Program-made: the position numbers and the translations under genes | IMG/VR virus record: IMGVR_UViG_3300030419_004857 | Coordinates: 1 to 64,000 of that record | Length of the DNA: 64,000 nt | From: a virus | Reading direction: 5' to 3' (one strand) | The notes under the pieces: generated by a model | What the model saw: the letters and a program-made list of their open reading frames with translations, nothing else | The model's database searches: none | What the model was told of the DNA's origin: nothing | Part shown: in pieces, positions 1 through 64,000 of the stretch | Position numbering within the stretch: the first letter of the stretch is position 1 | Layout of the letters: every line of letters starts with the position of its first letter

Positions 1-59
1 ACCGGCCCGCCACGATTCTACGGCTTACAGCCGCGCTCATGCCACCGAGCTACAAGGGC
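1..59 (-). tRNA. tRNA-Tyr(GTA)-like gene, 3' end cut off by window edge
   Basis: Minus strand reads GCCCTTG-TA-GCTC-GGTGGCAT-GAGC-GCGG-CTGTAAG-CCGT-long variable region-GCCGGT...: acceptor 5' strand, D-arm, CT-GTA-AG anticodon loop and start of T-arm. The anticodon stem is only about 4 bp, so it is atypical. Confidence 0.5.
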
Positions 60-73
60 TTCACTTGTTTCAA

Positions 74-85
74 TTGTCAAAGATC
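74..85 (-). promoter_or_regulatory. boxA-like antitermination element (GATCTTTGACAA) upstream of the tRNA-like gene
   Basis: Resembles boxA of rRNA/tRNA leaders; lies between promoter 166-194, the GC hairpin 96-149 and the tRNA. Confidence 0.45.
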
Positions 86-95
86 GTTGTATTAT

Positions 96-149
96 CTCCC
101 CCCGGCAGTAGTCGGCTAGCACCTACTCTTGAGTTGCTGCCGGGGGGAG
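96..149 (-). other. Long GC-rich leader hairpin
   Basis: CTCCCCCCGGCAG...CTGCCGGGGGGAG, 13-bp perfect inverted repeat. Confidence 0.7.
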
Positions 150-165
150 CTTGTGTTGTGCGTGT

Positions 166-194
166 ATTGTACCAGACACGCCTCTGGTTGTCAA
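166..194 (-). promoter_or_regulatory. sigma70-type early promoter
   Basis: TTGACA-17-TACAAT. Confidence 0.85.
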
Positions 195-424
195 CCGTTT
201 TTCTTCATTGCGTCGGAATCGACATACTGAACTGGCAACGTTCGGAAGTGAAGCCCGCCCAGTCCGCAAGCCTCAAAGAACCGGTCACGGTCAAACCGGG
301 GATTCTCTCGTTCAAAGTAATCCGCTAGATCACTCGCCATCTCGTGAGAGAACTCACGCCCCACCTTGGGGAGATGCTTCTTGATGATCGCTGCCTGTTC
401 CTCGAATACTTTTCGCGTCAGCAT
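191..424 (-). CDS. Hypothetical early phage protein (77 aa, MLTRKVFEEQ...NPRFDRDRFFEACG)
   Basis: ORF track 191..490 re-started at ATG 424 (GAGGG RBS), downstream of promoter 462-490. Confidence 0.75.
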   Translation of the reverse strand: MLTRKVFEEQAAIIKKHLPKVGREFSHEMASDLADYFERENPRFDRDRFFEACGLGGLHFRTLPVQYVDSDAMKKNG

Positions 425-461
425 TGTGTCGCCCTCTCGTGTGTTGTTGTTGTGAGCGTGT

Positions 462-490
462 ATTGTATCACACGTCTCGCCTGTTGTCAA
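462..490 (-). promoter_or_regulatory. sigma70-type early promoter
   Basis: TTGACA-17-TACAAT. Confidence 0.85.
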
Positions 491-651
491 CCCTGTTTGT
501 GTGGCTGTCCGGTGAATATGTCAAGCCCGTTCTCGGCTCGCCACTGGTACAACCGGATACGCGACTCACGTTTCTCCGGGGTGTCCTTCACTTGCTTCTG
601 TTGTGGGTTACGATAGTCCGCTGTCGCCTTGCACGGAATACTGATATCCAA
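487..651 (-). CDS. Hypothetical early protein (54 aa, TTG start, MDISIPCKATADYRNPQQ...GLDIFTGQPHKQG)
   Basis: Read manually; AGAGGG RBS; TGA stop overlaps the -35 box of the next promoter. Confidence 0.6.
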   Translation of the reverse strand: MDISIPCKATADYRNPQQKQVKDTPEKRESRIRLYQWRAENGLDIFTGQPHKQG

Positions 652-760
652 CTGTCTGCCCTCTTTCTAGTTCACTGGCTCACAGGTCGTCCCGTTGTGG
701 AGCGGCCTCGTTAGCGTGATACTGTGAACGCTAACGAGGCCGCTTGTTTTACCTCAACCC

Positions 761-952
761 CTACGGGGGTGGGATCATAGCGGGCTTGCACGGTGGCGAA
801 TACCGACCCGCCAACGCTCGGATCAACTCGTCCTCGTCCACCAACATCTGGAAAACGTGGTCGCCAATTGTCACGGCCAAAACCGTAGAGCCAACCGGCC
901 TAGCTTGCGTTGCGTCAAGCGTCTCCACCTTTGCATCATGTATCTGTATCAT
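761..952 (-). CDS. Hypothetical early protein (63 aa)
   Basis: ORF track; GAGG RBS; tiles with the neighbouring minus-strand ORFs. Confidence 0.6.
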   Translation of the reverse strand: MIQIHDAKVETLDATQARPVGSTVLAVTIGDHVFQMLVDEDELIRALAGRYSPPCKPAMIPPP

Positions 953-955
953 CGT

Positions 956-1051
956 CTACCTCGTGCCAATAATAATGAGTGTCCAGTATACCAGAAACGA
1001 CATCGTCAGCCAAGTGTCCCGATCAATCCTTTTCAGTGTCTTCACTTTCAT
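956..1051 (-). CDS. Micro-ORF, 31 aa, hydrophobic C-half (MKVKTLKRIDRDTWLTMSFLVYWTLIIIGTR)
   Basis: Read manually; ATGA overlap with the upstream micro-ORF; GAGGG RBS. Confidence 0.55.
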   Translation of the reverse strand: MKVKTLKRIDRDTWLTMSFLVYWTLIIIGTR

Positions 1052-1119
1052 CCCTCTACAATATCCTTTACCAACAAACTAAACAAAGCCGCTGCCACTG
1101 CCCACATCCACCAACTCAT
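1048..1119 (-). CDS. Hydrophobic micropeptide, 23 aa (MSWWMWAVAAALFSLLVKDIVEG)
   Basis: Read manually; GAGG RBS; directly downstream of promoter 1144-1171. Confidence 0.6.
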   Translation of the reverse strand: MSWWMWAVAAALFSLLVKDIVEG

Positions 1120-1143
1120 CGCGTCAGTCCTCGATTCGTATGT

Positions 1144-1171
1144 ATTATACCAGATATGCCGCCGATGTCAA
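1144..1171 (-). promoter_or_regulatory. sigma70-type early promoter
   Basis: TTGACA-16-TATAAT. Confidence 0.85.
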
Positions 1172-1398
1172 GCCCACCAGATACGCTCACCGGCCAACGC
1201 TCTCGCACCGAGGTGAACCGATTCGGCCCACGCCCACAGCTTCCGATTCTTCTCGGTTGGTACGGCGGATGCCTGAGCCTTGTACTTGTCCATCACGGCT
1301 TTCGCCTTGTCAACGTCGGTCAGCTTGGCACGTTGTGCCCGGTCGATGCCCTTGTTGATTTTCTCTCGTGTGATCTCTGCTGCCATTGTCCAAGTCAT
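1168..1398 (-). CDS. Hypothetical early protein (76 aa, basic, helical)
   Basis: ORF track; AAAGGG RBS; downstream of promoter 1435-1462; stop lies inside the next -35 box. Confidence 0.7.
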   Translation of the reverse strand: MTWTMAAEITREKINKGIDRAQRAKLTDVDKAKAVMDKYKAQASAVPTEKNRKLWAWAESVHLGARALAGERIWWA

Positions 1399-1434
1399 GT
1401 GCGCCCTTTCGTGTGTCGCGTGTTGTATGCCCCC

Positions 1435-1462
1435 ATTATACTATATTATCGTCAAAAGTCAA
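1435..1462 (-). promoter_or_regulatory. sigma70-type early promoter
   Basis: TTGACT-16-TATAAT. Confidence 0.75.
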
Positions 1463-1604
1463 GCCCAACCTCCACCCTATCTCCCCTTTTTTCCTAATTG
1501 AGATCCAGTCTCAACTCACTGACCCACAGCCTTCCCTCTTCGCAAGCCGGGCGGTTGTCGCAAGACAGCCGCCCGGCGCGTTCTACCCTATCCCGCCTTC
1601 TATG

Positions 1605-1724
1605 TCAACCCCAATTTGTCATTATTCCTACGAATGTGATTGTCACCATCGCCGCCGCGAATCCCATTGACAGCATCCACATGAGGATGTATACCCACTC
1701 ACACGCCACACCAAACCACTTCAT
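1605..1724 (-). CDS. Hydrophobic micropeptide, 39 aa (MKWFGVACEWVYILMWMLSMGFAAAMVTITFVGIMTNWG)
   Basis: Read manually; TAATG coupling to ORF 1724..1942; GGAGG RBS. Confidence 0.6.
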   Translation of the reverse strand: MKWFGVACEWVYILMWMLSMGFAAAMVTITFVGIMTNWG

Positions 1725-1942
1725 TAGACTTCCTCCGTTCGGATAGTATAGCAGCCCGCGTCCTCGCCCCGTGGCAGAACTTGATAGGCCACCCCTTCGG
1801 TGGACACCGAGATACTGAACAGCCGATGCCCGTCAGCGTTGTGTACGTCCACGGTCGCCACCCCCAATTCGGGAATGTCTTCCATGCTGAAGAATCCCAT
1901 TCCGCCCTGAGTGTCACAAACGTCCATATGATCAAGTCTCAT
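1724..1942 (-). CDS. Hypothetical early protein (72 aa)
   Basis: ORF track; operon-like tiling. Confidence 0.65.
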   Translation of the reverse strand: MRLDHMDVCDTQGGMGFFSMEDIPELGVATVDVHNADGHRLFSISVSTEGVAYQVLPRGEDAGCYTIRTEEV

Positions 1943-1943
1943 T

Positions 1944-2189
1944 CTACGTCCCCTTCACTTTCCAGATTTTCACTCTCTTGCCCAACTCACCGTTGAACCC
2001 AACACCGCCACCGGTCAGTTGTGAATAGTCAATTGCCATTCCCACCTTGCCACCATCTGCAAGCCCAAGTTGACCATGCAGGATGGTGATGTACTGGTGT
2101 TTGCGGTGAGCCTTCAACGGCACGATTGCGAAGTCGTGCTTGGCTCCCCTGTCGAACAAGTCGCCTGTCTTCGGTTTGTGTTGCATCAT
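1944..2189 (-). CDS. Hypothetical early protein (81 aa)
   Basis: ORF track; GGAG RBS. Confidence 0.65.
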   Translation of the reverse strand: MMQHKPKTGDLFDRGAKHDFAIVPLKAHRKHQYITILHGQLGLADGGKVGMAIDYSQLTGGGVGFNGELGKRVKIWKVKGT

Positions 2190-2197
2190 TTTCTCCG

Positions 2198-2440
2198 TCA
2201 GTCACTCACACAGAATCGGGTAGGGGGACGGTAGTTCGGCCCAGCCTCGTGGGCCGCTTGCCGGTCACGGTTGCCCGCGAACCACGCCTTCCACTCGTCC
2301 AGCCAGTGGGGGAAAGTTATACCAGCCCGCTGGTTGTCAACCTGCTCGCAGCGGAAACACTGGTTGCCCGCCACAAAGGACGCACAAGTCAGTCGGCCAC
2401 AAGCACAGTTGTGTGGGCTGGTGTGATTGTTGTTGGTCAT
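2198..2440 (-). CDS. Hypothetical early protein (80 aa, Cys-rich N-half, possibly Zn-binding)
   Basis: ORF track; GAGGG RBS; CACG..C...CFRC; downstream of promoter 2474-2503. Confidence 0.65.
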   Translation of the reverse strand: MTNNNHTSPHNCACGRLTCASFVAGNQCFRCEQVDNQRAGITFPHWLDEWKAWFAGNRDRQAAHEAGPNYRPPTRFCVSD

Positions 2441-2473
2441 AGTGTTACCCTCTCGTGTTGTTTGTCAGAACGT

Positions 2474-2503
2474 ATTATAGCAGACGCCCCCGCCCGCCGT
2501 CAA
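2474..2503 (-). promoter_or_regulatory. sigma70-type early promoter
   Basis: TTGACG-18-TATAAT. Confidence 0.75.
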
Positions 2504-2505
2504 CC

Positions 2506-2805
2506 CTACCACCCGCAGTCATCGTACTGCCCGTGGTCCCAGTCGTCCCCACCCATGTAATCCTGCCACTCGGTGTACTCGTCCGGTTGCCCGTCGTCCT
2601 CATAGTAGTCGTCGTCGTCCACGTCCTCCACCACCGGCAACTCGTCCTTGCGGATCTGGAACGTCTCCGGTTCGTCTTTGGCTCCGAACACCGGGAACGG
2701 GTACGCTGGGGGGTACGGTGCGGATTCTTCCCGTGCCCGCTTGTCGGCCTCGATGATCTGGGCCTCGATGTCGGTCACGTTGTCGCGGGTCTCGTCGTGT
2801 CGCAT
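2506..2805 (-). CDS. Small highly acidic protein, paralogue A (99 aa)
   Basis: GGAG RBS; D/E-rich; aligns with 3352..3576. Confidence 0.8.
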   Translation of the reverse strand: MRHDETRDNVTDIEAQIIEADKRAREESAPYPPAYPFPVFGAKDEPETFQIRKDELPVVEDVDDDDYYEDDGQPDEYTEWQDYMGGDDWDHGQYDDCGW

Positions 2806-2960
2806 GGTATCTCCATTTTTCTCACTGGCTCACAAGCAGCACCGTTGTGGAGCGGCCTTGTTAGCGTGAGACTGCGAACGCTAACAAGGCCGCTTGTTTT
2901 ACCTGAACATCGCGGCGGGTCGACCCCGGAACTTGGGGAGCTTGTCACCCGTGTGCGTGT

Positions 2961-2989
2961 ATTGTATCCGACCTCGCCCCGGCTGTCAA
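2961..2989 (-). promoter_or_regulatory. sigma70-type early promoter
   Basis: TTGACA-17-TACAAT. Confidence 0.85.
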
Positions 2990-3093
2990 CCCCTATTGTT
3001 GGTCAGCCGCCAGATAAGTCGGTCCATCAGGTCAGCACAAACGATTCCGCCAAACACGGCGAACACCAGATCGGTAAACCACATGTCGTGCAT
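2986..3093 (-). CDS. Micropeptide, 35 aa (MHDMWFTDLVFAVFGGIVCADLMDRLIWRLTNNRG)
   Basis: Read manually; GGAG RBS; stop inside the next -35 box. Confidence 0.55.
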   Translation of the reverse strand: MHDMWFTDLVFAVFGGIVCADLMDRLIWRLTNNRG

Positions 3094-3213
3094 CAGACTA
3101 CTCCATTGCCCTTTTCACACTGACTCACGAGTCGCTCCGTTGTGGAGCAGCGTCGTTGACCTAGGACGAAACGACGCTGCTTGTTCTACCTGAACAGCGC
3201 CGCGTCCCGCCGA

Positions 3214-3285
3214 TCACAGCGTTTCCAGATTTACCAACAACTGGTACACCGCCACTCCCGCCGCTATCACATACATCACGCCCAT
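3214..3285 (-). CDS. Hydrophobic micropeptide, 23 aa (MGVMYVIAAGVAVYQLLVNLETL)
   Basis: Read manually; GAGGG RBS. Confidence 0.5.
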   Translation of the reverse strand: MGVMYVIAAGVAVYQLLVNLETL

Positions 3286-3292
3286 ATCGCCC

Positions 3293-3343
3293 TCACTTGT
3301 AAACCGCAATAAACAACAAAGCCGCCGCCGCCACTTGCACCAT
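3293..3343 (-). CDS. Hydrophobic micropeptide, 16 aa (MVQVAAAALLFIAVYK)
   Basis: Read manually; weak RBS; shares VAAAL with 1048..1119. Confidence 0.4.
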   Translation of the reverse strand: MVQVAAAALLFIAVYK

Positions 3344-3351
3344 CGTATCCA

Positions 3352-3576
3352 CTAGTAGCCCTCACCCCACACGGATTCACTGTGATCATAGTACTCGTCA
3401 CCGCCGAAGTAATCTTGCCACTCGTCATACTCCGATGGCTGATGATCATCTTCCTCAATGTCGTCTTCATCGGTCACGACCGCATCGAAGAACCAACCCG
3501 CCGTCTCGCGGTTGTCGGCCTCGATGATGGTATCTTCGGTGTCGGTGATGTTGTCGCGTGTGTCGTCGAATCGCAT
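3352..3576 (-). CDS. Small highly acidic protein, paralogue B (74 aa)
   Basis: AAGGG RBS; aligns with 2506..2805. Confidence 0.8.
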   Translation of the reverse strand: MRFDDTRDNITDTEDTIIEADNRETAGWFFDAVVTDEDDIEEDDHQPSEYDEWQDYFGGDEYYDHSESVWGEGY

Positions 3577-3653
3577 TGTGTCTACCCTTTCAAGGTAAGT
3601 GTGTTGGGTCGGCCCCGTTGAGTGGGGAGCTTGTCACCCGTGTGTATGTAGGT

Positions 3654-3682
3654 ATTGTATCAGGACTGCCAACGAGTGTCAA
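3654..3682 (-). promoter_or_regulatory. sigma70-type early promoter
   Basis: TTGACA-17-TACAAT. Confidence 0.85.
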
Positions 3683-3878
3683 CCGTCCGCTTCACGTATC
3701 TCCGTCGCCACACCCCACGGATGTACTGTTCACTTCCACAGTGGAGAATGGTGTTGCTGTAATCACCATGCCGGATGCCGATGTACCAGCTTGTACCCCG
3801 ATGCCACATGGTGATTTCTCTGTCGTTAGCCTTGCACCATGTCATGGTCGGTGCGGTTGTCGCGATCACGGTCTTCAT
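3660..3878 (-). CDS. Hypothetical early protein (72 aa)
   Basis: ORF track; start uncertain. Confidence 0.55.
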   Translation of the reverse strand: MKTVIATTAPTMTWCKANDREITMWHRGTSWYIGIRHGDYSNTILHCGSEQYIRGVWRRRYVKRTVDTRWQS

Positions 3879-3975
3879 TTCTCTGACTCACAGGGGGTGT
3901 TGTTGTGGAGCAGCGTTGTTAGCGTGAGACGGGCGAACGCTAACAACGCTGCTTGTCTTACCCGACCTCCGACCG

Positions 3976-4041
3976 CTAGTCGAAGTCGCCAAGCAGCCAA
4001 GCGATGATGATGATAAGTCCGAGGTAACCTGAGAAGCCCAT
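3976..4041 (-). CDS. Hydrophobic micropeptide, 21 aa (MGFSGYLGLIIIIAWLLGDFD)
   Basis: GGAG RBS; own promoter 4073-4101; paralogue at 4759..4824 differs by synonymous/conservative changes. Confidence 0.75.
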   Translation of the reverse strand: MGFSGYLGLIIIIAWLLGDFD

Positions 4042-4072
4042 GTCATTCTCCATGTGTGATGTGTATGCCAGT

Positions 4073-4101
4073 ATATTACCGACTCGCCTCTCCCGTGTCA
4101 A
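4073..4101 (-). promoter_or_regulatory. sigma70-type early promoter
   Basis: TTGACA-17-TAATAT with an AT-rich upstream tract. Confidence 0.75.
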
Positions 4102-4249
4102 CCCCCAATTTACTAATTTATAAAATCGCTGGCTCACGCCTCCCCTTCTTGTGGAGCCGCGTGGATGTCCTAAGACCATTCACGCGGCTCGTCTTACCCG
4201 ATCTCGGAAAAATCCGGTTTTGGGCTTGACTTCCGCGCGGCGGTTGATC

Positions 4250-4423
4250 TCAGCAATGCCGGTGTGTGTCGTGCCAATAGTCGAACCCGCTTGGCCCGTC
4301 GCCGGTCGGTTTCGGCTTGTCGGTTTTCACGCCGCTCGCCTCGTCCGCTTTCCGCTTGGCGACCCGAGCCTTATAGTCGGCCCATCGTTTGCGTCGCCGT
4401 TCCCAGTCTTGTGCGTTTGTCAT
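4250..4423 (-). CDS. Hypothetical basic protein (57 aa, MTNAQDWERRRKRWADYKARVAKRK...)
   Basis: Read manually; starts 3 nt after the endonuclease stop; AAGGGA RBS. Confidence 0.55.
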   Translation of the reverse strand: MTNAQDWERRRKRWADYKARVAKRKADEASGVKTDKPKPTGDGPSGFDYWHDTHRHC

Positions 4424-4426
4424 TCT

Positions 4427-4759
4427 CTATCCCTTCAAGTAATTGATTGCCCGACGCAGCATGTCGATGCTGTCGCCAAACTTGCCAAGTGCGTTGTTGC
4501 AGTCGTTGCACAACCAGCCCCGAAACTCATCGGTGTCGTGGTCGTGGTCGAGTACGATCTTGCCGCCGCTCCGTTTGCAGATCGGACACGTCGCGTCGGT
4601 CGGTTTCGTATTCTCCCGATGGAGTCTTGCCCGGACTTTCCGTTGGTGTCCCCGGCAATCGTTGCAAGTGTGTTTCCGCAACACGCCGCTTGGCAGTGTG
4701 TTGTTGATCGGAAAGTGGTCGAGTGGTTTCGTCTCGTCACATCGTTTGCAGATCCGCAT
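4427..4759 (-). CDS. Recombination endonuclease VII-family (His-Me finger) nuclease
   Basis: CPIC...LDHDHDT..FRGWLC..CN.ALG.F.D...L..A..YL signature plus an N-terminal CxxC/CxxC finger. Confidence 0.88.
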   Translation of the reverse strand: MRICKRCDETKPLDHFPINNTLPSGVLRKHTCNDCRGHQRKVRARLHRENTKPTDATCPICKRSGGKIVLDHDHDTDEFRGWLCNDCNNALGKFGDSIDMLRRAINYLKG

Positions 4760-4824
4760 TAGTCGAAGTCTCCCAAGACGAAAGCGAGCACAATCAGCAG
4801 TCCGAGGTAACCTGAGAATCCCAT
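4759..4824 (-). CDS. Hydrophobic micropeptide, 21 aa (MGFSGYLGLLIVLAFVLGDFD)
   Basis: GGAG RBS; own promoter 4859-4886; TAATG-coupled to the endonuclease VII gene. Confidence 0.75.
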   Translation of the reverse strand: MGFSGYLGLLIVLAFVLGDFD

Positions 4825-4858
4825 TGTCGTTTTCTCCGTTGCGTTGTTGTATCTGTCC

Positions 4859-4886
4859 ATTGTAGCAAACCGCCGCCCGCTGTCAA
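4859..4886 (-). promoter_or_regulatory. sigma70-type early promoter
   Basis: TTGACA-16-TACAAT. Confidence 0.8.
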
Positions 4887-4888
4887 CC

Positions 4889-5014
4889 CTACCGCCGTCG
4901 CGACTTGAACGGGTTGAAGCGGCAGAAGTCTTGCACTGCGATCAGCCCCATCGGAACCACGATCAGTGCGAGTGCGGTCAGTGCGATCAGTGCGTCGATT
5001 GTTGTGGTCGTCAT
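4889..5014 (-). CDS. Single-TM micropeptide, 41 aa (MTTTTIDALIALTALALIVVPMGLIAVQDFCRFNPFKSRRR)
   Basis: GGAG RBS; own promoter 5048-5075; similar to 5856..5957. Confidence 0.7.
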   Translation of the reverse strand: MTTTTIDALIALTALALIVVPMGLIAVQDFCRFNPFKSRRR

Positions 5015-5047
5015 TGTGTTGTCTCCGTTGCGTTGTTGTGAGTCTCC

Positions 5048-5075
5048 ATTGTAGTTGATCGGCCACCTACGTCAA
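5048..5075 (-). promoter_or_regulatory. sigma70-type early promoter
   Basis: TTGACG-16-TACAAT. Confidence 0.75.
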
Positions 5076-5109
5076 TCCACTTTAGTCACTTTGGCCCATT
5101 TTTTTCCAG

Positions 5110-5151
5110 TGCAACTACCGTGCCAAACGGCCCCAGCAAAACCCGTGCCAA
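5110..5151 (-). promoter_or_regulatory. Two tandem sigma54 (-24/-12) consensus sites
   Basis: TTGGCACG-GGTT-TTGCT (5135-5151) and TTGGCACG-GTAG-TTGCA (5110-5126), both matching TGGCACG-N4-TTGCW. Confidence 0.7.
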
Positions 5152-5167
5152 TCGGAAAATTTCCTTA

Positions 5168-5203
5168 TTGAGACTGAGTCTCAACATGTAGCATTATGCT
5201 ACA
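5168..5203. promoter_or_regulatory. Two adjacent 17-bp operator-like palindromes
   Basis: TTGAGACT-G-AGTCTCAA (5168-5184; related copy at 1498-1514) and TGTAGCAT-T-ATGCTACA (5187-5203). Confidence 0.65.
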
Positions 5204-5311
5204 CTTCGCCTTCAAGCTGCATGGGTGTGGAAAGACACACCCATGCAGCTTGTCTTACCCGACCCCCTAGAGGGCCGGGCTTGCCCAGCTTACCAAGCTT
5301 ACCCAGCTTGC

Positions 5312-5383
5312 CTACCAGTCCGCGTTCCCCAAAAGCCCCTCATATACCACAGCTACCAAAGCCACCAGAAACAGCGTATTCAT
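5312..5383 (-). CDS. Hydrophobic micropeptide, 23 aa (MNTLFLVALVAVVYEGLLGNADW)
   Basis: Read manually; lies in a ~200-bp duplicated unit; paralogue at 5515..5577. Confidence 0.65.
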   Translation of the reverse strand: MNTLFLVALVAVVYEGLLGNADW

Positions 5384-5514
5384 GCCAATTTCCCTATCTT
5401 ACCTAGCTTCACACACTCCGCCGTTCATCGGCGTCGTTGGGCTACAACGAAACGACGCCGATAGTCTTACCCGACCCCCCATTGGGCCGGGCTTACCCAT
5501 CTTGCCAAGTCTGC

Positions 5515-5577
5515 CTATCCCCCCAAAAGCCCCTCGTAGATGATAGCTGCCAGAGCGACCAGAAATAGCGTATTCAT
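5515..5577 (-). CDS. Hydrophobic micropeptide, 20 aa (MNTLFLVALAAIIYEGLLGG)
   Basis: GGGAG RBS; differences from the paralogue are synonymous or conservative. Confidence 0.68.
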   Translation of the reverse strand: MNTLFLVALAAIIYEGLLGG

Positions 5578-5740
5578 ACCAAACTCCCTATCTTGCCTAG
5601 CTTCCGTCACGTCGCCGTCAATCAGCGTCGTTGAGGTGAAACGAAACGACGCTGATCGTCCTACCTCATCCCGCCCTGCACGGTGGGCCGACCCCGGAGC
5701 TTGGGGAGCTTTCGCCCTTGTGTGCTGTGAGCGCCTCGCC

Positions 5741-5791
5741 TCATCCGTCGATGATGATGGCGATGATCGCGATGATCAGAAACCAATTCAT
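5741..5791 (-). CDS. Hydrophobic micropeptide, 16 aa (MNWFLIIAIIAIIIDG)
   Basis: GGGAG RBS; own promoter 5825-5853. Confidence 0.65.
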   Translation of the reverse strand: MNWFLIIAIIAIIIDG

Positions 5792-5824
5792 GTTGTTCTC
5801 CCTAGTGCGTTGTTGTGTACGGGT

Positions 5825-5853
5825 ATTGTATACCAACACCCCACCACTGTCAA
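5825..5853 (-). promoter_or_regulatory. sigma70-type early promoter
   Basis: TTGACA-17-TACAAT. Confidence 0.85.
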
Positions 5854-5855
5854 CC

Positions 5856-5957
5856 CTACTTGCGCCACGAGTGTGCCCGTGCATCCTGAATACCGAGGAT
5901 GATGATGGGCAGGACGATGGCGGTCAGCATGGCGGCGGTGATGAGTGTGTTGGTCAT
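5856..5957 (-). CDS. Single-TM micropeptide, 33 aa (MTNTLITAAMLTAIVLPIIILGIQDARAHSWRK)
   Basis: GGAG RBS; similar to 4889..5014. Confidence 0.62.
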   Translation of the reverse strand: MTNTLITAAMLTAIVLPIIILGIQDARAHSWRK

Positions 5958-5986
5958 GGCCTGTGGCTCCGGTTATGTCGTCGTTG

Positions 5987-7200
5987 ATCAGGGTCGTTGA
6001 GGTGGCACGAAACGACCCTGATTGTATTACCTGAAAGCGTTGTTCGAATTTTCAAGCATTAGATTATGGGATTTCTAAAGTGTAGCATAATGCAACAGTT
6101 AAAAGTTCGCCGGTTTCTTGGTCTCCGAACACTCGATCCGCCGCACTTTAACGTGGCTAGCTTGAATAAGACAAGATAGCCACGTCGTCCTACCTAATGC
6201 TGTTCGAGTTTTGAAGCCTTAGATTGTGGCATCTCTAAAGTGTTGCATTATGCAACAGTAAAAGTTGGCCAGTTTCAAGGTTTCGCAACGCTCGATCCGC
6301 CGCTCTTTAACGTGGGTGAGTTGAGTAGGACAACTCACCCACGTCGTCCTACCTGAAAGTGCCCCGATTCGTATGCTTGAAGCCCTTCAATCCGGGCAAC
6401 TCTAAAGTGTAGCGAAATGATACACAAAAAGTTCCCCTAGTTCAAGCGCTCTCAACCCTCGATCCGCCGCACCTCAACGCGGGTGGATTGTAAAAGACAA
6501 TACACCCGCGTCGTCTTACCCAAAAGTTCCCCCGATTCAAACGCTTCAAGCCCTTCAATCTGGGCATGTTGAAAGTGTAGCATTATGCTACAAAAAAAGT
6601 TCCCTAGTTTCTTGGTCTCGCAACCCTTGATCCGCCGCACTTCATGAGGCTAGGTTGAGTAGGACAACCTAGCCTCATCGTTCTACCTAAACAGGTGCTT
6701 CAAACCTCGAACAATGCTATATACGGGCAAACACGACGCGACGTAACTCGTTGCTATTGCTGGACTTAGAGTGTAGCAAAAAGCCACACGCTAACTAACT
6801 TGTAAAAGATCGCACATGCTCATTTATCGCCGCCTTTGATGTGGCTAGGTTGAATAGGACAACCTAGCCACATCGGATCACCCGATCTAATGTTCCAAAC
6901 CTCGCACAACGCTATATACAGCCAAACGCGCCGCGCCCTAAGTCGTTGGTATCACTAGGCTTAGGGTGTAGCAAAAAGCCACACACTATCTAAGGCTTCA
7001 AACCTCGCACATGCTCACTTACGCCCATCTTCGACTTGGATAGATTGAAGAGGACAATCTATCCAAGTTGGCTTACCTGAAAGGCTCAAAACCTCGCACA
7101 TCACTATATACGCCTAACTGTCATAATGGCAGACATATGCTATATTGGCACTGTCATACTGGCACACTGCCACCCTGACATGTGTAGCATTATGCACCAC
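5987..7200. repeat. Non-coding degenerate tandem array of seven units (hairpin + GTYYTACCY + TGTAGCA-N3-TGCWACA-like palindrome)
   Basis: Hairpin starts spaced 164, 159, 167, 167, 195 and 195 bp; palindromes at 6081, 6241, 6408, 6576, 6772, 6967 and 7183; shared CTCGATCCGCCGC and AAACCTCGCACA blocks. Confidence 0.9.
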
Positions 7201-7369
7201 TGGCTCGGGCAATTGGCGCAAAAGGCACTTTAGGTAGTCTAGGTAAGGTGGGGTTTTCTGTTTGGATAGGTAAAAAGGGTAAAAAAGGAGAAAAAGCCGG
7301 GGTGGTGCTAACAAAATTGGCACGCCCATCAATAAAAGTATTAGCTAAACTGTCCCTATATGCCCCTTT

Positions 7370-7825
7370 TCATTCACCCAGCGCCCGCTTGTTCCCCTTT
7401 TTCTTCATCGCCGTTTCAGGATCAATCCCCTTATTCAACCTATTATAAAATGCCGCGTAGCTAACTTCGCACCTTTCATCCTCCACCCACTCGCCCACAT
7501 TCTTTTCTTCCCCAAAAGCCTCAATTTTCACATTAGACTTCATGTTATTGGCGTTCTCTTTCGGAGTCACCTCCCGCAAATTGGCCCTAGTGTTGTTCAG
7601 CCTGTCATTATCTAAGTGATCTACAAAGATATACGGACTACTAGTGCCCGCAACCATCCTATGCATCGACTTATGCCTTCCCCCAATTTTTGTAATGGCA
7701 TAGCCCTGCTTATTGATATGCCAGCTATACCTGCTCAGCCATGCATAATCTTCCGGGCTAACTTTTACATACTGCCCTGCCCCCGTCACGCCCCCCAAGG
7801 GGATCTCAAAATATAGATCACTCAT
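7370..7825 (-). CDS. HNH endonuclease (homing-type)
   Basis: SMHRMV...VDHLDNDRLNNTRANLREVT.KENANN motif. Confidence 0.85.
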   Translation of the reverse strand: MSDLYFEIPLGGVTGAGQYVKVSPEDYAWLSRYSWHINKQGYAITKIGGRHKSMHRMVAGTSSPYIFVDHLDNDRLNNTRANLREVTPKENANNMKSNVKIEAFGEEKNVGEWVEDERCEVSYAAFYNRLNKGIDPETAMKKKGNKRALGE

Positions 7826-8042
7826 TTTCTGATTCCTTTTTGTTTACGGTTTTACATACGCTCCTACCATGAGCCTTAGCTATACCCATTGAATATCGCC
7901 CTTTCCTCACTTGATCCACACTAACGCTGTCCTTTATTCCTAGTTCATACCTGATTCTGGTCAACTCTATTGAGATTCTTTCGTCTGTATATGTGTTACA
8001 CAGATTTTTAATGTAATCTTTTTCTTTTTCTGTGAGTTTCAT
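7818..8042 (-). CDS. Hypothetical small protein, possibly HTH-like
   Basis: ORF track 7818..8138; ATG at 8042 preferred; overlaps the HNH start. Confidence 0.55.
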   Translation of the reverse strand: MKLTEKEKDYIKNLCNTYTDERISIELTRIRYELGIKDSVSVDQVRKGRYSMGIAKAHGRSVCKTVNKKESENE

Positions 8043-8123
8043 AGTGTGACTTTCAAAGACTTCATGTGTATAATATAATATGGCGACTTTTAATTTTTCC
8101 GCACACATTTTAGGCCGTAAACC

Positions 8124-8297
8124 ATGAAAAGAATTCAAGCAGAATTAGCTATGCGTGCCAGTGCTGAGTTGGAAAAGGAGATTGAAGAAGAGCTTCAGAA
8201 GGAAGATCCCGATCCAAAACAGGCTAAGGCAATATTAAAAGCTGATGAAAATTCCAAAAGGGATGACCGAAGACCAAGTGATCGAGACAATAAATAA
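8124..8297 (+). CDS. Hypothetical charged protein (57 aa)
   Basis: Read manually, downstream of GTGTATAAT 8066-8074. Confidence 0.35.
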   Translation: MKRIQAELAMRASAELEKEIEEELQKEDPDPKQAKAILKADENSKRDDRRPSDRDNK

Positions 8298-8787
8298 AGT
8301 TATATCAAGATATATTTATAAATTTCGATTTGGTTATTACGAGTCAGAAGATATCAGACAAGAAGCTTTCATTATCGCAATGGAGGCTCTTGAAAGGTAT
8401 GACGAAGAGCGTCCGTTAGAAAATTTTCTGGCTGTCCATGTAAAAAACCGTTTAAGCAACTTTAAACGCGACAAATTCTTTCGTAAAGAAGGGGATTCTA
8501 CCAAAACCGACTGGAATTCCCCTAACAATGCTAAGAGGTTTCTTATGGAACCGCTAAATATTGACAATATCAGGGATGAGTACGAAGAGAATATGAAAGA
8601 TCCAGACGATTTTATTGATCGTATAGCCAATACAGAGATATTCGGCTTGATCGACAAGAGTCTGGACATCAAATACAGGGCAGACTATCTGAGAATGCTT
8701 GACGGAGTCTACGTCCCCAAGCCCCGTAGAGAACAAATCTACCAAGAGATACTCTCCATTTTAAGGAGCACCAATGAAGAAGGGTAG
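8245..8787 (+). CDS. Phage sigma70-family sigma factor (region 2-like; candidate late sigma)
   Basis: EDIRQEAFIIAMEALERYDEERPLENFLAVHVKNRLSNFKR resembles sigma region 2. Confidence 0.75.
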   Translation: MKIPKGMTEDQVIETINKVISRYIYKFRFGYYESEDIRQEAFIIAMEALERYDEERPLENFLAVHVKNRLSNFKRDKFFRKEGDSTKTDWNSPNNAKRFLMEPLNIDNIRDEYEENMKDPDDFIDRIANTEIFGLIDKSLDIKYRADYLRMLDGVYVPKPRREQIYQEILSILRSTNEEG

Positions 8788-9568
8788 ATTTTCAAAAACA
8801 GAGATCTCTTTCATTACAGAGAATCACGAAACTTTAAGCTATCAAGAAATAGCTTTAAAATTGAATCGTGATGCTTACAGCGTAGAGAACTTTATCAAGA
8901 GTAAGCTTGGTGAATCGATAGAAGATAAGAAAAGAATCCAAGCGCTCTATGATTTAAAAAACCGTCCCTACTGGGAAGACCTCAAAGGCCAGTTCAACGA
9001 ACACGAACTTGAGATGCTTTTATACCATTGGGGTCGCATCATAGGCCAATTCAGAGACGACGTTCTACCAACTGAAGAACTTCAGGTCTTAGACGCCATC
9101 AAACTAGAAGTCCTCATGAATCGCGCTCTAAAAAATCAACAAACGAACATGGAAGACATCGATACATACGAAGAGCAGATTACAGAAGAGAAGGGTAGAC
9201 CAATTGAATACCAAGACAGAGACTACATATTCAATCTTGAAAGACAAATAGCTGTAGCCAGAGCAGCCCAAGAAGCTCTAGGACGTGATTACAAAGACCT
9301 ACAAGTCAAAAAATCCGCCATGCTTAAAGATCTCAAGGCTACCAGAGAACAGAGAATCAAACGGCTGGAAGATTCCAAGCAGACATTCATATCTTGGGTT
9401 TCAAACTTAATGACCAACCCTGATATTAGACAAGAGATAGGAACAGAAATGGAAAAGATGCGTCTATCCATTAACAAAGAAAAAGAAAGACTATCTGAAT
9501 GGCATCAATACGAAGATAAGCTCGTAGATCAACCTTTCCTAACCCCGGACACTGTCAAGGATGAGTAA
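8774..9568 (+). CDS. Hypothetical protein with N-terminal HTH-like and coiled-coil regions (possible terminase small subunit)
   Basis: LSYQEIALKLNRDAYSVENFI is HTH-like; the TerS assignment is inference only. Confidence 0.45.
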   Translation: MKKGRFSKTEISFITENHETLSYQEIALKLNRDAYSVENFIKSKLGESIEDKKRIQALYDLKNRPYWEDLKGQFNEHELEMLLYHWGRIIGQFRDDVLPTEELQVLDAIKLEVLMNRALKNQQTNMEDIDTYEEQITEEKGRPIEYQDRDYIFNLERQIAVARAAQEALGRDYKDLQVKKSAMLKDLKATREQRIKRLEDSKQTFISWVSNLMTNPDIRQEIGTEMEKMRLSINKEKERLSEWHQYEDKLVDQPFLTPDTVKDE

Positions 9569-10344
9569 TGTTCGAATTCCCCAAGATAATGATAGCGTCC
9601 ATGCACCGTACTGGCCACCATGCTATTGCTATATGGTTAATGCACCAACAACTAGGCATTCCATACTTCCAGCTTAAAACTATTACCCAGTGGCTATTTT
9701 ATCTTGAAACCCAACAGGGTATAAGCTTTCTTTTAAATAACCCCCTAGTAAGAGACGAAAATCAACACCCAGACAAAGCCAACGTTTCTCAGATCATGAA
9801 AGACTACTGTGAAGCCAATTCTACTAATTTAATAATTGGTACACACGAACAACACAGTCTCAAGGATGTTGTCTGGTCCTGCGGAACTTCAGATGTGTTT
9901 GCAGTTAATACGAAACTAGTTGTTGTTTTAAGAGATTTTAAAAATTGGATTGCAAGCTGTATAAAAATGGCCGGTAGGGACGGAAAGCGGTATGATAGTA
10001 TAATCAACGACAATAAGATTAATCTTTACAAGGATCACTGCAAATTCTTTTTTGAGCCAAATGGAATAGAGTATGTCTTATTTAATCAGTGGTTTACTAG
10101 TGAGGAATACAGGCGGGATTTGGCGGCGAGATTAGATTTAGATTTTACTGACGCGGCTATAGATCAAGGTTCTCCTTTTGGGGGCGGAAGCTCTTTTGAC
10201 AAGATGGAGTATTTGAAGAGCGCCTCGATGATGAAGGTGAACGACAGGTATTCACAGATGGAGAATCACCCAATATACAAAAAGATAATTCAAGACAACC
10301 AAGAGATTTTGGAGATGAGCAATGAGATATTCACAAATCTCTGA
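9568..10344 (+). CDS. Sulfotransferase-like P-loop protein
   Basis: HRTGHH (5'-PSB-like) and LRDFKNWIAS (3'-PB-like) motifs. Confidence 0.65.
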   Translation: MFEFPKIMIASMHRTGHHAIAIWLMHQQLGIPYFQLKTITQWLFYLETQQGISFLLNNPLVRDENQHPDKANVSQIMKDYCEANSTNLIIGTHEQHSLKDVVWSCGTSDVFAVNTKLVVVLRDFKNWIASCIKMAGRDGKRYDSIINDNKINLYKDHCKFFFEPNGIEYVLFNQWFTSEEYRRDLAARLDLDFTDAAIDQGSPFGGGSSFDKMEYLKSASMMKVNDRYSQMENHPIYKKIIQDNQEILEMSNEIFTNL

Positions 10345-10366
10345 TTCTTGACTCGGTAAAAGAATA

Positions 10367-11194
10367 ATGTACGAAAATGTAAGAAAAATTTTGTTACCGG
10401 CCACACACCGCAGTGGTCATCACGCTGTTGGTGTCTGGCTTTTACATCAAGCTGAAGAAGTAGAAGATTTTAATATGCAAACTGTTCCTGATTGGTGGAA
10501 TTACTTGGTGGTCAAGGGTGGGTTAAGATTCTTTTTTAACAACGTCTTGAAAGAGTGTCCTTTTACAGCACCAGCACCGACTAGTATCGCCGTTTCTGAC
10601 AACGGGATGTACGTCAGTGTCGACGCGGCGACGATGATTAAGATTGGAGATCACTCTCATAAAGACATAGAGATGTTTATAGGAACACATGAGCAAGAAA
10701 CTTTAAAAGATGCAATTCGGCGTGGGGATAAATCAAGCTTTTTTTATAAACCAGATATGATTTTGATAATAAGGAGCTTTCATAATTGGGTAGCAAGCTG
10801 TTTGAAATATGCAAGAAGCATGAAAATTCGTGGTTCTATTTGGGTAGAACCTTTTAGCGAAACAAACATAGGCGTTTATATAGAGCATTGTAATCATGCT
10901 ATTAAAGGAACAGTGCCTTTTATTCTTTATGACGAATGGTTTGCTAGTAAGAAGTATAGGAAAGAGACAGCGGAATCTTTAGGGTTTCATTTTACAGATG
11001 CGGCTATTAATCAATTGTCTCCGTGGGGGGCTGGAAGTTCTTGGGATGGGGGCAAGTATTTAAAGAACGCCAGTGAGATGGATGTTTTAAATAGATACAA
11101 GCAGATGGAAGACGATGAAGAATATCAACAGGTTATACAAAATAACGAAGAGGCTATAGATCTCAGTAATCAATTATTTGGAAAAGTATCATGA
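10367..11194 (+). CDS. Sulfotransferase-like P-loop protein, tandem paralogue
   Basis: HRSGHH and IRSFHNWVAS motifs; collinear with the previous ORF. Confidence 0.65.
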   Translation: MYENVRKILLPATHRSGHHAVGVWLLHQAEEVEDFNMQTVPDWWNYLVVKGGLRFFFNNVLKECPFTAPAPTSIAVSDNGMYVSVDAATMIKIGDHSHKDIEMFIGTHEQETLKDAIRRGDKSSFFYKPDMILIIRSFHNWVASCLKYARSMKIRGSIWVEPFSETNIGVYIEHCNHAIKGTVPFILYDEWFASKKYRKETAESLGFHFTDAAINQLSPWGAGSSWDGGKYLKNASEMDVLNRYKQMEDDEEYQQVIQNNEEAIDLSNQLFGKVS

Positions 11195-11739
11195 TGAAAT
11201 ATTCGCAAACTCTTATTAAGCATCAATTATTTCTTAGGTGGTGGTTGTTTATTACCGCCGTAGTGGCTGCGTTTGTTTACATGGCTTTTCAGGGGGTTTT
11301 TGTTGATATTTGGAACAATGACAGCACCAAGTTAAGCTTCTTGCTTCTTGGGCTGTTTTCGGTAATGTCATTTTGGTGTGGGTACAAAACTTGGACTCTC
11401 AGTCGTTTTATAGACGAGGGCAAGGACGAGCCACATCTTATAGAGAGAATTGAGAGGCTTATGGAGGTTGGATGGTTTACAAGTGATCTTTGCCTGACAA
11501 TTGGTATGGTGGGGACCGTTATAGGTTTTATTATGATGTTGTCAGGATTTGCGACAGTAAATATAGCCGAAGTTCAAACCGTACAGGCTCTTATTAAACA
11601 GTTGGGCATTGGTATGTCTACATCTTTATATACAACCTTATCGGGTCTTGTCTGCGGCGCGCTGCTAAAGATTCAGTATTTTAATCTCAATCAAGCAATA
11701 GATACGGTTCAGAAGAATGAAGAGAAACTATCACACTAA
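11191..11739 (+). CDS. MotA/TolQ/ExbB proton-channel family membrane protein
   Basis: Four TM segments; IGMVGTVIGFIMML...GMSTSLYTTLSGL signature. Confidence 0.8.
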   Translation: MMKYSQTLIKHQLFLRWWLFITAVVAAFVYMAFQGVFVDIWNNDSTKLSFLLLGLFSVMSFWCGYKTWTLSRFIDEGKDEPHLIERIERLMEVGWFTSDLCLTIGMVGTVIGFIMMLSGFATVNIAEVQTVQALIKQLGIGMSTSLYTTLSGLVCGALLKIQYFNLNQAIDTVQKNEEKLSH

Positions 11740-12319
11740 CCTTTCGTTTTTGGACCTCTTGTTCAATACGCTGCTGTGCTTTGCGGCACTCTTTGCGCTG
11801 TCGTTTGTCTTGATAAACCCCAGTAAGAAGAAGAACAACGTGCGGATGAAGGCCGAGTTCATGATCACCACTACGTGGCCGAGAGATCTAGATGACGACG
11901 TTGATATGTACGTGGAAGACCCGCAGGGAAACTTGGTGGCTTTCATGCGTAGAGAAGAAGGCTTGATGCATCTGGATCGTGATGACTTGGGGCACAGAAA
12001 TGATAGTATAAATACCGAATGGGGTGTTATAGAGTTTAAGGATAATAGAGAAATAGTTACTATCAGGGGGACCGTGCCGGGCGAATATGTTGTTAATGTT
12101 CATATGTATATGAAGCGGAGCGCTGTGGTAGAGGTTCCGGTTACAATACAGTTAGACAAGATAAATCCTTATTCGACCGTCACGATTAAAGAAGTGATTT
12201 TAAGAATCAGTGGGGATGAGGGAACTGCTTTTAGATTCACTTTGAATAAAGACGGAGATGTAATTGATATTAATCAACTAAAGAAAAGCTTGATATCTCA
12301 GGGAGAAGCGCCACTATGA
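11717..12319 (+). CDS. Single-TM partner of the MotA-like protein (MotB/ExbD-like TM Asp, periplasmic YfaP/DUF2135-like domain)
   Basis: SFLDLLFNTLL TM helix; W..D.DDDVDMYV.DP.G, LDRDD.G and PGEYVVNVHMY motifs. Confidence 0.65.
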   Translation: MKRNYHTNLSFLDLLFNTLLCFAALFALSFVLINPSKKKNNVRMKAEFMITTTWPRDLDDDVDMYVEDPQGNLVAFMRREEGLMHLDRDDLGHRNDSINTEWGVIEFKDNREIVTIRGTVPGEYVVNVHMYMKRSAVVEVPVTIQLDKINPYSTVTIKEVILRISGDEGTAFRFTLNKDGDVIDINQLKKSLISQGEAPL

Positions 12320-12921
12320 GCATTCCGTTAGCATTTTTTATTCTCAGTGCGCTGCTGTTATGGCTCATCATTGGAGTTAAAGGGCGCTGGGGCGTGAAAG
12401 CCTTTGTGATTTCATTGGTTCTATATTCGTGCCTGTCAATTGACTTTTCTTTAGAGAATTTAATGGGGTGGCCATCGGATCAGTCTTTGCCGAAAGAGTT
12501 TCATGTTCACTGGGTTAAGATAAAAGAGCCGAACAAAAAAACATCTGAAAAGGGTTATATATACGTCTGGGCTACCGATCTAAATCGTTCTATCTCTAAA
12601 CAAGGATGGCAGGGATGGAAAGGGTATTTTATTTCTTTCCAGAGTTATGACCCAACAGAGCCAAGAGCCTATAGATTAGATTACTCTAAAGACAGACATG
12701 AACAAGCGCAGAAGGCTTTAGATATGATCCAATCTGGAGAAAAGGTTGGCGGAAAAAATAACGGCAAGGGAGGTGGGGGTAAAGGTAAAGGCAAAGGAGG
12801 CAAGGGTAAAGGAAAAGGAAACGGCAAGGGGTCAAATGGTGGAGGAAGTCTTAGTAGAAGCGACGATATCATTTTTCACGAATTGCCGCCATCTAAGCTT
12901 CCAGAAAAGGTTACAAGATGA
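12316..12921 (+). CDS. Membrane protein with two N-terminal TMs and a Gly/Lys-rich linker
   Basis: ATGA-coupled to the previous gene; hydrophobic N-terminus; GKG repeats. Confidence 0.7.
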   Translation: MSIPLAFFILSALLLWLIIGVKGRWGVKAFVISLVLYSCLSIDFSLENLMGWPSDQSLPKEFHVHWVKIKEPNKKTSEKGYIYVWATDLNRSISKQGWQGWKGYFISFQSYDPTEPRAYRLDYSKDRHEQAQKALDMIQSGEKVGGKNNGKGGGGKGKGKGGKGKGKGNGKGSNGGGSLSRSDDIIFHELPPSKLPEKVTR

Positions 12922-14012
12922 CAAAAACCGCTGTAATATTTGGCGTGTCTGGCCAAGATGGAAGTTACCTTTCCGAGCTTCTCCTTGAGAAGGATTACAA
13001 AGTTGTAGGCGTCATACGTAGGTCAAGTTCTCCCATCACTAGTAGAATTGATCATTTAACATCTGATAGCAACATGACCGTTGTAGAAGGCGATGTTACA
13101 GATTTAAGTAGTATCTACTCTATAATAGAAAATCATGAACCCGATGAGATTTATAATTTAGCGGCACAGTCTCATGTTGGTACATCTTTTAGCCAGCCTC
13201 TCTTGACTTGGGATGTTACAGCGATGGGGTGTTTAAATCTTTTGGAAGCTATTGTGCGTGTAAATCCGGGCATTAGATTTTATCAAGCAAGCTCCAGTGA
13301 GATGTTTGGGGACTCCTTTAGTGAGCACTACACTAAGGGAAAATTTCAAAACGAAGACACACCCTTTAATCCCCAATCCCCATACGCTATTGCTAAACTA
13401 GCAGCCCATAATGCAACAGAACTATACAGAAAGATTCACGGTCTACACGCTAGCTCCGGTATTTTGTTTAACCACGAAAGCGAGAGGCGTGGAGAAAAAT
13501 TTGTTACCAGAAAAATAAGTCGATATGTTGCAGATCTTTATAAGTTTTTATCTGATCATAATCACGATATATTAACTGGGGAAATTATTGATTATAGCAG
13601 CACCCATATCGCATTAGATGTTAGTAAGTTTATCGACACAAAGGCTAGCTGTTCTATTTTCCCCAAATTGGGATTAGGAAACTTGAGCGCTTGTAGAGAT
13701 TGGGGTTACGCTAAAGATTATGTTGAAGCCATGTGGTTAATGCTTCAAGAAGATAATCCAGAGACCTACGTTATATCTACTGGAAAAACATACTCCGTTA
13801 AAGATTTTCTTTCTGCTGCTTTTCAGGCCGTTGGTATCGTTGATTATCAAGTATACGTTACTGCTGATTTAAGTCAGTTTCGCCCGTCTGAAGTCCCGTA
13901 TCTAAAAGGAGACTCCTCTAAAGCCAAGGATCGTTTGGGATGGGAACCGAGAACTTCGTTTCAGGAGTTAGTTAATATCATGGTTCAATCCGATTTAGAG
14001 AGAAAACAATGA
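12918..14012 (+). CDS. gmd: GDP-mannose 4,6-dehydratase
   Basis: GVSGQDGSYL, YNLAAQSHV, FYQASSSEMFG, SPYAIAK, GILFNHES.RRGEKFVTRKI, RDWGYAKDYV. Confidence 0.96.
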   Translation: MTKTAVIFGVSGQDGSYLSELLLEKDYKVVGVIRRSSSPITSRIDHLTSDSNMTVVEGDVTDLSSIYSIIENHEPDEIYNLAAQSHVGTSFSQPLLTWDVTAMGCLNLLEAIVRVNPGIRFYQASSSEMFGDSFSEHYTKGKFQNEDTPFNPQSPYAIAKLAAHNATELYRKIHGLHASSGILFNHESERRGEKFVTRKISRYVADLYKFLSDHNHDILTGEIIDYSSTHIALDVSKFIDTKASCSIFPKLGLGNLSACRDWGYAKDYVEAMWLMLQEDNPETYVISTGKTYSVKDFLSAAFQAVGIVDYQVYVTADLSQFRPSEVPYLKGDSSKAKDRLGWEPRTSFQELVNIMVQSDLERKQ

Positions 14013-14926
14013 AAGACGTACAAATCTTAACTAACGACCAAGTTTTACAACTACTTTCAGTAGAAGAATGCATTCCTGTTATCGAGAATCTGTTTTGCTG
14101 CTTGGAAAATTGTCAGATGCCACCAAAAATGTATCTTGACATTCCTAATGGGGATTTTCGAGCAATGCCAGCTATAGTAAATAATACTGCTGGAATAAAA
14201 TGGTGTGGAGTTCATTTAGACGAAACAGGTTTAAAACGAAGATGTAATATTTTTGCTAAAGTCATTATTAACGATGTTAACACTGGGGAAATGTTACTAA
14301 TGATGGACGCGGAGAAATTAACCGCAATTAGAACCGCTGCGGTTACTGGCGTGGCAACAAAATGTATATCGAGACCAGACGCCTCCGTGGCGGCTTTTGT
14401 GGGATGTGGAAATCAAACGTTGTATCAGATACAGGCGGTTCTTGCCGTAAGAGATATTAAAGAGGTTAGATTGTTTGATCTTAGTGTTAATACTGCGGAA
14501 AAATTAATGCACAGTTTAGATGTTGACTGTCCTGTAAATATTTATGATTCGTTGGAATTGTGTTTGAAGGAGGCTGATATTGTAACTACATTAACTCCTT
14601 CTAGACACGGTTTTGTAGAATACGCCTCATTAAAGAACCCTGTGCATATTAATGCGGTTGGAGCAGATGCTGAAGGCAAAAGAGAGCTATGTCCATCGGT
14701 TTTGGAAAATGTAGACTTTGTTGTTTACGATGACTGGGAGCAATGTTCGCATTCAGGAGAGATTCAATATGTACCTATAGAGCAAAGAAAGCAGAGATGG
14801 TCGTCTTTAGGAGATGTTATGTCTGGCTTGGTTCATGTAGAAGGAGATCAGACTCTATTTGATGCTACTGGTTTAGCGATAGAGGATGTGGCTACAGCTA
14901 GATATCTTTATGAAAAGATTAAGTAA
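14009..14926 (+). CDS. Ornithine cyclodeaminase/mu-crystallin family (archaeal-type alanine dehydrogenase-like)
   Basis: PPKMYL...GDFRAMPA, LTAIRTAA, GCGNQ, HINAVGAD..GKREL, TLFDATGLAIEDVA. Confidence 0.9.
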   Translation: MKDVQILTNDQVLQLLSVEECIPVIENLFCCLENCQMPPKMYLDIPNGDFRAMPAIVNNTAGIKWCGVHLDETGLKRRCNIFAKVIINDVNTGEMLLMMDAEKLTAIRTAAVTGVATKCISRPDASVAAFVGCGNQTLYQIQAVLAVRDIKEVRLFDLSVNTAEKLMHSLDVDCPVNIYDSLELCLKEADIVTTLTPSRHGFVEYASLKNPVHINAVGADAEGKRELCPSVLENVDFVVYDDWEQCSHSGEIQYVPIEQRKQRWSSLGDVMSGLVHVEGDQTLFDATGLAIEDVATARYLYEKIK

Positions 14927-14946
14927 TACTGAAATTGGAGAGAACA

Positions 14947-15387
14947 ATGGGAAGCAGGAATGTAATTGTGTATTTTATTATGGGAGTCTTGGCTGTTGTA
15001 CTTGGATATGATATGTACTTACAGCGACAGACACAAATATTAACCTCTCAGTACTATAGGAATATTATAGAGCAGGAAGAAAAAGATAGACAATTTATTG
15101 TGGAACATGTGGAGGACATATATAAATTGTCCGCGTTGGATTCTATAAGAGGGTACGTAACCATGGACACATTAATTCGGGTGTTTCATTATGCAAAGCC
15201 TCACAAGTCTCCCGCATGGGCTTGCCCAGAGTGTGCAGACATAAGAAAGAAGGGTTTGCCTAATAAGCAACTACCGGGTAAAAGACCAAAGCTACCACCA
15301 CAAACAGGTCCAGCGAGAACTGCCAATGTTACAATACCTAGTGATCGTAGACATGACAAAAGCCTTAAAACAGTTGAAGGCGGCTAG
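14947..15387 (+). CDS. Hypothetical protein with N-terminal TM
   Basis: ORF track (14935 TTG); ATG at 14947 with GGAG RBS. Confidence 0.6.
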   Translation: MGSRNVIVYFIMGVLAVVLGYDMYLQRQTQILTSQYYRNIIEQEEKDRQFIVEHVEDIYKLSALDSIRGYVTMDTLIRVFHYAKPHKSPAWACPECADIRKKGLPNKQLPGKRPKLPPQTGPARTANVTIPSDRRHDKSLKTVEGG

Positions 15388-15586
15388 CATAAAAGTGCAT
15401 AATAGGTCAGAAGTTAAAATGCACGTCAAGGCTAAAGACCCTGACGATGCTTGCGCTGTTGCCATTGATAAGATCTATAAAGATATTTTAAAAACTAGAA
15501 ACTCGGCTCGTGTTAGAGACACGGCAGAAAAAGTAAAACATCTGATTTCTATAAAAAAGATCAGGAAGGCCAGTTCTAATAAATAG
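15326..15586 (+). CDS. Hypothetical protein (86 aa)
   Basis: ORF track. Confidence 0.55.
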   Translation: MLQYLVIVDMTKALKQLKAASIKVHNRSEVKMHVKAKDPDDACAVAIDKIYKDILKTRNSARVRDTAEKVKHLISIKKIRKASSNK

Positions 15587-15606
15587 GTCATACAGGACAT
15601 GTTTCA

Positions 15607-15891
15607 ATGACTAGAAGAAACTATGACGATCCTATATATACGGATTGGAGAAATAAGGTTTATGATAGAGACAATCACAGATGTCAGATGCCGGATTGCA
15701 CTAGTAGGAGATCTAAGGCTCGTCTAAATGCTCATCATATAAAAAAGTGGGCAGATTGCCACTGGTTAAGATACGAAGTAAGAAATGGAATAACTTTGTG
15801 CTGGACATGTCATAAGAGAGTGACAGGTTCAGAAGAGTTATACGAAGGTCTTTTTATGCATATAGTCAGCAATAATGAACAGTCCAAATAA
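15607..15891 (+). CDS. Small HNH endonuclease
   Basis: WR..V..RD...CQ..DC....LNAHHI........RY...NGITLC..CH. Confidence 0.88.
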   Translation: MTRRNYDDPIYTDWRNKVYDRDNHRCQMPDCTSRRSKARLNAHHIKKWADCHWLRYEVRNGITLCWTCHKRVTGSEELYEGLFMHIVSNNEQSK

Positions 15892-16366
15892 GTATACTAT
15901 CATTAAAGATACGAGAGAGAAGGACGGATGGAATTTTGAGCCATTCCAGAAGTGTGAAGCCGTAATAAACGAAGGTTTAAAAACGGGTGATTACACTCTG
16001 GAGGGGCTGGAGGAGATCTTATGCATAGAGAGAAAGGCGTCTGCTAAAGAGATAGCAATTAATCTGGGCAAAGATAGAAAGCGGTTTGAGGCAGAACTGG
16101 AGAGGATGAGGGGCTTCAGATGGGCTTACATAGTTTGCGAATTCTCTATCGCTAATTTAATGGAGTATCCTGCTGGATCAGGAATTCCCAAGAAGCAATG
16201 GAAGTTTATACGTATGAATGGAAAGTTTATGTTGCGACGACTTCGTGAAATCACAGAACAATACGAAGTACCTGTTTTGTTTTGTGACAGCAGAATAAGC
16301 GCTCAAGAAAAAGCCATGCAAATTTTTGACGAGGTAACGGAGACTTTGTTAAATGAAGAACATTGA
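15875..16366 (+). CDS. ERCC4/XPF-family nuclease domain protein
   Basis: DTRE...LKTGDY.....IERK signature. Confidence 0.85.
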   Translation: MNSPNKYTIIKDTREKDGWNFEPFQKCEAVINEGLKTGDYTLEGLEEILCIERKASAKEIAINLGKDRKRFEAELERMRGFRWAYIVCEFSIANLMEYPAGSGIPKKQWKFIRMNGKFMLRRLREITEQYEVPVLFCDSRISAQEKAMQIFDEVTETLLNEEH

Positions 16367-18320
16367 CTCTATAATCGACGATGCTTGGCTGAATCTTAAT
16401 ATAGATGAATCTTCTATCATCAATCCATTCAGCGTTCCCGTTGATCGAGACTTTCATGTCAAACTAACATGGCTCTTAACTCAGCCTGAATATTTTTCTT
16501 TTGTTTGTAAAGAAATATTCAATGTTGAAATTTTGCCCGTGCAAGGCTTGATGCTTCAAGAAATGTGGAATCGGAAATTTCCCATGCTTATTGCCTCTCG
16601 TGGATTTGGAAAGTCTTTTATCTTATCTCTATACTCTCTAATGCGCGCCCTTCTATTTCAAGGGCGAAAGATTATCATCGTCGGTGCGGCTTTCAGACAA
16701 TCTAAGGTTCTGTTTGAGTATATGGAATTCATTTGGCGAAACGCGCCTATCCTAAGAGATATTGTAGGAGCAAATGGAGGCCCACGTAAAGATGTAGACA
16801 TGTGCAGAATGACAATTGGGGACAGCACAATTACATGTCTACCCTTGGGTGATGGATCTAAGATCAGAGGCCAGCGAGCCAATGACATTATTGCAGATGA
16901 ATTTGCCTCAATCCCTAGAGAGATTTTCGAAAACGTCGTGGCGGGTTTTGCTGCGGTTTCTTCGTCGCCAATAGAAAACGTGAAGAGGCTAGCTGCAAAA
17001 AAGAAAGCAGAAGAGCTTGGTCATGAAATAGGTGTAGATTATGACGAAGACAGTAGTACAGGAAACCAAATCGTATTGTCTGGAACCGCTTTTTATGACT
17101 TTAATCATTTTGCTGAATATTGGAAAAAATGGAAGTCTATTATAAAGAGCAAGGGTGACCCCAAAAAGCTGCAATCAATTTTTGGAGACGAAGATATTCC
17201 CAGCGGTTTTGACTGGAAACAGTATAGTATTATCAGAATACCGTTTGAACTTTTGCCCACCGGCTTTATGGATGACGCACAGGTGGCTAGGTCTAGAGCC
17301 ACGGTCCATTCAGGTATTTATGAGATGGAATTTGGCGCGTGTTTCTCCACCGACAGTCATGGTTTCTTTAAGAGGAGCCTGCTTGAAAGCTGTGTGGCGT
17401 CACCTGAAAATTCTATTTCTTTACCCAGTGGAGATATTGATTTTCATGCCCAGATCAAGGGTGACCCCAATATACGATATGTCTATGGTATAGATCCAGC
17501 GTCCGAAGTAGACAATTTCAGTATCGTAATATTAGCTCTACATTCAGACCACACTAGAATTGTATACTCTTGGACGACCACTAGATCAGAGCATAAAGAA
17601 AAATTAAAGGCTGGCCTCATAAAAGAGACAGACTTTTATTCTTATTGCGCTAGAAAGATTAGAGATCTGATGAAGATTTTTCCATGTGAAGAAATTGCCA
17701 TGGATGCTCAAGGAGGTGGAATTGCAGTCATGGAAGCTCTTCATGACAAGGATAAAATGCAAGAAGGTGAAATTGCTTTGTGGCCAACAATTGATGATAA
17801 CAAGGAAAAAGATACAGATGGAAACCCCGGCCTTCATATATTAGAAATGATCCAGTTTGCTAAGTCTGATTGGGTCACGGAAGCCAACCATGGAATGAGA
17901 AAAGATTTCGAAGACAAGGTGCTTCTGTTTCCTTACTTTGATTCCGCTACCATAGGCTTGGCCATATCGGATGATAAAATTAAAGATAGAAAATACGATA
18001 CGCTAGAAGACTGCGTTATGGAAATTGAGGAATTAAAAAATGAACTATCTATGATTATCATGACCCAAACTCCGTCTGGAAGGGACAAATGGGACACGCC
18101 AGAAGTTAAACTTCCCGGCGGTAGAAAAGATAGACTGCGTAAGGATAGATATAGCGCTTTATTAATGGCGAATATGTCGGCTAGAACTAAGCAGAGAACG
18201 CCACCCACCCCCACTTACGATACTGTTGGGGGGTTCGCTGGAAGGGTCGGTAGAGAGGGTGGGCCAGATTTTAATGGTCCGTCGTGGTTTACAGAAGGAA
18301 TAAAAGGCGTATACGAGTAA
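16353..18320 (+). CDS. terL: Terminase large subunit
   Basis: Walker A ASRGFGKS, IRGQRA, Walker B IIADEF, LSGT, nuclease GIDPA..D, terminal KDRYSAL. Confidence 0.92.
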   Translation: MKNIDSIIDDAWLNLNIDESSIINPFSVPVDRDFHVKLTWLLTQPEYFSFVCKEIFNVEILPVQGLMLQEMWNRKFPMLIASRGFGKSFILSLYSLMRALLFQGRKIIIVGAAFRQSKVLFEYMEFIWRNAPILRDIVGANGGPRKDVDMCRMTIGDSTITCLPLGDGSKIRGQRANDIIADEFASIPREIFENVVAGFAAVSSSPIENVKRLAAKKKAEELGHEIGVDYDEDSSTGNQIVLSGTAFYDFNHFAEYWKKWKSIIKSKGDPKKLQSIFGDEDIPSGFDWKQYSIIRIPFELLPTGFMDDAQVARSRATVHSGIYEMEFGACFSTDSHGFFKRSLLESCVASPENSISLPSGDIDFHAQIKGDPNIRYVYGIDPASEVDNFSIVILALHSDHTRIVYSWTTTRSEHKEKLKAGLIKETDFYSYCARKIRDLMKIFPCEEIAMDAQGGGIAVMEALHDKDKMQEGEIALWPTIDDNKEKDTDGNPGLHILEMIQFAKSDWVTEANHGMRKDFEDKVLLFPYFDSATIGLAISDDKIKDRKYDTLEDCVMEIEELKNELSMIIMTQTPSGRDKWDTPEVKLPGGRKDRLRKDRYSALLMANMSARTKQRTPPTPTYDTVGGFAGRVGREGGPDFNGPSWFTEGIKGVYE

Positions 18321-18323
18321 TTT

Positions 18324-18333
18324 GGTGTATAAT
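18324..18333 (+). promoter_or_regulatory. Putative phage late promoter GGTGTATAAT
   Basis: Recurs in intergenic gaps before structural genes. Confidence 0.65.
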
Positions 18334-18383
18334 TGAATGGCATTGTTTTTCAATCAATACAAATACAATCAAATTAAGGTGAA

Positions 18384-20633
18384 ATGATGGACGACCCCAT
18401 TAAAGACATGCAGCACTCGCAGGCTCTGGTGACTTGGACAGATGACCAAACAAAAACTCAAGCACTAGAGACTCTTGCTGAAACTTTGGATCACTATGAT
18501 GGCGTGCAAAAATCAGTCGGGTATCGTCGATCTTTTTTAGATATAGAGCCAAATAGATCTGTTAGAACTTCTTATAGCAGAGAAGACTACAATAGGTTTC
18601 GTTCTGGAGAATCAGTTCCGGCTAAGCAGAAAGAGGCTATTGGTCTATGCATGTCTGCTTATGATAAAGTTGGTATAATCAGAAACGTTATTGATCTCAT
18701 GGGGGATTTTGGTAGTCAGGGCATTGGGCTTGTTCATCCTAACAAGAGGATAGAAAAATTCTACCGAAAATGGTTTAAAAAAATTCATGGAAAAGAAAGA
18801 TCAGAAAGGTTTCTTAACACTCTGTATAGATGTGGAAATGTTATTGTAAAAAGAAGAAATGCCAAAATTAACAAAAAGCTAGAAACAGAGCTTAGATCTT
18901 CTGGAGCAGACATTATACCAGAATCTGTACCCTTTGTGAAGAGAGAGGTTCCTTGGAAGTACGATTTTCTGAACCCCCTTTCTGTTGAAGTGGTTGGTCA
19001 AGAACTAGCGATGTTTGTAGGCAAGCCTCAGTACGCTTTAAAGATTTCCAACCTGATGAAGGGGTATCTATCTGGTGGCTTAACTGGTCAGTCAAGATAC
19101 AGAGGACTCGTTAACCAGCTACCATCCGACCTCTTAGAGGCTGTTAAAAACGGCCAGACAGTCATCCCCTTGGACCCAGATAAGATTTCTGTGTTTCACT
19201 ACAAAAAGGACGACTGGTTGGTTTGGGCTAGCCCTCTTATTTTTGCGATCCTTGATGATATAATCATGTTAGAGAAAATGAAGCTCGCAGATATCTCTGC
19301 GCTTGACGGGGCCATCTCTAATATACGCTTGTGGAGCATAGGTGATTTAGATAATAAAATTCTCCCCACTAAAGCTGCTATCAATAAGCTTAGAAATATC
19401 CTAGCCAGCAATGTGGGCGGGGGAACGATGGATCTGGTTTGGGGACCAGAACTTAAGTTTACTGAATCTAATAGTCAAGTATATAGATTTTTAGGTTCTG
19501 AAAAATACCAACCGGTTCTTACCAACATTTATGCCGGTCTGGGGATTCCTCCCACTCTCACAGGAATGGCCAACACTGGCGGGGGCTTTACAAATAATTT
19601 CATCTCTCTAAAGACTCTAGTCGAAAGACTTGAATACGGCAGAGAGGTCTTGGCTGATTTCTGGAATCAGGAGATTGAAATTGTTCAAAAGGCTATGGGC
19701 TTTAGATTTCCTGCTAAAGTTCATTTTGATCAGATGACCCTATCTGATGAAGCGTCAGAAAAGAACTTATTGATTCAATTGGCTGATAGAGATATTATCA
19801 GTTATGAGACTCTACAAGAAAGGTTTGGAGAAATTCCTGAAATCGAAAAGATCAGAATTAAGAGAGAGTCAAGGGAACGAAAATCCGAATCTATTCCTCA
19901 AAAGTCTGGACCTTATCACAACCCGCAACATCGCAACGATTTAGAAAAAATCGCTTTGCAAAAAGACATGATTGCTCCAGAAGATGTGGGACTTGTGCCT
20001 TGTGATGATACCGGAGATCATCCACTCACCAATCCTGACGATAGACGTAGTGATGAGCAGATTGAGGAAAAGAAAGACGAGCTTAAGGATAAGCAAGAAG
20101 ATAGAGATCAGAAAAAGTTTGATAGACAGCAGGAGAAGAAAGAAAAAGATCCGAATCTTCAACAGCAAGAACAATTCGAACCAAAAGGTCGGCCTGAAGA
20201 CGGTAGACCTAAGAATTCCAAAGACAAGCAAAAGCGCAAGCAAAAAACGGTAGAGCCTCGCGTTTCTGCTGACTCAGAGCGTATCAATCTTATGCTATGG
20301 GCCACTCAGGCTCAAAGCAAGATTGCAGAAATTGTTCATCCTCCACTTCTAGCTCACTACGGCAAGAAAAATCTGCGCGGGTTGACAAAAACACAAATGG
20401 AAGAATTAGAGTACGTTAAGCTAAGTCTTCTATGCAACATGCAACCCTATACAACCGTAGACGCCAATATTATAAATGATATTCTCAAACAAAATCTTGA
20501 GGCTGACGCTTCTGTATTAATGGCTCTCAAGCAGTTCAACAGTGATTTTGTTGCTACGAATGATAGATCTCCAACTATCGATGAGGTAAGATATATGCAT
20601 ATCTCAGCTTATGCTCTCTACTGCGAGGGCTAG
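18384..20633 (+). CDS. Portal protein
   Basis: Position between TerL and protease/capsid; size; helical architecture with a charged C-terminal tail. Confidence 0.8.
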   Translation: MMDDPIKDMQHSQALVTWTDDQTKTQALETLAETLDHYDGVQKSVGYRRSFLDIEPNRSVRTSYSREDYNRFRSGESVPAKQKEAIGLCMSAYDKVGIIRNVIDLMGDFGSQGIGLVHPNKRIEKFYRKWFKKIHGKERSERFLNTLYRCGNVIVKRRNAKINKKLETELRSSGADIIPESVPFVKREVPWKYDFLNPLSVEVVGQELAMFVGKPQYALKISNLMKGYLSGGLTGQSRYRGLVNQLPSDLLEAVKNGQTVIPLDPDKISVFHYKKDDWLVWASPLIFAILDDIIMLEKMKLADISALDGAISNIRLWSIGDLDNKILPTKAAINKLRNILASNVGGGTMDLVWGPELKFTESNSQVYRFLGSEKYQPVLTNIYAGLGIPPTLTGMANTGGGFTNNFISLKTLVERLEYGREVLADFWNQEIEIVQKAMGFRFPAKVHFDQMTLSDEASEKNLLIQLADRDIISYETLQERFGEIPEIEKIRIKRESRERKSESIPQKSGPYHNPQHRNDLEKIALQKDMIAPEDVGLVPCDDTGDHPLTNPDDRRSDEQIEEKKDELKDKQEDRDQKKFDRQQEKKEKDPNLQQQEQFEPKGRPEDGRPKNSKDKQKRKQKTVEPRVSADSERINLMLWATQAQSKIAEIVHPPLLAHYGKKNLRGLTKTQMEELEYVKLSLLCNMQPYTTVDANIINDILKQNLEADASVLMALKQFNSDFVATNDRSPTIDEVRYMHISAYALYCEG

Positions 20634-20656
20634 TTTTTGGATTTATTTAGATTTAT

Positions 20657-20666
20657 GGTGTATAGT
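20657..20666 (+). promoter_or_regulatory. Putative late promoter GGTGTATAGT
   Basis: One-mismatch copy of the motif. Confidence 0.55.
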
Positions 20667-20683
20667 TTACTGAGGTGAATTAT

Positions 20684-22219
20684 ATGAGCATACCTATTTA
20701 TAAATATGAACTCAGAGATGGTCTCGAAGAGGTTCTTCGGGCCACTTCTAGTATTGCGTATTCTTCCCCCTTGAGGAGTCATACTCCCAGCGAAGGTGAG
20801 GAAGAGAAGGCAAAATTGGTTGCGTTAAATTCTTTTGCGGAAAACAAAGAACAATTTGATCTGTATTATTTAACTTCCGTTCTTGTTTCTACGGGATGGA
20901 ATAAAAATGATGACATTTTCGATATTGAAGAAACATGGGCCGCTAGAAACACCCCAGAAGATAAACAGTTTAATTTCATGCACGATGAAACAGATATCAT
21001 CGGTCATATAACTGGAAATTTTGTTCTCGATTCTAATGGTCAGAAAGTCCACGAGATTGTTGGTACAAAAAATCTCCCAGAACAATTTGACATTATTACT
21101 AGTGCCGTTCTTTATAACAGTTGGTCGGACCCCAAGTTAAAGGAAAGAATGGCTAAGATTATTTCTGAAATTGAAGAAGACAAATGGTTTGTTAGCATGG
21201 AGTGTCTGTTTGCGGGATTTGATTACGGTGTAATTACTCCTGATGGACAACACAAAATCATAGCGAGAAGCGAAGAGTCTTCATTTTTAACAAAACATCT
21301 TAGATCATATGGAGGCACAGGAGAGTATGAGGGACATCAACTTGGGCGTTTATTGAGGAGTATATCATTTTCCGGTAAAGGATTGGTCAGCAACCCTGCG
21401 AATCCAAGAAGCGTCATTATTAATGACACAAGTTTGTTTAAGAAGAACAATGAGACATATTCGATAACTCAGTCAAATATTAGGGAGAACTTCAACATGG
21501 CTAATGAAGACATCCAGTTACTACAAAAACAGAACGACGAACTTAGAGCCGCTCTAAATCAAGCGAAGAGTGATGAAGAAGCTCTAAAGTCCGCAATCTC
21601 TGCGAAAAAGGACGAAGAGGTGCAAGCTAAGGTCGAAGCCTTTGAAGCATCTATTGTTGAAAAAGATGAAGCTATTGCTAAGTTACAAGAAGACGCAAAA
21701 GCTTTTGAAGACAAAGTTCAAGAAATTGAAGAGCTACTAGCTAAGAAGGATGAAGAGCTTACTGAAGCTAACTCAAAGATTGAAGCTCATGAAACTGCGA
21801 TCAAGCTTGAGGCTCGTAAGACAGCCCTAGTCGAAGCCGGTTTTGATGAAGCCGACATTGAGAAGGCTCTAGAGACATTCGCTGACGTTTCAGATGAAAT
21901 GTTTGATGAGATTGTCAATCTTACTGCTAAGAAAGGCAATCCCTTCGAGAAGAAGGATGACGAAGAAGAAGACGAAGAAGATGCCGGTTACATGAAGAAG
22001 AAGGCCGAGACCGAAACAGAAGCGTCTGATGAAACCGACGAGACCGTCGATGAAGCAGAAGCTGATGTAGACGTTGAAGCCCTTGACAATGCAGAAGAAG
22101 ATACTGACGCAGCGCTTGCTGACGCCGGTAACGACGAAATTGATACTGCGCGAACAAGTGCAAGCTCATGGCTTGAGAAGCATGTTCTTCATACAACAGC
22201 TAGTATCGACGAAGAGTAA
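20684..22219 (+). CDS. Prohead protease-scaffold fusion
   Basis: N-terminal domain with FMH..IIGH, VSMEC and FSGKGLV.NPANP; acidic coiled-coil C-half; GAGGTG RBS before ATG 20684. Confidence 0.75.
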   Translation: MSIPIYKYELRDGLEEVLRATSSIAYSSPLRSHTPSEGEEEKAKLVALNSFAENKEQFDLYYLTSVLVSTGWNKNDDIFDIEETWAARNTPEDKQFNFMHDETDIIGHITGNFVLDSNGQKVHEIVGTKNLPEQFDIITSAVLYNSWSDPKLKERMAKIISEIEEDKWFVSMECLFAGFDYGVITPDGQHKIIARSEESSFLTKHLRSYGGTGEYEGHQLGRLLRSISFSGKGLVSNPANPRSVIINDTSLFKKNNETYSITQSNIRENFNMANEDIQLLQKQNDELRAALNQAKSDEEALKSAISAKKDEEVQAKVEAFEASIVEKDEAIAKLQEDAKAFEDKVQEIEELLAKKDEELTEANSKIEAHETAIKLEARKTALVEAGFDEADIEKALETFADVSDEMFDEIVNLTAKKGNPFEKKDDEEEDEEDAGYMKKKAETETEASDETDETVDEAEADVDVEALDNAEEDTDAALADAGNDEIDTARTSASSWLEKHVLHTTASIDEE

Positions 22220-22262
22220 CCAATAGTAGAATCTTATTGTCCATAAAATAGGAGAAATAGAT

Positions 22263-22769
22263 ATGGCTTTAAAAGCTGACAGACATGAACTTGATGTAGA
22301 CATTTCGTTCTTTATGAACGAAACAGGCGAGAAGGGTCAGATCGTTGTGGCCAGTACCGGCGGTTCTGGTGCGGCGATGGACCAAGGTCAAGCGCTGGTA
22401 ACTATTGCCGCTGCTGACGCCACCAACATCCCCGTTGGCGTTCTGCTCAACGACGTGGTTGATCTTGACCTTACCCGTCAACACATCAACTTCCACAAAG
22501 ATGAAGTCCAGAAGGGTGGCAAAGTTAGCCTCCTTAAGAAGGGTTACATTGTAACTGATCAGATTGCAGGTACGCCCACTATTGGCGCTCTTGCGTTCCT
22601 TGACGACGCCGACACTGGCAAGTTTGCCACAGAAGACGAAGTCGCGGATACCAAGTACAGTCAGGTTGGCCGTTTTATGTCCATCAAGGACGAAGACGGT
22701 TACTGCAAGGTAGAAGTTAACCTGCCTTCACCGATGAATAAGGCTGGCGCCGCAGGCACTGATATTTAA
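22263..22769 (+). CDS. Capsid decoration/cement protein
   Basis: Small beta-rich protein immediately upstream of the MCP; strong AGGAG RBS. Confidence 0.6.
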   Translation: MALKADRHELDVDISFFMNETGEKGQIVVASTGGSGAAMDQGQALVTIAAADATNIPVGVLLNDVVDLDLTRQHINFHKDEVQKGGKVSLLKKGYIVTDQIAGTPTIGALAFLDDADTGKFATEDEVADTKYSQVGRFMSIKDEDGYCKVEVNLPSPMNKAGAAGTDI

Positions 22770-22798
22770 AATTAACCTTTTCAAAAGGAGACGATAGC

Positions 22799-23806
22799 AT
22801 GAGTAGAATGACAAGACCTGATGGTCCTTTTATCGAACTTATCAAGCGCTCAGGCAGTGCTGATAAGACTGAAGCGCTCAACGCGCAGCATGAGTTAGCG
22901 CTTGCTCTAGAATTACCTCTTCGCAAAGGCGTTTTGGTTGGTGATATTCTAGACAACATTTTCCAAAGACTACCGATGGAGCCGGGTGTCAGCGTGGAAT
23001 TTCCACTAGACCTACTCTCTCCGGGTACGGAAAATGATCACGTTGCTTACACGAACCCCGGCCATGGCCGCATTCCAGAACGCGCTGTGGAAGGCGACTA
23101 TGTCATGGTTCCCACGTACACGGTTGCAAGTTCAATCGATTATCTCTTGCGTTATGCAAGAGAAGCACGTTGGGATGTAGTGGGTCGTGCCATGCAGGTT
23201 CTCGAAGCTGGATTCGTTAAGAAGATTAACGATGACGGCTGGCATACCCTGCTTGCTGCTGGCGTAGACCGCAACATTTTGGTTTACGACGCTGACGCCT
23301 CCGCTGGGCAGTTTACCAAGCGCCTTGTATCTCTTCTAAAGAGTGTAATGCGCCGTAACGCTGGCGGAAACGGTGGTTCCCTTAATCGCGGAAGACTAAC
23401 AGACCTATGGCTCAGCCCTGAAGCTCTTGAAGATATCAGGAACTGGGGTCTTGATCAGGTTGATGAAGTTACTCGCCGCGAGATTTATATGGCCGGTGAC
23501 GATAGCGCCTCTCTGACTCGCGTGTTTGGTGTAAACCTTCACGACATCGACGAGCTTGGCGAAGGTCAAGAGTATCAGACCTTCTTCGTCAATCAGCTTT
23601 CCGGTACGCTTCAGACGGATGATAAAGAGCTAGTTGTTGGTCTTGATCTTTCAGCCAACGACAGCTTTATCATGCCCGTGAAGCAAGAAGTTCAGATCTT
23701 TGAAGACGAAGCACTACATCGTCATCAGAGAGCGGGCTTCTACGGTTGGGCTGAACTGGGATTTGCTGTGCTGGACAACAGGAGAATTCTCCTCGGCTCC
23801 TTCTAA
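22799..23806 (+). CDS. Major capsid protein (HK97-fold)
   Basis: Synteny, 335 aa, AAGGAG RBS, C-terminal GFYGWAELGFAVLD, followed by a terminator. Confidence 0.85.
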   Translation: MSRMTRPDGPFIELIKRSGSADKTEALNAQHELALALELPLRKGVLVGDILDNIFQRLPMEPGVSVEFPLDLLSPGTENDHVAYTNPGHGRIPERAVEGDYVMVPTYTVASSIDYLLRYAREARWDVVGRAMQVLEAGFVKKINDDGWHTLLAAGVDRNILVYDADASAGQFTKRLVSLLKSVMRRNAGGNGGSLNRGRLTDLWLSPEALEDIRNWGLDQVDEVTRREIYMAGDDSASLTRVFGVNLHDIDELGEGQEYQTFFVNQLSGTLQTDDKELVVGLDLSANDSFIMPVKQEVQIFEDEALHRHQRAGFYGWAELGFAVLDNRRILLGSF

Positions 23807-23832
23807 TCCCAAGCCAATTGGCTACACAAAAG

Positions 23833-23865
23833 ACCGTCCTCATGAAAAGTGGGGGCGGTTTTTTT
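23833..23865 (+). terminator. Rho-independent terminator after MCP
   Basis: ACCGTCCTCAT-GAAAA-GTGGGGGCGGT followed by a T-run. Confidence 0.85.
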
Positions 23866-23871
23866 GTATTT

Positions 23872-23881
23872 GGTGTATAAT
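23872..23881 (+). promoter_or_regulatory. Putative late promoter GGTGTATAAT
   Basis: Directly after the terminator, restarting transcription. Confidence 0.7.
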
Positions 23882-23920
23882 AGAGTGTGCAGTCCCATTA
23901 TAATCTGATTGATATTAAAG

Positions 23921-24322
23921 ATGACTAAAAAAAGCAAAAGTGATTTAACATCGCAGGCTAACAGCCTATTACCAGATAATATCACGGGGGCGATATCTCC
24001 GTCAGATGTACGTACAAATTTTACAGATGGAATTGATTCCTTTGCTGCTATTGACCCCAGTGTCACCCCCGCAGACGGCGGGGTTGCTTTTTGGACCAGT
24101 TCTGATGTGGTCAGTTACGATGCGGATATAAAATGGGATTCTTCCGATAATGAGCTAACTTTAAATGGCCAACTTATAATGCAGAATGACAATGCTCCAG
24201 CCTCCTCTAGCGCAACGTGCAGCCAAGGTGAAATTAGATGGGGAAGTTCTGGCGGCAACCACTATCTGTATATTTGTGTTAGTAGCAACACATGGAAAAG
24301 ATCAGAGTTAGCCTCTTTTTAA
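23921..24322 (+). CDS. Virion-associated protein sharing its N-terminal module with 34168..36450
   Basis: L.DN..G.IS..DVR.N....DS motif. Confidence 0.65.
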   Translation: MTKKSKSDLTSQANSLLPDNITGAISPSDVRTNFTDGIDSFAAIDPSVTPADGGVAFWTSSDVVSYDADIKWDSSDNELTLNGQLIMQNDNAPASSSATCSQGEIRWGSSGGNHYLYICVSSNTWKRSELASF

Positions 24323-24346
24323 GATAAGATACAATAGGAGATAAAA

Positions 24347-24757
24347 ATGTCAGATGCCATGAGCAATTATTTGGAAGCAAAGCTGATCAATCATGTATTG
24401 AGAAATACAGCTTTCACCACTCCCGGTACAAGTGTGTACGTTGGATTAATTCAATTTTATGAATCCGATACTCTGGAAGCTGGAACCCTAACTCAGGAAG
24501 TTAGTGGAGGCTCATACGCAAGACAACAACACACCGCTTGGGATGACCCCTCTGGTGCTGGAGTTACCGAAAATACAGGAACAATTACATTTCCTACGGC
24601 TACCGCAGATTGGGGCTTGGTTTCAGGCGTTATTATTGCAGACGCTGCAACAGCCGGAAATGTTCTACTACACGGACCTTTAACTACACCCAGAGACGTA
24701 GTAAGTGGCGATGTTTTCAAGTTTAATGATGGCGATCTAGACATCTCCTTCACCTAA
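24347..24757 (+). CDS. Small virion structural protein
   Basis: MS.YLE.KL..HVLRNTA.T....YVGL...EVSGGSYARQ..ITFPTATADWG pattern typical of phage structural modules. Confidence 0.7.
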   Translation: MSDAMSNYLEAKLINHVLRNTAFTTPGTSVYVGLIQFYESDTLEAGTLTQEVSGGSYARQQHTAWDDPSGAGVTENTGTITFPTATADWGLVSGVIIADAATAGNVLLHGPLTTPRDVVSGDVFKFNDGDLDISFT

Positions 24758-24793
24758 AAACTATACCCTGTTTAAGAAAAAAGCGAGGGTATA

Positions 24794-25414
24794 ATGGCTC
24801 TGGTTTTAGCAGATAGAGTAAAAGAGACTACAACCACCACAGGCACTGGCGCGGTAACTCTCGCCGGGGCGGTGAATGGTTTTCAAGCGTTCTCTGATGG
24901 TGTAGGTAATAGTAATACTACGTATTATACTATTCAAGATGCTAATGGAACAGCGTGGGAGGTCGGGTTAGGAACTTTAAATGCTGACTCTACCACGCTT
25001 ACTCGCACCACTGTTTATGAGAGTAGTAACAGTGATGCTGCTATTACTTTAACCAGCGGCACTCATACAGTTTTCTGCACATATCCCGCTGGTAAATCTG
25101 TATATCTAGATTCAATTGGGAATCTTTCTCACGCAATAGTTCCGTATACAACTATCACCGGAGATACTACCCTAACCACGGATAACGTGGTTGTTTTTGT
25201 AAATGCTACTAGTGGAGAGGTGGATGTAACGTTATACGCGGCTACTTCCAACGGAGGACGGACATTGGTAATTAAGAAAACTGACAGTGGTAATACTGTA
25301 AATATTCTTAGAGCGGGAAGTGAAACAATAGACGGGATGACTTCTTTAGCTTTATATCACCAAAATGAATCTATTACTTTAATGTCAGATAATAGCAATT
25401 GGTTCATTGTCTGA
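24794..25414 (+). CDS. Virion fibre-associated protein
   Basis: MALVLADRVKETTTTTGTG N-terminus; C-terminal domain shared with the next ORF. Confidence 0.7.
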   Translation: MALVLADRVKETTTTTGTGAVTLAGAVNGFQAFSDGVGNSNTTYYTIQDANGTAWEVGLGTLNADSTTLTRTTVYESSNSDAAITLTSGTHTVFCTYPAGKSVYLDSIGNLSHAIVPYTTITGDTTLTTDNVVVFVNATSGEVDVTLYAATSNGGRTLVIKKTDSGNTVNILRAGSETIDGMTSLALYHQNESITLMSDNSNWFIV

Positions 25415-25416
25415 TT

Positions 25417-25426
25417 CGTGTATAAT
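25417..25426 (+). promoter_or_regulatory. Putative late promoter CGTGTATAAT
   Basis: Motif copy in an intergenic gap. Confidence 0.6.
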
Positions 25427-25463
25427 ACAATAAATAGCCACCAAATAATATTGGAGTATAAAA

Positions 25464-27530
25464 ATGTCATACGTACCGCATGGTTTTGAAATTAACACTC
25501 TTGGAGCGGCAGAAGCTTCTAAGTTTCTTACCGTTGATAGCAACATTGATGTTGCATCAGGTCTTAGAAATTTGACGGCTACTGGTTATCTTCAAGGAAC
25601 CACCTCCTTAAGAACAGCGTTAATAGAATACACAGACGGCGATGATGCCATTACTATCGCTGACGGCGGCGGTGTGACAATGGCGGCTGGAATAACCTCT
25701 ACGGCTGCTTCTAATACGTTTGGTGCTACTTCATTCAATGATGCTAACATTACCAATGTAGGTGATATAGCTTTAGATAGTATCAGTGCTGATGGTACAG
25801 ATATCAATCTTGCGCTTACCGATAATTCCGCAACAGCCTTTACTATTAAACAGGGCACTGATGCTTATCTTATTGTAGATACCGGAGACGGTAGTGAATC
25901 GGTTTCTATTGGTACTGGAATTTCAGGTACTGAGATTACAATTGGTCACGCCACTTCTGAAGTAACCATTGGCGACAACCTTACAGTTACCGGTAACCTT
26001 ACAGTTAGTGGCGATACAGTAACCCAAAACGTAGCTACCGTTCTTGTTGAAGACCCTCTGATGCTATTAGCTCATGGCCAAACCGGATCAGGGGGTTATG
26101 ATGCGGGTTTAATTGTAGAGCGTGGCGATGATACAAACGTTGGTATTATATGGGACGAAACTGCCGACGAATTTTCCGTCATTAACACATCTTCTACTGC
26201 AACAGAAGCCGGTAATGTAACCATTGCTAGCTATGCCGCTTTTCAGTCGGCTGCTCTTACGGCAAGTACTGGAACCTTTTCAGGTGTTTTGAAAACTGAT
26301 GACACCACTGAGGCGACTACTACAACTGATGGCGCGCTTCGGACAGCCGGTGGCTTGAGTGTTGCAAAAAGCGCTGTTATTGGTGATGATCTTGACTTAC
26401 TATCTGATAACGCTATTTTCTCCATGGGTCTCGGTAGTGATTTTACGATTACACATGATGGAACAACCGGGGTTACTCTTGCTGGTAATCCCATCACTAT
26501 TACTTCTGGCGGCGCTGCAACATGGTCAACTTCTGCTGGTGCTCTGACAATCGACGCTGCCGCTGCGGCTTTAACTTTAGATGGCCATACTGGAGTTACA
26601 GTTCAATCATCAAACTCTGGGGATATTACGCTTGATTCTGTTGCTGCGGTTAATATTGATGCCGGAACTGGAGTGATAAATTTCCAAGATAGCGGCTCAA
26701 CCGTATTGAGTCTAACCGAAAGTGGTAGCGGAGATGTAACAGTAAAACTAGTCACCGATGCTAAAGACCTTATCTTCACAGATAATGCCGATGCAGAAGG
26801 TTTTAGAATTCATGATGGCGCCGTAGGAGTTTCTGTTGTTGGAGATGTTCGAATTGCAGAACGCGCCGACCATGCTCAGACACCCGGAGCCGGTTATGGT
26901 CAACTTTGGGTTAAAAACGAAGCCGCGAACTGTGAATTATATTTTACCACAGATAACGGTAATGATATCCAGTTGACAGATGGTTCGTCTATTGCTGCTG
27001 GTGGTGGTGTTGCCGACAGTGTTGCTGCTGATGATATTAGTGCTGGCGATGCGGCTGTTAATATTACTACTAGTATGGGCGATATCACTCTGGCCACACA
27101 GGCTACTGATACCGACATTGTCCTTCAGGTAAACGATGACGGTTCTGTTATTACCGCCTTAACCCTTGATGGCAGCGAAGCTGGTGCGGCCACCTTTAAT
27201 AGTACAGTTACAGCTACTACTTCTGTGAAGGCTACAACCGTTTTTTGTATGGGTGTACAAAATGCCTCTGCCGACGTTAATCCGGCAAGTAAAGGACTTA
27301 CTGCTATTGACGCTTCTGGCGATAATTATACTGTGACCCTACCTACTGGTACAGCAGGGGCTATTGGTAATATGTATACAATCAAGAAGGTGGATAGTGG
27401 TACTAATACCGTTACTATTACTACAGCCACCAATGATAAAATTGATGGTGGTGATAGCATGCTCCTTTATCATCAATACGAAAGTATTACGGTGATTTAT
27501 GCCGATACGAATAAATATTACGTCATATAG
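25464..27530 (+). CDS. Fibre-like virion protein (688 aa)
   Basis: T/G/A/S/D-rich beta-repeat composition. Confidence 0.7.
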   Translation: MSYVPHGFEINTLGAAEASKFLTVDSNIDVASGLRNLTATGYLQGTTSLRTALIEYTDGDDAITIADGGGVTMAAGITSTAASNTFGATSFNDANITNVGDIALDSISADGTDINLALTDNSATAFTIKQGTDAYLIVDTGDGSESVSIGTGISGTEITIGHATSEVTIGDNLTVTGNLTVSGDTVTQNVATVLVEDPLMLLAHGQTGSGGYDAGLIVERGDDTNVGIIWDETADEFSVINTSSTATEAGNVTIASYAAFQSAALTASTGTFSGVLKTDDTTEATTTTDGALRTAGGLSVAKSAVIGDDLDLLSDNAIFSMGLGSDFTITHDGTTGVTLAGNPITITSGGAATWSTSAGALTIDAAAAALTLDGHTGVTVQSSNSGDITLDSVAAVNIDAGTGVINFQDSGSTVLSLTESGSGDVTVKLVTDAKDLIFTDNADAEGFRIHDGAVGVSVVGDVRIAERADHAQTPGAGYGQLWVKNEAANCELYFTTDNGNDIQLTDGSSIAAGGGVADSVAADDISAGDAAVNITTSMGDITLATQATDTDIVLQVNDDGSVITALTLDGSEAGAATFNSTVTATTSVKATTVFCMGVQNASADVNPASKGLTAIDASGDNYTVTLPTGTAGAIGNMYTIKKVDSGTNTVTITTATNDKIDGGDSMLLYHQYESITVIYADTNKYYVI

Positions 27531-27548
27531 TAATTAGGAATTTAGAAC

Positions 27549-29849
27549 ATGGTACATTCTATAACGTTACAAACGTATGACGGTACTATTACCGATAACG
27601 ATATATTGGGGCAGATTTGTTTTGCCGCTCCCAATGAGCATGCTTTTGCTGCGGGAGCAGTAACTGCGTCTATTTTTGCTAGGTCGGAAACAGGGTTTGA
27701 TGATGATGAGAATGAAACTGAATTAGTGTTTGCAACGGCTTCTGGGGGCGCGACAGGTGCGCGTCCCACCGCCTCCCTTACTGGTGACATGATCCTTAGT
27801 TCTGCTGGTCTTTTAACTGTTGCGGGTGGGATAACCTCCACCGCCGCTAGCAACACTCTTGGCGCAACCTCGTTTAATGATGCCAATATCACTAATGTCG
27901 GGAATATAGCGCTGGATAGTATTTCTGCCGATGGTTCCACAATAACCATTACAGGAAATACAACCTTTGCTGATGGCGCTTATGACTTTGACATCGCATC
28001 ACACGATACTTCAAATGGATTGAAGCTTGGTGGAGCGCTTGTTACTGCTACCGCTGCCGAACTTAACCTTTTGGATGGTTCTTCTGCTGGTACTGTTGCT
28101 AATAGCAAAGCTGTTATTTACAGTGCAGCAGGGATTGTTCAGGCCACCGATTTGAAAGTTCCAGATGGTGGGGGTATTCATGGCGGCACTGTTTCTGACT
28201 TTATTGTAATTGGCTCTGATACTGTTACCATTAAAGATGGTGCTTATGATTTTGATATTGCATCACATGACACTTCAAATGGACTAAAGCTGGGTGGAAC
28301 TCTTGTTACCGCTACCGCTGCCGAACTTAACTATCTAGATATTAGCACATTGGGAACCGCAGCGACCAGTAAAGCGGTTACTGTTTCTGCTGGAGGCAAA
28401 ATTACTCTCGGCAGCATTGAGATTGAAGGTAGCGCTTTCGACATTGATGGCGGAACTATTGATGGAGCTACTATTGCAACCAGCGATATTACGGTTGGTA
28501 GTAGTAAAACTCTAAATGTTTCTGGTGGAACGCTAACAACCTCTGCTGCACAAAACCTAGCGATAGTTCAAGGTGCGGCTTCCAATATAGATATTGGTGC
28601 TTATGAGCTAAGAGCGCAGACACTCGAATCTGATGTTGCGACTGGAACGGCTCCTTTAACTGTTGCATCTACTACTAAAGTAACCAACCTCAATGCCGAC
28701 AAATTAGATGACCAAGAGGGTAGTTATTATTTAGACTTTAGTAATTTTGTAGTTGATGCTGACGAAATTAGTGGCGATAAGATTCATGGCGGTACAATTA
28801 GCGGTAATGTTGCTTTAGGAGATGGGGCTACAGCAACCACACAGCCTTCTAGTGATAATTCAACAAAGATTGCAACTACAGCATATGTTGATGCGGCGAG
28901 TGGTGGTGGTAGTGGCGACATAACAGGTGTCGATCTTACTGGTGGTACAGGAATTGACATAGGTTCTGAAACCAACACTACTTCTGGTGATTACAGTGCA
29001 ACCATATCAGTTGACGTTTCAGACTTCATGACATCGGGTGCAAATAACCGCGTGTTGACCGCAGTTGACGCAGATAGTTTTCAAGGTGAATCTAACCTTA
29101 CCTTCGGTGGTGGAGATCTTCTCGTTGGGGGTTCTACTCCTTCTGTTACTATCGGAGATGCCGGATCAGAAGACGTTAAGTTGGTATTCGACCACGCCTC
29201 TCAAGATTATTATCTTGGTGTAGATCACTCAGAGAGCGAGAAATTTATGATTGGTCTTGGGTCCGCTGTTGGGACAACGCCTGTTATAACTATGACGAGT
29301 AGTGGCGCTCTCAGTGTTGGAGTCGATGATACCGGATACGATTTCAAGATTTTTGGGGCTACGTCAGGTAAATATATGGAATGGGACGAAAGCGGGGACC
29401 GCTTGCAGGTATTCGGTTCGTACAGAAACGAAATGGGGAACGCCACAAACGGACCCGCAGTAGCTTACAACGGGACTGTGGCACTTGCTGACGGTGGTGC
29501 AACAATCGATATCGATTGGTCAAAAAGTAACTACCACTGGGTGAGACTTGGACAGAATGTAGACGTAACCAAGATTACCTTCACAAACATGTTCAGAGGC
29601 GGGAGATACATTCTCAGGATAGAACAGAACAACGTTTCGGCATCGGATGTCTCTTGGGAAACCGTGGAGGGGGGCAATTCGAGCACGGCAGCTTTCACCG
29701 AGGTTAGGTGGGTTGGAGGAGACGCTCCTACAATGTCAACGGGAACTAGCTCAACAGATGTGTACGGATTTCTTTGCACTAGGAGTAATGGTAGGGGTAT
29801 GGACTGTTTTGTTATTGCTCAAGACTTACAAGAAGATGATCATCATTAA
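27549..29849 (+). CDS. Fibre-like virion protein (766 aa)
   Basis: Internal repeats; VTNLNADKLD, DNSTKIATTAYV and VTATAAELN fibre motifs. Confidence 0.72.
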   Translation: MVHSITLQTYDGTITDNDILGQICFAAPNEHAFAAGAVTASIFARSETGFDDDENETELVFATASGGATGARPTASLTGDMILSSAGLLTVAGGITSTAASNTLGATSFNDANITNVGNIALDSISADGSTITITGNTTFADGAYDFDIASHDTSNGLKLGGALVTATAAELNLLDGSSAGTVANSKAVIYSAAGIVQATDLKVPDGGGIHGGTVSDFIVIGSDTVTIKDGAYDFDIASHDTSNGLKLGGTLVTATAAELNYLDISTLGTAATSKAVTVSAGGKITLGSIEIEGSAFDIDGGTIDGATIATSDITVGSSKTLNVSGGTLTTSAAQNLAIVQGAASNIDIGAYELRAQTLESDVATGTAPLTVASTTKVTNLNADKLDDQEGSYYLDFSNFVVDADEISGDKIHGGTISGNVALGDGATATTQPSSDNSTKIATTAYVDAASGGGSGDITGVDLTGGTGIDIGSETNTTSGDYSATISVDVSDFMTSGANNRVLTAVDADSFQGESNLTFGGGDLLVGGSTPSVTIGDAGSEDVKLVFDHASQDYYLGVDHSESEKFMIGLGSAVGTTPVITMTSSGALSVGVDDTGYDFKIFGATSGKYMEWDESGDRLQVFGSYRNEMGNATNGPAVAYNGTVALADGGATIDIDWSKSNYHWVRLGQNVDVTKITFTNMFRGGRYILRIEQNNVSASDVSWETVEGGNSSTAAFTEVRWVGGDAPTMSTGTSSTDVYGFLCTRSNGRGMDCFVIAQDLQEDDHH

Positions 29850-29860
29850 GGGAATCAGTT

Positions 29861-30232
29861 ATGGGTATGGATCAGGTTACAATAGCGAGCGATGTTGCTG
29901 TTTCTAGTTGTTCGGGTTCTGGACCCGCTTATACGGTAAACTACAGTGGGACCGACCCTGTTATAAAAGTAAACGTGGGAGATGAAGTTACAGTTAATAA
30001 AAGAGAGGCTGGAGCGGGGGGCGGTAGTGATATTATAGGAGTATATACATATAAAGTAACCGGTTATACAGATTCAGACACTCTTACACTTACATATGTT
30101 TCTGACTCGCAACTCGACGGGGACGATTCTCCTTGCGACATTCCTTCTGGAACAGGCAGTTCAGGATCTCCCAACAAAGCACCTCATACTTTTAAGAGGA
30201 ATGTAAGCCCGTCCTTCGGTATGTTTGTTTAA
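29861..30232 (+). CDS. Hypothetical protein (123 aa)
   Basis: ORF track. Confidence 0.6.
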   Translation: MGMDQVTIASDVAVSSCSGSGPAYTVNYSGTDPVIKVNVGDEVTVNKREAGAGGGSDIIGVYTYKVTGYTDSDTLTLTYVSDSQLDGDDSPCDIPSGTGSSGSPNKAPHTFKRNVSPSFGMFV

Positions 30233-30243
30233 ATAATAGATTT

Positions 30244-31302
30244 ATGGAAAAAATCGAATACAGCCCAAGTGATATCGGTGAGTGTCAATGTCCCCAGTCG
30301 GGATTTTGTGAATTTTTCAGGCAGGAGATGACATACGACCCGCCCAATTGGCAATGGTGTCAAAACGCCACTCCAGAAGAGAGGATGAAGTACAAGGCGG
30401 ATTGTGACAAGAAGCATGATAGGAGATCTTTTATTTTTACAGGAAGATTCGTAACTATTGATAATATGATGGATGCTATCAAGCATGGTCTTTTACCAAA
30501 AGTAGGTGATCTTAATCTAAGAGGAGTTGCAGGGGTTCCCAGATCTGGAGTTTTTCCCGCTAGCATAGTGGCGATGTGGTTGAATATTCCCCTGTATGTT
30601 TTTGATGAAGAGGGTAAATTTTCTCCATTGTCGGCAATGTCCGACTTTGGAGGTGTAAGGATGCAACACCACAGAGAACGCGATGGGGCAATACTTGTGC
30701 TTGATGATACCGTTTATGGCGGCGTCTCAATGCAAAATATTAAAAAGCGCATCGGAGATAATAATAAGGTGCTGTATGGAAGTGTTTATGTTCACACGAA
30801 AAGTTCTCATGTAGTAGATGTTTTTGGAGAAATATTAGACCCGCCTCATATATTAGAGTGGAACTTTTTTAACAGTTCCTATATTGAAAATTCTTTGATA
30901 GACTTTGACGGTATATTGTCACCAAACGTACCATATGAAAAATGCCAGAGGGAAGAAGATTACATAGACTACATAACAAATGTAAAACCTTTCTACCATA
31001 GATTACCCAGAACCTACAAGTGCAAAGGTATTGTCACAGCAAGACTTGAAAAATACAGGGATATAACGGAGGCATGGCTAGATAAATACAATATAGAATA
31101 TGGTTCATTAACAATGTTTCCTACGGAGAGAGAGGAAGAAAGAGACGCTAACCACATTCTTGAAGCTGCTAAATTTAAAGCAGAAGTTATAAGAAAATTA
31201 AATTCGGCATATTTTGTAGAGAGTGAAATAGCAGAAGCTCATTTAATAAGAAAGAATATTTCAAGGGTGGTGATTTGCCCAGACGAAGGAAGATTTGGCT
31301 AA
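30244..31302 (+). CDS. Phosphoribosyltransferase-like plus HAD-like fusion protein
   Basis: GVPRSG and ILVLDDTVYGG.S (PRPP loop); IDFDGIL, IVTAR and K..FVES (HAD motifs). Confidence 0.72.
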   Translation: MEKIEYSPSDIGECQCPQSGFCEFFRQEMTYDPPNWQWCQNATPEERMKYKADCDKKHDRRSFIFTGRFVTIDNMMDAIKHGLLPKVGDLNLRGVAGVPRSGVFPASIVAMWLNIPLYVFDEEGKFSPLSAMSDFGGVRMQHHRERDGAILVLDDTVYGGVSMQNIKKRIGDNNKVLYGSVYVHTKSSHVVDVFGEILDPPHILEWNFFNSSYIENSLIDFDGILSPNVPYEKCQREEDYIDYITNVKPFYHRLPRTYKCKGIVTARLEKYRDITEAWLDKYNIEYGSLTMFPTEREEERDANHILEAAKFKAEVIRKLNSAYFVESEIAEAHLIRKNISRVVICPDEGRFG

Positions 31303-31862
31303 TGGAGAAGATAAAGGAATTTGAAACAAGGAATGAGATGTATCTTGACGTTCCAAAAGGAGGGGTTGGGGCTGAAATAGGAGTGTGCAAAGGCATGAAT
31401 GCAATTAACCTATGGCACATAACAAAGCCGAGCAAGATGTACTTATGCGATTCTTGGAGAGAAAGACATCCGAACTATTGTGCAATTGAAGATACCAAGC
31501 TATGGGAAGATGACCATCGGGAGTTGGTGAAAAAACTTTTTGAGTTAGAAGTAGAGAACAACGAAGTCGAACTCGTTAGAGAATGGGGCGGAAACTTTTT
31601 ATACAACCTGCCTGATGACTCATTAGACTGGGTTTATTTAGATGCCTGTCATGACTACAAGCCTGTGTCAATAGAAATTGAAAACTCTTTAAACAAAGTC
31701 AAGGCTGGAGGATTGATTATGGGACATGATTATTGGACTAATTCCCTAAACTGGAAAGCCGGTGTTATCAGGGCTGTAAATGAACGAATACAAAACGGGG
31801 ACATGAAGATGGTAGGCATTACCATAGAAAAATTTACAAGCTACATGTGCAAGGTTCTATGA
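31302..31862 (+). CDS. Class I SAM-dependent methyltransferase (Methyltransf_24-like)
   Basis: GAEIGVCKG, LDWVYLDACHDY, KVKAGGLIMGHDY. Confidence 0.85.
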   Translation: MEKIKEFETRNEMYLDVPKGGVGAEIGVCKGMNAINLWHITKPSKMYLCDSWRERHPNYCAIEDTKLWEDDHRELVKKLFELEVENNEVELVREWGGNFLYNLPDDSLDWVYLDACHDYKPVSIEIENSLNKVKAGGLIMGHDYWTNSLNWKAGVIRAVNERIQNGDMKMVGITIEKFTSYMCKVL

Positions 31863-32398
31863 TATACTTACCAAAAAGAGCAGCTTTTGTTCATATACCA
31901 AGAACCGCAGGACATTCGATAAAAGCCGCTGTTTCAAATGTTTGCGCTAGAAACAATATACCTTTTGTGGTTAGTACTGTTCCTTCATGGATAAAGGAGT
32001 TTGACAGGGTTGAAATACATCAGAGAGCTTCGACCCTTAAGGGTTATATTAGGGAGTGGCCTGATATTTATCGATTTGCAATTCATAGACCTATACAAGA
32101 AAGAATTGAAAGTGTTTGTAAATGGGTAGAGTATCTGAGGAAAATAGGGTTTAACAAAGATCCAAACACCTCATCTGAGATAAAAGAGTTTATAGAAAGA
32201 GAAAATTATAGAGAGTGGATAGCAGAAAACTGGAAGCATTACACGACACAGTTTTTTACTGAAGGAGTTTACGGTGAGGATCTAGGCGTGGAAATTTATC
32301 CTTTTGAAGATCTTCATGACAGATGGGATGAAATTTGTAGAAAATGTCAAATTCCACAATGCGAACTACCTAGGTTGAATACTCCTTCAGGTGTATAA
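31859..32398 (+). CDS. Sulfotransferase family 2-like protein
   Basis: FVHIPRTAG.SI and FA..RP..ERI.S motifs. Confidence 0.72.
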   Translation: MIYLPKRAAFVHIPRTAGHSIKAAVSNVCARNNIPFVVSTVPSWIKEFDRVEIHQRASTLKGYIREWPDIYRFAIHRPIQERIESVCKWVEYLRKIGFNKDPNTSSEIKEFIERENYREWIAENWKHYTTQFFTEGVYGEDLGVEIYPFEDLHDRWDEICRKCQIPQCELPRLNTPSGV

Positions 32399-32399
32399 T
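32390..32399 (+). promoter_or_regulatory. Putative late promoter GGTGTATAAT
   Basis: Motif copy overlapping the preceding stop codon. Confidence 0.65.
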
Positions 32400-32432
32400 C
32401 TACATGTATTACAGTAAATAGAGGACTTAAAC

Positions 32433-32792
32433 ATGGCTGAACTAACTGCAAATTTCAACGGTAAGAATATTACCGTAACATATCCAGATTCCATACTTGG
32501 AAAGGCTCAAGAAGCTTTTCCTGCCATGAACGCTAACTTATGGTCTTCATTCTACCAAGACAAACTAGATGCCTTAGACGAAGACGAGCCAAGCGAAGAC
32601 CAGTTAAGTGAATGGAAGTATGAGTTTACAGTTGACTGTATTATGAATCGTATAGTACGCACAATAAGATCTTATGAAATACAAAAGGCGGTTAAAAATG
32701 TTGAGGACCAAGCAAAAGCTGCTGTGGATGAGACGTTAGATCAAATCAATGTAGAAATTGAAGACGAATCATCTGGTCCAAGTTTTGTATAG
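32433..32792 (+). CDS. Hypothetical acidic protein
   Basis: ORF track; GAGG RBS. Confidence 0.65.
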   Translation: MAELTANFNGKNITVTYPDSILGKAQEAFPAMNANLWSSFYQDKLDALDEDEPSEDQLSEWKYEFTVDCIMNRIVRTIRSYEIQKAVKNVEDQAKAAVDETLDQINVEIEDESSGPSFV

Positions 32793-32799
32793 GTGATGT

Positions 32800-33333
32800 A
32801 TGTTTGGGTTTCATGCGGTAAGTGAAGCTGCCTTTTCTTCTTTTGCTGGTGCTATTCACACCGCAGAAGCTTCTCTTGGTAATGAGTTTGGCTTTGATGA
32901 TGGTTTTACCGCCGGATTTGAAGTTGAACCAGCCGTATTAAACGCATCCGCCACCATGATTTGGGCAGGTAGTTCTGCCTTGGAGAAGGGGTTTGGGTTA
33001 TCCGCCGATGCAGTCCTGTTGTCCGATCTCAGTCTTGGTCGCCCAAAGCCGGGTACAGCGTCATTACAAAGTGATTCGATTTTTTCCTCAAAGGGTGTAT
33101 TAATAAGTATAGGGAAGGCTAATTTAGCGGGAGCCGCTAAGTTTGCAGGATTCGACTGGAGTGAAATTAAGTTTTCGCTGTATATTGATCAGGCGAGAAG
33201 TATGACAAATTATATTGATAAACAAAAAGGTGTTACTTTATATTTGGATCGAGAATTAAATGAGACTCTTAGAATAGATCAAACCTCCTCTAAGACTTCA
33301 TATATAGATAAAGAATTGTCGATGGAGACTTAA
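32800..33333 (+). CDS. Hypothetical virion protein
   Basis: ORF track; structural context. Confidence 0.6.
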   Translation: MFGFHAVSEAAFSSFAGAIHTAEASLGNEFGFDDGFTAGFEVEPAVLNASATMIWAGSSALEKGFGLSADAVLLSDLSLGRPKPGTASLQSDSIFSSKGVLISIGKANLAGAAKFAGFDWSEIKFSLYIDQARSMTNYIDKQKGVTLYLDRELNETLRIDQTSSKTSYIDKELSMET

Positions 33334-33334
33334 A

Positions 33335-33646
33335 ATGGCCGCTAATGAGATTCATGTAGATGATGTTGGAACTAAATTCATTGTTACCATTAAGGATGGT
33401 GACACTGCTATTAATGTTTCCGCCGCTACCACAAAAAACATTATCTTAAAAAAGCCGTCTGGAACAAAAGTGACGGCAGCAGGATCTTTTGAAACGGATG
33501 GTTCGGACGGCGTGATAAGCTACGTTACGACAGGAACCGAATTAGACGAGGCGGGTACATATAAAATACAGGCGTATGTTGTTTTATCTGCCGGTAACCA
33601 GTTTCATAGCGACATATCCACTTTCAAAGTTCATAGAAACGTATAA
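33335..33646 (+). CDS. Small Ig-like/BppU-N-like structural protein
   Basis: D.GT.F..TI.D...I.VS.AT....LKKP.G....DG...Y.....LD.AG.Y..Q pattern. Confidence 0.55.
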   Translation: MAANEIHVDDVGTKFIVTIKDGDTAINVSAATTKNIILKKPSGTKVTAAGSFETDGSDGVISYVTTGTELDEAGTYKIQAYVVLSAGNQFHSDISTFKVHRNV

Positions 33647-33655
33647 GGGGGCAAC

Positions 33656-34168
33656 ATGGCTTGGCAAAACGAGATGTCTATCATAGTTCGTCACCTAGTT
33701 AACGATCTAGACTCTAGCGCCTATGTTTTTTCCAACGATAGGGTGGAGGAGACAATTTTGGTTGCCTCACAACTTGTGTTGCACGAAATGGACTTTGAAA
33801 ATACGTACAGTGTGGATGTAGATTCTTCATCTTTATCCCCAGATCCCACATCGTCCAGTAATAAGGATGACGCATTCATTAGTCTTGTTTGTCTGAAATC
33901 TGCATACATTCTTCTGGGCAGTGAAATTAAAACTCATTCGCTAAACTCCATCTCTCTTAAAGATGGTCCCTCTTCTCTAGATCTAAGAGGGATCGTGCAG
34001 GGGTTAAATATACTATTTTCTGACGTAGTTAAAAGGTATGATGAAGCTAAGCTTCAGTATCAGCTTGGTGGCAGCATTGCTGGTCAAGCCGTCCTTAGCC
34101 CCTATTCTCCCGGTAGCGACGTGGCATATAGAACAAATCTATCCTCAAGATCAGGACGTTTTGAGTAA
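33656..34168 (+). CDS. Head-tail connector/adaptor-like protein
   Basis: VR.LVND....FS.DR N-terminus; synteny. Confidence 0.5.
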   Translation: MAWQNEMSIIVRHLVNDLDSSAYVFSNDRVEETILVASQLVLHEMDFENTYSVDVDSSSLSPDPTSSSNKDDAFISLVCLKSAYILLGSEIKTHSLNSISLKDGPSSLDLRGIVQGLNILFSDVVKRYDEAKLQYQLGGSIAGQAVLSPYSPGSDVAYRTNLSSRSGRFE

Positions 34169-36450
34169 TGGCAGAATACACAAAGGCTAGTCTAAAGACT
34201 AAAATTAATGCTGATCTCGCTGACAACAGCGAAGGCGATATCAGTGCGCAAGATGTTAGAGAAAATATGATTAACATAGTTGACTCTGTTAATCCTATTA
34301 TGGCTAGCGGTTCCAGTGTATACTTTCAGAATGATGTTGCTATATGGTCTAGCGGAGTTCTCACAAAGAATACTGCGTTGGGAGTAATTAAAGGCCAGTG
34401 GGGTAAAAATTCAAGCGGTTTCTACGACACGTCAGCTATTCGCTTTTCAAGCGGCGGGGATACGGTCAATAAAGATGACGGCCACATATCATTTTACACA
34501 GCCCCTTCTGGATCTCTTAGCACTACAGGCGGTCCCGATTTAAGATGTAGAATGATGATCTCTAACAGCGGCGTTATTTCTATGTTCGGTAGTGGAGTTG
34601 TTCACCCCACTCTGCATTTACAATCTATACACGGTTCTGGACTCAACCTTTTATTCGACGGCTCTCCAAAAGACATGGCTGTTCCAGAAGGTAAAAATTT
34701 CCAGCTAGGACATTGGAATTCCAATACGTCTACATTTACCAATAGATTTACAATAAATGACAAGGGGTATATGGGCTTGGGGGTTGATTTGCCCAGCCAG
34801 CCAATTCATGTTAGACATTCTGGTGTTAATACTTCCAGTTATATTTTAAGGTTTGATTCCCAAAATTACCCTTCCTCGACTAACGCCGACATTCTTCTGT
34901 ACAAATATGATACGGGAACAACCACCCATAGTGCTGATGACATGCAGCTTGGATTTGGCATGGGTGTTAATGCTATAGGTAGTGGAAATGGTTATTTCTT
35001 TATTGGAAATGATGCAAACAGAGACTTTGCGGTCACCGCGCTGGAATCTATGCTCGTAATCAACAGTGGGGGAAATGTTGGCATAGGAACCACCATACCA
35101 AAAGAAAAGTTGGTAGTGGGAGAAGATCTGGGAGATCTAAGTACAACTGGAAATGCTGTAGTTATTGGGTCTAAAAATGGTCCCTCTCAATTATTTATAG
35201 GGTCTGGTATTAATGACCCCCTGACAGCGCAATATGGTAAGGTTAAATGGGAGGATGATAATCAGAGATTCGTTTTAAGCACCAAAAAGAATTATCATTA
35301 TGCGGATCAGCTAGTTTTAGATTCTACTAATGGCAACGTGGGAATAGGGGGTTCTGGCCATCCTTCAACAGTATGGCGTCCTTCTTACAATTTACACGTA
35401 GCTGCTAGCGGAGCTTCTGGAAAAATCGCTTTAGAAAATTCACGCAATACTGAGACCGCTATATACATTGGTAAAGACACTGACGGCACAGGCTCGGTTG
35501 GTGAAGGTCACTGGTCACAGATAGGCTATAAGTCTGCCACCGAAGTTCTCAAGATCAATAATTCGGGATCATTTGTCCCCTCTCATCTGACCATTGACAG
35601 ATTAGGCCACGTAGGCATAAGTACTGACTCAGTATATAGTTCTAACACCATAGGCACAGACAAGCTACATATTCACGGTGAAAATACCGGTGTCCTCATT
35701 GGAACTCCCTCTGGAGGATCTGGAAAAACTGCACTTAGACTGCTAGGCTCTAGAGAATCAGGCACTTCGTCTGACGACAACGCTTTTATCCAAGCTGGAA
35801 CTACATCTGCCGATACAGGTGCGAAATTACGCATAACCAGAATGGATACTGACGATACCAATATTTCACGCATGGATGTATATGCAGATACTTCTGAATT
35901 TCATGGAAACCTGTCTCTTGCGGGAAATATTTTACTAAACGACTATTGGATTAGTAACGATGGTGGCAATGAGGGTCTTAGAGTTGGTGATGATGGCAAG
36001 GTTGCTATCGGCAAGACTCCGGGCGCTACTCATACATTTGAGCTTAACAGCGGTCAGGGCGCTCAACCAACAAGCACACTATGGGTTAATACTTCTGACC
36101 AAAGAGTAAAAGAGAATATTGAAACTATTGATACGTCTGATGCTCTAGACAAAATAATGTTGTTAAGACCTGTTAGTTTCAATTTCACACACGATTTCTG
36201 TCATTGCATTAGTTCAGATCATGACCAAACCCACTATAACTTTATAGCTCAAGAAGTTGCAAGCGTCTTTCCTGATTCTGTAATTGATACTGATAATCAT
36301 GTTGAGGATCATGAAACGGGCGAGATATCAATATCTGATCTTAAGGGATTAGATGCGCATGCAATTAACATACATTTAGTTTCTGCTGTACAAGAGTTAA
36401 AAACACAACTTGACGCGGCATTAGTTAGAATTTCAGAACTAGAATCCTAA
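34168..36450 (+). CDS. Fibre protein with C-terminal intramolecular chaperone (peptidase S74)
   Basis: GNVGIGT repeats; SDQRVKENI..ALDKI..LRPVSF...FIAQEV..VFP followed by a coiled coil. Confidence 0.85.
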   Translation: MAEYTKASLKTKINADLADNSEGDISAQDVRENMINIVDSVNPIMASGSSVYFQNDVAIWSSGVLTKNTALGVIKGQWGKNSSGFYDTSAIRFSSGGDTVNKDDGHISFYTAPSGSLSTTGGPDLRCRMMISNSGVISMFGSGVVHPTLHLQSIHGSGLNLLFDGSPKDMAVPEGKNFQLGHWNSNTSTFTNRFTINDKGYMGLGVDLPSQPIHVRHSGVNTSSYILRFDSQNYPSSTNADILLYKYDTGTTTHSADDMQLGFGMGVNAIGSGNGYFFIGNDANRDFAVTALESMLVINSGGNVGIGTTIPKEKLVVGEDLGDLSTTGNAVVIGSKNGPSQLFIGSGINDPLTAQYGKVKWEDDNQRFVLSTKKNYHYADQLVLDSTNGNVGIGGSGHPSTVWRPSYNLHVAASGASGKIALENSRNTETAIYIGKDTDGTGSVGEGHWSQIGYKSATEVLKINNSGSFVPSHLTIDRLGHVGISTDSVYSSNTIGTDKLHIHGENTGVLIGTPSGGSGKTALRLLGSRESGTSSDDNAFIQAGTTSADTGAKLRITRMDTDDTNISRMDVYADTSEFHGNLSLAGNILLNDYWISNDGGNEGLRVGDDGKVAIGKTPGATHTFELNSGQGAQPTSTLWVNTSDQRVKENIETIDTSDALDKIMLLRPVSFNFTHDFCHCISSDHDQTHYNFIAQEVASVFPDSVIDTDNHVEDHETGEISISDLKGLDAHAINIHLVSAVQELKTQLDAALVRISELES

Positions 36451-36462
36451 TAGGAGAAAATC

Positions 36463-36711
36463 ATGGCTGATCCAGCAGTCAATATAAGTGGCACTACAGA
36501 AAGAAACGGTAGTATCGTAGTTGGTGCTCCAAGAGCCGCCGGAACTGGTGCTCTTGGAAGTAATTATATTATTACCCCCGGAGATGCAGTTTCGGCCACT
36601 TCAGGGCCGGTTCGTGGTGTCAATAACGCCATGGATATTGCTGATGTAGTTACCAAGTATGGCGCCAGATTTGACGATATAACATATTATACTGACGATA
36701 GTGCCGAATAA
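36463..36711 (+). CDS. Hypothetical protein (82 aa)
   Basis: AGGAG RBS. Confidence 0.65.
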   Translation: MADPAVNISGTTERNGSIVVGAPRAAGTGALGSNYIITPGDAVSATSGPVRGVNNAMDIADVVTKYGARFDDITYYTDDSAE

Positions 36712-36722
36712 TTGGGGCTGAC

Positions 36723-37214
36723 ATGGCTATTAATATTCCGTCATCAGCGTTTGAAAAATTCAATGAGGCCATCCTTCTTTTCAACAGGACTGTAACTTTA
36801 GTTTATCCTGAAAAGAGAGATAGGTGTCCTAATTGTATAGTTAATACTATTGGTGGAAGGTCTATTAATACTTATAGAAGTGGTGGGGCTTTCCCATTCA
36901 GTAGAGGGGTTCTTTGTCCTTTATGCGGAGGTAAGGGTCTAAAGTTAACAGAGAATACCGAAGAAGTCCAGATGAGAGTTTACCACAATGCTAGAGATTG
37001 GGTAAAGATAGGATTTGAAGCGGATATCCCTAGTGGGTCAATTCAGACTATAATTTATATGTCTGATTATGTGAAAGTTGTAAAGGCAAAAGAGTTGTTG
37101 GTTGATGTAGGAAAATATAACAAGATGCGTTTCAAGAGACTGGGAGAGCCTTTTACACAAAGCTTGCAACAAAATCCTACACAATACGCCGTTGTTTTTT
37201 GGGAGAGGGTATAA
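36723..37214 (+). CDS. Head-closure/neck-like protein with CxxC motifs
   Basis: CPNC...CPLC.G.G; synteny. Confidence 0.5.
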   Translation: MAINIPSSAFEKFNEAILLFNRTVTLVYPEKRDRCPNCIVNTIGGRSINTYRSGGAFPFSRGVLCPLCGGKGLKLTENTEEVQMRVYHNARDWVKIGFEADIPSGSIQTIIYMSDYVKVVKAKELLVDVGKYNKMRFKRLGEPFTQSLQQNPTQYAVVFWERV

Positions 37215-37888
37215 TGGCGGGAATAATTCCAGCACCGGGTTCAATTAATATAAAGCTTTTAGATACTGACGATATGATCGTTAGCTTGATAATGGCGGGA
37301 CTGGCTTCCAAGGCTAATGATGTAATTGATCGTGCTGCTAGAAAAAGTATATCACCTATTGGCGATGTCGTACAGGAGGCCGTTTTTAATTGTCCTGAGA
37401 TGGTAGAGTTAAGATCGGGAGTTCTCAGAGGAGAATTTGGTCTAACCAAAGGTAAAGCCCAGAGTGCCTCACAGGATATAGCCAAAAGGGTTGGCGATAG
37501 TATAATGGTCAGAGCGCATAAAGTTACATCTTTGGGTAGTTCATCAAAATTAAGAGGTGGAATCGAGATTTTGGTTCAGCCTATTGATTTTGGTAATGTT
37601 CTGTCCTCTCCTCTAGGAATGATTAGGTCAGAAAAAGGTGTACAATTACAATGGTTAGAATGGTTGCTGACTCTGGGAGATGCCGTTATTGTAGACGGTT
37701 ATGAATTCAGGGCCAAGCCGGGAAAGGGAAGAAGTGGATTAGGTGCTATGGCAGAAATGAAAACTGGCATATGGAGAGTCCCCCCTGAGTATGCTGGTAC
37801 AGAAGACAAGAACTTTATCACCAAAGCTTTAGACAATAGGAAGATTGGTGATAAAATTGCTTCAATTTTACAAAAAAATATGATGTAA
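37214..37888 (+). CDS. Neck/tail-completion-like protein
   Basis: TAATG-coupled; synteny. Confidence 0.5.
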   Translation: MAGIIPAPGSINIKLLDTDDMIVSLIMAGLASKANDVIDRAARKSISPIGDVVQEAVFNCPEMVELRSGVLRGEFGLTKGKAQSASQDIAKRVGDSIMVRAHKVTSLGSSSKLRGGIEILVQPIDFGNVLSSPLGMIRSEKGVQLQWLEWLLTLGDAVIVDGYEFRAKPGKGRSGLGAMAEMKTGIWRVPPEYAGTEDKNFITKALDNRKIGDKIASILQKNMM

Positions 37889-37904
37889 CCACAAAGGCTG
37901 TATC

Positions 37905-38969
37905 ATGGCAGAAAGCCACGCAAGATTAAATAAAATTAACAATGTGGGCGATACCAGTATAACCCCTGCGATTAGAGATAATCTTGTAGAGTTTTTTGAT
38001 TGGGCTATATTGGACGCTGGCGGATTCTTTAACGTAAATGTACCCACTGAAGGATTTTACGGGGGCGACAAACATAAGCTAAGAGTTGTTGACGATCCCA
38101 ATTATACCTTGGGGCAGGTGTGGGAGGGGTTCAGATCTAACTGGGTTTGGCAAAGTGGATTGTCATGCTCAGATCAACCTTTAGTTGTTCAAAAATTGTT
38201 GGAAGATAGTGAGTATCCTCTAGCGAAGCGATCACCGGGAATTTCCGGGGTCTTTATTGGGTCGACATTCCAGCCAGTGTCTGGAGTGGGAGATTACTCC
38301 CATCACATTAACTATCCAGCGGGGAGAGTGATCTTTGATAGTGCAATTTCCACCAGTAGCGATGTAAAGGTAGAATTTAGCTATAAATGGGTAAATGTTA
38401 TTCCGGCCAACAATGAGTTTTTTAGAGAGATCCAATATCGTTCTCAAAGAGCAGATGGAGATTTTACATTAGTGGGTTCTGGAGACTGGTCTCAGTTGGG
38501 TGAAACTAGGCTGCAACTACCGGCCATAGCGGTGGAGCCAACAGTTCGTAGAACTCATTCGCCCTTTAATTTAGGAAGCTCGGCATCTTATGTGGCCTCT
38601 GATGTTTTATTTCATGTTTTAGCAGAAGATGATTTTACAAGAGACAAGCTAGTTGACATGGTTTCTCTTCAAGGAGACAAGACTATTTTCATGTTTGATA
38701 GCGATAGAATTGGAAGAAGAGATGATTTTCCGTTAGATTACAGAGGAATGGTTGCGGCCAGCGGACAAAGATATCCAGAACTGGTTGCTCCTAGTGGTGA
38801 GGGAGGCTCCCCCGGTGCGGGGAAAGGATATAGAGTTGGTGCGTTGGCAGCGTCAGAAGGTAAATTTGACAGTTTACGACTTACTGAAGCTAGAGTGACC
38901 ACCACAAGCGCCTTAAGTCCGTCCTTATATCATGGGGTTGTAAGGATCACTACCGAGGCAATCATGTAA
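37905..38969 (+). CDS. Tail terminator-like protein
   Basis: LPAIAVE motif; immediately upstream of the tail tube gene. Confidence 0.5.
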   Translation: MAESHARLNKINNVGDTSITPAIRDNLVEFFDWAILDAGGFFNVNVPTEGFYGGDKHKLRVVDDPNYTLGQVWEGFRSNWVWQSGLSCSDQPLVVQKLLEDSEYPLAKRSPGISGVFIGSTFQPVSGVGDYSHHINYPAGRVIFDSAISTSSDVKVEFSYKWVNVIPANNEFFREIQYRSQRADGDFTLVGSGDWSQLGETRLQLPAIAVEPTVRRTHSPFNLGSSASYVASDVLFHVLAEDDFTRDKLVDMVSLQGDKTIFMFDSDRIGRRDDFPLDYRGMVAASGQRYPELVAPSGEGGSPGAGKGYRVGALAASEGKFDSLRLTEARVTTTSALSPSLYHGVVRITTEAIM

Positions 38970-38983
38970 AAAACCCCCCATTT

Positions 38984-38993
38984 GGTGTATAAT
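38984..38993 (+). promoter_or_regulatory. Putative late promoter GGTGTATAAT
   Basis: Motif copy before the major tail protein gene. Confidence 0.7.
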
Positions 38994-39033
38994 TAAACGA
39001 GCATAATATCCCCTCAACTAAGGAGAGAAAATA

Positions 39034-40056
39034 ATGCCTAATAGAGTATTTTGGGCGGGTCAAGGACTCGCTATTAACACAACTGTCAAAGCTCTGCACG
39101 AACCCGCCGCCGCCGATGCGGTCAACGTTCGTGGTATCCAGAGTGTTGGTATTACCACTACATTCAATCTAGAACAAGTTTTCCAACTTGGACAGCTTAC
39201 CGTATATGAAGATGTAGAAGATATTCCCGATATCGAAATTACGGTTGAAAGAGTACTTAACGACGATAAGAGTTTATATACTCTTACTGGAGCGGTTTCT
39301 GGTAATTCGCTCACCCAAAACCAAGACAAAACATTCGACGTGTATTTCGAAGTTCATAATGACGCGACCGAGAACATCGACGACGATGGAGGATTTCCAG
39401 CCGCACAAGCACATTGTTCGGGCTTGTATGTTTCTTCAATGAGTTGGACCTTCCCAACCGATGGAAACTGTACTGAATCGTTTACGTTTGTTGGTAATGG
39501 TAAAAAGTGGCAGTCTGGAAGCACAGTTGCATCGACTTATGACACCGATGGTATACCGACCGTGGTTGGCGAAGCCAAGGTTTGGCGTAGACAGCAGGTC
39601 GAACTGGAAACCATTCCAACTTCTGTTAACAACATGGATTCTACACCTAAAGTTATGAGTGCTTCAGTTAGTATCGATCTTGGTAGAGAAGCCATTAACG
39701 TTCTTGGCAAAAAACTACCTTATTATCGTTATGTGACTTTCCCAGTAGAAGTTACCTGTGAGCTTGAAGTTCTGGTTAGAGATGCTTACTCCGCAACCGA
39801 TAAGATGGCTGATGGTATTAATGCCGTTCCTGATCCGGGCGCTGGCAGTGGTTCTAACGTTACTGCTGAATCCATTAAAATTAAAGGAACTGGACGTGAG
39901 GCCGGTGGATACACCAAGGAGTGGAACTTGGGCGATAAGAATAAGCTTACTGGTGTCACTTGGGGTGGGGGATCGACCGGTGGTGAAAATGCCACTGTTA
40001 CGTTCTCATATAGAAACTTCAATGACTTTACTTATACCGAAACTGTTGTATCTTAA
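39034..40056 (+). CDS. Major tail (tube) protein
   Basis: Own promoter, AAGGAG RBS, beta-rich duplicated fold, upstream of chaperones and TMP. Confidence 0.7.
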   Translation: MPNRVFWAGQGLAINTTVKALHEPAAADAVNVRGIQSVGITTTFNLEQVFQLGQLTVYEDVEDIPDIEITVERVLNDDKSLYTLTGAVSGNSLTQNQDKTFDVYFEVHNDATENIDDDGGFPAAQAHCSGLYVSSMSWTFPTDGNCTESFTFVGNGKKWQSGSTVASTYDTDGIPTVVGEAKVWRRQQVELETIPTSVNNMDSTPKVMSASVSIDLGREAINVLGKKLPYYRYVTFPVEVTCELEVLVRDAYSATDKMADGINAVPDPGAGSGSNVTAESIKIKGTGREAGGYTKEWNLGDKNKLTGVTWGGGSTGGENATVTFSYRNFNDFTYTETVVS

Positions 40057-40191
40057 GATAAAGGGGGGAACCCCTGTCAGTACGTATTGCGATAGCCACA
40101 GAGGATAGGCGAGTGAACGTACTGGCGTAATACATAAGGAACGAGAGGAAGGCTATGAAAAAAATTAAGTTCCCGTTTGTGAAATTTCATC

Positions 40192-41205
40192 ATGAAACTT
40201 CATGAGCGGGAATTTTTTGTATCAAGGATCATGTCTGGTCTATTGAAGTATGAAAAAGATGACTTGATTCTTTTTATGCACCCGTTAGATGCTGGACAGT
40301 ATTATGAGGCTCAAGAAGTATTTCAAAAAACTTACCGCGAGGCATTGTCTGAGGGGATAATGACAGAGGAAGAATGCTTGTTAATGCTTGTTGAGCATGG
40401 ATTGTGGAATGATGAAAAGCAGGAAACGATGGATGGGATAGAGAAGGATATGGAAACGTTAAAAATTGAAGTATTTGAAGGCTATTTTAAGGAATCTGTA
40501 AAAAATGCTGCTAAGGATCTCTTAAATAATGCCAAGATAAAATACAGCGAACTTCATGATGAAAGACATTCATATGATTTTGTTACCTGTTTAGGTGTTT
40601 CTACTTTTGCCAGATTTAATTGGATTATAGAAAATACCACCAAACATCTTGACGGAAGCATGTGTGATTGGGAAGAAATTTCTATGCAAGATGTTTTGAT
40701 GCATTTTCAAAAATCTCAGATACCGGAAGATGACTTTAGAGAATTGGCTAGGAGTGAACCTTGGAGAACTATGTGGTCCACCGGAAAAGCAAATGGCCAA
40801 CTGTTCGATAAACCGGGGATAGAGTTAACTGTAGAACAGAGGACTTTAATGGCGTGGTCTGGATTATATGATAGCGTACAAGAATCACCTGAAGCCCCGC
40901 CCGATGAATTGATAGAAGATAATGATGCTTTGGATGGTTGGCTTTTGGTTCAAAAACGAAACAGGGAAAGAGACAAGGCCAAAGAACAAGCCGACTCTCA
41001 GTTCGGTGACAAAACTATGAATGCTGACGAAGTAATTGTATTTGGAGATAAAGATAAAGTTAATGCTTTGAATACTCCAGAATCAAAATGGACTAAAGCT
41101 CAAAGAATGAAACAGTTAGCGGAGGCGGGAGACAAAGGTGTTCGATATGATAAGTTTGATGATATGGTTCAGAAAAGAATTATCGAACAAAATCAATCAA
41201 CTTAA
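40192..41205 (+). CDS. Putative tail assembly chaperone
   Basis: Between tube and TMP; acidic and helical; related to 41588..42508. Confidence 0.5.
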   Translation: MKLHEREFFVSRIMSGLLKYEKDDLILFMHPLDAGQYYEAQEVFQKTYREALSEGIMTEEECLLMLVEHGLWNDEKQETMDGIEKDMETLKIEVFEGYFKESVKNAAKDLLNNAKIKYSELHDERHSYDFVTCLGVSTFARFNWIIENTTKHLDGSMCDWEEISMQDVLMHFQKSQIPEDDFRELARSEPWRTMWSTGKANGQLFDKPGIELTVEQRTLMAWSGLYDSVQESPEAPPDELIEDNDALDGWLLVQKRNRERDKAKEQADSQFGDKTMNADEVIVFGDKDKVNALNTPESKWTKAQRMKQLAEAGDKGVRYDKFDDMVQKRIIEQNQST

Positions 41206-41219
41206 ACGAAAGGAATAAA

Positions 41220-41585
41220 ATGGAAGACAGCTATGAAGAGTTAATCAGGCAGTCTGATAAATTTAAAACAGATAAGGAACAAAGATATAAGGAGGTATCT
41301 AAAGAGAGACTTCTTAAAATTGCCAAAAAGAAAATACAGACCACAATGATTGGGGCTTTAAGCTCACTAGAGAAGCATTTTGGTTTTCTTTGGGGACACG
41401 AACAAGAAGGAGAAGTAACTCCAGAACAGCAACATATGAAAGATCTTTATGAAGAAATTAGATCTGAAATATTAGATAAGGGAAATAACCAAATAAGGAA
41501 TCTTGAAACTGAATTTAGCTATTATGATATCACTTGGTTAAGATATCAAATGGTGTTACCTATGAAATCTCGTGAGGAGGGATAA
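41220..41585 (+). CDS. Hypothetical protein (121 aa)
   Basis: ORF track; AAGGA RBS. Confidence 0.65.
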   Translation: MEDSYEELIRQSDKFKTDKEQRYKEVSKERLLKIAKKKIQTTMIGALSSLEKHFGFLWGHEQEGEVTPEQQHMKDLYEEIRSEILDKGNNQIRNLETEFSYYDITWLRYQMVLPMKSREEG

Positions 41586-41587
41586 AC

Positions 41588-42508
41588 ATGGCCGAAAGAC
41601 TAACAGTAAACTCTACAGATTCAAAAGGAAAAAAGAAGAAGGTAATCATCGTATTACCAAACGCTAAAATTAATAAAGACGCCCAGCTTGCGTATAATAA
41701 ATCATTTAGCGATGCTTTAAAGTCAGGAGCCATTCTTAGACAGAAGCTCGACCAAGTCATGCGAGAGCAGGGAATTTGGAATGATGAAAAGCAAAAAGAA
41801 TACGACCAGATCATGGTCGATATTAATGATAATGAAAAAAAGCTTGCTGGCGGTGGTATCGCTCTTAGCGAGGCCAAAGCGGTTGCTGTTGAAATGAGAG
41901 TTTTGCGCGAGCGATTCAGAGGCTTGATTGCCGAAAGAACCTCCATGGATGGCAATACGGCAGAAGGACAAGCCGACAATGCCCGGTTCAATTACCTAAC
42001 TTACGCCTGTATGCTGGATGAACAAGGGGATCGAATTTTTGATTCCTATGATCATTATGAAGAAACCGTCGAAGAGCCATACGTGGTTGATTCTGCCGCA
42101 GCTTTAGCAGAAAAACTTTATGGTCTAGACCCTTCATACGAGACTAACCTTCCTGAAAATAAGTTTTTACAGGATTATAAATTCGTTGACAAGGATCTGA
42201 GATTTGTTAACGGGGATGGTCATTTGGTTGATTTAGAAGGTAGGTTAATTGATGACGATGGAAGGTTTATAAAGTATGATGATGAAGGCAATAAGGTGTA
42301 TATTGATATAGAAGGAAACGTTGTAGACGAAGAAGGTGAGTATAAGTTAGACTTTTCTCCATTTTTAGATGATTCGGGTGATCCTGTACCCGTTCCTGCT
42401 AAAAAGGAAGAAAAGAAAGAGGAAGAGGTTAAGAGCGAAGAGAAAAAAGAGCAGCCCAAAAAGGGCCGCAAAAAGAAAGTTTCTGCTGAAGTAGAATCCC
42501 AAGAATAG
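41588..42508 (+). CDS. Putative tail assembly chaperone
   Basis: AL..G......L...G.WNDEKQ...D.I segment shared with 40192..41205. Confidence 0.5.
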   Translation: MAERLTVNSTDSKGKKKKVIIVLPNAKINKDAQLAYNKSFSDALKSGAILRQKLDQVMREQGIWNDEKQKEYDQIMVDINDNEKKLAGGGIALSEAKAVAVEMRVLRERFRGLIAERTSMDGNTAEGQADNARFNYLTYACMLDEQGDRIFDSYDHYEETVEEPYVVDSAAALAEKLYGLDPSYETNLPENKFLQDYKFVDKDLRFVNGDGHLVDLEGRLIDDDGRFIKYDDEGNKVYIDIEGNVVDEEGEYKLDFSPFLDDSGDPVPVPAKKEEKKEEEVKSEEKKEQPKKGRKKKVSAEVESQE

Positions 42509-42526
42509 TTTAATCATCCTTGGACA

Positions 42527-42571
42527 GTGGGTGTACTGCTTATCTTTATGGTAACGGTGCGCCCATTTTTT
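42527..42571 (+). terminator. Terminator-like hairpin before the tape measure gene
   Basis: GTGGGTGTACTG..CGGTGCGCCCAT followed by a T-run. Confidence 0.6.
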
Positions 42572-42586
42572 ATGTGAGGCCAATAA

Positions 42587-45500
42587 ATGTCGTCTAGATT
42601 TGTTTTAACAGCACAGCTAAATCTGCAAGCTCCAGATGTTAGAAGAGTCGTAAGAGAAATACGCAGAGACTTGTCTGGAATTACCGTAGATCTCAGAGTT
42701 AAAAACGTTGACAAGATACGTAGAGACATTGATAAAGCCACCAAGTCCTTAAAAAGGATGGACAAGCAGACTAAAGCTAGTGCTACCGGCTTCGCAAAGC
42801 TAAGCAAGCAAATGGGTCAAGCCATTAAGAATGTTATTAGATATGACATTGCTAGAAGTGTAATTACCGGCTTTACTATGGCTCTTCGTGGAGGGGTACA
42901 AGAGGCTATAAAGTTTGAAAAAGAATTGATCAAGGTTGCTCAGGTTACAGGTAAGGCGACTTCCAATTTATCTGATCTTACAGGTGAAATCACTAAAATT
43001 GCCACCAAGTTTGGTGTATCTTCATCTTCTCTGGTAAAAACGTCTAGAGTATTAGCTCAGACTGGTATGGCTGCTAACGAAGTACAGAAGGCATTAAAAG
43101 CTCTGGCTCTTACCACTATTGCCCCCACCTTCGATGACATTTCCAATACTACAGAAACTACCATTGCGATGATGCGTCAGTTTGGTATTGCCGCCAAAGA
43201 CGTACAAAGAGAACTTGGTAGAATTAATGCAATAGCCGGTCAGTTTGCTGTAGAGTCTGCTGACATTGGTGTGGCCATTAGAAGGGCGGGTGGAGCTTTT
43301 AAATCTGCCGGTGGCCAACTGATGGAATTGGAAGCTCTGTTCACTAGTGTTAGAGCTACGACGCGAGAAACTGCGGAAACCATTGCTACCGGTTTCCGAA
43401 CCATTTTCACCAGAATGCAACGCCCAAAAACCATTAAATTCTTAAGGTCTATGGGTATAGAGCTACAAAACCTTCAAGGCCATTTTATAGGTCCATATCA
43501 AGCCGTTCAGAAACTTCATTATGCTCTTAAAGGTTTAGATCCACGAGACGTTAGATATTCACAGATCGTTGAACAGCTTGGTGGTTTTAGGCAGGTGTCT
43601 AAAGTTATTCCAATGATTCAGCAATTTGAAATGTCACAAAGAGCATTAAACGTGGCTATGGCTGGAGGAGGCTCTCTGGCTAAAGATGCGGCAAAAGCTC
43701 AAGAAGGTCTGGGAATTCAATTCACCAAGGTAAAAGAAGAATTTACCGCCCTGATGCGTGAACTTGCCATGAGTGAAGGTTTTAAGGCAATGGCAAAAAC
43801 TGTCTTGGCTCTAGCATCTGCTCTTATCTCATTAGCCAGCGCGCTTAAACCCGTTATTCCTCTCTTGACAATGCTTATGGTGGGCAAAGGTCTGTCAATG
43901 GGGGTGGGCTTTATGGGCAAGGGGCTGGGCAAGATGAAGGGGATGGCGAGGGGTGGAATAGTTCCCGGCAGGGGTAATGGTGATACTGTTCCCGCTATGT
44001 TAGAACCGGGCGAGTTTGTGTTGAGAAAGTCTGCTGTAAATGCTATTGGCGCTGGCAGGCTTGCTGGAATTAATAGGTATAATCGTGGCGGTAGAGTTAG
44101 GATGGCGGCTGGCGGAACGTTTGGTCCAGTGCAGCAGTTTGACAGCAATTCTGCTAGATCAAACATAATGAGGAAGAAAAGAAGAAATTATAATAAAGAG
44201 CGTGGTAAGGTATTTAAGGCCGGTGAGCACGCCTTTAATCCAGAAGACAATATCTCAATACCTCAATATTCGAAAAAGAGCTTAAACGCAGCGTCACTTC
44301 TGGGTACAATTAAATCAGAAAAAGCGGCCAATATAGCGAGGACATATCTCCGTGGTCCTTTTGGACAAGGCAGAGCATATGAACAACTTCTCCGTGGTGA
44401 ACATCGCACCGGCGCGAGGAAATACATGACACAAGCGCCCGGCACGGGTGGAACTCAGCCTTTTGACGGAATGTCAAGGGATGGTAAGTTTGTAGAAGCT
44501 AAATCTGTACAACGGTTCGACCGCCATGCGATTGGGGATAAGGCTCTTCAACAAGCCCTAAAAGGTTCCAAAAAATCGCAAATGGGCGCAATGACTCAGA
44601 ACAAAGATACGATAGGTATCTGGGGTATGAAAGTTAGGGCATATCAGGACAATCCCAAGTCCAGCCGAGAGGTAATTAAGGAACAATTAGGGATATGGGA
44701 TGCTAACGAGAAGAAGCGGGCTGATGCGGCGGCAAAAAAGAAAGCACTGAGAAAAAGAGGAAAGGGAGCAACAGGGGGTGTAGCTGTAGGAACCGATACT
44801 ATACCCGCGCTATTAACTCCGGGTGAGTTTGTTATAAATAGAAAATCTGCTAAAGCTTTTGGGTATGGAAATCTTGGTAAGCTTAATAAGTATGCAAAGG
44901 GTGGCGTTGTAGGCAGGCAAAGGTTTGCAGGGGGTGGTGAAGCTGCGGGCGGTGGTGGATTTATGAAGATCATGGGTCTTACCATGGCTATTGATATGAT
45001 CGTACAGATGACCACTACGATGGGAGGCGCGTCTGAGAAGACTCAAGAATTTGCAAATAAGTTAACGTCAGTAATTACTGGCATGGGCGTTCTTCTAATG
45101 GCTATCCAAAGTGAAGCGGCAGCTAGGATGGCTGGCCAAGTTAGGGGAATGAATATTCCCGTGGTGAGTTCTGCGATGTCAGGAAAGGGCTTGGGGGGTA
45201 GATTTGGTGCTGGTGGTGGTTGGGCTGGCGGGATTATAGATAAAAAAGCAATGAAAGGACACAAGATTTTCGGCAAAAGTATGTCGAGAGAAGCGTTTGA
45301 TAAAGGAATGGAGGCTCGTAAGCTTGCAAAGGCAGATGTTATGAGAGCAGCGGGATCGCCAATGAAGGGCACTGTCATGCACACTAAGGCTGTTGCGGAT
45401 GCTTCAAAGGCGGGAACGGAGGCGTTTAAAAAGACATCAGGCGCAATTATGAAAACGACTAAGGCCATGCGGGATCTTGCGCTGGTCATGGGTATGGCGG

Positions 45501-48500
45501 GCATGGCAGTAGAGATGTATGGAGATCATATACACGAACAGGGCAAAAAGGCGATAGAGGCGGGGAATTACGAAGAGGGCAGGATGAAGATGGTTAAGGG
45601 TGGGACGGCGGCAGGAGCAGGGATGGGTATGGCTATTGGGTCTATTCTTGGACCCTTTGGCGCTGCTATTGGCGGGCTGGTTGGAGGATTGTATGGATAT
45701 TGGAAGTCGGTTAAAGAATCTGCCGAACTGATTGAAAGGGTGAAATTTGGAGAGCAATTAAAGCATTTCAAAAATGCCCTAAAGGCTGTAACAGAGGGCA
45801 AGGCGTCTCCGATGGCGGCTGCTGCAAGTATTTCTGCTGGAGTTAAAGCACTAAAAGACAGATTTAATACTCTTGCTAATGCTGCTGATGTTGATGAGTT
45901 GCAAGGGGAAATTAAAAATGCCGTGCCAGCACTCCAAGCTTATATAGATAAAGTCGCTGAAAATGTTACAAGTTTCGCACAGCTAGAAAATGTGGTTGGT
46001 AAGGATACTTTTAGAACATTCTCCCAGTTTTCTAAAATCCCCGTAAGCAAGCTGAGAAAACAATACACAGAACAAATTGCCTTGATGCAGAAATCTAAGA
46101 CTGCTCAGGCTAAGATGTTAGCGGTGATGGAACAACAAACCAGAACAATGTTGATGGTTCGTGATGTTACTAATTCTTTTGCTGCGTTAGAAGCGGGCTT
46201 GCTTACTTTTGATACCGCTCTGGATAATTTAAGCCAGTCTATGAACAACAGCTTCACTGTCAGCGCTGGCGGTAGTATGGCTCCAGCGTTTAAGAACTTG
46301 GAGTCTATAGTTGATTTTGCTGGCTTTGGAAAAAGGGTGGACGCTTTAGCTGGTATGATGGAGCCTTTTTCTGGTGGAATGGCAGAACAAGTTAAGTCTG
46401 CTGCGGTAGTAATGAGAGACCTTCCCGCCATCCTCTTAGAGGCTAGTAACGAAATTGGGGTTGCTGGTGCAGATGCCGGAACCATTATTATGGACAAGCT
46501 GGACCAAGCTGACGTTGGCGGTTTTCTTACAGATAGCATGAAGCGTGGCTTATCGGCTCAAATAGAAGCGTTTACCCTTGGAGAGGGTGGCGGTGGTAAA
46601 CTGGCCGATATGATCAAGAAAGATCTTGATGGAGTTATTAAGCGTCTGACCAAGGGCGTTTTGACATCTCTCAAGGCTTTCCAAAAAGCCGCCGAATTCT
46701 TCGACAAAGCTAATGCCAGACTAGCTAAAGCATTCCAGCTAAGAAATCAAATTGACCAAAAGATTTTAAATACTAGAATAAAGCTGGAAAAAGTTGAAGC
46801 TGATCATGCCGCACGTCTAAGGAGGGCTAGAGGACAAAAGGCAGATCCCACAGCCCAAAGAGATATGTTCCAAAGACAACAGGCGGTGAGAGCACAGGCT
46901 GCTGGAGTAGCACCCGGTGGAGGCATGAATGTTCAAGGGCTTTCCCAAGAATTTAATTTGCTAAAAGTTAGGATTCAGGCGAGTAACCAACAGTTGGCAC
47001 AACAGGGGCTTGATCCTGCGCAGTTGGCGGGAACACAGAACCTGCTTGATAGCCAGAAGAAGTTGATTGAGCAAAATGCAAATCTCAAAAAACAATTTGC
47101 TGCCACTAAGGATGCATTAGTAGCGTTTGCTGATACCGCGAGTAGAGTAGCGGAGATAGAAAGAAGTCTTGCCGAAGAGAAGAAGTCAAGAGAAGCAAAG
47201 AGGGGCGTTGTTTCCGAGTTTACCTTTGGTACAGACGAGAACAGAAAGCAGCTAGCCCAGTCATTAAATACTACATTCGCTGCTGCTGCGGCGGGAACTA
47301 TTTCTTATGTTGATGAAAAGATGCGTCCCGCCGTAGGAAAAATCTTAGACAGGTTCAAAGACGTAGAGCTACCGGGGCTTGGCGGTAAGACTGGCGGCGA
47401 AGTTAAAAAGGAAATGGAGATTGATTATCTGGAGAGCGTGTTTGGACCGCTTACCGCCGCTCAGAAAAAGCAGATTTTTGAGAGAACCACAGCAGAAGAA
47501 CAACTTATTAAGGAAATGCAGAAAGTTCAAAAGGACGCTTTAGATGCCCAAAAGGCTCTCCTACAAGGCTTAAAGGATGATAGACGCCAAGCTAATCAAG
47601 AAATTACACAGCTTCATGAAAATTTGGTTAACGGGCTAGAAAGAGTTCTTACCGAGCAAAACAAAAGACAGATGCAAAGAGAGTTAGGGCAAGAGAAAAG
47701 CACTAAACAGTCTGCTGATAAGACTCTTGCTGTTTTAACTAAGCTTCAGGCAGATATTGGTGGTGCTGGAGTTGCTGATCTTTCTACTGGTCAGGGCATG
47801 GAGCAATTTAGGAATATGATGCCTGCTATGGTGAAGGCGCAAGAAGCGCAAGCGGAACAGGCAAGAATTGCGGCCAGTGGTGTTCAAGCGGTTTATGAAA
47901 GTGCTCGTAAGGATACATCTATGACCAGTACTGGTTTTGAAGATGTGTTTGCACCGATGGGGCGTGGGGCGGGCATGGGTATCGATTGGGATATGAAAGA
48001 TCTTTCCCATGCTCAGGACTTGATGGAATCTTATATTAGGGATAATGTTAAGGATCAAGAGATTGCAGACGCAATGATCATGGATGGTAAGAATAAGATG
48101 GCGGAAGCGTTTAAAGCGGGTATGGATATTGATGATGCAGGCGTAGTATTAGAGGGTGTTTTTGCTAGCGTTGCCAAAGGACAGATGGATCAGCATCAGA
48201 AGACCATAGACGCTGCTCATCAACTGGCAAAAGCCCAAAATCTAACAACCGTTCAGTTTAACAATCTTGTAACTCACGCCAGTCAATTCTCAACGGTCCT
48301 AAAAAATATTCCAAGCGGAGCCAATATAAAGGACTTGTCTGATGCTTCTCAGACTGCGGCTGGAAACATTCAACAGCTAGATACCAACATTCAGGGCGCA
48401 AACGCAAGATTAGGCCAACTTGGCCAACCCGGCGTTGGTGGACGGGTTCAGACTCTAGCGGTGGGCGGTGTGGCCTTTTCTCCTAAAGGAACTGACACAG

Positions 48501-51313
48501 TACCGGCCATGTTAACCCCCGGTGAGTTCGTAGTTAATAGAAAATCTGCCCAAGCTAATATGGGGACTTTAAAAGCTATTAATGCTGGATATTATTCGGG
48601 TGGTGGCGAGGTGCAGTTGCAAATTCCACATCAAATGAGATACTTCGATTCCACTAAAGATCTTACGGAAAAATCTATTTCTTCATGGAATCCTGCCGAA
48701 CATATAAATAAACCCATGCTGGCTCTCTATAAGACACTTTCTGAAGCAAAACAAGGCATGAAAAGTGTTCCATTTTGGCTTAATGATCCCAAGGCGATGG
48801 ATTGGACTCCGGGGGATACACCTACTGAGGGCATTAATGCAATCATAGGTCATATGATGGGGACGGGTGGTCTGAAAAATCTGCCTTCTGAGGAGTTTAA
48901 ACACGCATATATGCAGTGGATAAAGGGGGGGATGCCCGGAAGCGAAAAAGGAGTAGAAGGTGTAATGCTCGGTGGAAATGATCCGAGTTGGTGGAATTAC
49001 AACAAAGAGAGCGGAGCGGTTTGGACGGATGTAAAAGGTCTGCAACGGGACATGCTCGGAGATTCGCATGCACTTTCTGGCAAATGGTTGGAAGCGAGTA
49101 AAGGATTTGGGGTTGGTACTACCCAAATAGTCTCAGGGAGCGTTTCCGGCGGCGTCGGGGGTCGTGGTCATGGTGGGGACACGACCACAGTGTCGACCCA
49201 CGTGATTCGCCGTCGTCCCGGCCAACAGATACCGGGATTGTGGGCGCAGATGAGACTAAATAATGGAGCCAAGATATTCAAGTTGAGCGAAATAGCAAAA
49301 TCAGGAATAAAAGCTGATATGCATAAGTATTCTGATGGTATCTGGAATATTGGCCCCAATATACAAGGACAAAGCACCCAATATACATCCTTGAAGAAGA
49401 GTACGGGTCTACACAACAGTGGCAGGCAGATGGAGGTTGATGGGCCTAATGGAACCTTAAGTCAGGTCTTCGACTGGGGCGCATTTTTAAAATCTTCTTC
49501 AGAAGGGAAAGCGTTTGTAGACAGATATCAACAGTTTGCGAATGATAAGGCAAACTATGTGGGAACCTTAGCGGCTAATTGGCTGGCTGGAAAAAAGGAA
49601 GAAGCCGTGGTGGCTGCTAGTGATCCCAAGTTAGCAAGGGAATTGATACAGGGTCTTTATACTCATATTGATCAGGCGGGGATTGGGAGGGACTTTTCGG
49701 GTCTTAGTGGTGAAATAGACATGGCGAATCTTCCAATTGGCGGCAGAAGGCAGCTAGGTGGGATTGGATCGAGCACATTGAGACTGCCCGATGTCTTAAG
49801 GTGGGCTTTTAACGATACGATATTTGGTGAGAGAGGCATTTTAGCCAAGATGATGCTAGATTCGGACTCGTGGATCAAAAAAGCAAAGAATGATCACGGC
49901 GTTGCCTCTGCCGCGCTTAAACAAATGTATAACCACGAAACTCCCCATCACTTTATTGGACACATATTTGATCAATATGGTTTTTCAGATATAGGAAAAA
50001 GTGTAGAAGAAAAAAGAGCTACAGATAAACAGGCGAAAAAGCAAGACTTTGACGATGCGACCGCAGCGCGAATATCCGATGCTAATATAGCAATCTATGG
50101 CGCTAATGAGGTGGGAAAGGCTTTCATTAAAAAAGCGTTTGGAGACTCAGCATTTAGAAGAATGAGACTGCCGGGTTACGCAAGAACGAACTTGGAACTC
50201 AATAACCGACAAGGAACATTACAGAGCGCACTTGCTAAGCGTGGATTTTGGAATAAGGGTAAACCGGCAGGAGGTGATGCGTCCCCAGCATGGTTCACAG
50301 GAGCCATATTCCCCACTATCATGAACTGGATTGACATTTTAGATAAGACCCAGCAACGTTGGGGAATAATTTCGGCTTCTGATGGTAAATCCTCTTTCGA
50401 ATGGGACGAAGCTAGGGTTTTGGCTAAGATAGAAGAAGAGCGTTTGGAAAATCCGAAGGCTGCTGGGGGTAAGGGTAGCATGTTTAGTGCGGTGAATGGC
50501 TTTATAAGAATGATCACGCCAAGCATGAGTCCATTCGATAAAAAACATCCATTTCAACAAGGGGGCATCTCAGGCAGTATGAAAACCGGTGGGGCGGCGG
50601 AAGAAGCATTTACTAGAGCCATTTTTAGCGGAGCCGCAGGATATTATCAAGCCGTTGCTGCCGCATCAGAAGCTTTGACAAAGACGGTTGACGAAACATA
50701 TCAGTTGACTCCAGAAGGATTAATGAAACAACAAAAGAAGAAGGCCGCGCCAACAAAACCGACTCGACCGAAAAATGTTCTTGGGATGGCTCAAGGAGGA
50801 GCGGTTAGCTCCGCGATGTTCGTTCCTCAAGGCACTGATACCGTTCCCGCCATGTTAACTCCCGGCGAATATGTAATAAGAAAATCCTCTGTGGATGCTT
50901 TGGGGGTTGAGTTCCTAGATTATCTGAATAACTCCAGTCAGAAATCTACCGGAAGAAAATATAGCAGGGGTGGTCAAGTTCAATATCTACAGGAGGGGGG
51001 TGAAAAGACTGCTGGAGGCGCCAAGCTTGATAGTAGTGCTTTTGATGCAAGTGTAAAACACTTTTCTACTATTGTAGACAAACTTAGTAACATAACTTTG
51101 GGCGGATCACTAACGGTTGATGGTACAGTTAATGTGAATGTTAATCTCAATGGTCATGAAGTTCTTGCGGAAGCCAAATCAGAACTTGGTCGAGCGGCTG
51201 GTGATAAGATCGATGGAGGAATCATTTCCATGCTAAAGGCTCACTTCCCTAAGATTCATCCGAAATTATCATACAGTAGTCCAGAAGGTCCGTCGCATCC
51301 GGGGCCACCATAG
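42587..51313 (+). CDS. Tape measure protein (2908 aa) with inserted domains
   Basis: N-terminal TP901-type TMP segment (FEKELIKVAQVTG..., RETAETIATGFRTIFTR); Ala/Gly-rich helical repeats; position. Confidence 0.92.
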   Translation: MSSRFVLTAQLNLQAPDVRRVVREIRRDLSGITVDLRVKNVDKIRRDIDKATKSLKRMDKQTKASATGFAKLSKQMGQAIKNVIRYDIARSVITGFTMALRGGVQEAIKFEKELIKVAQVTGKATSNLSDLTGEITKIATKFGVSSSSLVKTSRVLAQTGMAANEVQKALKALALTTIAPTFDDISNTTETTIAMMRQFGIAAKDVQRELGRINAIAGQFAVESADIGVAIRRAGGAFKSAGGQLMELEALFTSVRATTRETAETIATGFRTIFTRMQRPKTIKFLRSMGIELQNLQGHFIGPYQAVQKLHYALKGLDPRDVRYSQIVEQLGGFRQVSKVIPMIQQFEMSQRALNVAMAGGGSLAKDAAKAQEGLGIQFTKVKEEFTALMRELAMSEGFKAMAKTVLALASALISLASALKPVIPLLTMLMVGKGLSMGVGFMGKGLGKMKGMARGGIVPGRGNGDTVPAMLEPGEFVLRKSAVNAIGAGRLAGINRYNRGGRVRMAAGGTFGPVQQFDSNSARSNIMRKKRRNYNKERGKVFKAGEHAFNPEDNISIPQYSKKSLNAASLLGTIKSEKAANIARTYLRGPFGQGRAYEQLLRGEHRTGARKYMTQAPGTGGTQPFDGMSRDGKFVEAKSVQRFDRHAIGDKALQQALKGSKKSQMGAMTQNKDTIGIWGMKVRAYQDNPKSSREVIKEQLGIWDANEKKRADAAAKKKALRKRGKGATGGVAVGTDTIPALLTPGEFVINRKSAKAFGYGNLGKLNKYAKGGVVGRQRFAGGGEAAGGGGFMKIMGLTMAIDMIVQMTTTMGGASEKTQEFANKLTSVITGMGVLLMAIQSEAAARMAGQVRGMNIPVVSSAMSGKGLGGRFGAGGGWAGGIIDKKAMKGHKIFGKSMSREAFDKGMEARKLAKADVMRAAGSPMKGTVMHTKAVADASKAGTEAFKKTSGAIMKTTKAMRDLALVMGMAGMAVEMYGDHIHEQGKKAIEAGNYEEGRMKMVKGGTAAGAGMGMAIGSILGPFGAAIGGLVGGLYGYWKSVKESAELIERVKFGEQLKHFKNALKAVTEGKASPMAAAASISAGVKALKDRFNTLANAADVDELQGEIKNAVPALQAYIDKVAENVTSFAQLENVVGKDTFRTFSQFSKIPVSKLRKQYTEQIALMQKSKTAQAKMLAVMEQQTRTMLMVRDVTNSFAALEAGLLTFDTALDNLSQSMNNSFTVSAGGSMAPAFKNLESIVDFAGFGKRVDALAGMMEPFSGGMAEQVKSAAVVMRDLPAILLEASNEIGVAGADAGTIIMDKLDQADVGGFLTDSMKRGLSAQIEAFTLGEGGGGKLADMIKKDLDGVIKRLTKGVLTSLKAFQKAAEFFDKANARLAKAFQLRNQIDQKILNTRIKLEKVEADHAARLRRARGQKADPTAQRDMFQRQQAVRAQAAGVAPGGGMNVQGLSQEFNLLKVRIQASNQQLAQQGLDPAQLAGTQNLLDSQKKLIEQNANLKKQFAATKDALVAFADTASRVAEIERSLAEEKKSREAKRGVVSEFTFGTDENRKQLAQSLNTTFAAAAAGTISYVDEKMRPAVGKILDRFKDVELPGLGGKTGGEVKKEMEIDYLESVFGPLTAAQKKQIFERTTAEEQLIKEMQKVQKDALDAQKALLQGLKDDRRQANQEITQLHENLVNGLERVLTEQNKRQMQRELGQEKSTKQSADKTLAVLTKLQADIGGAGVADLSTGQGMEQFRNMMPAMVKAQEAQAEQARIAASGVQAVYESARKDTSMTSTGFEDVFAPMGRGAGMGIDWDMKDLSHAQDLMESYIRDNVKDQEIADAMIMDGKNKMAEAFKAGMDIDDAGVVLEGVFASVAKGQMDQHQKTIDAAHQLAKAQNLTTVQFNNLVTHASQFSTVLKNIPSGANIKDLSDASQTAAGNIQQLDTNIQGANARLGQLGQPGVGGRVQTLAVGGVAFSPKGTDTVPAMLTPGEFVVNRKSAQANMGTLKAINAGYYSGGGEVQLQIPHQMRYFDSTKDLTEKSISSWNPAEHINKPMLALYKTLSEAKQGMKSVPFWLNDPKAMDWTPGDTPTEGINAIIGHMMGTGGLKNLPSEEFKHAYMQWIKGGMPGSEKGVEGVMLGGNDPSWWNYNKESGAVWTDVKGLQRDMLGDSHALSGKWLEASKGFGVGTTQIVSGSVSGGVGGRGHGGDTTTVSTHVIRRRPGQQIPGLWAQMRLNNGAKIFKLSEIAKSGIKADMHKYSDGIWNIGPNIQGQSTQYTSLKKSTGLHNSGRQMEVDGPNGTLSQVFDWGAFLKSSSEGKAFVDRYQQFANDKANYVGTLAANWLAGKKEEAVVAASDPKLARELIQGLYTHIDQAGIGRDFSGLSGEIDMANLPIGGRRQLGGIGSSTLRLPDVLRWAFNDTIFGERGILAKMMLDSDSWIKKAKNDHGVASAALKQMYNHETPHHFIGHIFDQYGFSDIGKSVEEKRATDKQAKKQDFDDATAARISDANIAIYGANEVGKAFIKKAFGDSAFRRMRLPGYARTNLELNNRQGTLQSALAKRGFWNKGKPAGGDASPAWFTGAIFPTIMNWIDILDKTQQRWGIISASDGKSSFEWDEARVLAKIEEERLENPKAAGGKGSMFSAVNGFIRMITPSMSPFDKKHPFQQGGISGSMKTGGAAEEAFTRAIFSGAAGYYQAVAAASEALTKTVDETYQLTPEGLMKQQKKKAAPTKPTRPKNVLGMAQGGAVSSAMFVPQGTDTVPAMLTPGEYVIRKSSVDALGVEFLDYLNNSSQKSTGRKYSRGGQVQYLQEGGEKTAGGAKLDSSAFDASVKHFSTIVDKLSNITLGGSLTVDGTVNVNVNLNGHEVLAEAKSELGRAAGDKIDGGIISMLKAHFPKIHPKLSYSSPEGPSHPGPP

Positions 51314-51325
51314 TAGGAATAGGAT

Positions 51326-54013
51326 ATGGCTACAATTAATAACAATATAGGATTTTCAATGCTAGCGGGCGTGGAACACGTCGGCACTAAAAGCATTGCG
51401 CCTAGTGGTTTCAATCAAGAGTATGGCTATTGGAGAGGTAATAAACACAGGACGGTGATTGAAAATAAATTCAATCAATTGTATATGGCTTTTGAGGGTA
51501 GTGGAGTAACTGGGGGCGCAACCTACCCACTAACTTGGAACAATGCAGGAGAAACTGTTCCAATATTCACCACCGCAGGCACGGCATATAATTCCAGCGT
51601 AAACAAGGCTGGAAGCCTATCAGCCACGATGGGTAATAATGCTATACAGGAAAGGTCTGTTTTTCTTGGCAAACACCCCTTTATGATTGCTAGCGGTATA
51701 ACTACCGAACCATATTTTTCTGCATACGCTAAAGTCTTGCCCAGTGGTAATATGGCCGATACGGTTATAATGGGGCAACATAATGCAGACCCCGCACAAT
51801 TTATTTTAGGCTGCGATGGTGACGGTAAATTTTATGTCCGATCTGATGGCGTGGTTTCCGGCGTAAATATTCCATACTATGCCAAGAGTTCTAAAAACTT
51901 CGCAGACTACGATTATCCTGTACATATTGTAGGTACGTATGCTTCTGGCGATGGGTTTTTAAAACTTTATGTAAATGGCGATTTCGAAAGTCAATCAGCG
52001 TCATTTACCAGAGACATAACTGACAACAGTGACACATGGGTCTATATTGGTAAAAGACAATTTGCATTTGATCAAAGGCCATTTACCGGATGGTATGATG
52101 AATTGGGTGTTGGTAATGTTAGCATGAAAGAGTCTGATGTCAAGGACTTATATTACAGCACATTTGGTTTAAGTAGATTTATTCGAGACGAAATAAGAGA
52201 AGACGGCGATGCAAGTTCAGGAACTATAAGTAAGTGTGGTTGCACAACTCTTCCAACAAGTGTTCAAGCAGAAATTACTGGAATAACTTTACCGGACGGT
52301 GGAACCGACAAGGGCGCGGTGGGAGAAAAAATTACGCTAACATACGATGCTGCCGCCACTTATACCGACTCTGCCGGTCCTACTACCTACACCGGTATAT
52401 GGGATTCTGGAACTACATCTCTATCTTGTGGGGGCACAGTTAGATTAAGATTGTACTGTGGGGCAAGTAGTAATTTTTATATGGCTCATGATTTTTCTTT
52501 TATGAGCGCCGGTGAAGAGCAGAGATCCAGTCAGGTTTGTAGTCCACTTAATATTGCTTTCGCTCTTGCTGGAGTAACTTCTGGAGGCGGGGGGTGCTGT
52601 AGTGATGACGCCGCTGCTGAAATTGCAGTAACTGTTACCGGAAGCCCAACCCCCCAATCTTTTTCGGGTGCGGATTTTGGCGCTGGCTTTTTGGCAACTG
52701 ATGAGACCTATATTCATTTTGTTGTAGAATCTGGCGTCTTGAGTAGTGACAGAGGAAAATCTAACCGTAATCAAGCTATGGGAAAAACCCTTGGTGGGGC
52801 TTATGACAAAACCCTTTGGGGAACTGTCGCTGAACATGCGATCTCATCCCAGATCACCTTCGATCTAGAACCATCCTACGGAAATTTCCACCAGCTAACA
52901 GACATTTCTGTAGAGGTTTTGGCTGAGCATTTAACCAACCATCCCAGCGGTGCAAAACTATCTGTTTCCATAGACAAAAAAAGTGCTGGCCCCAATGAAT
53001 TAAATTGGTATCCTTTGGGGGTAATGGTTCCGTCTGGCTCTCTTCAAAAGCTAACCTTTACTAAGGATTTAGACGAAACTGTATATCGTTTAGATAGTCG
53101 AAGTTTTAAAGAAGAGTTTGATGATCACCAATTAAAACTAACAGTTTATTATCCTCAATCTGACGAGCCTTACGACGGTGAGTTCAAAATTTATTCCACG
53201 AGGGTAAACTACGGGAGCTTCTCGCGGATAGATACTGCTGTTTCGACTGAACCTACACTTTTCACTAAAGGAGGTTCGCTTGTAAGTGCTAGCGGCAATA
53301 TGCCACTGTTTGTAAACGCAGATATAGCCGCAGGAAGTTTAGAGCTATTTATGGATGCCACGCTACCTCAGTTGCTTGGCGGGTCTGTAATGTCGGCTGA
53401 TGCTAGTGTAATTACGAATAAAGATATTTCGTTATTTACTCAAGGAGGAATGATAACTCTTGAGACCCCAATGTATATCTTGGGTTCAACCGAGGGGAAA
53501 ACTGGCTTTGTGGAAGCTTTTGGTTCGATAGGTCTAGAGACCAAGGGTGGCAGACACGTATTTCCTCACGCTCAAGCAACAACATCTCTGTTCATTAAAG
53601 ACGTTGTTTCGGGAAGTGGTTTGGTCTCTGATAGCATGAACCTATTCTTGAAGCCCGCGCCTTCAATATTGACAAGCGGGACTATGAACATGTCTGTAAG
53701 GGGCGATTTCAATAAGACTATACCACTGTTCCTAAAGGGGGCTGAAGCCTCTACAGCAACAGCCACCCTAATACTAGAGGGGCCAGAACAGATCTCAACC
53801 AGCGGAACAATGAATTTATTTATCAAGCAAGCAGACCCTCTTTTCCTAAGCACTTCTCAGTTGTCTTCTAACGCGGGGGTTCTGACCAACAATAATACTT
53901 CTCTACATATTTCCGGTCTTGGGTTCCCCAGCGGAACCATCCCATTGTCAATGCCAAATACTATTGGTAAACCGAACAATTCAATAACGTTAAACATAGA
54001 GGGCTATGAATAA
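51326..54013 (+). CDS. Tail protein with LamG/ConA-like domain
   Basis: HIVGTY......LKLYVNG...YIG....F.G..DEL signature. Confidence 0.75.
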   Translation: MATINNNIGFSMLAGVEHVGTKSIAPSGFNQEYGYWRGNKHRTVIENKFNQLYMAFEGSGVTGGATYPLTWNNAGETVPIFTTAGTAYNSSVNKAGSLSATMGNNAIQERSVFLGKHPFMIASGITTEPYFSAYAKVLPSGNMADTVIMGQHNADPAQFILGCDGDGKFYVRSDGVVSGVNIPYYAKSSKNFADYDYPVHIVGTYASGDGFLKLYVNGDFESQSASFTRDITDNSDTWVYIGKRQFAFDQRPFTGWYDELGVGNVSMKESDVKDLYYSTFGLSRFIRDEIREDGDASSGTISKCGCTTLPTSVQAEITGITLPDGGTDKGAVGEKITLTYDAAATYTDSAGPTTYTGIWDSGTTSLSCGGTVRLRLYCGASSNFYMAHDFSFMSAGEEQRSSQVCSPLNIAFALAGVTSGGGGCCSDDAAAEIAVTVTGSPTPQSFSGADFGAGFLATDETYIHFVVESGVLSSDRGKSNRNQAMGKTLGGAYDKTLWGTVAEHAISSQITFDLEPSYGNFHQLTDISVEVLAEHLTNHPSGAKLSVSIDKKSAGPNELNWYPLGVMVPSGSLQKLTFTKDLDETVYRLDSRSFKEEFDDHQLKLTVYYPQSDEPYDGEFKIYSTRVNYGSFSRIDTAVSTEPTLFTKGGSLVSASGNMPLFVNADIAAGSLELFMDATLPQLLGGSVMSADASVITNKDISLFTQGGMITLETPMYILGSTEGKTGFVEAFGSIGLETKGGRHVFPHAQATTSLFIKDVVSGSGLVSDSMNLFLKPAPSILTSGTMNMSVRGDFNKTIPLFLKGAEASTATATLILEGPEQISTSGTMNLFIKQADPLFLSTSQLSSNAGVLTNNNTSLHISGLGFPSGTIPLSMPNTIGKPNNSITLNIEGYE

Positions 54014-55974
54014 TGTCAGTTTCATTTCACCCCAATGCAGCAGCCGGTGCTTCGTATTTAATACCAACCCCCTTTGTCAGTGTGGGTAAAACTTTTGACA
54101 AGTCTGGTTCTGGAGAAATTTTAGGGGTAAGATATGCTATCACCTTAACCGGAACTCTTATTTACGATAGAGGATCACCCAACTCATCTGGGGGTTTCTC
54201 TTCCTCGGACGCTACCGAAACCATTGCGGCTGATGCAGAATATGCATCCATACAAGCTAAACAAAAAGCGATAATGAATTTGTTTAGTAAGAAAAACGAA
54301 GGTGGATTGTTACATGTGGATAATCCAAAGGCTGGCGCTGTCGGTTTTAAATGTTATCCCAGAATTATATCTGTTGATATGCCGACTCATGATCCGGGTA
54401 GGCCCACCATGGCGGCATATACTATAGTTTTAGAGGCGGATAAATTAATTGGCCCAACAGGCGTATTAAATGATGAGGATGATTGGGAAAGATTAAATAA
54501 GTGGCTAGTTTCTTCGGCAAGTGAAAGTTGGACTATAAATGAGAATGAGGGCGGAAAAGCTATCACTATGGCTTCTGGCCCTATCACCAAAGTGGAAAAA
54601 ACCTACACTCTTACCAGAAATATTAGCGCTACCGGCAAAGGCAAATTTGATACTAGTACAGCAGCGGCAGATGGGCTTAAGGGTGATGACTTTAGTACTA
54701 AATACGTGGAAGATGTGGTTACTTCCTCTGGAGGAGCAGAACCAACATACACAACAGTCGCAAAAGATGGGCAGGCTTGGCAACAAGCTAGAGGCTTTGT
54801 CTATGACATTCTGAAGTATGGAAATGTCTTTTTGGTAGGGGAGCAAGCTAACAGTACCAATACCATGGATGCTAATGGTATTAATTTACCTGACGGATAC
54901 GATGGGTACAACTATGTAAGAAGTGAAACGGTGGACGAGCTTGGCGGCACTTTTAGTGCTACCGAAAGTTGGATATTGCTTCCAGATGGTCATAATAAAG
55001 TAACTGAAACTGTTGAAAGTTCTCTTAGTCAATCTCAAGATACCGGAATAATAAAGGTGTCAATAAATGGCACAATACAAGGAGTGGGAACTCAAAATAA
55101 GGATGCTACTTTACCCGGCACTGAGGCTGCGGATACCACTGTAGATTTTGATGACAAGTATGCCAACGCCACAGCTAGACTAACCGGAATAGAAGGTAAG
55201 TTATACCTGACGGCTCAGGATTTATTACGGGATAATGCTGCGTATAGTAGCACGGTTCTTAACCCAACCCCATTATCTAAAACCGTTGGCAGGAATCCCT
55301 ATACAGGGACTATCACATATAGTTTAGAGTTTGACAATAGGCCCACATTTGCTATACCGGGTGTCAGAAGTGAAACCATTACAGTCAATGACACATATCC
55401 GGGCTATGTAGCAGCCACTACTCAGGTTATAGGCAGGGCTTTAGGTCCGGTTCTACAAAGTATAGGAACTCAAACTGTGTGGGAGCGCTCTCTTAGTATA
55501 TCATGCGTTGTAGACACTTCCGGTGGTTATTGTACGGGGCTAACAGATGATACTGGGGCGGCAGTGACCCAACCTACCAATCAGACTGATTGCGAGGCCG
55601 ATCCCGGTGGAACAGGAACTGCTGGTACTTGGTCTCCGGGTGGGAATAATGCATTGGGGAATCCAGAGGTTGATTTTTATGCTTCTTCTATGGCGGCTAA
55701 GCCCAGTCATGTACAAACCCAAAGAGAGGCGATAATAAAAATTATTGATCAATTCAATCCCGCTAAGGCGGGGACGCATGATGGCACACCCACTGGCACT
55801 CCTCTCATAAATGTGTTTTTTACAAAGTCGCCTTCAGAAACATGGAATCCTAGAACTGGAGCTTGGACATTTGATGTTTCGTGGACTTATGAGCCATATC
55901 TAACGTATCAATTCATACCTCTCGGTACTCCCCAAACTAATTCGGCAGCACCATATCCGAAGACGATTATTTAA
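54013..55974 (+). CDS. Distal tail/baseplate protein
   Basis: Synteny after TMP; beta-rich. Confidence 0.55.
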   Translation: MSVSFHPNAAAGASYLIPTPFVSVGKTFDKSGSGEILGVRYAITLTGTLIYDRGSPNSSGGFSSSDATETIAADAEYASIQAKQKAIMNLFSKKNEGGLLHVDNPKAGAVGFKCYPRIISVDMPTHDPGRPTMAAYTIVLEADKLIGPTGVLNDEDDWERLNKWLVSSASESWTINENEGGKAITMASGPITKVEKTYTLTRNISATGKGKFDTSTAAADGLKGDDFSTKYVEDVVTSSGGAEPTYTTVAKDGQAWQQARGFVYDILKYGNVFLVGEQANSTNTMDANGINLPDGYDGYNYVRSETVDELGGTFSATESWILLPDGHNKVTETVESSLSQSQDTGIIKVSINGTIQGVGTQNKDATLPGTEAADTTVDFDDKYANATARLTGIEGKLYLTAQDLLRDNAAYSSTVLNPTPLSKTVGRNPYTGTITYSLEFDNRPTFAIPGVRSETITVNDTYPGYVAATTQVIGRALGPVLQSIGTQTVWERSLSISCVVDTSGGYCTGLTDDTGAAVTQPTNQTDCEADPGGTGTAGTWSPGGNNALGNPEVDFYASSMAAKPSHVQTQREAIIKIIDQFNPAKAGTHDGTPTGTPLINVFFTKSPSETWNPRTGAWTFDVSWTYEPYLTYQFIPLGTPQTNSAAPYPKTII

Positions 55975-55984
55975 GGAATAAACT

Positions 55985-58900
55985 ATGGCACACGGTGAAG
56001 AACTTATTACATCGCCAGTTGTTCAACAGAGCTTCTTTGGGGCTTCGATTACTAATTTTTCCGTCAACATCGGATTTAATAGTAACTCTTCTAGCCTTAA
56101 TCTTTCCTTGGTGGAAGATAATAAATTTAAAGAAGGGAAAATTCCCAATATAAATAATGGTGTTGCGAGAGGAAGCTCGGTCTGGGAGGGGTATCATCCT
56201 TGGGATCATTCTGCTCACCCCGTAACGACTATGGGTGATTGTCGTGAGCTTCAAATCGGCGCTGCGCGCCCGTTGGCTGATTATGGAGACTTCTTTTGTC
56301 CTCCCACACCCGGAGAACCTGCGTATTTTAAATATTATGACGGTGTTGGAAGCTTGGTTTTTTCCTATAACGGAATTGTAAATCGATACGAAAGAAGTCA
56401 GGGTGGCAGTGGAACTACTTATAGTGTCAGTATCTCAGATCCACGAATGATACTAGAAGGTTCCCAGCTTATTTTTGACAAGTATATGGGAACTACCGCA
56501 CCGGCAGATGCCTCTCACAGCTTAGTGACTTCTCCTTTTGCCAGAACATATACCAACGGCTGGTTGGGGTATTATAATTTAATTAACGTATTTGGATATT
56601 ATGAAGGCGTTCAATACGGAGCGGCATTGAAGACTGACGCGGGGATGCCTTGGTTAAAAGTTTTGGATGCTATGAACATTATGCTTACATCTAATTCTAT
56701 ACCGGGGACGACGGTGGCTCCCTATATGCCTAATGAACCGTATGGCGGGCCTTTATATTACTTACCTAAGAGCGCTCCCGGTGCTCCAATATCTACTTCT
56801 CCAGTTAATGCCCATAGGTATAAAGTAGATGTAATGGATCTAGCTTTATTAAGCGGAACGCGCAACCCGACGACTCCCACAAACAAAGGGGGTATAATTC
56901 CAGATGATTTTAGAATCTCTGGAACAAGCATGAGCATAATGAGTTTTATACAACAGGTTTGTGACACAGGTGCAGCAGACTTCTTTGTTGAATTACAAGA
57001 AGATGGACCTATTTCAGAATATGACAATGCTGGAAATTTGATTGCTACTCATTCAAGTCCCTTCGCCGGGGTTATAAAAGTAAGAGTGATACCAAGGAAT
57101 CGTCCTGTAGTACTAGGAAAAATTAGAGCAGAAATCAACAGGGCTACTACCCTCCCCGACCCCACCACCGGATTAAGCACCTCCACGGGTCCGTGGGCCA
57201 ATAGAGTTGTCTCCTCTAGTCTAGGTTACGAATTTACTGATCCTGAAGTTGGCACTATGATGATTGGTGCTCCTAGAACAAGAGTTATTGGGGTTACTCC
57301 TTTAGGGGCTGCTAAACTTAGATCTGAATATGCTGTTGGGGCTGATGTTCTTGTAGAAGTATATCCAGATGGCGAATTCGACGGCGTTAAGATGAATGGT
57401 TATCCAACTGATTTGTCAACATTAGAAGCATTGAAGCCTCAAGATCCTCAATTCCCCAGTACTTCACCAACAGAAGTTACAAGAAACGACAACTATCTTA
57501 ATTGGTTCTGGGGTTTGCATGGAAATAACCTCGACAAATCAGTAAGGCAATTAAATTCTGTTGAAGAAGGACAAGACGGAATGATAGACATGTTTCCTTG
57601 CTGGGGTTTTCACACTGTGACCCCCGTAGGAACTTCTCATGGCGCGGTTGTTTCAGTAGAAAGCAAGGGAATGCCCATACTAGGGCGATTTCATGATGAC
57701 AGTCCGTATAGAGATTTTGATAAAAGATATGGAATTTTTTCTAGTCATGAAGATCATGGCGTGCTGGAATGGGTAAAGGGTGGAGATAAGGCGACTGGAA
57801 CTGTGGCCGATGCAAGATGTTTAGGTGGCCCACTTGGTAAATACAACGCTTCTTGTCCAGCAAGTCGTAATGTTTCAGTTCCAAGCGCAACTTATAATGT
57901 TCCAAGATTTCGTACACAATCTGATTCAAATATTGCGTGTAGTTCAACCTCTCAAACTGCTGCGTGTAAAGCTATAGATCTTAGTAGTCCTTTTAAGTCT
58001 CCGGTAAGTGCTACTATTCCTATTGACTTGGGGATGATCGGTTATGGTGGTGGTCCCACTGGAATCAATGGAGATTTTAGTAATTATTATTATGCGACTG
58101 TTACAGAATTAAGACATGCCATTCAGGGAAAAGAAGACTGGTTAAAATATATGAGAGATTATCAGCCATTTTTGCCGTGTTATATGGGCTGGAATGGTTA
58201 TTGTCCTATACAAAATATGAATGGTCCGGCGACGGGTAGGGCGATTGCAGGTACTATAGGTCAGGGGCTGAATGTTGGAGCAAACGGTCAACAGCAGAAC
58301 CAAGCCGGTCGTCGTGCTGATGGTAGAAATTCTGAAGACACTTCGGTCGGGGCAATGCAAGCGGCTCAGGCTAGGCAAAAAAAGGCTGTAGCTGCTATAA
58401 TGGCGGAACAGCAAAATCACGCTTTTAAACAGATTAGTAATATAGCTAATAATTATTATGGTAAAAAATACTTAGTTCCTCTACCATATGCTGGACAGTT
58501 TGATGTCTTTGGCGATATGGATAATTGGATTAAAAGAATAGATGCAGCATCTATGCAGTTTGAATTGAGATGGGATATTAGCAATGCTGGCTGGGCTGGA
58601 GAGATAAAGATTGCAGATCCAGATCCCGTCACCGGAAATGCCAATCCAGAAGAGGGAAAAAGATATCCTCATAATGTCAATTTTTATGATGAAGATGGAA
58701 AGCTCGGTGCTTTTGTGGCATTTCCCACTAAGGAGAAGATGAGGGGTTCTAAGCAGATGGCCTTTTTAGATTTTGGATCGATTTCTCCAGACGACATACA
58801 TAGCACACCCTTGGCTAATAATAGTATGGGGGGAGATTCAGAAGGAAAAACTTATGTAAAGGCTAATGTGGATACTAAGACTTATTGGATGTTAGATGCT

Positions 58901-59701
58901 CCTGCAATTGATATTCATAATAATAATGTTACCTCTGCTACTGTTAGACCTTTTGCGTTAATAACTATTAATTCTCCTGTACATTGGTCCACTGACGACT
59001 CCCTTAATATTGGTGGTGGTAAACAAATAACAATTCCTTTGGGGGGATATGCCGACAGTAGACAGATTGACAATTCCAATATAGCTGCGGCGATTGCTGG
59101 AATATATGGAGCGCAGGTTTGGTCTGGAACTGACCTTTCTAAAGCCAATGCTGGACCTTCCAGTGGTGTAGGTCAAATGGCGATGGCCCCGGCTAGATAT
59201 AAACCATGGATGTCTGCTATTCCACAGAGAAGCAACAGATTTACTTGGGGTCCGTGGGCTGCTGGAGTGAATTTTGGCAAGGCAAAATTTATAGATGACA
59301 GTAGTTATTCTCCAGAAAGTTTTGGCAGTGAGGCTTTGATGAATTCAGCAGCTAAAAGTAAAGTACTGACATTGCAAGATCCCAATGTTTTTGTTGAGAG
59401 TGGTAATGTTACACTTACAGGCTTACCAGACCCTCAATATAGCTTGGGGGCGCAGATGCTAGGTGTTGGTCCTACCATTTCAGATATTTCCGTGGATATC
59501 GGGTCGGGTGGAATTACCACATCTTACACTATGCAGACTCAGGCAAAATTCGGAGATACACAAAGCATCTTTGAAAATAGGATAACAAAACTACAAGAAG
59601 ATGCGATGGAGAATTCTAAAAAGATGGCAGCATCTCTTAAGAAGACGAAATTAATTTCGTTTAGAGATCTGGCGGGTAAATTTAACGACCTCAATAAATA
59701 A
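55985..59701 (+). CDS. Baseplate hub/tail-tip protein (1238 aa)
   Basis: Synteny; C-terminal ISDISVDIGSGGITTSY pattern. Confidence 0.55.
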   Translation: MAHGEELITSPVVQQSFFGASITNFSVNIGFNSNSSSLNLSLVEDNKFKEGKIPNINNGVARGSSVWEGYHPWDHSAHPVTTMGDCRELQIGAARPLADYGDFFCPPTPGEPAYFKYYDGVGSLVFSYNGIVNRYERSQGGSGTTYSVSISDPRMILEGSQLIFDKYMGTTAPADASHSLVTSPFARTYTNGWLGYYNLINVFGYYEGVQYGAALKTDAGMPWLKVLDAMNIMLTSNSIPGTTVAPYMPNEPYGGPLYYLPKSAPGAPISTSPVNAHRYKVDVMDLALLSGTRNPTTPTNKGGIIPDDFRISGTSMSIMSFIQQVCDTGAADFFVELQEDGPISEYDNAGNLIATHSSPFAGVIKVRVIPRNRPVVLGKIRAEINRATTLPDPTTGLSTSTGPWANRVVSSSLGYEFTDPEVGTMMIGAPRTRVIGVTPLGAAKLRSEYAVGADVLVEVYPDGEFDGVKMNGYPTDLSTLEALKPQDPQFPSTSPTEVTRNDNYLNWFWGLHGNNLDKSVRQLNSVEEGQDGMIDMFPCWGFHTVTPVGTSHGAVVSVESKGMPILGRFHDDSPYRDFDKRYGIFSSHEDHGVLEWVKGGDKATGTVADARCLGGPLGKYNASCPASRNVSVPSATYNVPRFRTQSDSNIACSSTSQTAACKAIDLSSPFKSPVSATIPIDLGMIGYGGGPTGINGDFSNYYYATVTELRHAIQGKEDWLKYMRDYQPFLPCYMGWNGYCPIQNMNGPATGRAIAGTIGQGLNVGANGQQQNQAGRRADGRNSEDTSVGAMQAAQARQKKAVAAIMAEQQNHAFKQISNIANNYYGKKYLVPLPYAGQFDVFGDMDNWIKRIDAASMQFELRWDISNAGWAGEIKIADPDPVTGNANPEEGKRYPHNVNFYDEDGKLGAFVAFPTKEKMRGSKQMAFLDFGSISPDDIHSTPLANNSMGGDSEGKTYVKANVDTKTYWMLDAPAIDIHNNNVTSATVRPFALITINSPVHWSTDDSLNIGGGKQITIPLGGYADSRQIDNSNIAAAIAGIYGAQVWSGTDLSKANAGPSSGVGQMAMAPARYKPWMSAIPQRSNRFTWGPWAAGVNFGKAKFIDDSSYSPESFGSEALMNSAAKSKVLTLQDPNVFVESGNVTLTGLPDPQYSLGAQMLGVGPTISDISVDIGSGGITTSYTMQTQAKFGDTQSIFENRITKLQEDAMENSKKMAASLKKTKLISFRDLAGKFNDLNK

Positions 59702-59718
59702 ATATCTAGGAATAAAAA

Positions 59719-61566
59719 ATGCCTCAAGAACCACAAAATACAGATACTCAGAGGGAAAGGTCCGACGAGAATCATGTAATGCTGGGCGGAAAGCTGGTCA
59801 GAAAGACCTACATTTTGTCGGATGATCAAGGTAACCCTCTTCAGGGAATGGATAAAGATGGCGTAACTGGCAATTTGGACAGGGGGGACAAGTCTCCAGT
59901 TATTGATACAGCCACTTTGGGTTCTTTTAAAGGAAATTTTCCTCAGATTATAGAACAAGATCCTAACGATCCCACCAGAACAATTCTTAGCGATAAGCAT
60001 TGGAATGATCAAGCTGGCATGAGTATGGACGGGTTGCTTATTCCGTATTCAGCCGAGTTCGTTACGACGGGTCCACAGGGATCTCTAACAAATGTTCCTA
60101 TTCCTAGCGGTGACCTCCCGTCTTTTTGGAAGCCTGTTGGTATTGGTAATGAATCTCTTATAGATTGGTGGAACGTTGGCTCGGGTGTTATTACGTCTGC
60201 CACATTAAATCCTCTGGCCAGTGGTCATAATATAGAGTATGTTGTTCGAAACTCTAACATGACAGACCTATCTGTCAGAAGCGAGGTGGGAGGCTATGCT
60301 AAATCAGCTAGACCTCTGGGTAAGGTAGCAGAAATTACCAGTCAGAACACGGACGACGCTAATCAAGCAGCTAGACCCATTGGGCTGCGTGGTCCTATGG
60401 TGGTTTCTGGGTGGGGGTATGATATTGATGGTCGTCCAGTCCCCAATGCAAAATATGATGCCGACAGAAGAGTCCCATATAGCTCTGGTGGTGGTGGAGA
60501 TGTAGATAATGTCGGCCTACCGGTTGAATTACAGCATAGTAAAACACGGGCACATTTGAACTTTTTACCACATCATCTTCAAAGAACAGATAGATGGAAA
60601 AGTGGGCCAGTGGATCTTAGATGGGATAGAGAAAGAAAGGTCTGGGTTGGCGGCAGATTTAACGGTGTCTATCTCAGTAAAGCTGTAAAATGTATTTTAC
60701 CAAAGGCGGGGTTAGACGGAAAAAACTCTTTCAACTTTGGTATAAACGATAATGTAACTAATCCCGGCAGACTTTATAGAAATCCATGTCCTCAAACTAG
60801 TTGCACATATGAAACATATTTTAATACTAGTACATATTATCCCGATATAGAAATATATGACCCAGAAGACAAGGAGTGGTGTGGAAATTGTGAAGTGGTA
60901 AAAATAGGAACCGGAACCGCTGCAAAATATGCTGTTGAATGTTCACAATTTTCTACCACCTGTACTCCCTTTTACGACGCTGTTATTGTAAGATCTGTGG
61001 ATCACACGGTAAGAGGAAGAAACGTATATTCAGATTGTGGTGATAAATTTAGTAAAGTTTCCGGTGGAAGCCCGCAAAGCAGAAGAATGGGAGATCCATG
61101 TCATAGATTTGGTGGCAGCGCCTTAGCGCAGAATAGTTTGGGTCCAGAACCATTACATGCTATTATGCCCCCCGTTGCCACAGGAGTTAATGCTAAGTAT
61201 TCTGAAGCTGCTAAGGCAATTTTGTATCAAAAAATACTGATTGAAAATCCTTTAAATCAAGGTTTAATGCTAGGAGACTCTTTTCTTAGTTATGATACTG
61301 GTAGAAGAGTAGCTATATCTTATTCTAAATCAGATAGAGCAACAGGTTGTTCAGGTGGAAATCCAATAACGGTTCAAGAAATATTACCCGTACATGTTAT
61401 ATTGCAAGCAGAGTTTTTCAGTGCCGAAGTGCTGACTCACGCCAATTGTTCACAGGGAGAGTTTAGTAATTGTACGAAAAAACTATTTTTCCAAGGTATG
61501 TCTACACTGGAAGACTGCGGGCCGGATGATGACTACCCGCAAACAGCAATAACAACGGGTGTATAG
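59719..61566 (+). CDS. Tail-tip protein with Cys-rich C-half
   Basis: ORF track; LRGPMVVSGWGYD..G.PVP and W..GPVDLRWD motifs. Confidence 0.6.
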   Translation: MPQEPQNTDTQRERSDENHVMLGGKLVRKTYILSDDQGNPLQGMDKDGVTGNLDRGDKSPVIDTATLGSFKGNFPQIIEQDPNDPTRTILSDKHWNDQAGMSMDGLLIPYSAEFVTTGPQGSLTNVPIPSGDLPSFWKPVGIGNESLIDWWNVGSGVITSATLNPLASGHNIEYVVRNSNMTDLSVRSEVGGYAKSARPLGKVAEITSQNTDDANQAARPIGLRGPMVVSGWGYDIDGRPVPNAKYDADRRVPYSSGGGGDVDNVGLPVELQHSKTRAHLNFLPHHLQRTDRWKSGPVDLRWDRERKVWVGGRFNGVYLSKAVKCILPKAGLDGKNSFNFGINDNVTNPGRLYRNPCPQTSCTYETYFNTSTYYPDIEIYDPEDKEWCGNCEVVKIGTGTAAKYAVECSQFSTTCTPFYDAVIVRSVDHTVRGRNVYSDCGDKFSKVSGGSPQSRRMGDPCHRFGGSALAQNSLGPEPLHAIMPPVATGVNAKYSEAAKAILYQKILIENPLNQGLMLGDSFLSYDTGRRVAISYSKSDRATGCSGGNPITVQEILPVHVILQAEFFSAEVLTHANCSQGEFSNCTKKLFFQGMSTLEDCGPDDDYPQTAITTGV

Positions 61567-61574
61567 GAACAGTA

Positions 61575-64000
61575 ATGGCTATAGGCGACAATTTTGACAC
61601 AACTCCTCCGGGGTATACAAACCAGACCACTGGAAGGAAGTCTGGCCATGGCGTAATTAGTCAGTATCCGGGTCATTATACCGACGACAATCAAGGACAT
61701 CCTTGTAATATAGGATGTGGCTGTAAATCCGCTTGTAGATCTGGAACTGAGTCCGATCCCGCCGCTAGATGCACACTACCCCCAGAGCTAACTATATATA
61801 TTACTAAAGCTGGAAGTAGAACTTCGGCTAGACAGAACATCTCCTCAAACCAATCCACTGAGATAGTACACCTAGTTTATACTAAAGCTTTGGGCGGGGT
61901 TGGCGCTTGGAGAGGTAGAAAATGTTGTCAATTTGACGCAAATGGCAACGAGCTTTGCGATCCATGTGATGTTACTACCGACAAAGATGGAAATAAAACA
62001 GATTGTTCATATAGTGGTCAAGAAGGGACAACACGTAATCGTCCGATATTCCACCCGACGACCGGACAACTGATTGGCCATAGCACTGGTCCCCCCGGAG
62101 GCACTAGAAGAAATGATCTAAATATGCCTGACGGAGATCCGGCTGGTGGTAGATGTCTTCAAGATGGAGACACTCCAAATCAGTTTATGGCTTGTAGGTC
62201 TTATACAGATGCCAATTTCAACAATCTTTATGGACAAGTGAATTTTGAACAGTGTCATAACGGATTTTGTATTGATGGTGCTGGAAATGTTTTGGGTTAT
62301 GATAAAAGAGCTTGTTGTGCTGGTGGATTTACTTGGAAATATCCCCGCTGCTTAGACAGTTCTGGAAATCCGGTTGGTGGTAGCTGTGCAGGAGATGCGT
62401 TAGATGGTTCGGATTGTAGTACTAAATCCGAGTGTGATTGTACGTTAGCAGAAGGCTGCGCGTGGGTGGAGGAATTTGATGAATGGGAATGTTCTGCGCA
62501 GTATAAATCTAGCGGATACACATGGTCTCATAGCTGGATTACTGACCCCTCATCCGCAGATGTAAACGAATGTTGTGGTGGTCAGATTATTTCTGACAAG
62601 GCCCCATCTCATCAACCTGCCGTATCTGGTGGTGGAGGTGAAGGATCTTTAGAGAAAGCAAAGGGGCAGCTTACCTGTATTACTCCTTATAAGGAATATA
62701 TTCTTATACCCGGCGGCGCGCCTAACTTTCAATATGGGTGTAAAGCTGTAGACAATCCAACTCCAGAAGTTAGAAATGATCTTGGAAAAGCTGGCTCGGC
62801 AGGCGTATTTACTTTAATTATAAGAGAGTGTAACTATAACGATAATTGTCTTGATTCACCTAGCGCGCAAGATGATAGTTTGATAGGAAAAGAGACCGTT
62901 TTATATATACCAATTGATCAAATGATTAATTGTTCTGATTTTCGTCTTCCATTTGATCAAAGAACTGCTGAGTTAGGAAATCCAGCAGGGTTTTATCCAG
63001 AAGACGTAAACTGGTGTAATGATCCAGACGAAAATCGTGATGGTACTGCGGACATTAACGGAGAAGGATGCTCTCGTTTTTTGTATCAGGAAAGCGGCGT
63101 GATTCGAGATCGTACTATATATGAGAATGGGGCGCATCAGCTACATCAATTAAACTTGCAGGCCCAGCCATTCAAAGCAACAGAAAGTAACCAGTTAACG
63201 GCTAAAAGTTTAGATCAAGCAAGAGCAGATCAAGCAGCCCACTATGGCTGTGTGTGCGGGGCTGGAGTAGATTGCCCAGACTGTTTAATGGACATAAATC
63301 ACGGATTGGCATATTGGTTTGAAAATGATTTTGTTGGCACTGATTCGGCTTGTTCACAAGCCCGAACTCAAATTAAAGGTATTATTGATGGAGCGGCTAG
63401 TGCGAGAGAGGTATGGAGTTGTCATGATGATTGTGGTGACCCGTCTGGATACTTACATTATTGGTCTGGAGGATTAGAAGGTATAATTTATAGTTCGTCT
63501 CTGGTTGGAGACAGCGGTCTTTATACCGGAAGATTGGGCTATTGGGGCGCTACTGGATTATATCCTGCAAACATATATACTCCATATCAGCCTGAAAATA
63601 GTACTCCACCCATTAGCCACACTTTGGATAATTGTTATGGCTCTCATAGAGGGGGAAGATCTGGAGTTGTGGAGTTTGCCAGTAATACTTCTCCCATAGT
63701 GATTAAATCTACCAATCATGGTCTTGTGGACGATGATTTTATCAGCGTCAAGGGGGTTCTGGGCAATTTTAGCGCCAACACCTTGACGCTCGCAGAATGG
63801 AAGGCTATTTCTTGGCAGGATAAGCTGGGAGATGGTTGTGATGGGGAAGAGTGTCCTAAAATCTTTAATCCTCCGGGGCTTTGCGAAACAGCACCGTTTG
63901 ACACCAGCGGACTAGCAAGCGGATCAATAAGTCTACCTTTATGGGTTGTGGAGATTGTAGATAAAGACCATTTCCTCCTAAAGGACTGCAATGGAGATTA
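61575..64000 (+). CDS. Large Cys-rich protein, truncated at window end
   Basis: Begins MAIGDNFDTTPPGY...HPCNIGCGCKSACR. Absent from the ORF track, consistent with no stop before 64000; the frame was only spot-checked by eye. Confidence 0.7.
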   Translation, partial: MAIGDNFDTTPPGYTNQTTGRKSGHGVISQYPGHYTDDNQGHPCNIGCGCKSACRSGTESDPAARCTLPPELTIYITKAGSRTSARQNISSNQSTEIVHLVYTKALGGVGAWRGRKCCQFDANGNELCDPCDVTTDKDGNKTDCSYSGQEGTTRNRPIFHPTTGQLIGHSTGPPGGTRRNDLNMPDGDPAGGRCLQDGDTPNQFMACRSYTDANFNNLYGQVNFEQCHNGFCIDGAGNVLGYDKRACCAGGFTWKYPRCLDSSGNPVGGSCAGDALDGSDCSTKSECDCTLAEGCAWVEEFDEWECSAQYKSSGYTWSHSWITDPSSADVNECCGGQIISDKAPSHQPAVSGGGGEGSLEKAKGQLTCITPYKEYILIPGGAPNFQYGCKAVDNPTPEVRNDLGKAGSAGVFTLIIRECNYNDNCLDSPSAQDDSLIGKETVLYIPIDQMINCSDFRLPFDQRTAELGNPAGFYPEDVNWCNDPDENRDGTADINGEGCSRFLYQESGVIRDRTIYENGAHQLHQLNLQAQPFKATESNQLTAKSLDQARADQAAHYGCVCGAGVDCPDCLMDINHGLAYWFENDFVGTDSACSQARTQIKGIIDGAASAREVWSCHDDCGDPSGYLHYWSGGLEGIIYSSSLVGDSGLYTGRLGYWGATGLYPANIYTPYQPENSTPPISHTLDNCYGSHRGGRSGVVEFASNTSPIVIKSTNHGLVDDDFISVKGVLGNFSANTLTLAEWKAISWQDKLGDGCDGEECPKIFNPPGLCETAPFDTSGLASGSISLPLWVVEIVDKDHFLLKDCNGD

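Follow-up and report, generated by a model that had tools for sequence, protein, structure and literature searches.

Hairpin elements joined to a fixed box form a clade-specific family in the early region of an uncultured marine phage

Results

Early module and location of the hairpin elements

The window analyzed here is the whole stretch of 64,000 nucleotides at positions 1 to 64,000 of the IMG/VR virus record IMGVR_UViG_3300030419_004857, a 161-kb record (G000). Its left part holds minus-strand early operons, and the far end of the record is a continuation of the same high-GC early module, which measures 15.4 kb (9.5% of the genome). Eleven near-consensus sigma-70-type promoters on the minus strand drive the early genes, which makes this strand the transcribed sense strand of the module; the promoter scan returned 20 promoter-like sites versus 7.3 expected. 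The features are listed below in window coordinates.

166..5853, minus strand: eleven sigma-70-type promoters (TTGACA, 16-18 nt, TAYAAT), first-to-last bases 194-166, 490-462, 1171-1144, 1462-1435, 2503-2474, 2989-2961, 3682-3654, 4101-4073, 4886-4859, 5075-5048 and 5853-5825
675..753, plus strand: element 1; upstream motif CTGGCTCAC at 675-683, hairpin 701-744 (17 bp, loop 10), box TGTTTTACC at 745-753; 8 nt past the stop of a minus-strand 63-aa gene, ahead of a promoter-less 54-aa gene
1519..1587, plus strand: element 2; upstream motif CTGACCCAC at 1519-1527, hairpin 1546-1577 (14 bp including one T.G, loop 4), box GCGTTCTACC; after a 39-aa gene, ahead of promoter 1462-1435
2825..2903, plus strand: element 3; upstream motif CTGGCTCAC at 2825-2833, hairpin 2851-2894 (17 bp), box TGTTTTACC; inside a 5' UTR, with promoter 2989-2961 on one side and start codon 2805 on the other
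3120..3190, plus strand: element 4; upstream motif CTGACTCAC at 3120-3128, hairpin 3146-3181 (12 bp, loop 12 with TAGGAC), box TGTTCTACC; between a 23-aa gene and a promoter-less 35-aa gene
3883..3962, plus strand: element 5; upstream motif CTGACTCAC at 3883-3891, hairpin 3909-3953 (17 bp, loop GAGACGGGCGA), box TGTCTTACC; intercistronic, the next gene's start codon (3878) abutting the upstream motif
4129..4199, plus strand: element 6; upstream motif CTGGCTCAC at 4129-4137, hairpin 4154-4190 (14 bp including one G.T), box GTCTTACCC; after a 57-aa gene, 28 nt upstream of the -35 hexamer of promoter 4101-4073
5213..5260, plus strand: element 7; hairpin 5213-5252 (17 bp, loop 6), box GTCTTACCC
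5427..5472, plus strand: element 8; hairpin 5427-5462 (12 bp, loop 12), box AGTCTTACCC; between two tiny hydrophobic ORFs that are tandem duplicates
5621..5665, plus strand: element 9; hairpin 5621-5656, box CGTCCTACC
5987..6031, plus strand: element 10; hairpin 5987-6022, degenerate box TGTATTACC; followed by a 33-aa gene at 5957-5856
6151..6194, plus strand: element 11; hairpin 6151-6185 with one G/A mismatch, box CGTCCTACC; within the gene-free tandem array
6310..6353, plus strand: element 12; hairpin 6310-6344, loop AGTAGGA, box CGTCCTACC; top covariance-model score (64.5 bits)
6477..6520, plus strand: element 13; hairpin 6477-6511, box CGTCTTACC
6644..6687, plus strand: element 14; hairpin 6644-6678, box CGTTCTACC
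6838..6883, plus strand: element 15; hairpin 6838-6874, degenerate box GGATCACCC
7034..7077, plus strand: element 16; hairpin 7034-7068, degenerate box TGGCTTACC
6024..7200, unstranded: gene-free array; aligning its repeats gives six or seven tandem units, each 160-195 bp long

All 16 inverted repeats reported by a first-pass annotation were verified, with stems of 12-17 bp, complementarity of 93-100%, and loops of 4-12 nt. Counting hairpins with a stem of at least 12 and at most one mismatch, positions 601-7150 contained 16, compared to a mean of 0.17 and a maximum of 3 in 100 dinucleotide-preserving shuffles; the density there was 2.44 per kb, compared to 0.034 per kb in the other 146 kb of the genome. 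The 16 members first proposed are not the whole family: the right end of the record carries at least four further clear copies (155570, 157258, 158539, and 159930) and one decayed copy near 153474-153555. The elements do extend into gene-free DNA, as had been noted: from 6024 onward, each unit of the array combines a single hairpin element with a single palindromic box, of the type TGTAGCAT-T-ATGCTACA. A search for ORFs at 6024-7200 gave no convincing ones, and the array lies where the minus-strand early module meets the HNH and sigma-factor genes.

Covariation of the stem and distribution of the family

A covariance model detected 50 copies in seven related marine phage contigs (the window and six others), and 3 more copies were found in two further related contigs. 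All 50 + 3 copies share one orientation relative to the early genes and the terminase gene, as is naturally expected for a transcribed signal. In the early region of this phage and its close relatives, the hairpins form a family restricted to the clade, its modular units measuring about 55-60 nt. No Rfam family matched, in keeping with the initial remark that the element was not recognized as a known family, and the family appears previously undescribed. IMG/VR yielded no copy outside the phage clade, its 56 other pattern-matching loci having no covariance-model match. Among the matches listed, bacterial genomes showed no cluster of copies: at least 119 stretches matched, those listed had one match each, and testing 80 of them with the covariance model gave two marginal matches.

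Stem positions were paired in 90.4% of cells, compared to 61.2% in shuffles and 30-54% in slid controls, and compensatory changes occurred in 10 of the 11 stem pairs (137 cells with double changes). The compensatory changes described between individual copies (701 versus 2851; 5427 versus 5621 versus 5987) proved real, and the covariance analysis that had been proposed gave strong covariation support. On this pattern, the stem structure is judged to be under selection. Predicted RNA hairpin stabilities ranged from -18 to -37 kcal/mol, the minus-strand RNA of element 1 folding at -37 kcal/mol (z -6.9). A C.C mismatch recurred at the third pair from the foot in 17/50 copies whose stems otherwise differ, and looks like a possible recognition feature. 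Among single stem mismatches, 12 were A.C or C.A (G.U in the minus-strand RNA) and 5 were G.T or T.G, corresponding to about 8 and 5 independent events, so that on these counts neither RNA strand seems clearly favored.

Conserved box, upstream motif, and loop half-sites

Long (17 bp stem) and short (12-15 bp stem) forms occur, and in both a stem of free sequence is joined to one fixed box. The hairpin followed by the box YGTYYTACC(CGA) was the only feature common to every copy. As described in the first-pass annotation, GTYYTACC follows the hairpin in the window, exactly in 13 copies and in degenerate form in three (GTATTACC at 6024, GGATCACC at 6875, and GGCTTACC at 7070). The 3' box is also kept in relatives that have hardly any other early-region DNA in common with G000 (only 4 BLAST segments), which implies sequence-specific recognition. 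Read along the minus-strand RNA, the order is 5'-(UC)GGGUARRACR, hairpin, and then a purine-rich leader or ribosome-binding site.

The motif CTGRCYCAC was found at 675, 1519, 2825, 3120, 3883, and 4129, each time starting 26 nt before the aligned stem A, which equals the 17-nt gap reported for these six left copies. The exact spacing stands in G000 but is not family-wide: in most relatives the left flank differs, often being CTAGTTCAC ahead of a ribosome-binding site, at a variable distance, and the motif with this spacing is essentially private to G000. It is most simply explained by shared descent of paralogous cassettes. Similarly, the inverted motif TARRAC, said to end most loops 13-15 nt before the box, was exact in the example at 6326-6351 (TAGGAC-N14-GTCCTA) but in only about 6 of the 16 copies overall; in long-stem copies the 5' side of the loop carries GAGAC or GATAC, 23-24 nt from the box. 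Half-sites are spaced 13-16 nt apart in the short forms, compared to 23-27 nt in the long ones. Loop/flank complementarity was only mildly above the shuffled control, and the proposal of paired inverted half-sites was not supported: a constant loop CTGAGAC stands beside GTCTTAC, GTCCTAC, GTATTAC, and GTTTTAC and does not covary with them.

Placement in the early operons

All copies are intergenic, with a minus-strand stop codon 0-100 nt ahead of them; downstream comes either the next promoter, at 60-130 nt, or a ribosome-binding site with its start codon, at 8-60 nt. Promoter-less genes lie directly behind elements (651-487, 3093-2986, 3878-3660, 5577-5515, and 5383-5312), as does, behind element 3, the sole gene served directly by promoter 2989-2961; the elements must therefore be read through, and element 3 in particular, since it lies within a 5' UTR. 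No U-tract follows the stem on the transcribed strand of the elements. Canonical hairpin-plus-U-tract terminators occur in the same genome (69464, about 158600, and about 153580), and two copies (158539 and about 153474-153555) lie directly behind strong ones. These three observations argue that the elements are not plain terminators. About ten copies stand upstream of a promoter rather than ahead of a gene.

Recombination junctions and candidate enzymes

Near-identical copies share the hairpin and box only: measured from where the box starts, homology extends leftward for 45-51 nt and rightward for 8-13 nt. Of 75 homology-block ends, 14 fell 0-30 nt after the box start (1.8% expected). The related contig G004 is without 1.58 kb that in G007 sits between two identical copies. 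The elements thus behave as the cassette boundaries initially suggested, and the breakpoint comparison in related phages bore this out, through the enriched block ends and that one indel. Judging from these breaks, the elements sit where gene modules were swapped. At orthologous sites, the element was 86-98% identical, compared to 67-84% for the adjacent gene. Three near-identical copies in G005 (2942, 6428, and 8076; 96-98%) have unrelated sequence on both flanks, which requires duplication or gene conversion of the element alone; G007 has two 100% identical copies with unrelated flanks. Beside one and the same element, G004 has a second small palindrome, TTATTGAGAC-N3-GTCTCAAT, that G007 lacks.

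The 161-kb record contained no recognizable integrase, resolvase, Y1 transposase, or RNase III, and no detectable tyrosine or serine recombinase, RecT, or ERF gene. An Endonuclease VII-family protein is encoded in the early module (4427-4759, E 3.5e-18); its gene did not turn up in the early regions fetched from relatives. An HNH endonuclease gene (7370-7825), conserved at 77-78% identity in G003 and G004, adjoins the array.

Discussion

The reading we prefer, with a probability of roughly 0.4, is that the elements are a factor-recognized RNA processing, stability, or attenuation signal doubling as a recombination junction. Host RNA polymerase would transcribe the early units on the minus strand with the elements embedded in that RNA, and a conserved trans-acting factor, either an endoribonuclease of host or phage or an RNA-binding protein, would read the box plus hairpin as an intercistronic processing, decay-barrier, or attenuation signal. 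In this way, an early region dense in promoters and nearly devoid of terminators would be split into messages that are tuned separately. No other sequence is conserved across this otherwise hypervariable region, and the elements may for that reason double as crossover points for homologous recombination that would shuffle, delete, and duplicate gene cassettes. We infer from the sequence that RNA rather than DNA is the active form, and likewise the active strand and the identity of the factor; to our knowledge, no ribonuclease needs such a box. Counting against an RNA signal are the stem mismatches that favor neither strand clearly, the lack of a recognizable RNase III gene in the phage, the copies behind terminators, which little minus-strand RNA is expected to reach, the copies upstream of promoters, and the duplication of the element alone, which a purely regulatory signal does not predict.

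The candidate functions listed at first pass, from recombination and nicking to RNA processing and genome entry, do not reduce to one from sequence alone. We consider it rather doubtful, though worth weighing, that the hairpin forms in single-stranded or supercoiled DNA and is read with its box by a structure-specific protein. Such a protein might nick one strand, in the manner of the strand-specific nicks known from T5 or phiKMV-type phages; it might also swap cassettes, act in priming replication, or make DNA entry pause at the edge of a first-entering early segment. The elements combine a variable stem, a fixed single-stranded box at its foot, and a recurrent mismatch near the foot, an architecture they share with relaxase nic sites, IS200/IS605 ends, REP/RAYT targets, and attC sites. 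GC-rich 17-bp arms with 10-nt loops, however, extrude poorly as cruciforms. The placement of all copies on one strand, stem mismatches without a clear RNA strand bias, the copies behind terminators and upstream of promoters, for which an RNA role is harder to see, the homology breaks at the box with the indel, and the two endonuclease genes all fit a DNA site. So does the gene-free array at the inner border of the early module, where many related contigs end, which recalls the T5 injection-stop region (bioRxiv 10.1101/866236). The missing recombinase, Y1 transposase, RecT, and ERF genes and the failure to find the Endonuclease VII gene in the early regions fetched from relatives speak against it, crossovers in 55-150 bp of shared sequence need no special enzyme, and tight confinement to transcribed spacers that separate stop from start codons is what RNA signals more typically show. 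Sharp-edged homology units, near-identical copies in G005 and identical ones in G007 with unrelated flanks, and the second palindrome in G004 would also suit a selfish REP- or MITE-like miniature palindrome, copied into spacers by a host or unrecognized enzyme with incidental regulation. We regard this as improbable: the phage has no transposase, no target-site duplication was seen, the IMG/VR search gave no copies beyond the clade, the bacterial matches listed formed no clusters, and strict orientation, strict intergenic placement, and strong compensatory evolution argue for function.

A role as plain terminators or attenuators within the early operons, like that assigned to PeSL stem-loops, which terminate efficiently in reporter assays (PMC2839356), would account for stable GC-rich hairpins just past stop codons and for the roughly ten copies between the end of a transcription unit and the next promoter. 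We rejected plain termination on the missing U-tract (the stem is followed by CCACAACGG, UGAGGAGG, AAGGAG, and similar), the promoter-less genes and one whole 5' UTR behind elements, and the phage's own canonical terminators, twice directly ahead of an element; the terminator scan also picked up 0/16 elements and the invariant box is left unexplained, so this role is very unlikely. Least probable is a plus-strand RNA, in which the hairpin and CGUCUUACC would end short antisense or decoy products starting near GTGTAGCA boxes in the array and, for the six left copies, at a sigma-54-like CTGGC(T)CAC 24 nt before the stem. In G000 the tail has more U (UGUUUUACC) but remains a poor U-tract, and the GG of the upstream motif at -24 from the first stem base, with a perfect TGGCAC-N5-TTGC at G000 158516-158531, is offset by a -12 GC missing from the right position in most copies, by GA in place of the -24 GG in several, and by the absence of the motif in most relatives. 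Long-form loops start and finish with GA on the plus strand, and a conserved box lies about 60-75 nt ahead of each array hairpin; however, no plus-strand promoter, of sigma-70 type or of the phage's own GTGTATAAT type, precedes the elements, and one-sided changes in the array flanking helix fit the minus strand as G.U pairs.

The RNA signal with a junction role has parallels in known systems. RNase III sites likewise divide the T7 early operon into separate messages, REP hairpins in E. coli operons have a comparable role, and the PeSL cassettes of T4-type phages are shuffled by recombination, much as proposed here for the junctions.

Hairpin elements and their place in the early module

All 16 of the inverted repeats described in the first-pass annotation were recovered, with stems of 12-17 bp that are 93-100% complementary and loops of 4-12 nt. 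With a minimum stem length of 12 bp and one mismatch allowed, 16 hairpins were counted between positions 601 and 7150 of the window, compared to a mean of 0.17 in 100 dinucleotide-preserving shuffles. The density in this interval is 2.44 hairpins per kb; elsewhere in the viral record (G000), over 146 kb, it is 0.034 per kb. The same-side box GTYYTACC was found exactly after 13 of the hairpins and in degenerate form after three, as annotated, and the compensatory stem pairs named there were correct. A covariance model trained on 19 copies and run on the plus strand of G000 (E<0.01) recovered all copies and nothing else. Further copies were located at the far end of the record:

G000 155570, 157258, 158539 and 159930: clear copies of the element
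G000 about 153474-153555: decayed copy

G000, an IMG/VR phage record of 161,265 bp whose first 64 kb are the window, is rated complete by CheckV. Its early module of approximately 15.4 kb (bases 1-7,100 and 153,000-161,265; 9.5% of the genome) has a GC content of about 54%, compared to 38-48% (about 42%) in the rest of the genome, and since it occupies both ends, the record begins partway through the early region. The genes of the module are small, lie on the minus strand, and stand behind about 25 near-consensus sigma-70-type promoters. The following features lie within the module or at its edge:

4427-4759, minus strand: Endonuclease VII-family gene, inside the early module
6024-7200: gene-free array of tandem units, in the right part of the hairpin-bearing stretch
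7370-7825, minus strand: HNH_3 endonuclease gene, adjoining the array, 77-78% identical in relatives
8245-8787, plus strand: sigma-factor gene (sigma-70 region 2), the first plus-strand gene

The plus-strand virion genes come next, including the terminase and a 2,908-aa tape measure. The phage has no close isolate, its terminase being 23-30% identical to those of Bacillus and Microcystis phages.

Distribution among related phages

IMG/VR contains hundreds of contigs with a terminase 65-81% identical to that of G000. The element was present in every related contig that extends into the early region, a region known in only nine genomes, several comparisons between which are not independent. A covariance model and an IMG/VR search, which the first-pass annotation had proposed as a check, yielded 50 copies. 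At E<0.01, 31 of the 50 matches were in six related contigs, with at least two in each and up to about eleven at looser thresholds; three extra copies were found in two more contigs reached through the HNH gene. Orientation relative to the terminase gene was the same in all copies. A more distant relative, the complete 173-kb genome G001 (terminase 66% identical), contained no such hairpins, either in the whole record or in the 10 kb upstream of the terminase.

In the alignment of the 50 copies, 90.4% of the cells were paired, compared to 61.2% after shuffling, and pairing fell to 30-54% when the partner columns were slid. Both sides had changed in 137 cells, and compensatory changes were observed in 10 of the 11 pairs.

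Outside the clade, no match to window 1-8000 was obtained when 50,697 phage records were searched with megablast. An exact-pattern scan of IMG/VR for loop and box returned 60 stretches, of which only four, from known relatives, were real; the remaining 56 had no covariance-model match, and thus no true copy was found outside the clade. The same kind of scan over 185,579 bacterial and archaeal genomes (one per species) gave at least 119 stretches, each a single scattered match. When 80 of these were examined with the covariance model, two marginal matches were obtained, and neither a host repeat family nor clustered copies appeared among the prokaryotic pattern matches listed. The annotation had also assigned the element to no known family, in agreement with an Rfam cmscan of window 1-9000 (E<=1), in which the single match, to gyrA RNA, was sub-threshold and not usable (25.5 bits, gathering score 45).

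Anatomy of the element

In the long form, which looks ancestral, the plus-strand stem comprises 17 bp, with AGCSGC-N11 paired to N11-GCSGCT. The loop has 10-13 nt, with GAGAC (or GATAC) at its 5' side and GA at its 3' side, and the box immediately 3' of the stem reads CGTCTTACCC(GA). Short forms at window 3146-7081 retain the box and a stem of 12-15 bp. Hairpin and box are the only features common to every copy. Across the family, stems measure 12-19 bp and are mostly perfect and GC-rich, with stabilities of -18 to -37 kcal/mol. A C.C mismatch at the third pair from the foot recurs in 17 of 50 copies whose stems are otherwise different. Counts of G.U versus A.C mismatches revealed no clear RNA strand bias.

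In each of the six left copies, the motif CTGRCYCAC was indeed found 17 nt ahead of the aligned stem base, but it is nearly private to G000 and cannot be regarded as a family feature: in most relatives the left flank differs, often being CTAGTTCAC (sense strand GTGAACTAG) right before a ribosome-binding site, at variable distance. Loop and box resemble the proposed inverted half-sites in some short forms, but there is no covariation and the spacing varies between forms. An alternative stem or pseudoknot joining the loop to the 3' box was rejected, as it lacked covariation, barely exceeded the shuffled control, and would be sterically implausible across a helix of 14-17 bp. No stem-arm targets in trans were found elsewhere in G000 except three chance 11-mers, and a search for extra conserved RNA structure in the tandem units, on both strands of four sequences, gave nothing convincing.

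Placement in the early operons

In G000 and two relatives (G005 and G006), all copies are intergenic and lie 0-100 nt past a minus-strand stop codon. About half of the copies have a ribosome-binding site and start codon 8-60 nt further on, with no promoter between; in about ten, the -35 hexamer of the next promoter comes after 60-130 nt. One copy sits in a 5' UTR, and six make up the gene-free array. Many transcription units run right up to the next promoter without any hairpin at their end, so the elements are not simple delimiters of transcription units.

An intrinsic terminator would require a stable, GC-rich hairpin, which the element has, but the U-tract is missing on the transcribed strand: past the stem, the minus strand reads CCACAACGG, UGAGGAGG, AAGGAG, and similar sequences, and the plus strand CGUCUUACC. 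A terminator scan picked up none of the 16 elements. In addition, genes without a promoter of their own lie behind elements, as does the gene served by the promoter at 2989-2961 (start codon 2805), and these need read-through. Plain termination is therefore among the less likely explanations. Canonical U-tract terminators do exist elsewhere in G000, among them two members of one family:

G000 158,598-158,640 (6598-6640 of stretch L087), minus strand: terminator with inner loop CCGGTTCGCCGG
G000 153,575-153,612 (L087:1575-1612), minus strand: terminator with inner loop CCGGTTCGCCGG

Both have a hairpin element 10-45 nt downstream; the phage thus possesses ordinary terminators and still adds the element directly behind them.

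Promoter and antitermination signals were also considered. In a sigma-54 promoter, exemplified by TGGCAC-N5-TTGC, GG occupies -24 and GC occupies -12. Examined as such a promoter, CTGRCYCAC has GA at -24 in several copies, lacks the GC at -12 in most, and is itself missing in most relatives; the single copy that fits is the following:

G000 158,516-158,531 (L087:6516-6531), plus strand: perfect sigma-54-type -24/-12 sequence, TGGCAC-N5-TTGC

The transcription start predicted from this sequence coincides with the hairpin foot. A split sigma-70 promoter, with the TTGACA often present 5-10 nt past the box as its -35, was dismissed for inconsistent -10 and spacing. A lambda-type nut site occurs once per early operon and consists of a boxA consensus and then a short boxB hairpin whose loop is conserved. 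In the elements, the transcribed-strand box is GGGUAAGACG and not CGCUCUUA, stems have 12-17 bp, and of about 20 copies just one is directly behind a promoter; this candidate was rejected as well.

Mosaic early regions and recombination junctions

In the relatives, the early region is a mosaic of blocks of 100-570 bp whose order differs, as between G005 and G007. When pairs of elements with 80-100% identical hairpins were compared, the shared sequence usually did not extend leftward past the hairpin foot (45-51 nt) or rightward past the last base of the box (8-13 nt), and near-identical hairpins with unrelated flanks include three copies within G005 and two within G007. Among homology blocks of at least 120 nt, 14 of 75 right ends fell 0-30 nt past the first base of the box, compared to an expectation of 1.8%. 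Moreover, G004 corresponds to G007 minus 1.58 kb, and the missing stretch is flanked by two identical copies. The location of elements at cassette boundaries, suggested by the annotation, is borne out by these block ends at the box and by this indel. Once redundant comparisons were removed, break points were about equally frequent on both sides of the element, and the idea that elements travel with the downstream gene was dropped for this reason. At orthologous sites, the element is 86-98% identical and the adjacent gene 67-84%, which may reflect strong selection on pairing or, equally, homogenization by recombination.

Possible mechanisms

The reading that best accounts for the elements is, in our view, a cis-acting RNA signal carried by the early messages and read by a conserved factor, with their use as recombination junctions being secondary; working from sequence comparison, we assign this reading a probability of roughly 0.4. 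It is suggested by the fact that all copies point the same way relative to transcription, are packed tightly between stop and start codons, have to be read through, and combine a helix of free sequence with a conserved single-stranded box beside it. The factor would read the element as a cleavage, decay-barrier, or attenuation signal. Recombination at the elements would follow from their being the only shared sequence, as in the promoter-early stem-loop (PeSL) cassettes (PMC2839356).

A site acting at the DNA level, for structure-specific nicking, recombination, priming, or a pause during entry, is a serious rival, although we judge it less probable. It is supported by the lack of a clear RNA strand bias in the stem mismatches, by the location of some copies upstream of promoters or behind terminators, and by the presence of genes for Endo VII-like and HNH nucleases. 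As for other enzymes, all negatives in G000 rest on Pfam models. No tyrosine recombinase, including the IntI type (PF00589), was found in G000, the control search being positive in 14 of 14 genomes; serine recombinase, RecT, ERF, and RNase III were likewise undetectable in the 161-kb record. It would be rather improbable that a hairpin-directed DNA transaction operates in this lytic phage, with strand-specific nicking or cassette exchange at GTYYTACC performed by an enzyme class not yet linked to such sites. In that case, the conserved HNH protein encoded nearby and the early Endo VII-like protein would be the candidates, and the host-takeover cassettes would be integron-like without a tyrosine recombinase.

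Selfish spread is less likely; the elements are discrete units with unrelated flanks, a trait shared with REP sequences, and a search for the Y1/RAYT transposase (PF01797) in G000 was negative, with a control search positive in 6 of 14 genomes. An RNA signal made from the plus strand is also less likely.

Comparison with known systems

We file the family, which is undescribed, as a variety of a known type of phage early-region organizer. Its nearest counterparts, PeSLs, T7 RNase III sites, REPs, and attC sites, each have at least one defining feature that it lacks. PeSL cassettes are known from the T4-type phages RB49 and phi1 (Arbiol et al., 2010; PMC2839356). They share with our elements the arrangement as repeated intergenic modules in a hyperplastic early region rich in small ORFans, the combination of strong sigma-70-type promoters with stable GC-rich stem-loops, and the concentration in a hypervariable early region whose modules are swapped or deleted by recombination between copies. 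By definition, the sigma-70-type early promoter and the stem-loop of a PeSL form a single short motif, the stem-loop lying inside the -35/-10 region or beside it and acting as a terminator (PMC2839356). In contrast, in about ten copies of the hairpin described here the next -35 lies 60-130 nt downstream, and the others have no promoter; the hairpin is joined to an invariant box of 9-13 nt, lacks a U-tract, and has to be read through. The two are not similar in sequence, and phage lineage and host differ.

The elements also resemble the RNase III sites of the T7 early operon in being paralogous intercistronic hairpins of host-transcribed early genes with shared local sequence features, which are read through rather than terminating and would remain on the messages as protective hairpins. 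The T7 sites (R0.3, R0.5, R1, R1.1, and R1.3) are irregular helices of about 20 bp (about two turns) that contain an internal loop and lack a fixed single-stranded box, whereas our elements have nearly perfect 12-17-bp stems and a conserved box outside the helix, and the phage has no detectable RNase III.

REP/BIME sequences of enterobacteria, which serve as decay barriers and attenuators, are similarly short transcribed intergenic palindromes close behind stop codons; in both, a short conserved motif adjoins the hairpin foot, which on the element's minus strand is GGTAGGAC or GGTAAGAC, compared to GTAG in REPs. REPs are host-genome repeats with hundreds of copies, conserved stems, and often alternating orientation, unlike the elements, with about 20 copies per phage genome, one orientation, stems free to vary, and no detectable Y1/RAYT gene.

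With attC sites, the elements share structure-conserved, sequence-variable hairpins at cassette boundaries, a short conserved core at one end, where homology between cassettes stops, and a recurrent mismatch. They lack the R''/L''/L'/R' organization, their core is an unpaired YGTYYTACC and not GTTRRRY, no IntI or other tyrosine recombinase was detected, and the cassettes often have their own promoters. Phage T5 has untranslated repeat regions and an injection stop signal (Davison, bioRxiv 10.1101/866236). The likeness to T5 is restricted to the gene-free array at 6024-7200; there is no DnaA-box pattern and no sequence similarity, and most elements are dispersed among genes and not confined to a border.

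No part of a large phage genome is more variable or less understood than the early host-takeover region. Across the clade of uncultured marine phages described above, a single short and easily recognized signal, a hairpin of free sequence with a fixed box, organizes this region and marks module swaps. An RNA processing or stability signal would imply a conserved factor and would provide a compact insulator part for polycistronic designs, and a signal acting on DNA would represent a new route to cassette exchange or site-specific nicking in lytic phages. Either way, the covariance model is a practical marker of early regions and cassette borders in metagenomes, where contigs typically break.

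Other features of the early module

Many related contigs (L279, L280, L282, L284, and others) end 0.9-2.4 kb past the HNH gene, at the edge of the module. The wrapped module and these contig breaks could correspond to a long terminal repeat or a first-entering segment as in T5, or simply to a hypervariable region that breaks assembly. Three further repeated motifs were recognized in the window and its relatives:

5176-5192, 6073-6089, 6240-6256, 6408-6424, 6575-6591, about 6770, about 6966 and 7183-7199: 17-bp palindromic box TGTAGCAT-T-ATGCTACA, some copies degenerate
1500-1513 and 5165-5183: small palindrome (T)TATTGAGAC-N3-GTCTCAAT
L092:10290; L093:8184, 9226 and 10094; G004 1621 and 3174; L096:2253: the same small palindrome in relatives (G004 is L097 read in reverse)
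96-149, 2915-2950, 3605-3645 and 5680-5722: leader stem-loop aagctCCCC...GGGG, directly after several early promoters

The 17-bp palindrome occurs once per array unit, 10-75 nt ahead of each hairpin, and the series resembles operators or iterons arrayed where the early module borders the sigma-factor gene. Several hairpin elements have the small palindrome 20-45 nt to their left; G004 contains it and G007 lacks it at the same spot, and it thus behaves as an independent indel. The leader stem-loop is probably a 5' stabilizer of early transcripts.

Window positions 5252-5471 and 5464-5665 form a tandem duplication with 75% identity, each unit containing a tiny hydrophobic ORF (MNTLFLVAL...) and a hairpin element; the early module has many other hydrophobic ORFs of 14-40 aa. 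An 80-nt repeat was observed at both ends of the record (window 1-80 and G000 160,435-160,515, L087:8435-8515), where it sits within apparent stable-RNA operons that have tRNA-like sequences on the minus strand.

Follow-up and report, generated by a model that had tools for sequence, protein, structure and literature searches.

Between positions 956 and 5957 the minus strand of the window, a 64,000-nucleotide stretch of the genome of an uncultured marine virus (IMGVR_UViG_3300030419_004857; 161 kb in all), contains 13 micro-ORFs of 16-41 aa, each predicted to form one hydrophobic helix. The locus raises two questions: whether frames this short are genes, and what so many small membrane peptides might do for the phage. 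The host is probably a Planctomycete, judging from one gene with about 45-50% identity. The phage carries its own RecA gene, no integrase was found in it, and its lifestyle is probably lytic; in a terminase comparison it falls outside the T4-like group. The micro-ORF region is dense in promoters and in small orphan genes, with 11 near-consensus sigma70-type promoters on the minus strand interspersed among the peptide cassettes between 166 and 5853. Four further ORFs of the same sort lie at the contig end, in the remainder of this early region.

Selection on the micro-ORFs

All 13 ORFs of the initial annotation were recovered with the same positions and translations, and its account of single hydrophobic helices in an early-region context is supported. 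Positions 1-6100 were filtered for ATG-initiated micro-ORFs that have a ribosome-binding site and reach a hydropathy of 2.0 or more over 13 residues. On the minus strand 11 passed versus 1 on the plus strand, against a chance expectation of 0.05-0.16 (maximum 2) under Markov nulls of order 1-4; 956-1051 fell narrowly below the hydropathy cut-off (1.99), and 3293-3343 offers no ribosome site beyond GGAT. Close strains (about 40 contigs) differ by 41 synonymous and 20 non-synonymous changes, giving a pN/pS of 0.16 (binomial p about 3e-12), or about 0.14 by hand once three search-bait genes are left out, and no hydrophobic core is broken in any of these contigs. Against the related contigs L017, L053, L063 and L022 dN/dS was 0.10-0.29, similar to the 0.18-0.25 of larger neighbour genes; a pooled value of 0.59 against L016 was discarded because the slot of 4759-4824 holds a different gene there and had been falsely aligned. 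The enrichment over the nulls, the synonymous excess and the intact frames bear out the earlier claim of real coding, as does the dN/dS check that it had proposed. The micro-ORFs are selected genes, 11 of the 13 being well supported and 1048-1119 and 3293-3343 weakly supported: with 0 and 1 variant sites respectively among close strains, these two vary so little that their coding support is circumstantial.

Several genes had been placed directly behind their own promoter, and five of the 13 indeed have one of near-consensus TTGACA/TAyAAT type. These are the family B-like peptide at 5741-5791 (16 aa, promoter 5853-5825), a family C peptide at 4889-5014 (41 aa, promoter 5075-5048), the family A peptides at 4759-4824 and 3976-4041 (each 21 aa, promoters 4886-4859 and 4101-4073) and the 23-aa peptide at 1048-1119 (promoter 1171-1144). 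Overlapping starts and stops are found at three places: between the stop of 4759-4824 and the endonuclease VII start, between the start of 1605-1724 (39 aa) and the stop of 1724-1942, and between the start of 956-1051 (31 aa), which has homologues in distant relatives, and the stop of 1048-1119. The 35-aa peptide at 2986-3093 and the family B peptides at 5312-5383 (23 aa) and 5515-5577 (20 aa) lie downstream of hairpins at 3146-3190, 5427-5471 and 5621-5665, respectively. The remaining family C peptide, at 5856-5957 (33 aa), shows 12 synonymous and 5 non-synonymous changes in close strains, and for 3214-3285 (23 aa) a divergent allele is known, in frame at 83% nucleotide identity. The least supported of the 13, at 3293-3343 (16 aa), is intact in 34 matches with one synonymous change. 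Shine-Dalgarno sequences had been reported for most of the ORFs; the sites are weak at 5312-5383 (AGGGA) and 3293-3343 (GGAT only).

The peptides had also been described as hidden. This is true of the five of 21-23 aa, which are uncalled in the public collections where they were looked up, but the five of at least 31 aa had already been called there by gene finders. At least five of the genes have been missed by standard gene callers despite selection as strong as that on their larger neighbours, and such arsenals are under-counted.

Peptide families and their build

By sequence comparison, pairs A, B and C are members of multi-copy families in related marine phages. The motif G..A..LGDFD is invariant in family A and the residues A and E in family B, while in family C (25 sequences) Pro is invariant and D and W are near-invariant; the proposed paralogy of 4889-5014 and 5856-5957 is backed by intermediate homologues. 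Paralogue differences had been described as synonymous or hydrophobic-to-hydrophobic, which holds for pair A but not fully for pair B, where they also include N20G and an early stop; 5515-5577 is therefore a short-tailed allele without the usual NADW end. The 5856-5957 product is predicted to be a single helix over residues 2-28 (pLDDT 92.6); the invariant Pro lies in the helix, after which come D and the basic tail [RK]H[PS]W.

In most peptides an acidic residue closes the hydrophobic core and basic residues are absent before the helix, and no signal peptide is present. Net positive charge ahead of the core occurs in 7/62 peptide clusters, compared with 12/21 and 12/16 long-ORF hydrophobic N-termini. 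The uncharged stretch of the shortest peptides is 14-15 residues, which is short for a membrane span. Scans of Pfam, PHROGs, NCBIfam and PADLOC gave nothing significant for the peptides, a PDB/Foldseek search with the single helix gave no match, and no peptide match was found in cultured phage records; the ESM Atlas returned only matches below 0.9, among them an MgtS-like neighbour at a sub-threshold 0.76, and five planctomycete genomes yielded nothing convincing for families A and C. As no library match is significant, peptide function rests on analogy. The idea of TatA or prepilin mimicry was rejected at hhalign probabilities of 0.2-12.6% against host TatA and the N-methyl leader helix. Cultured phage records contain one weak nucleotide match, annotated as an HNH endonuclease.

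Cassettes and tagged hairpins

The peptide genes are packaged as short cassettes bounded by promoters and by tagged hairpins, the stem of which is a covarying 17-bp helix with the 5' tag GGTARRAC. On the minus strand, tagged 17-bp hairpins lie at 701-753, 2851-2903, 3909-3962 and 5213-5259 and further tagged hairpins at 1546-1587, 3146-3190 and 4154-4198; those at 5427-5471 and 5621-5665 each head a family B cassette and that at 5987-6031 heads the cassette of 5856-5957. Beyond them, 167-nt tandem units (6041-6687, minus strand) each contain a tagged hairpin together with a palindrome of 17 nt, and no peptide gene was found in them. From strain to strain, peptides are gained, lost, duplicated, reordered and swapped, and the hairpins and promoters are the sites of these changes. 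The slot upstream of endonuclease VII holds an unrelated membrane peptide family in 21 contigs and family A in 10, the hairpin at 2851-2903 is the junction of a unit of ~460 bp that carries two additional membrane peptides and is present in most sister strains, and cassette order and copy number vary at hairpins between strains. Repeats can cause assembly misjoins; each arrangement nonetheless agrees across independent samples. Neither this architecture of hairpins and swapped slots nor the clade-wide extent of the multi-copy families had featured in the initial annotation.

Among 125 hairpins, 11/125 lead to a promoter and 66/125 to a ribosome site, and no U-tract terminators were called at them. 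The combination of 5' tag and palindrome is that of REP/RAYT elements, the tag here being GGTARRAC, with GTAG in some copies only; such an origin is unsupported, as no linked Y1 transposase (PF01797) was found and copies were present in 0/5 planctomycete genomes, which are incomplete. The hairpin at 4154-4198 scores weakly against the Rfam gyrA motif (25.5 bits against a cut-off of 45), which was taken as chance. On another reading, which is very unlikely, the tagged hairpin would be a new kind of site dedicated to recombination or to the processing of RNA. The region would then be an integron-like, programmable array of cassettes carrying chiefly a library of membrane peptides (16-41 residues), each of which would neutralise its own target among the membrane-bound defence or entry complexes of the host. 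As a strongly covarying element without a name, the hairpin merits separate study.

Proposed role and known systems

We consider the chances about even that this is an early host-takeover region, similar to those of T4 and SPO1 and hyperplastic in the manner of PeSL cassettes, whose single-helix peptides attach to proteins of the host inner membrane and modulate them. Host RNA polymerase would transcribe the peptide genes immediately after DNA entry, and the products would enter the inner membrane as single spans, given the lack of a signal peptide and, mostly, of basic residues ahead of the helix, with the basic tail of family C inside. Each family might then bind side-on to a particular host membrane protein and alter its activity, candidate partners being a transporter, a sensor, a protease or an entry or defence complex; contacts would be made by conserved polar or Pro residues, on the model of AcrZ/MgrB-type peptides and of the proposal for T4 Ac. 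By recombining between repeated copies of hairpin and promoter, with its own RecA as candidate enzyme, the phage would adjust dose and repertoire to different hosts. There are published precedents for this reading (PMC6071114, 10.1101/2025.06.30.662393, PMC2839356). If the peptides do bind host membrane proteins, they would be evolution-filtered minimal modulators (16-41 aa) of the unusual planctomycete envelope, and would bear on the old question of what tiny early membrane-protein clusters do in lytic phages.

The initial annotation offered blocking of membrane-bound defence sensors, superinfection exclusion and modulation of the proton-motive force as possible roles, and none of the search results favours one of these over the others. 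Small phage membrane proteins have an established role in superinfection exclusion, and the peptides could serve mainly to plug the DNA-entry or receptor-assembly machinery of competing phages, as T4 Imm does. The early, strong expression signals in the sequence and the allele swapping among co-occurring strains would suit this role, but it is unlikely to be the main one given that the peptides resemble no exclusion family, that they align to profiles of host TatA and of prepilin N-termini at 13% probability at most, and that at least ten unrelated families seem too many for a single task. Bulk conditioning of the membrane, in which any short helix would suffice for entry-lesion repair, altered lipid synthesis or saturation of proteases and insertases, is decidedly unlikely in view of the residues invariant within families, which suggest specific contacts. 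That the ORFs are chance frames, or untranslated by-products of regulatory repeats, is barely credible: the near-invariance of 1048-1119 and 3293-3343 would fit it, but the null models, synonymous excess, intact frames and start-stop overlaps all speak against it.

Depolarising or pore-forming peptides, in the manner of type I toxins, would need no protein partner to reduce the proton-motive force or to arrest the growth of the host. Size and hydrophobicity do overlap with Ibs, TisB and Fst (class: PMC10730256), and the acidic residue at the core end could shuttle protons; however, the hydrophobic moment of the paired families is low (0.09-0.53), motif conservation is sequence-specific, and an early energy collapse would be expected to harm replication of a 161-kb genome, so that such an action is very unlikely. 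The resemblance to type I toxins pointed out in the initial annotation does not extend to gene structure. Like Ibs, TisB, Fst/Ldr and Hok, the products are small, hydrophobic and predicted to have one helix, but the plus strand offers only weak 9-of-12 matches to an antisense antitoxin promoter (a test for a cis-encoded RNA), and the five genes next to promoters carry short leaders (about 18-28 nt), not long ones hiding the ribosome site, which is 35-66% unpaired and thus partly open. Profiles of Ibs, TisB, Fst, Ldr and Hok gave no match; such scans have low power when the query is very short, and they covered some of the three shortest ORFs. On these sequence features, the micro-genes appear not to be type I toxins, a kinship that is not supported.

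For host takeover through the tuning of inner-membrane proteins, the bacterial small membrane regulators AcrZ, MgrB, MgtS and KdpF offer one parallel, being small, with one helix and few conserved polar residues. The likeness in size and build, suggested earlier, is upheld, but there is no family match and the peptides here are phage-encoded. The small membrane-protein clusters of T4 (ac, 52.1 and the ndd.1-6 region; 'monkey-wrench' immediate-early genes) are likewise early, clustered, small and hydrophobic, and T4 Ac (51 aa) has been proposed to act on AcrAB-TolC (10.1101/2025.06.30.662393; PMC6071114); there is no sequence match to them, and the peptides here are as short as 16-23 aa and form multi-copy paralogous families that are swapped at strain level. 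The host-takeover module of SPO1 consists of small orphan early genes with strong host promoters, and its Gp56 binds FtsL (PMC10531801). Dense small orphan genes under host-polymerase-type promoters are found here too, but homology was not found and the share of micro-membrane peptides is far higher. PeSL cassettes, known from the hyperplastic regions of T4-like phages, are small ORFans flanked by repeated sigma70-like promoters and stem-loops, which mark where DNA is inserted, deleted or replaced (PMC2839356, PMC4122927). The present phage is not T4-like, its hairpins mostly precede a gene start and do not form a composite stem-loop and promoter motif, and the stem is a covarying helix with GGTARRAC, not a polyG/polyC terminator; but here too sigma70-like promoters recur among ORFans, and the repeats are where indels and replacements fall.

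Micro-genes and their genomic setting

All 13 minus-strand micro-ORFs (16-41 aa) that the initial annotation placed within 956-5957 were found as written, and five lie 18-28 nt downstream of a promoter, in agreement with its claim that several directly follow their own. Their supposed position below ORF calling held only in part, as the five longest had already been called by gene finders, whereas five short ones that were checked are missing from the protein collection. A filter for ribosome site and hydrophobicity passes 11 ORFs on the minus strand versus 1 on the plus strand, with 0.05-0.16 expected under Markov nulls, and start/stop overlap with a neighbouring gene was read directly in three cases (4759, 1605 and 1048/956). 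Across ~40 partly redundant close-strain contigs the hydrophobic core is intact in every allele, and distinct changes comprise 41 at 243 synonymous sites and 20 at 744 non-synonymous sites (pN/pS 0.16, p ~3e-12). Three micro-genes served as baits for this collection and are therefore biased; with bait genes removed, per-gene counts are 27 synonymous and 11 non-synonymous (ratio ~0.14). Compared with more distant relatives, dN/dS is 0.10-0.29, comparable to larger neighbouring genes. Real coding, with dN/dS and broken frames as its proposed checks, is thus confirmed and the micro-ORFs are genes; for 1048-1119 and 3293-3343, nearly invariant in close strains, it is their context that makes coding plausible. 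Four further hydrophobic micro-ORFs with ribosome sites lie in the contig-end early region (minus-strand starts 160755, 158219, 155710 and 153710 of the source contig, G000 C1, seen in locus L001).

Each proposed paralogous pair belongs to a clade-wide family. In family A (3976-4041/4759-4824; 15 copies, 10 loci), G, A and LGDFD never vary; family B (5312-5383/5515-5577; 26 copies, 14 loci) occurs in tandems of two or three, its conserved core closing with E and its tails being interchangeable; in family C (4889-5014/5856-5957; 25 representatives at 50% clustering), P is invariant, D and W are nearly so, and a single-helix fold is predicted. More distant relatives keep the region with ~1-8 hydrophobic micro-ORFs each, of different sequence (62 clusters overall), and no library searched puts a name on the peptides. 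Net positive charge precedes the core in 7/62 clusters versus 12/21 and 12/16 control N-termini, a rarity that fits single spans without a signal rather than secreted peptides.

The virus record (161,265 bases, rated complete; the window covers its first 64 kb) has one GC-richer minus-strand region, made up of window 1-7100 together with the contig's final 9 kb, and the majority of the near-consensus TTGACA/TAyAAT promoters in the genome fall there; in a sister contig, window position 35 is continuous with contig-end sequence. From 8245 the plus strand carries a sigma-factor-like gene, a terminase (~23% identity at most to any cultured phage) and long genes, most of them without an assigned function; a search found no tyrosine integrase. 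The host is probably a planctomycete, since the top matches of the DUF1501 gene are mostly Planctomycetota. Host-like genes comprise the DUF1501 protein, an acyl-CoA dehydrogenase and two trypsin-like peptidases (compared loci L119 18504-19742, L121 3828-5687 and L119 5044-8830). An endonuclease VII-like gene (4427-4759) lies inside the early region and an HNH gene (7370-7825), 75-100% conserved among relatives, at its edge. Two paralogous, very acidic small proteins (2506-2805 and 3352-3576), sharing a conserved C-terminal motif and present in many related phages, are possible DNA mimics.

Tagged hairpins and cassette shuffling

The initial annotation did not describe the cassette architecture, in which 14 hairpins with a 5' GGTARRAC-type tag sit between the genes of 701-6687. 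Up to four more tags occur in L001, and the family, which has no existing name and no Rfam match at cut-off, extends to L003, L022, L053 and others. In relatives, every one of the 135 copies detected lies on the sense strand. A 17-bp stem closed by a TCRNNN(N)GTMTC loop characterises the main class, with compensatory change at 11/17 stem pairs; among interior mismatches G-T outnumber A-C (41 versus 10), a bias pointing to the transcribed strand as the one that pairs. The T three bases ahead of the tag is conserved, the tag resembles an extended -10 box, and TTGAC stands at promoter spacing from it in 7/125 copies.

Sister strains differ at these hairpins and promoters. A 460-bp unit with two extra peptides, present in most strains, is missing from the window, its junction being the tag at 2903. 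In sister strains a gene of 206 bp is inserted downstream of promoter 1171, and in others three family B cassettes precede the C and D cassettes rather than follow them. One slot changes its occupant: between promoter 4886 and endonuclease VII, 10 contigs have a family A peptide and 21 have a membrane peptide unrelated to it, both with the identical stop-start overlap. Each layout recurs in independent assemblies; misjoins at repeats are a residual, unlikely alternative.

Other repeats were also seen. Tandem 167-nt and 195-nt units (6041-7120), in which hairpins but no gene were found, contain hairpins' companion, a 17-nt palindrome, eight times (also at 5187-5203) and are a candidate origin or operator array. 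A palindromic 17-nt site (1498-1514 and 5168-5184; also in relatives), usually with a hairpin on one side and a promoter on the other, is a candidate operator. A tRNA-shaped candidate at the contig break (window 1-60; L001 12345-12500; L016 18647-18835) has ends that resemble a D-arm and a T-arm, and the insert inside it varies; it received no Rfam call, and its fold score is not significant (z -0.8). Downstream of promoter 194, a stable hairpin transcript is predicted at 92-150 (z -3.7), strongly conserved in relatives and occurring once more near L001 12540-12590. A second leader motif (2917-2961, 3606-3650 and 5685-5729), following promoters 2989 and 3682, folds no better than shuffles.

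Interpretation and known phage systems

The micro-genes are selected, single-helix and carried in shuffled, promoter-rich cassettes. We give roughly even chances to a joint reading in which host polymerase would transcribe them immediate-early, the peptides would insert into the inner membrane, their conserved polar and Pro residues would bind specific host membrane proteins laterally, and recombination would set repertoire and dose. Superinfection exclusion as the main job is possible but rather unlikely. A bulk effect on the membrane is unlikelier still, and depolarisation without a protein partner is improbable, and the residues conserved in each family speak against both. That the ORFs are non-coding is scarcely credible given their substitution pattern. 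The initial interpretation thus held in part. Real coding was borne out, but the peptides do not fit the type I toxins, which they were initially said to resemble in size and hydrophobicity: a search for an antisense antitoxin unit found none, and the leaders of the five genes behind promoters are short. Mimicry of TatA or prepilin was rejected by profile comparison. It is doubtful that the hairpin is a dedicated cassette-exchange or processing element for a library of anti-host membrane peptides.

Small transmembrane genes of phages reportedly fall into thousands of families, as described by Fremin et al. in 2022. T4 has predicted membrane proteins in three clusters, among them the 51-aa Ac, with AcrAB-TolC as proposed target (10.1101/2025.06.30.662393), and deletion of the stretch that holds ac, 52.1 and ndd.1-6 blocks stimulation of phospholipid synthesis (PMC6071114). 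In T4-like phages ORFans are shuffled by PeSL promoter and stem-loop motifs (PMC2839356, PMC4122927), and SPO1 has a host-takeover module of 24 genes (PMC10531801). These precedents, with the small transmembrane families, make this a kind of system already known; new here are the peptide families themselves, their extreme shortness, paralogous amplification, slot swapping and the unnamed hairpin.
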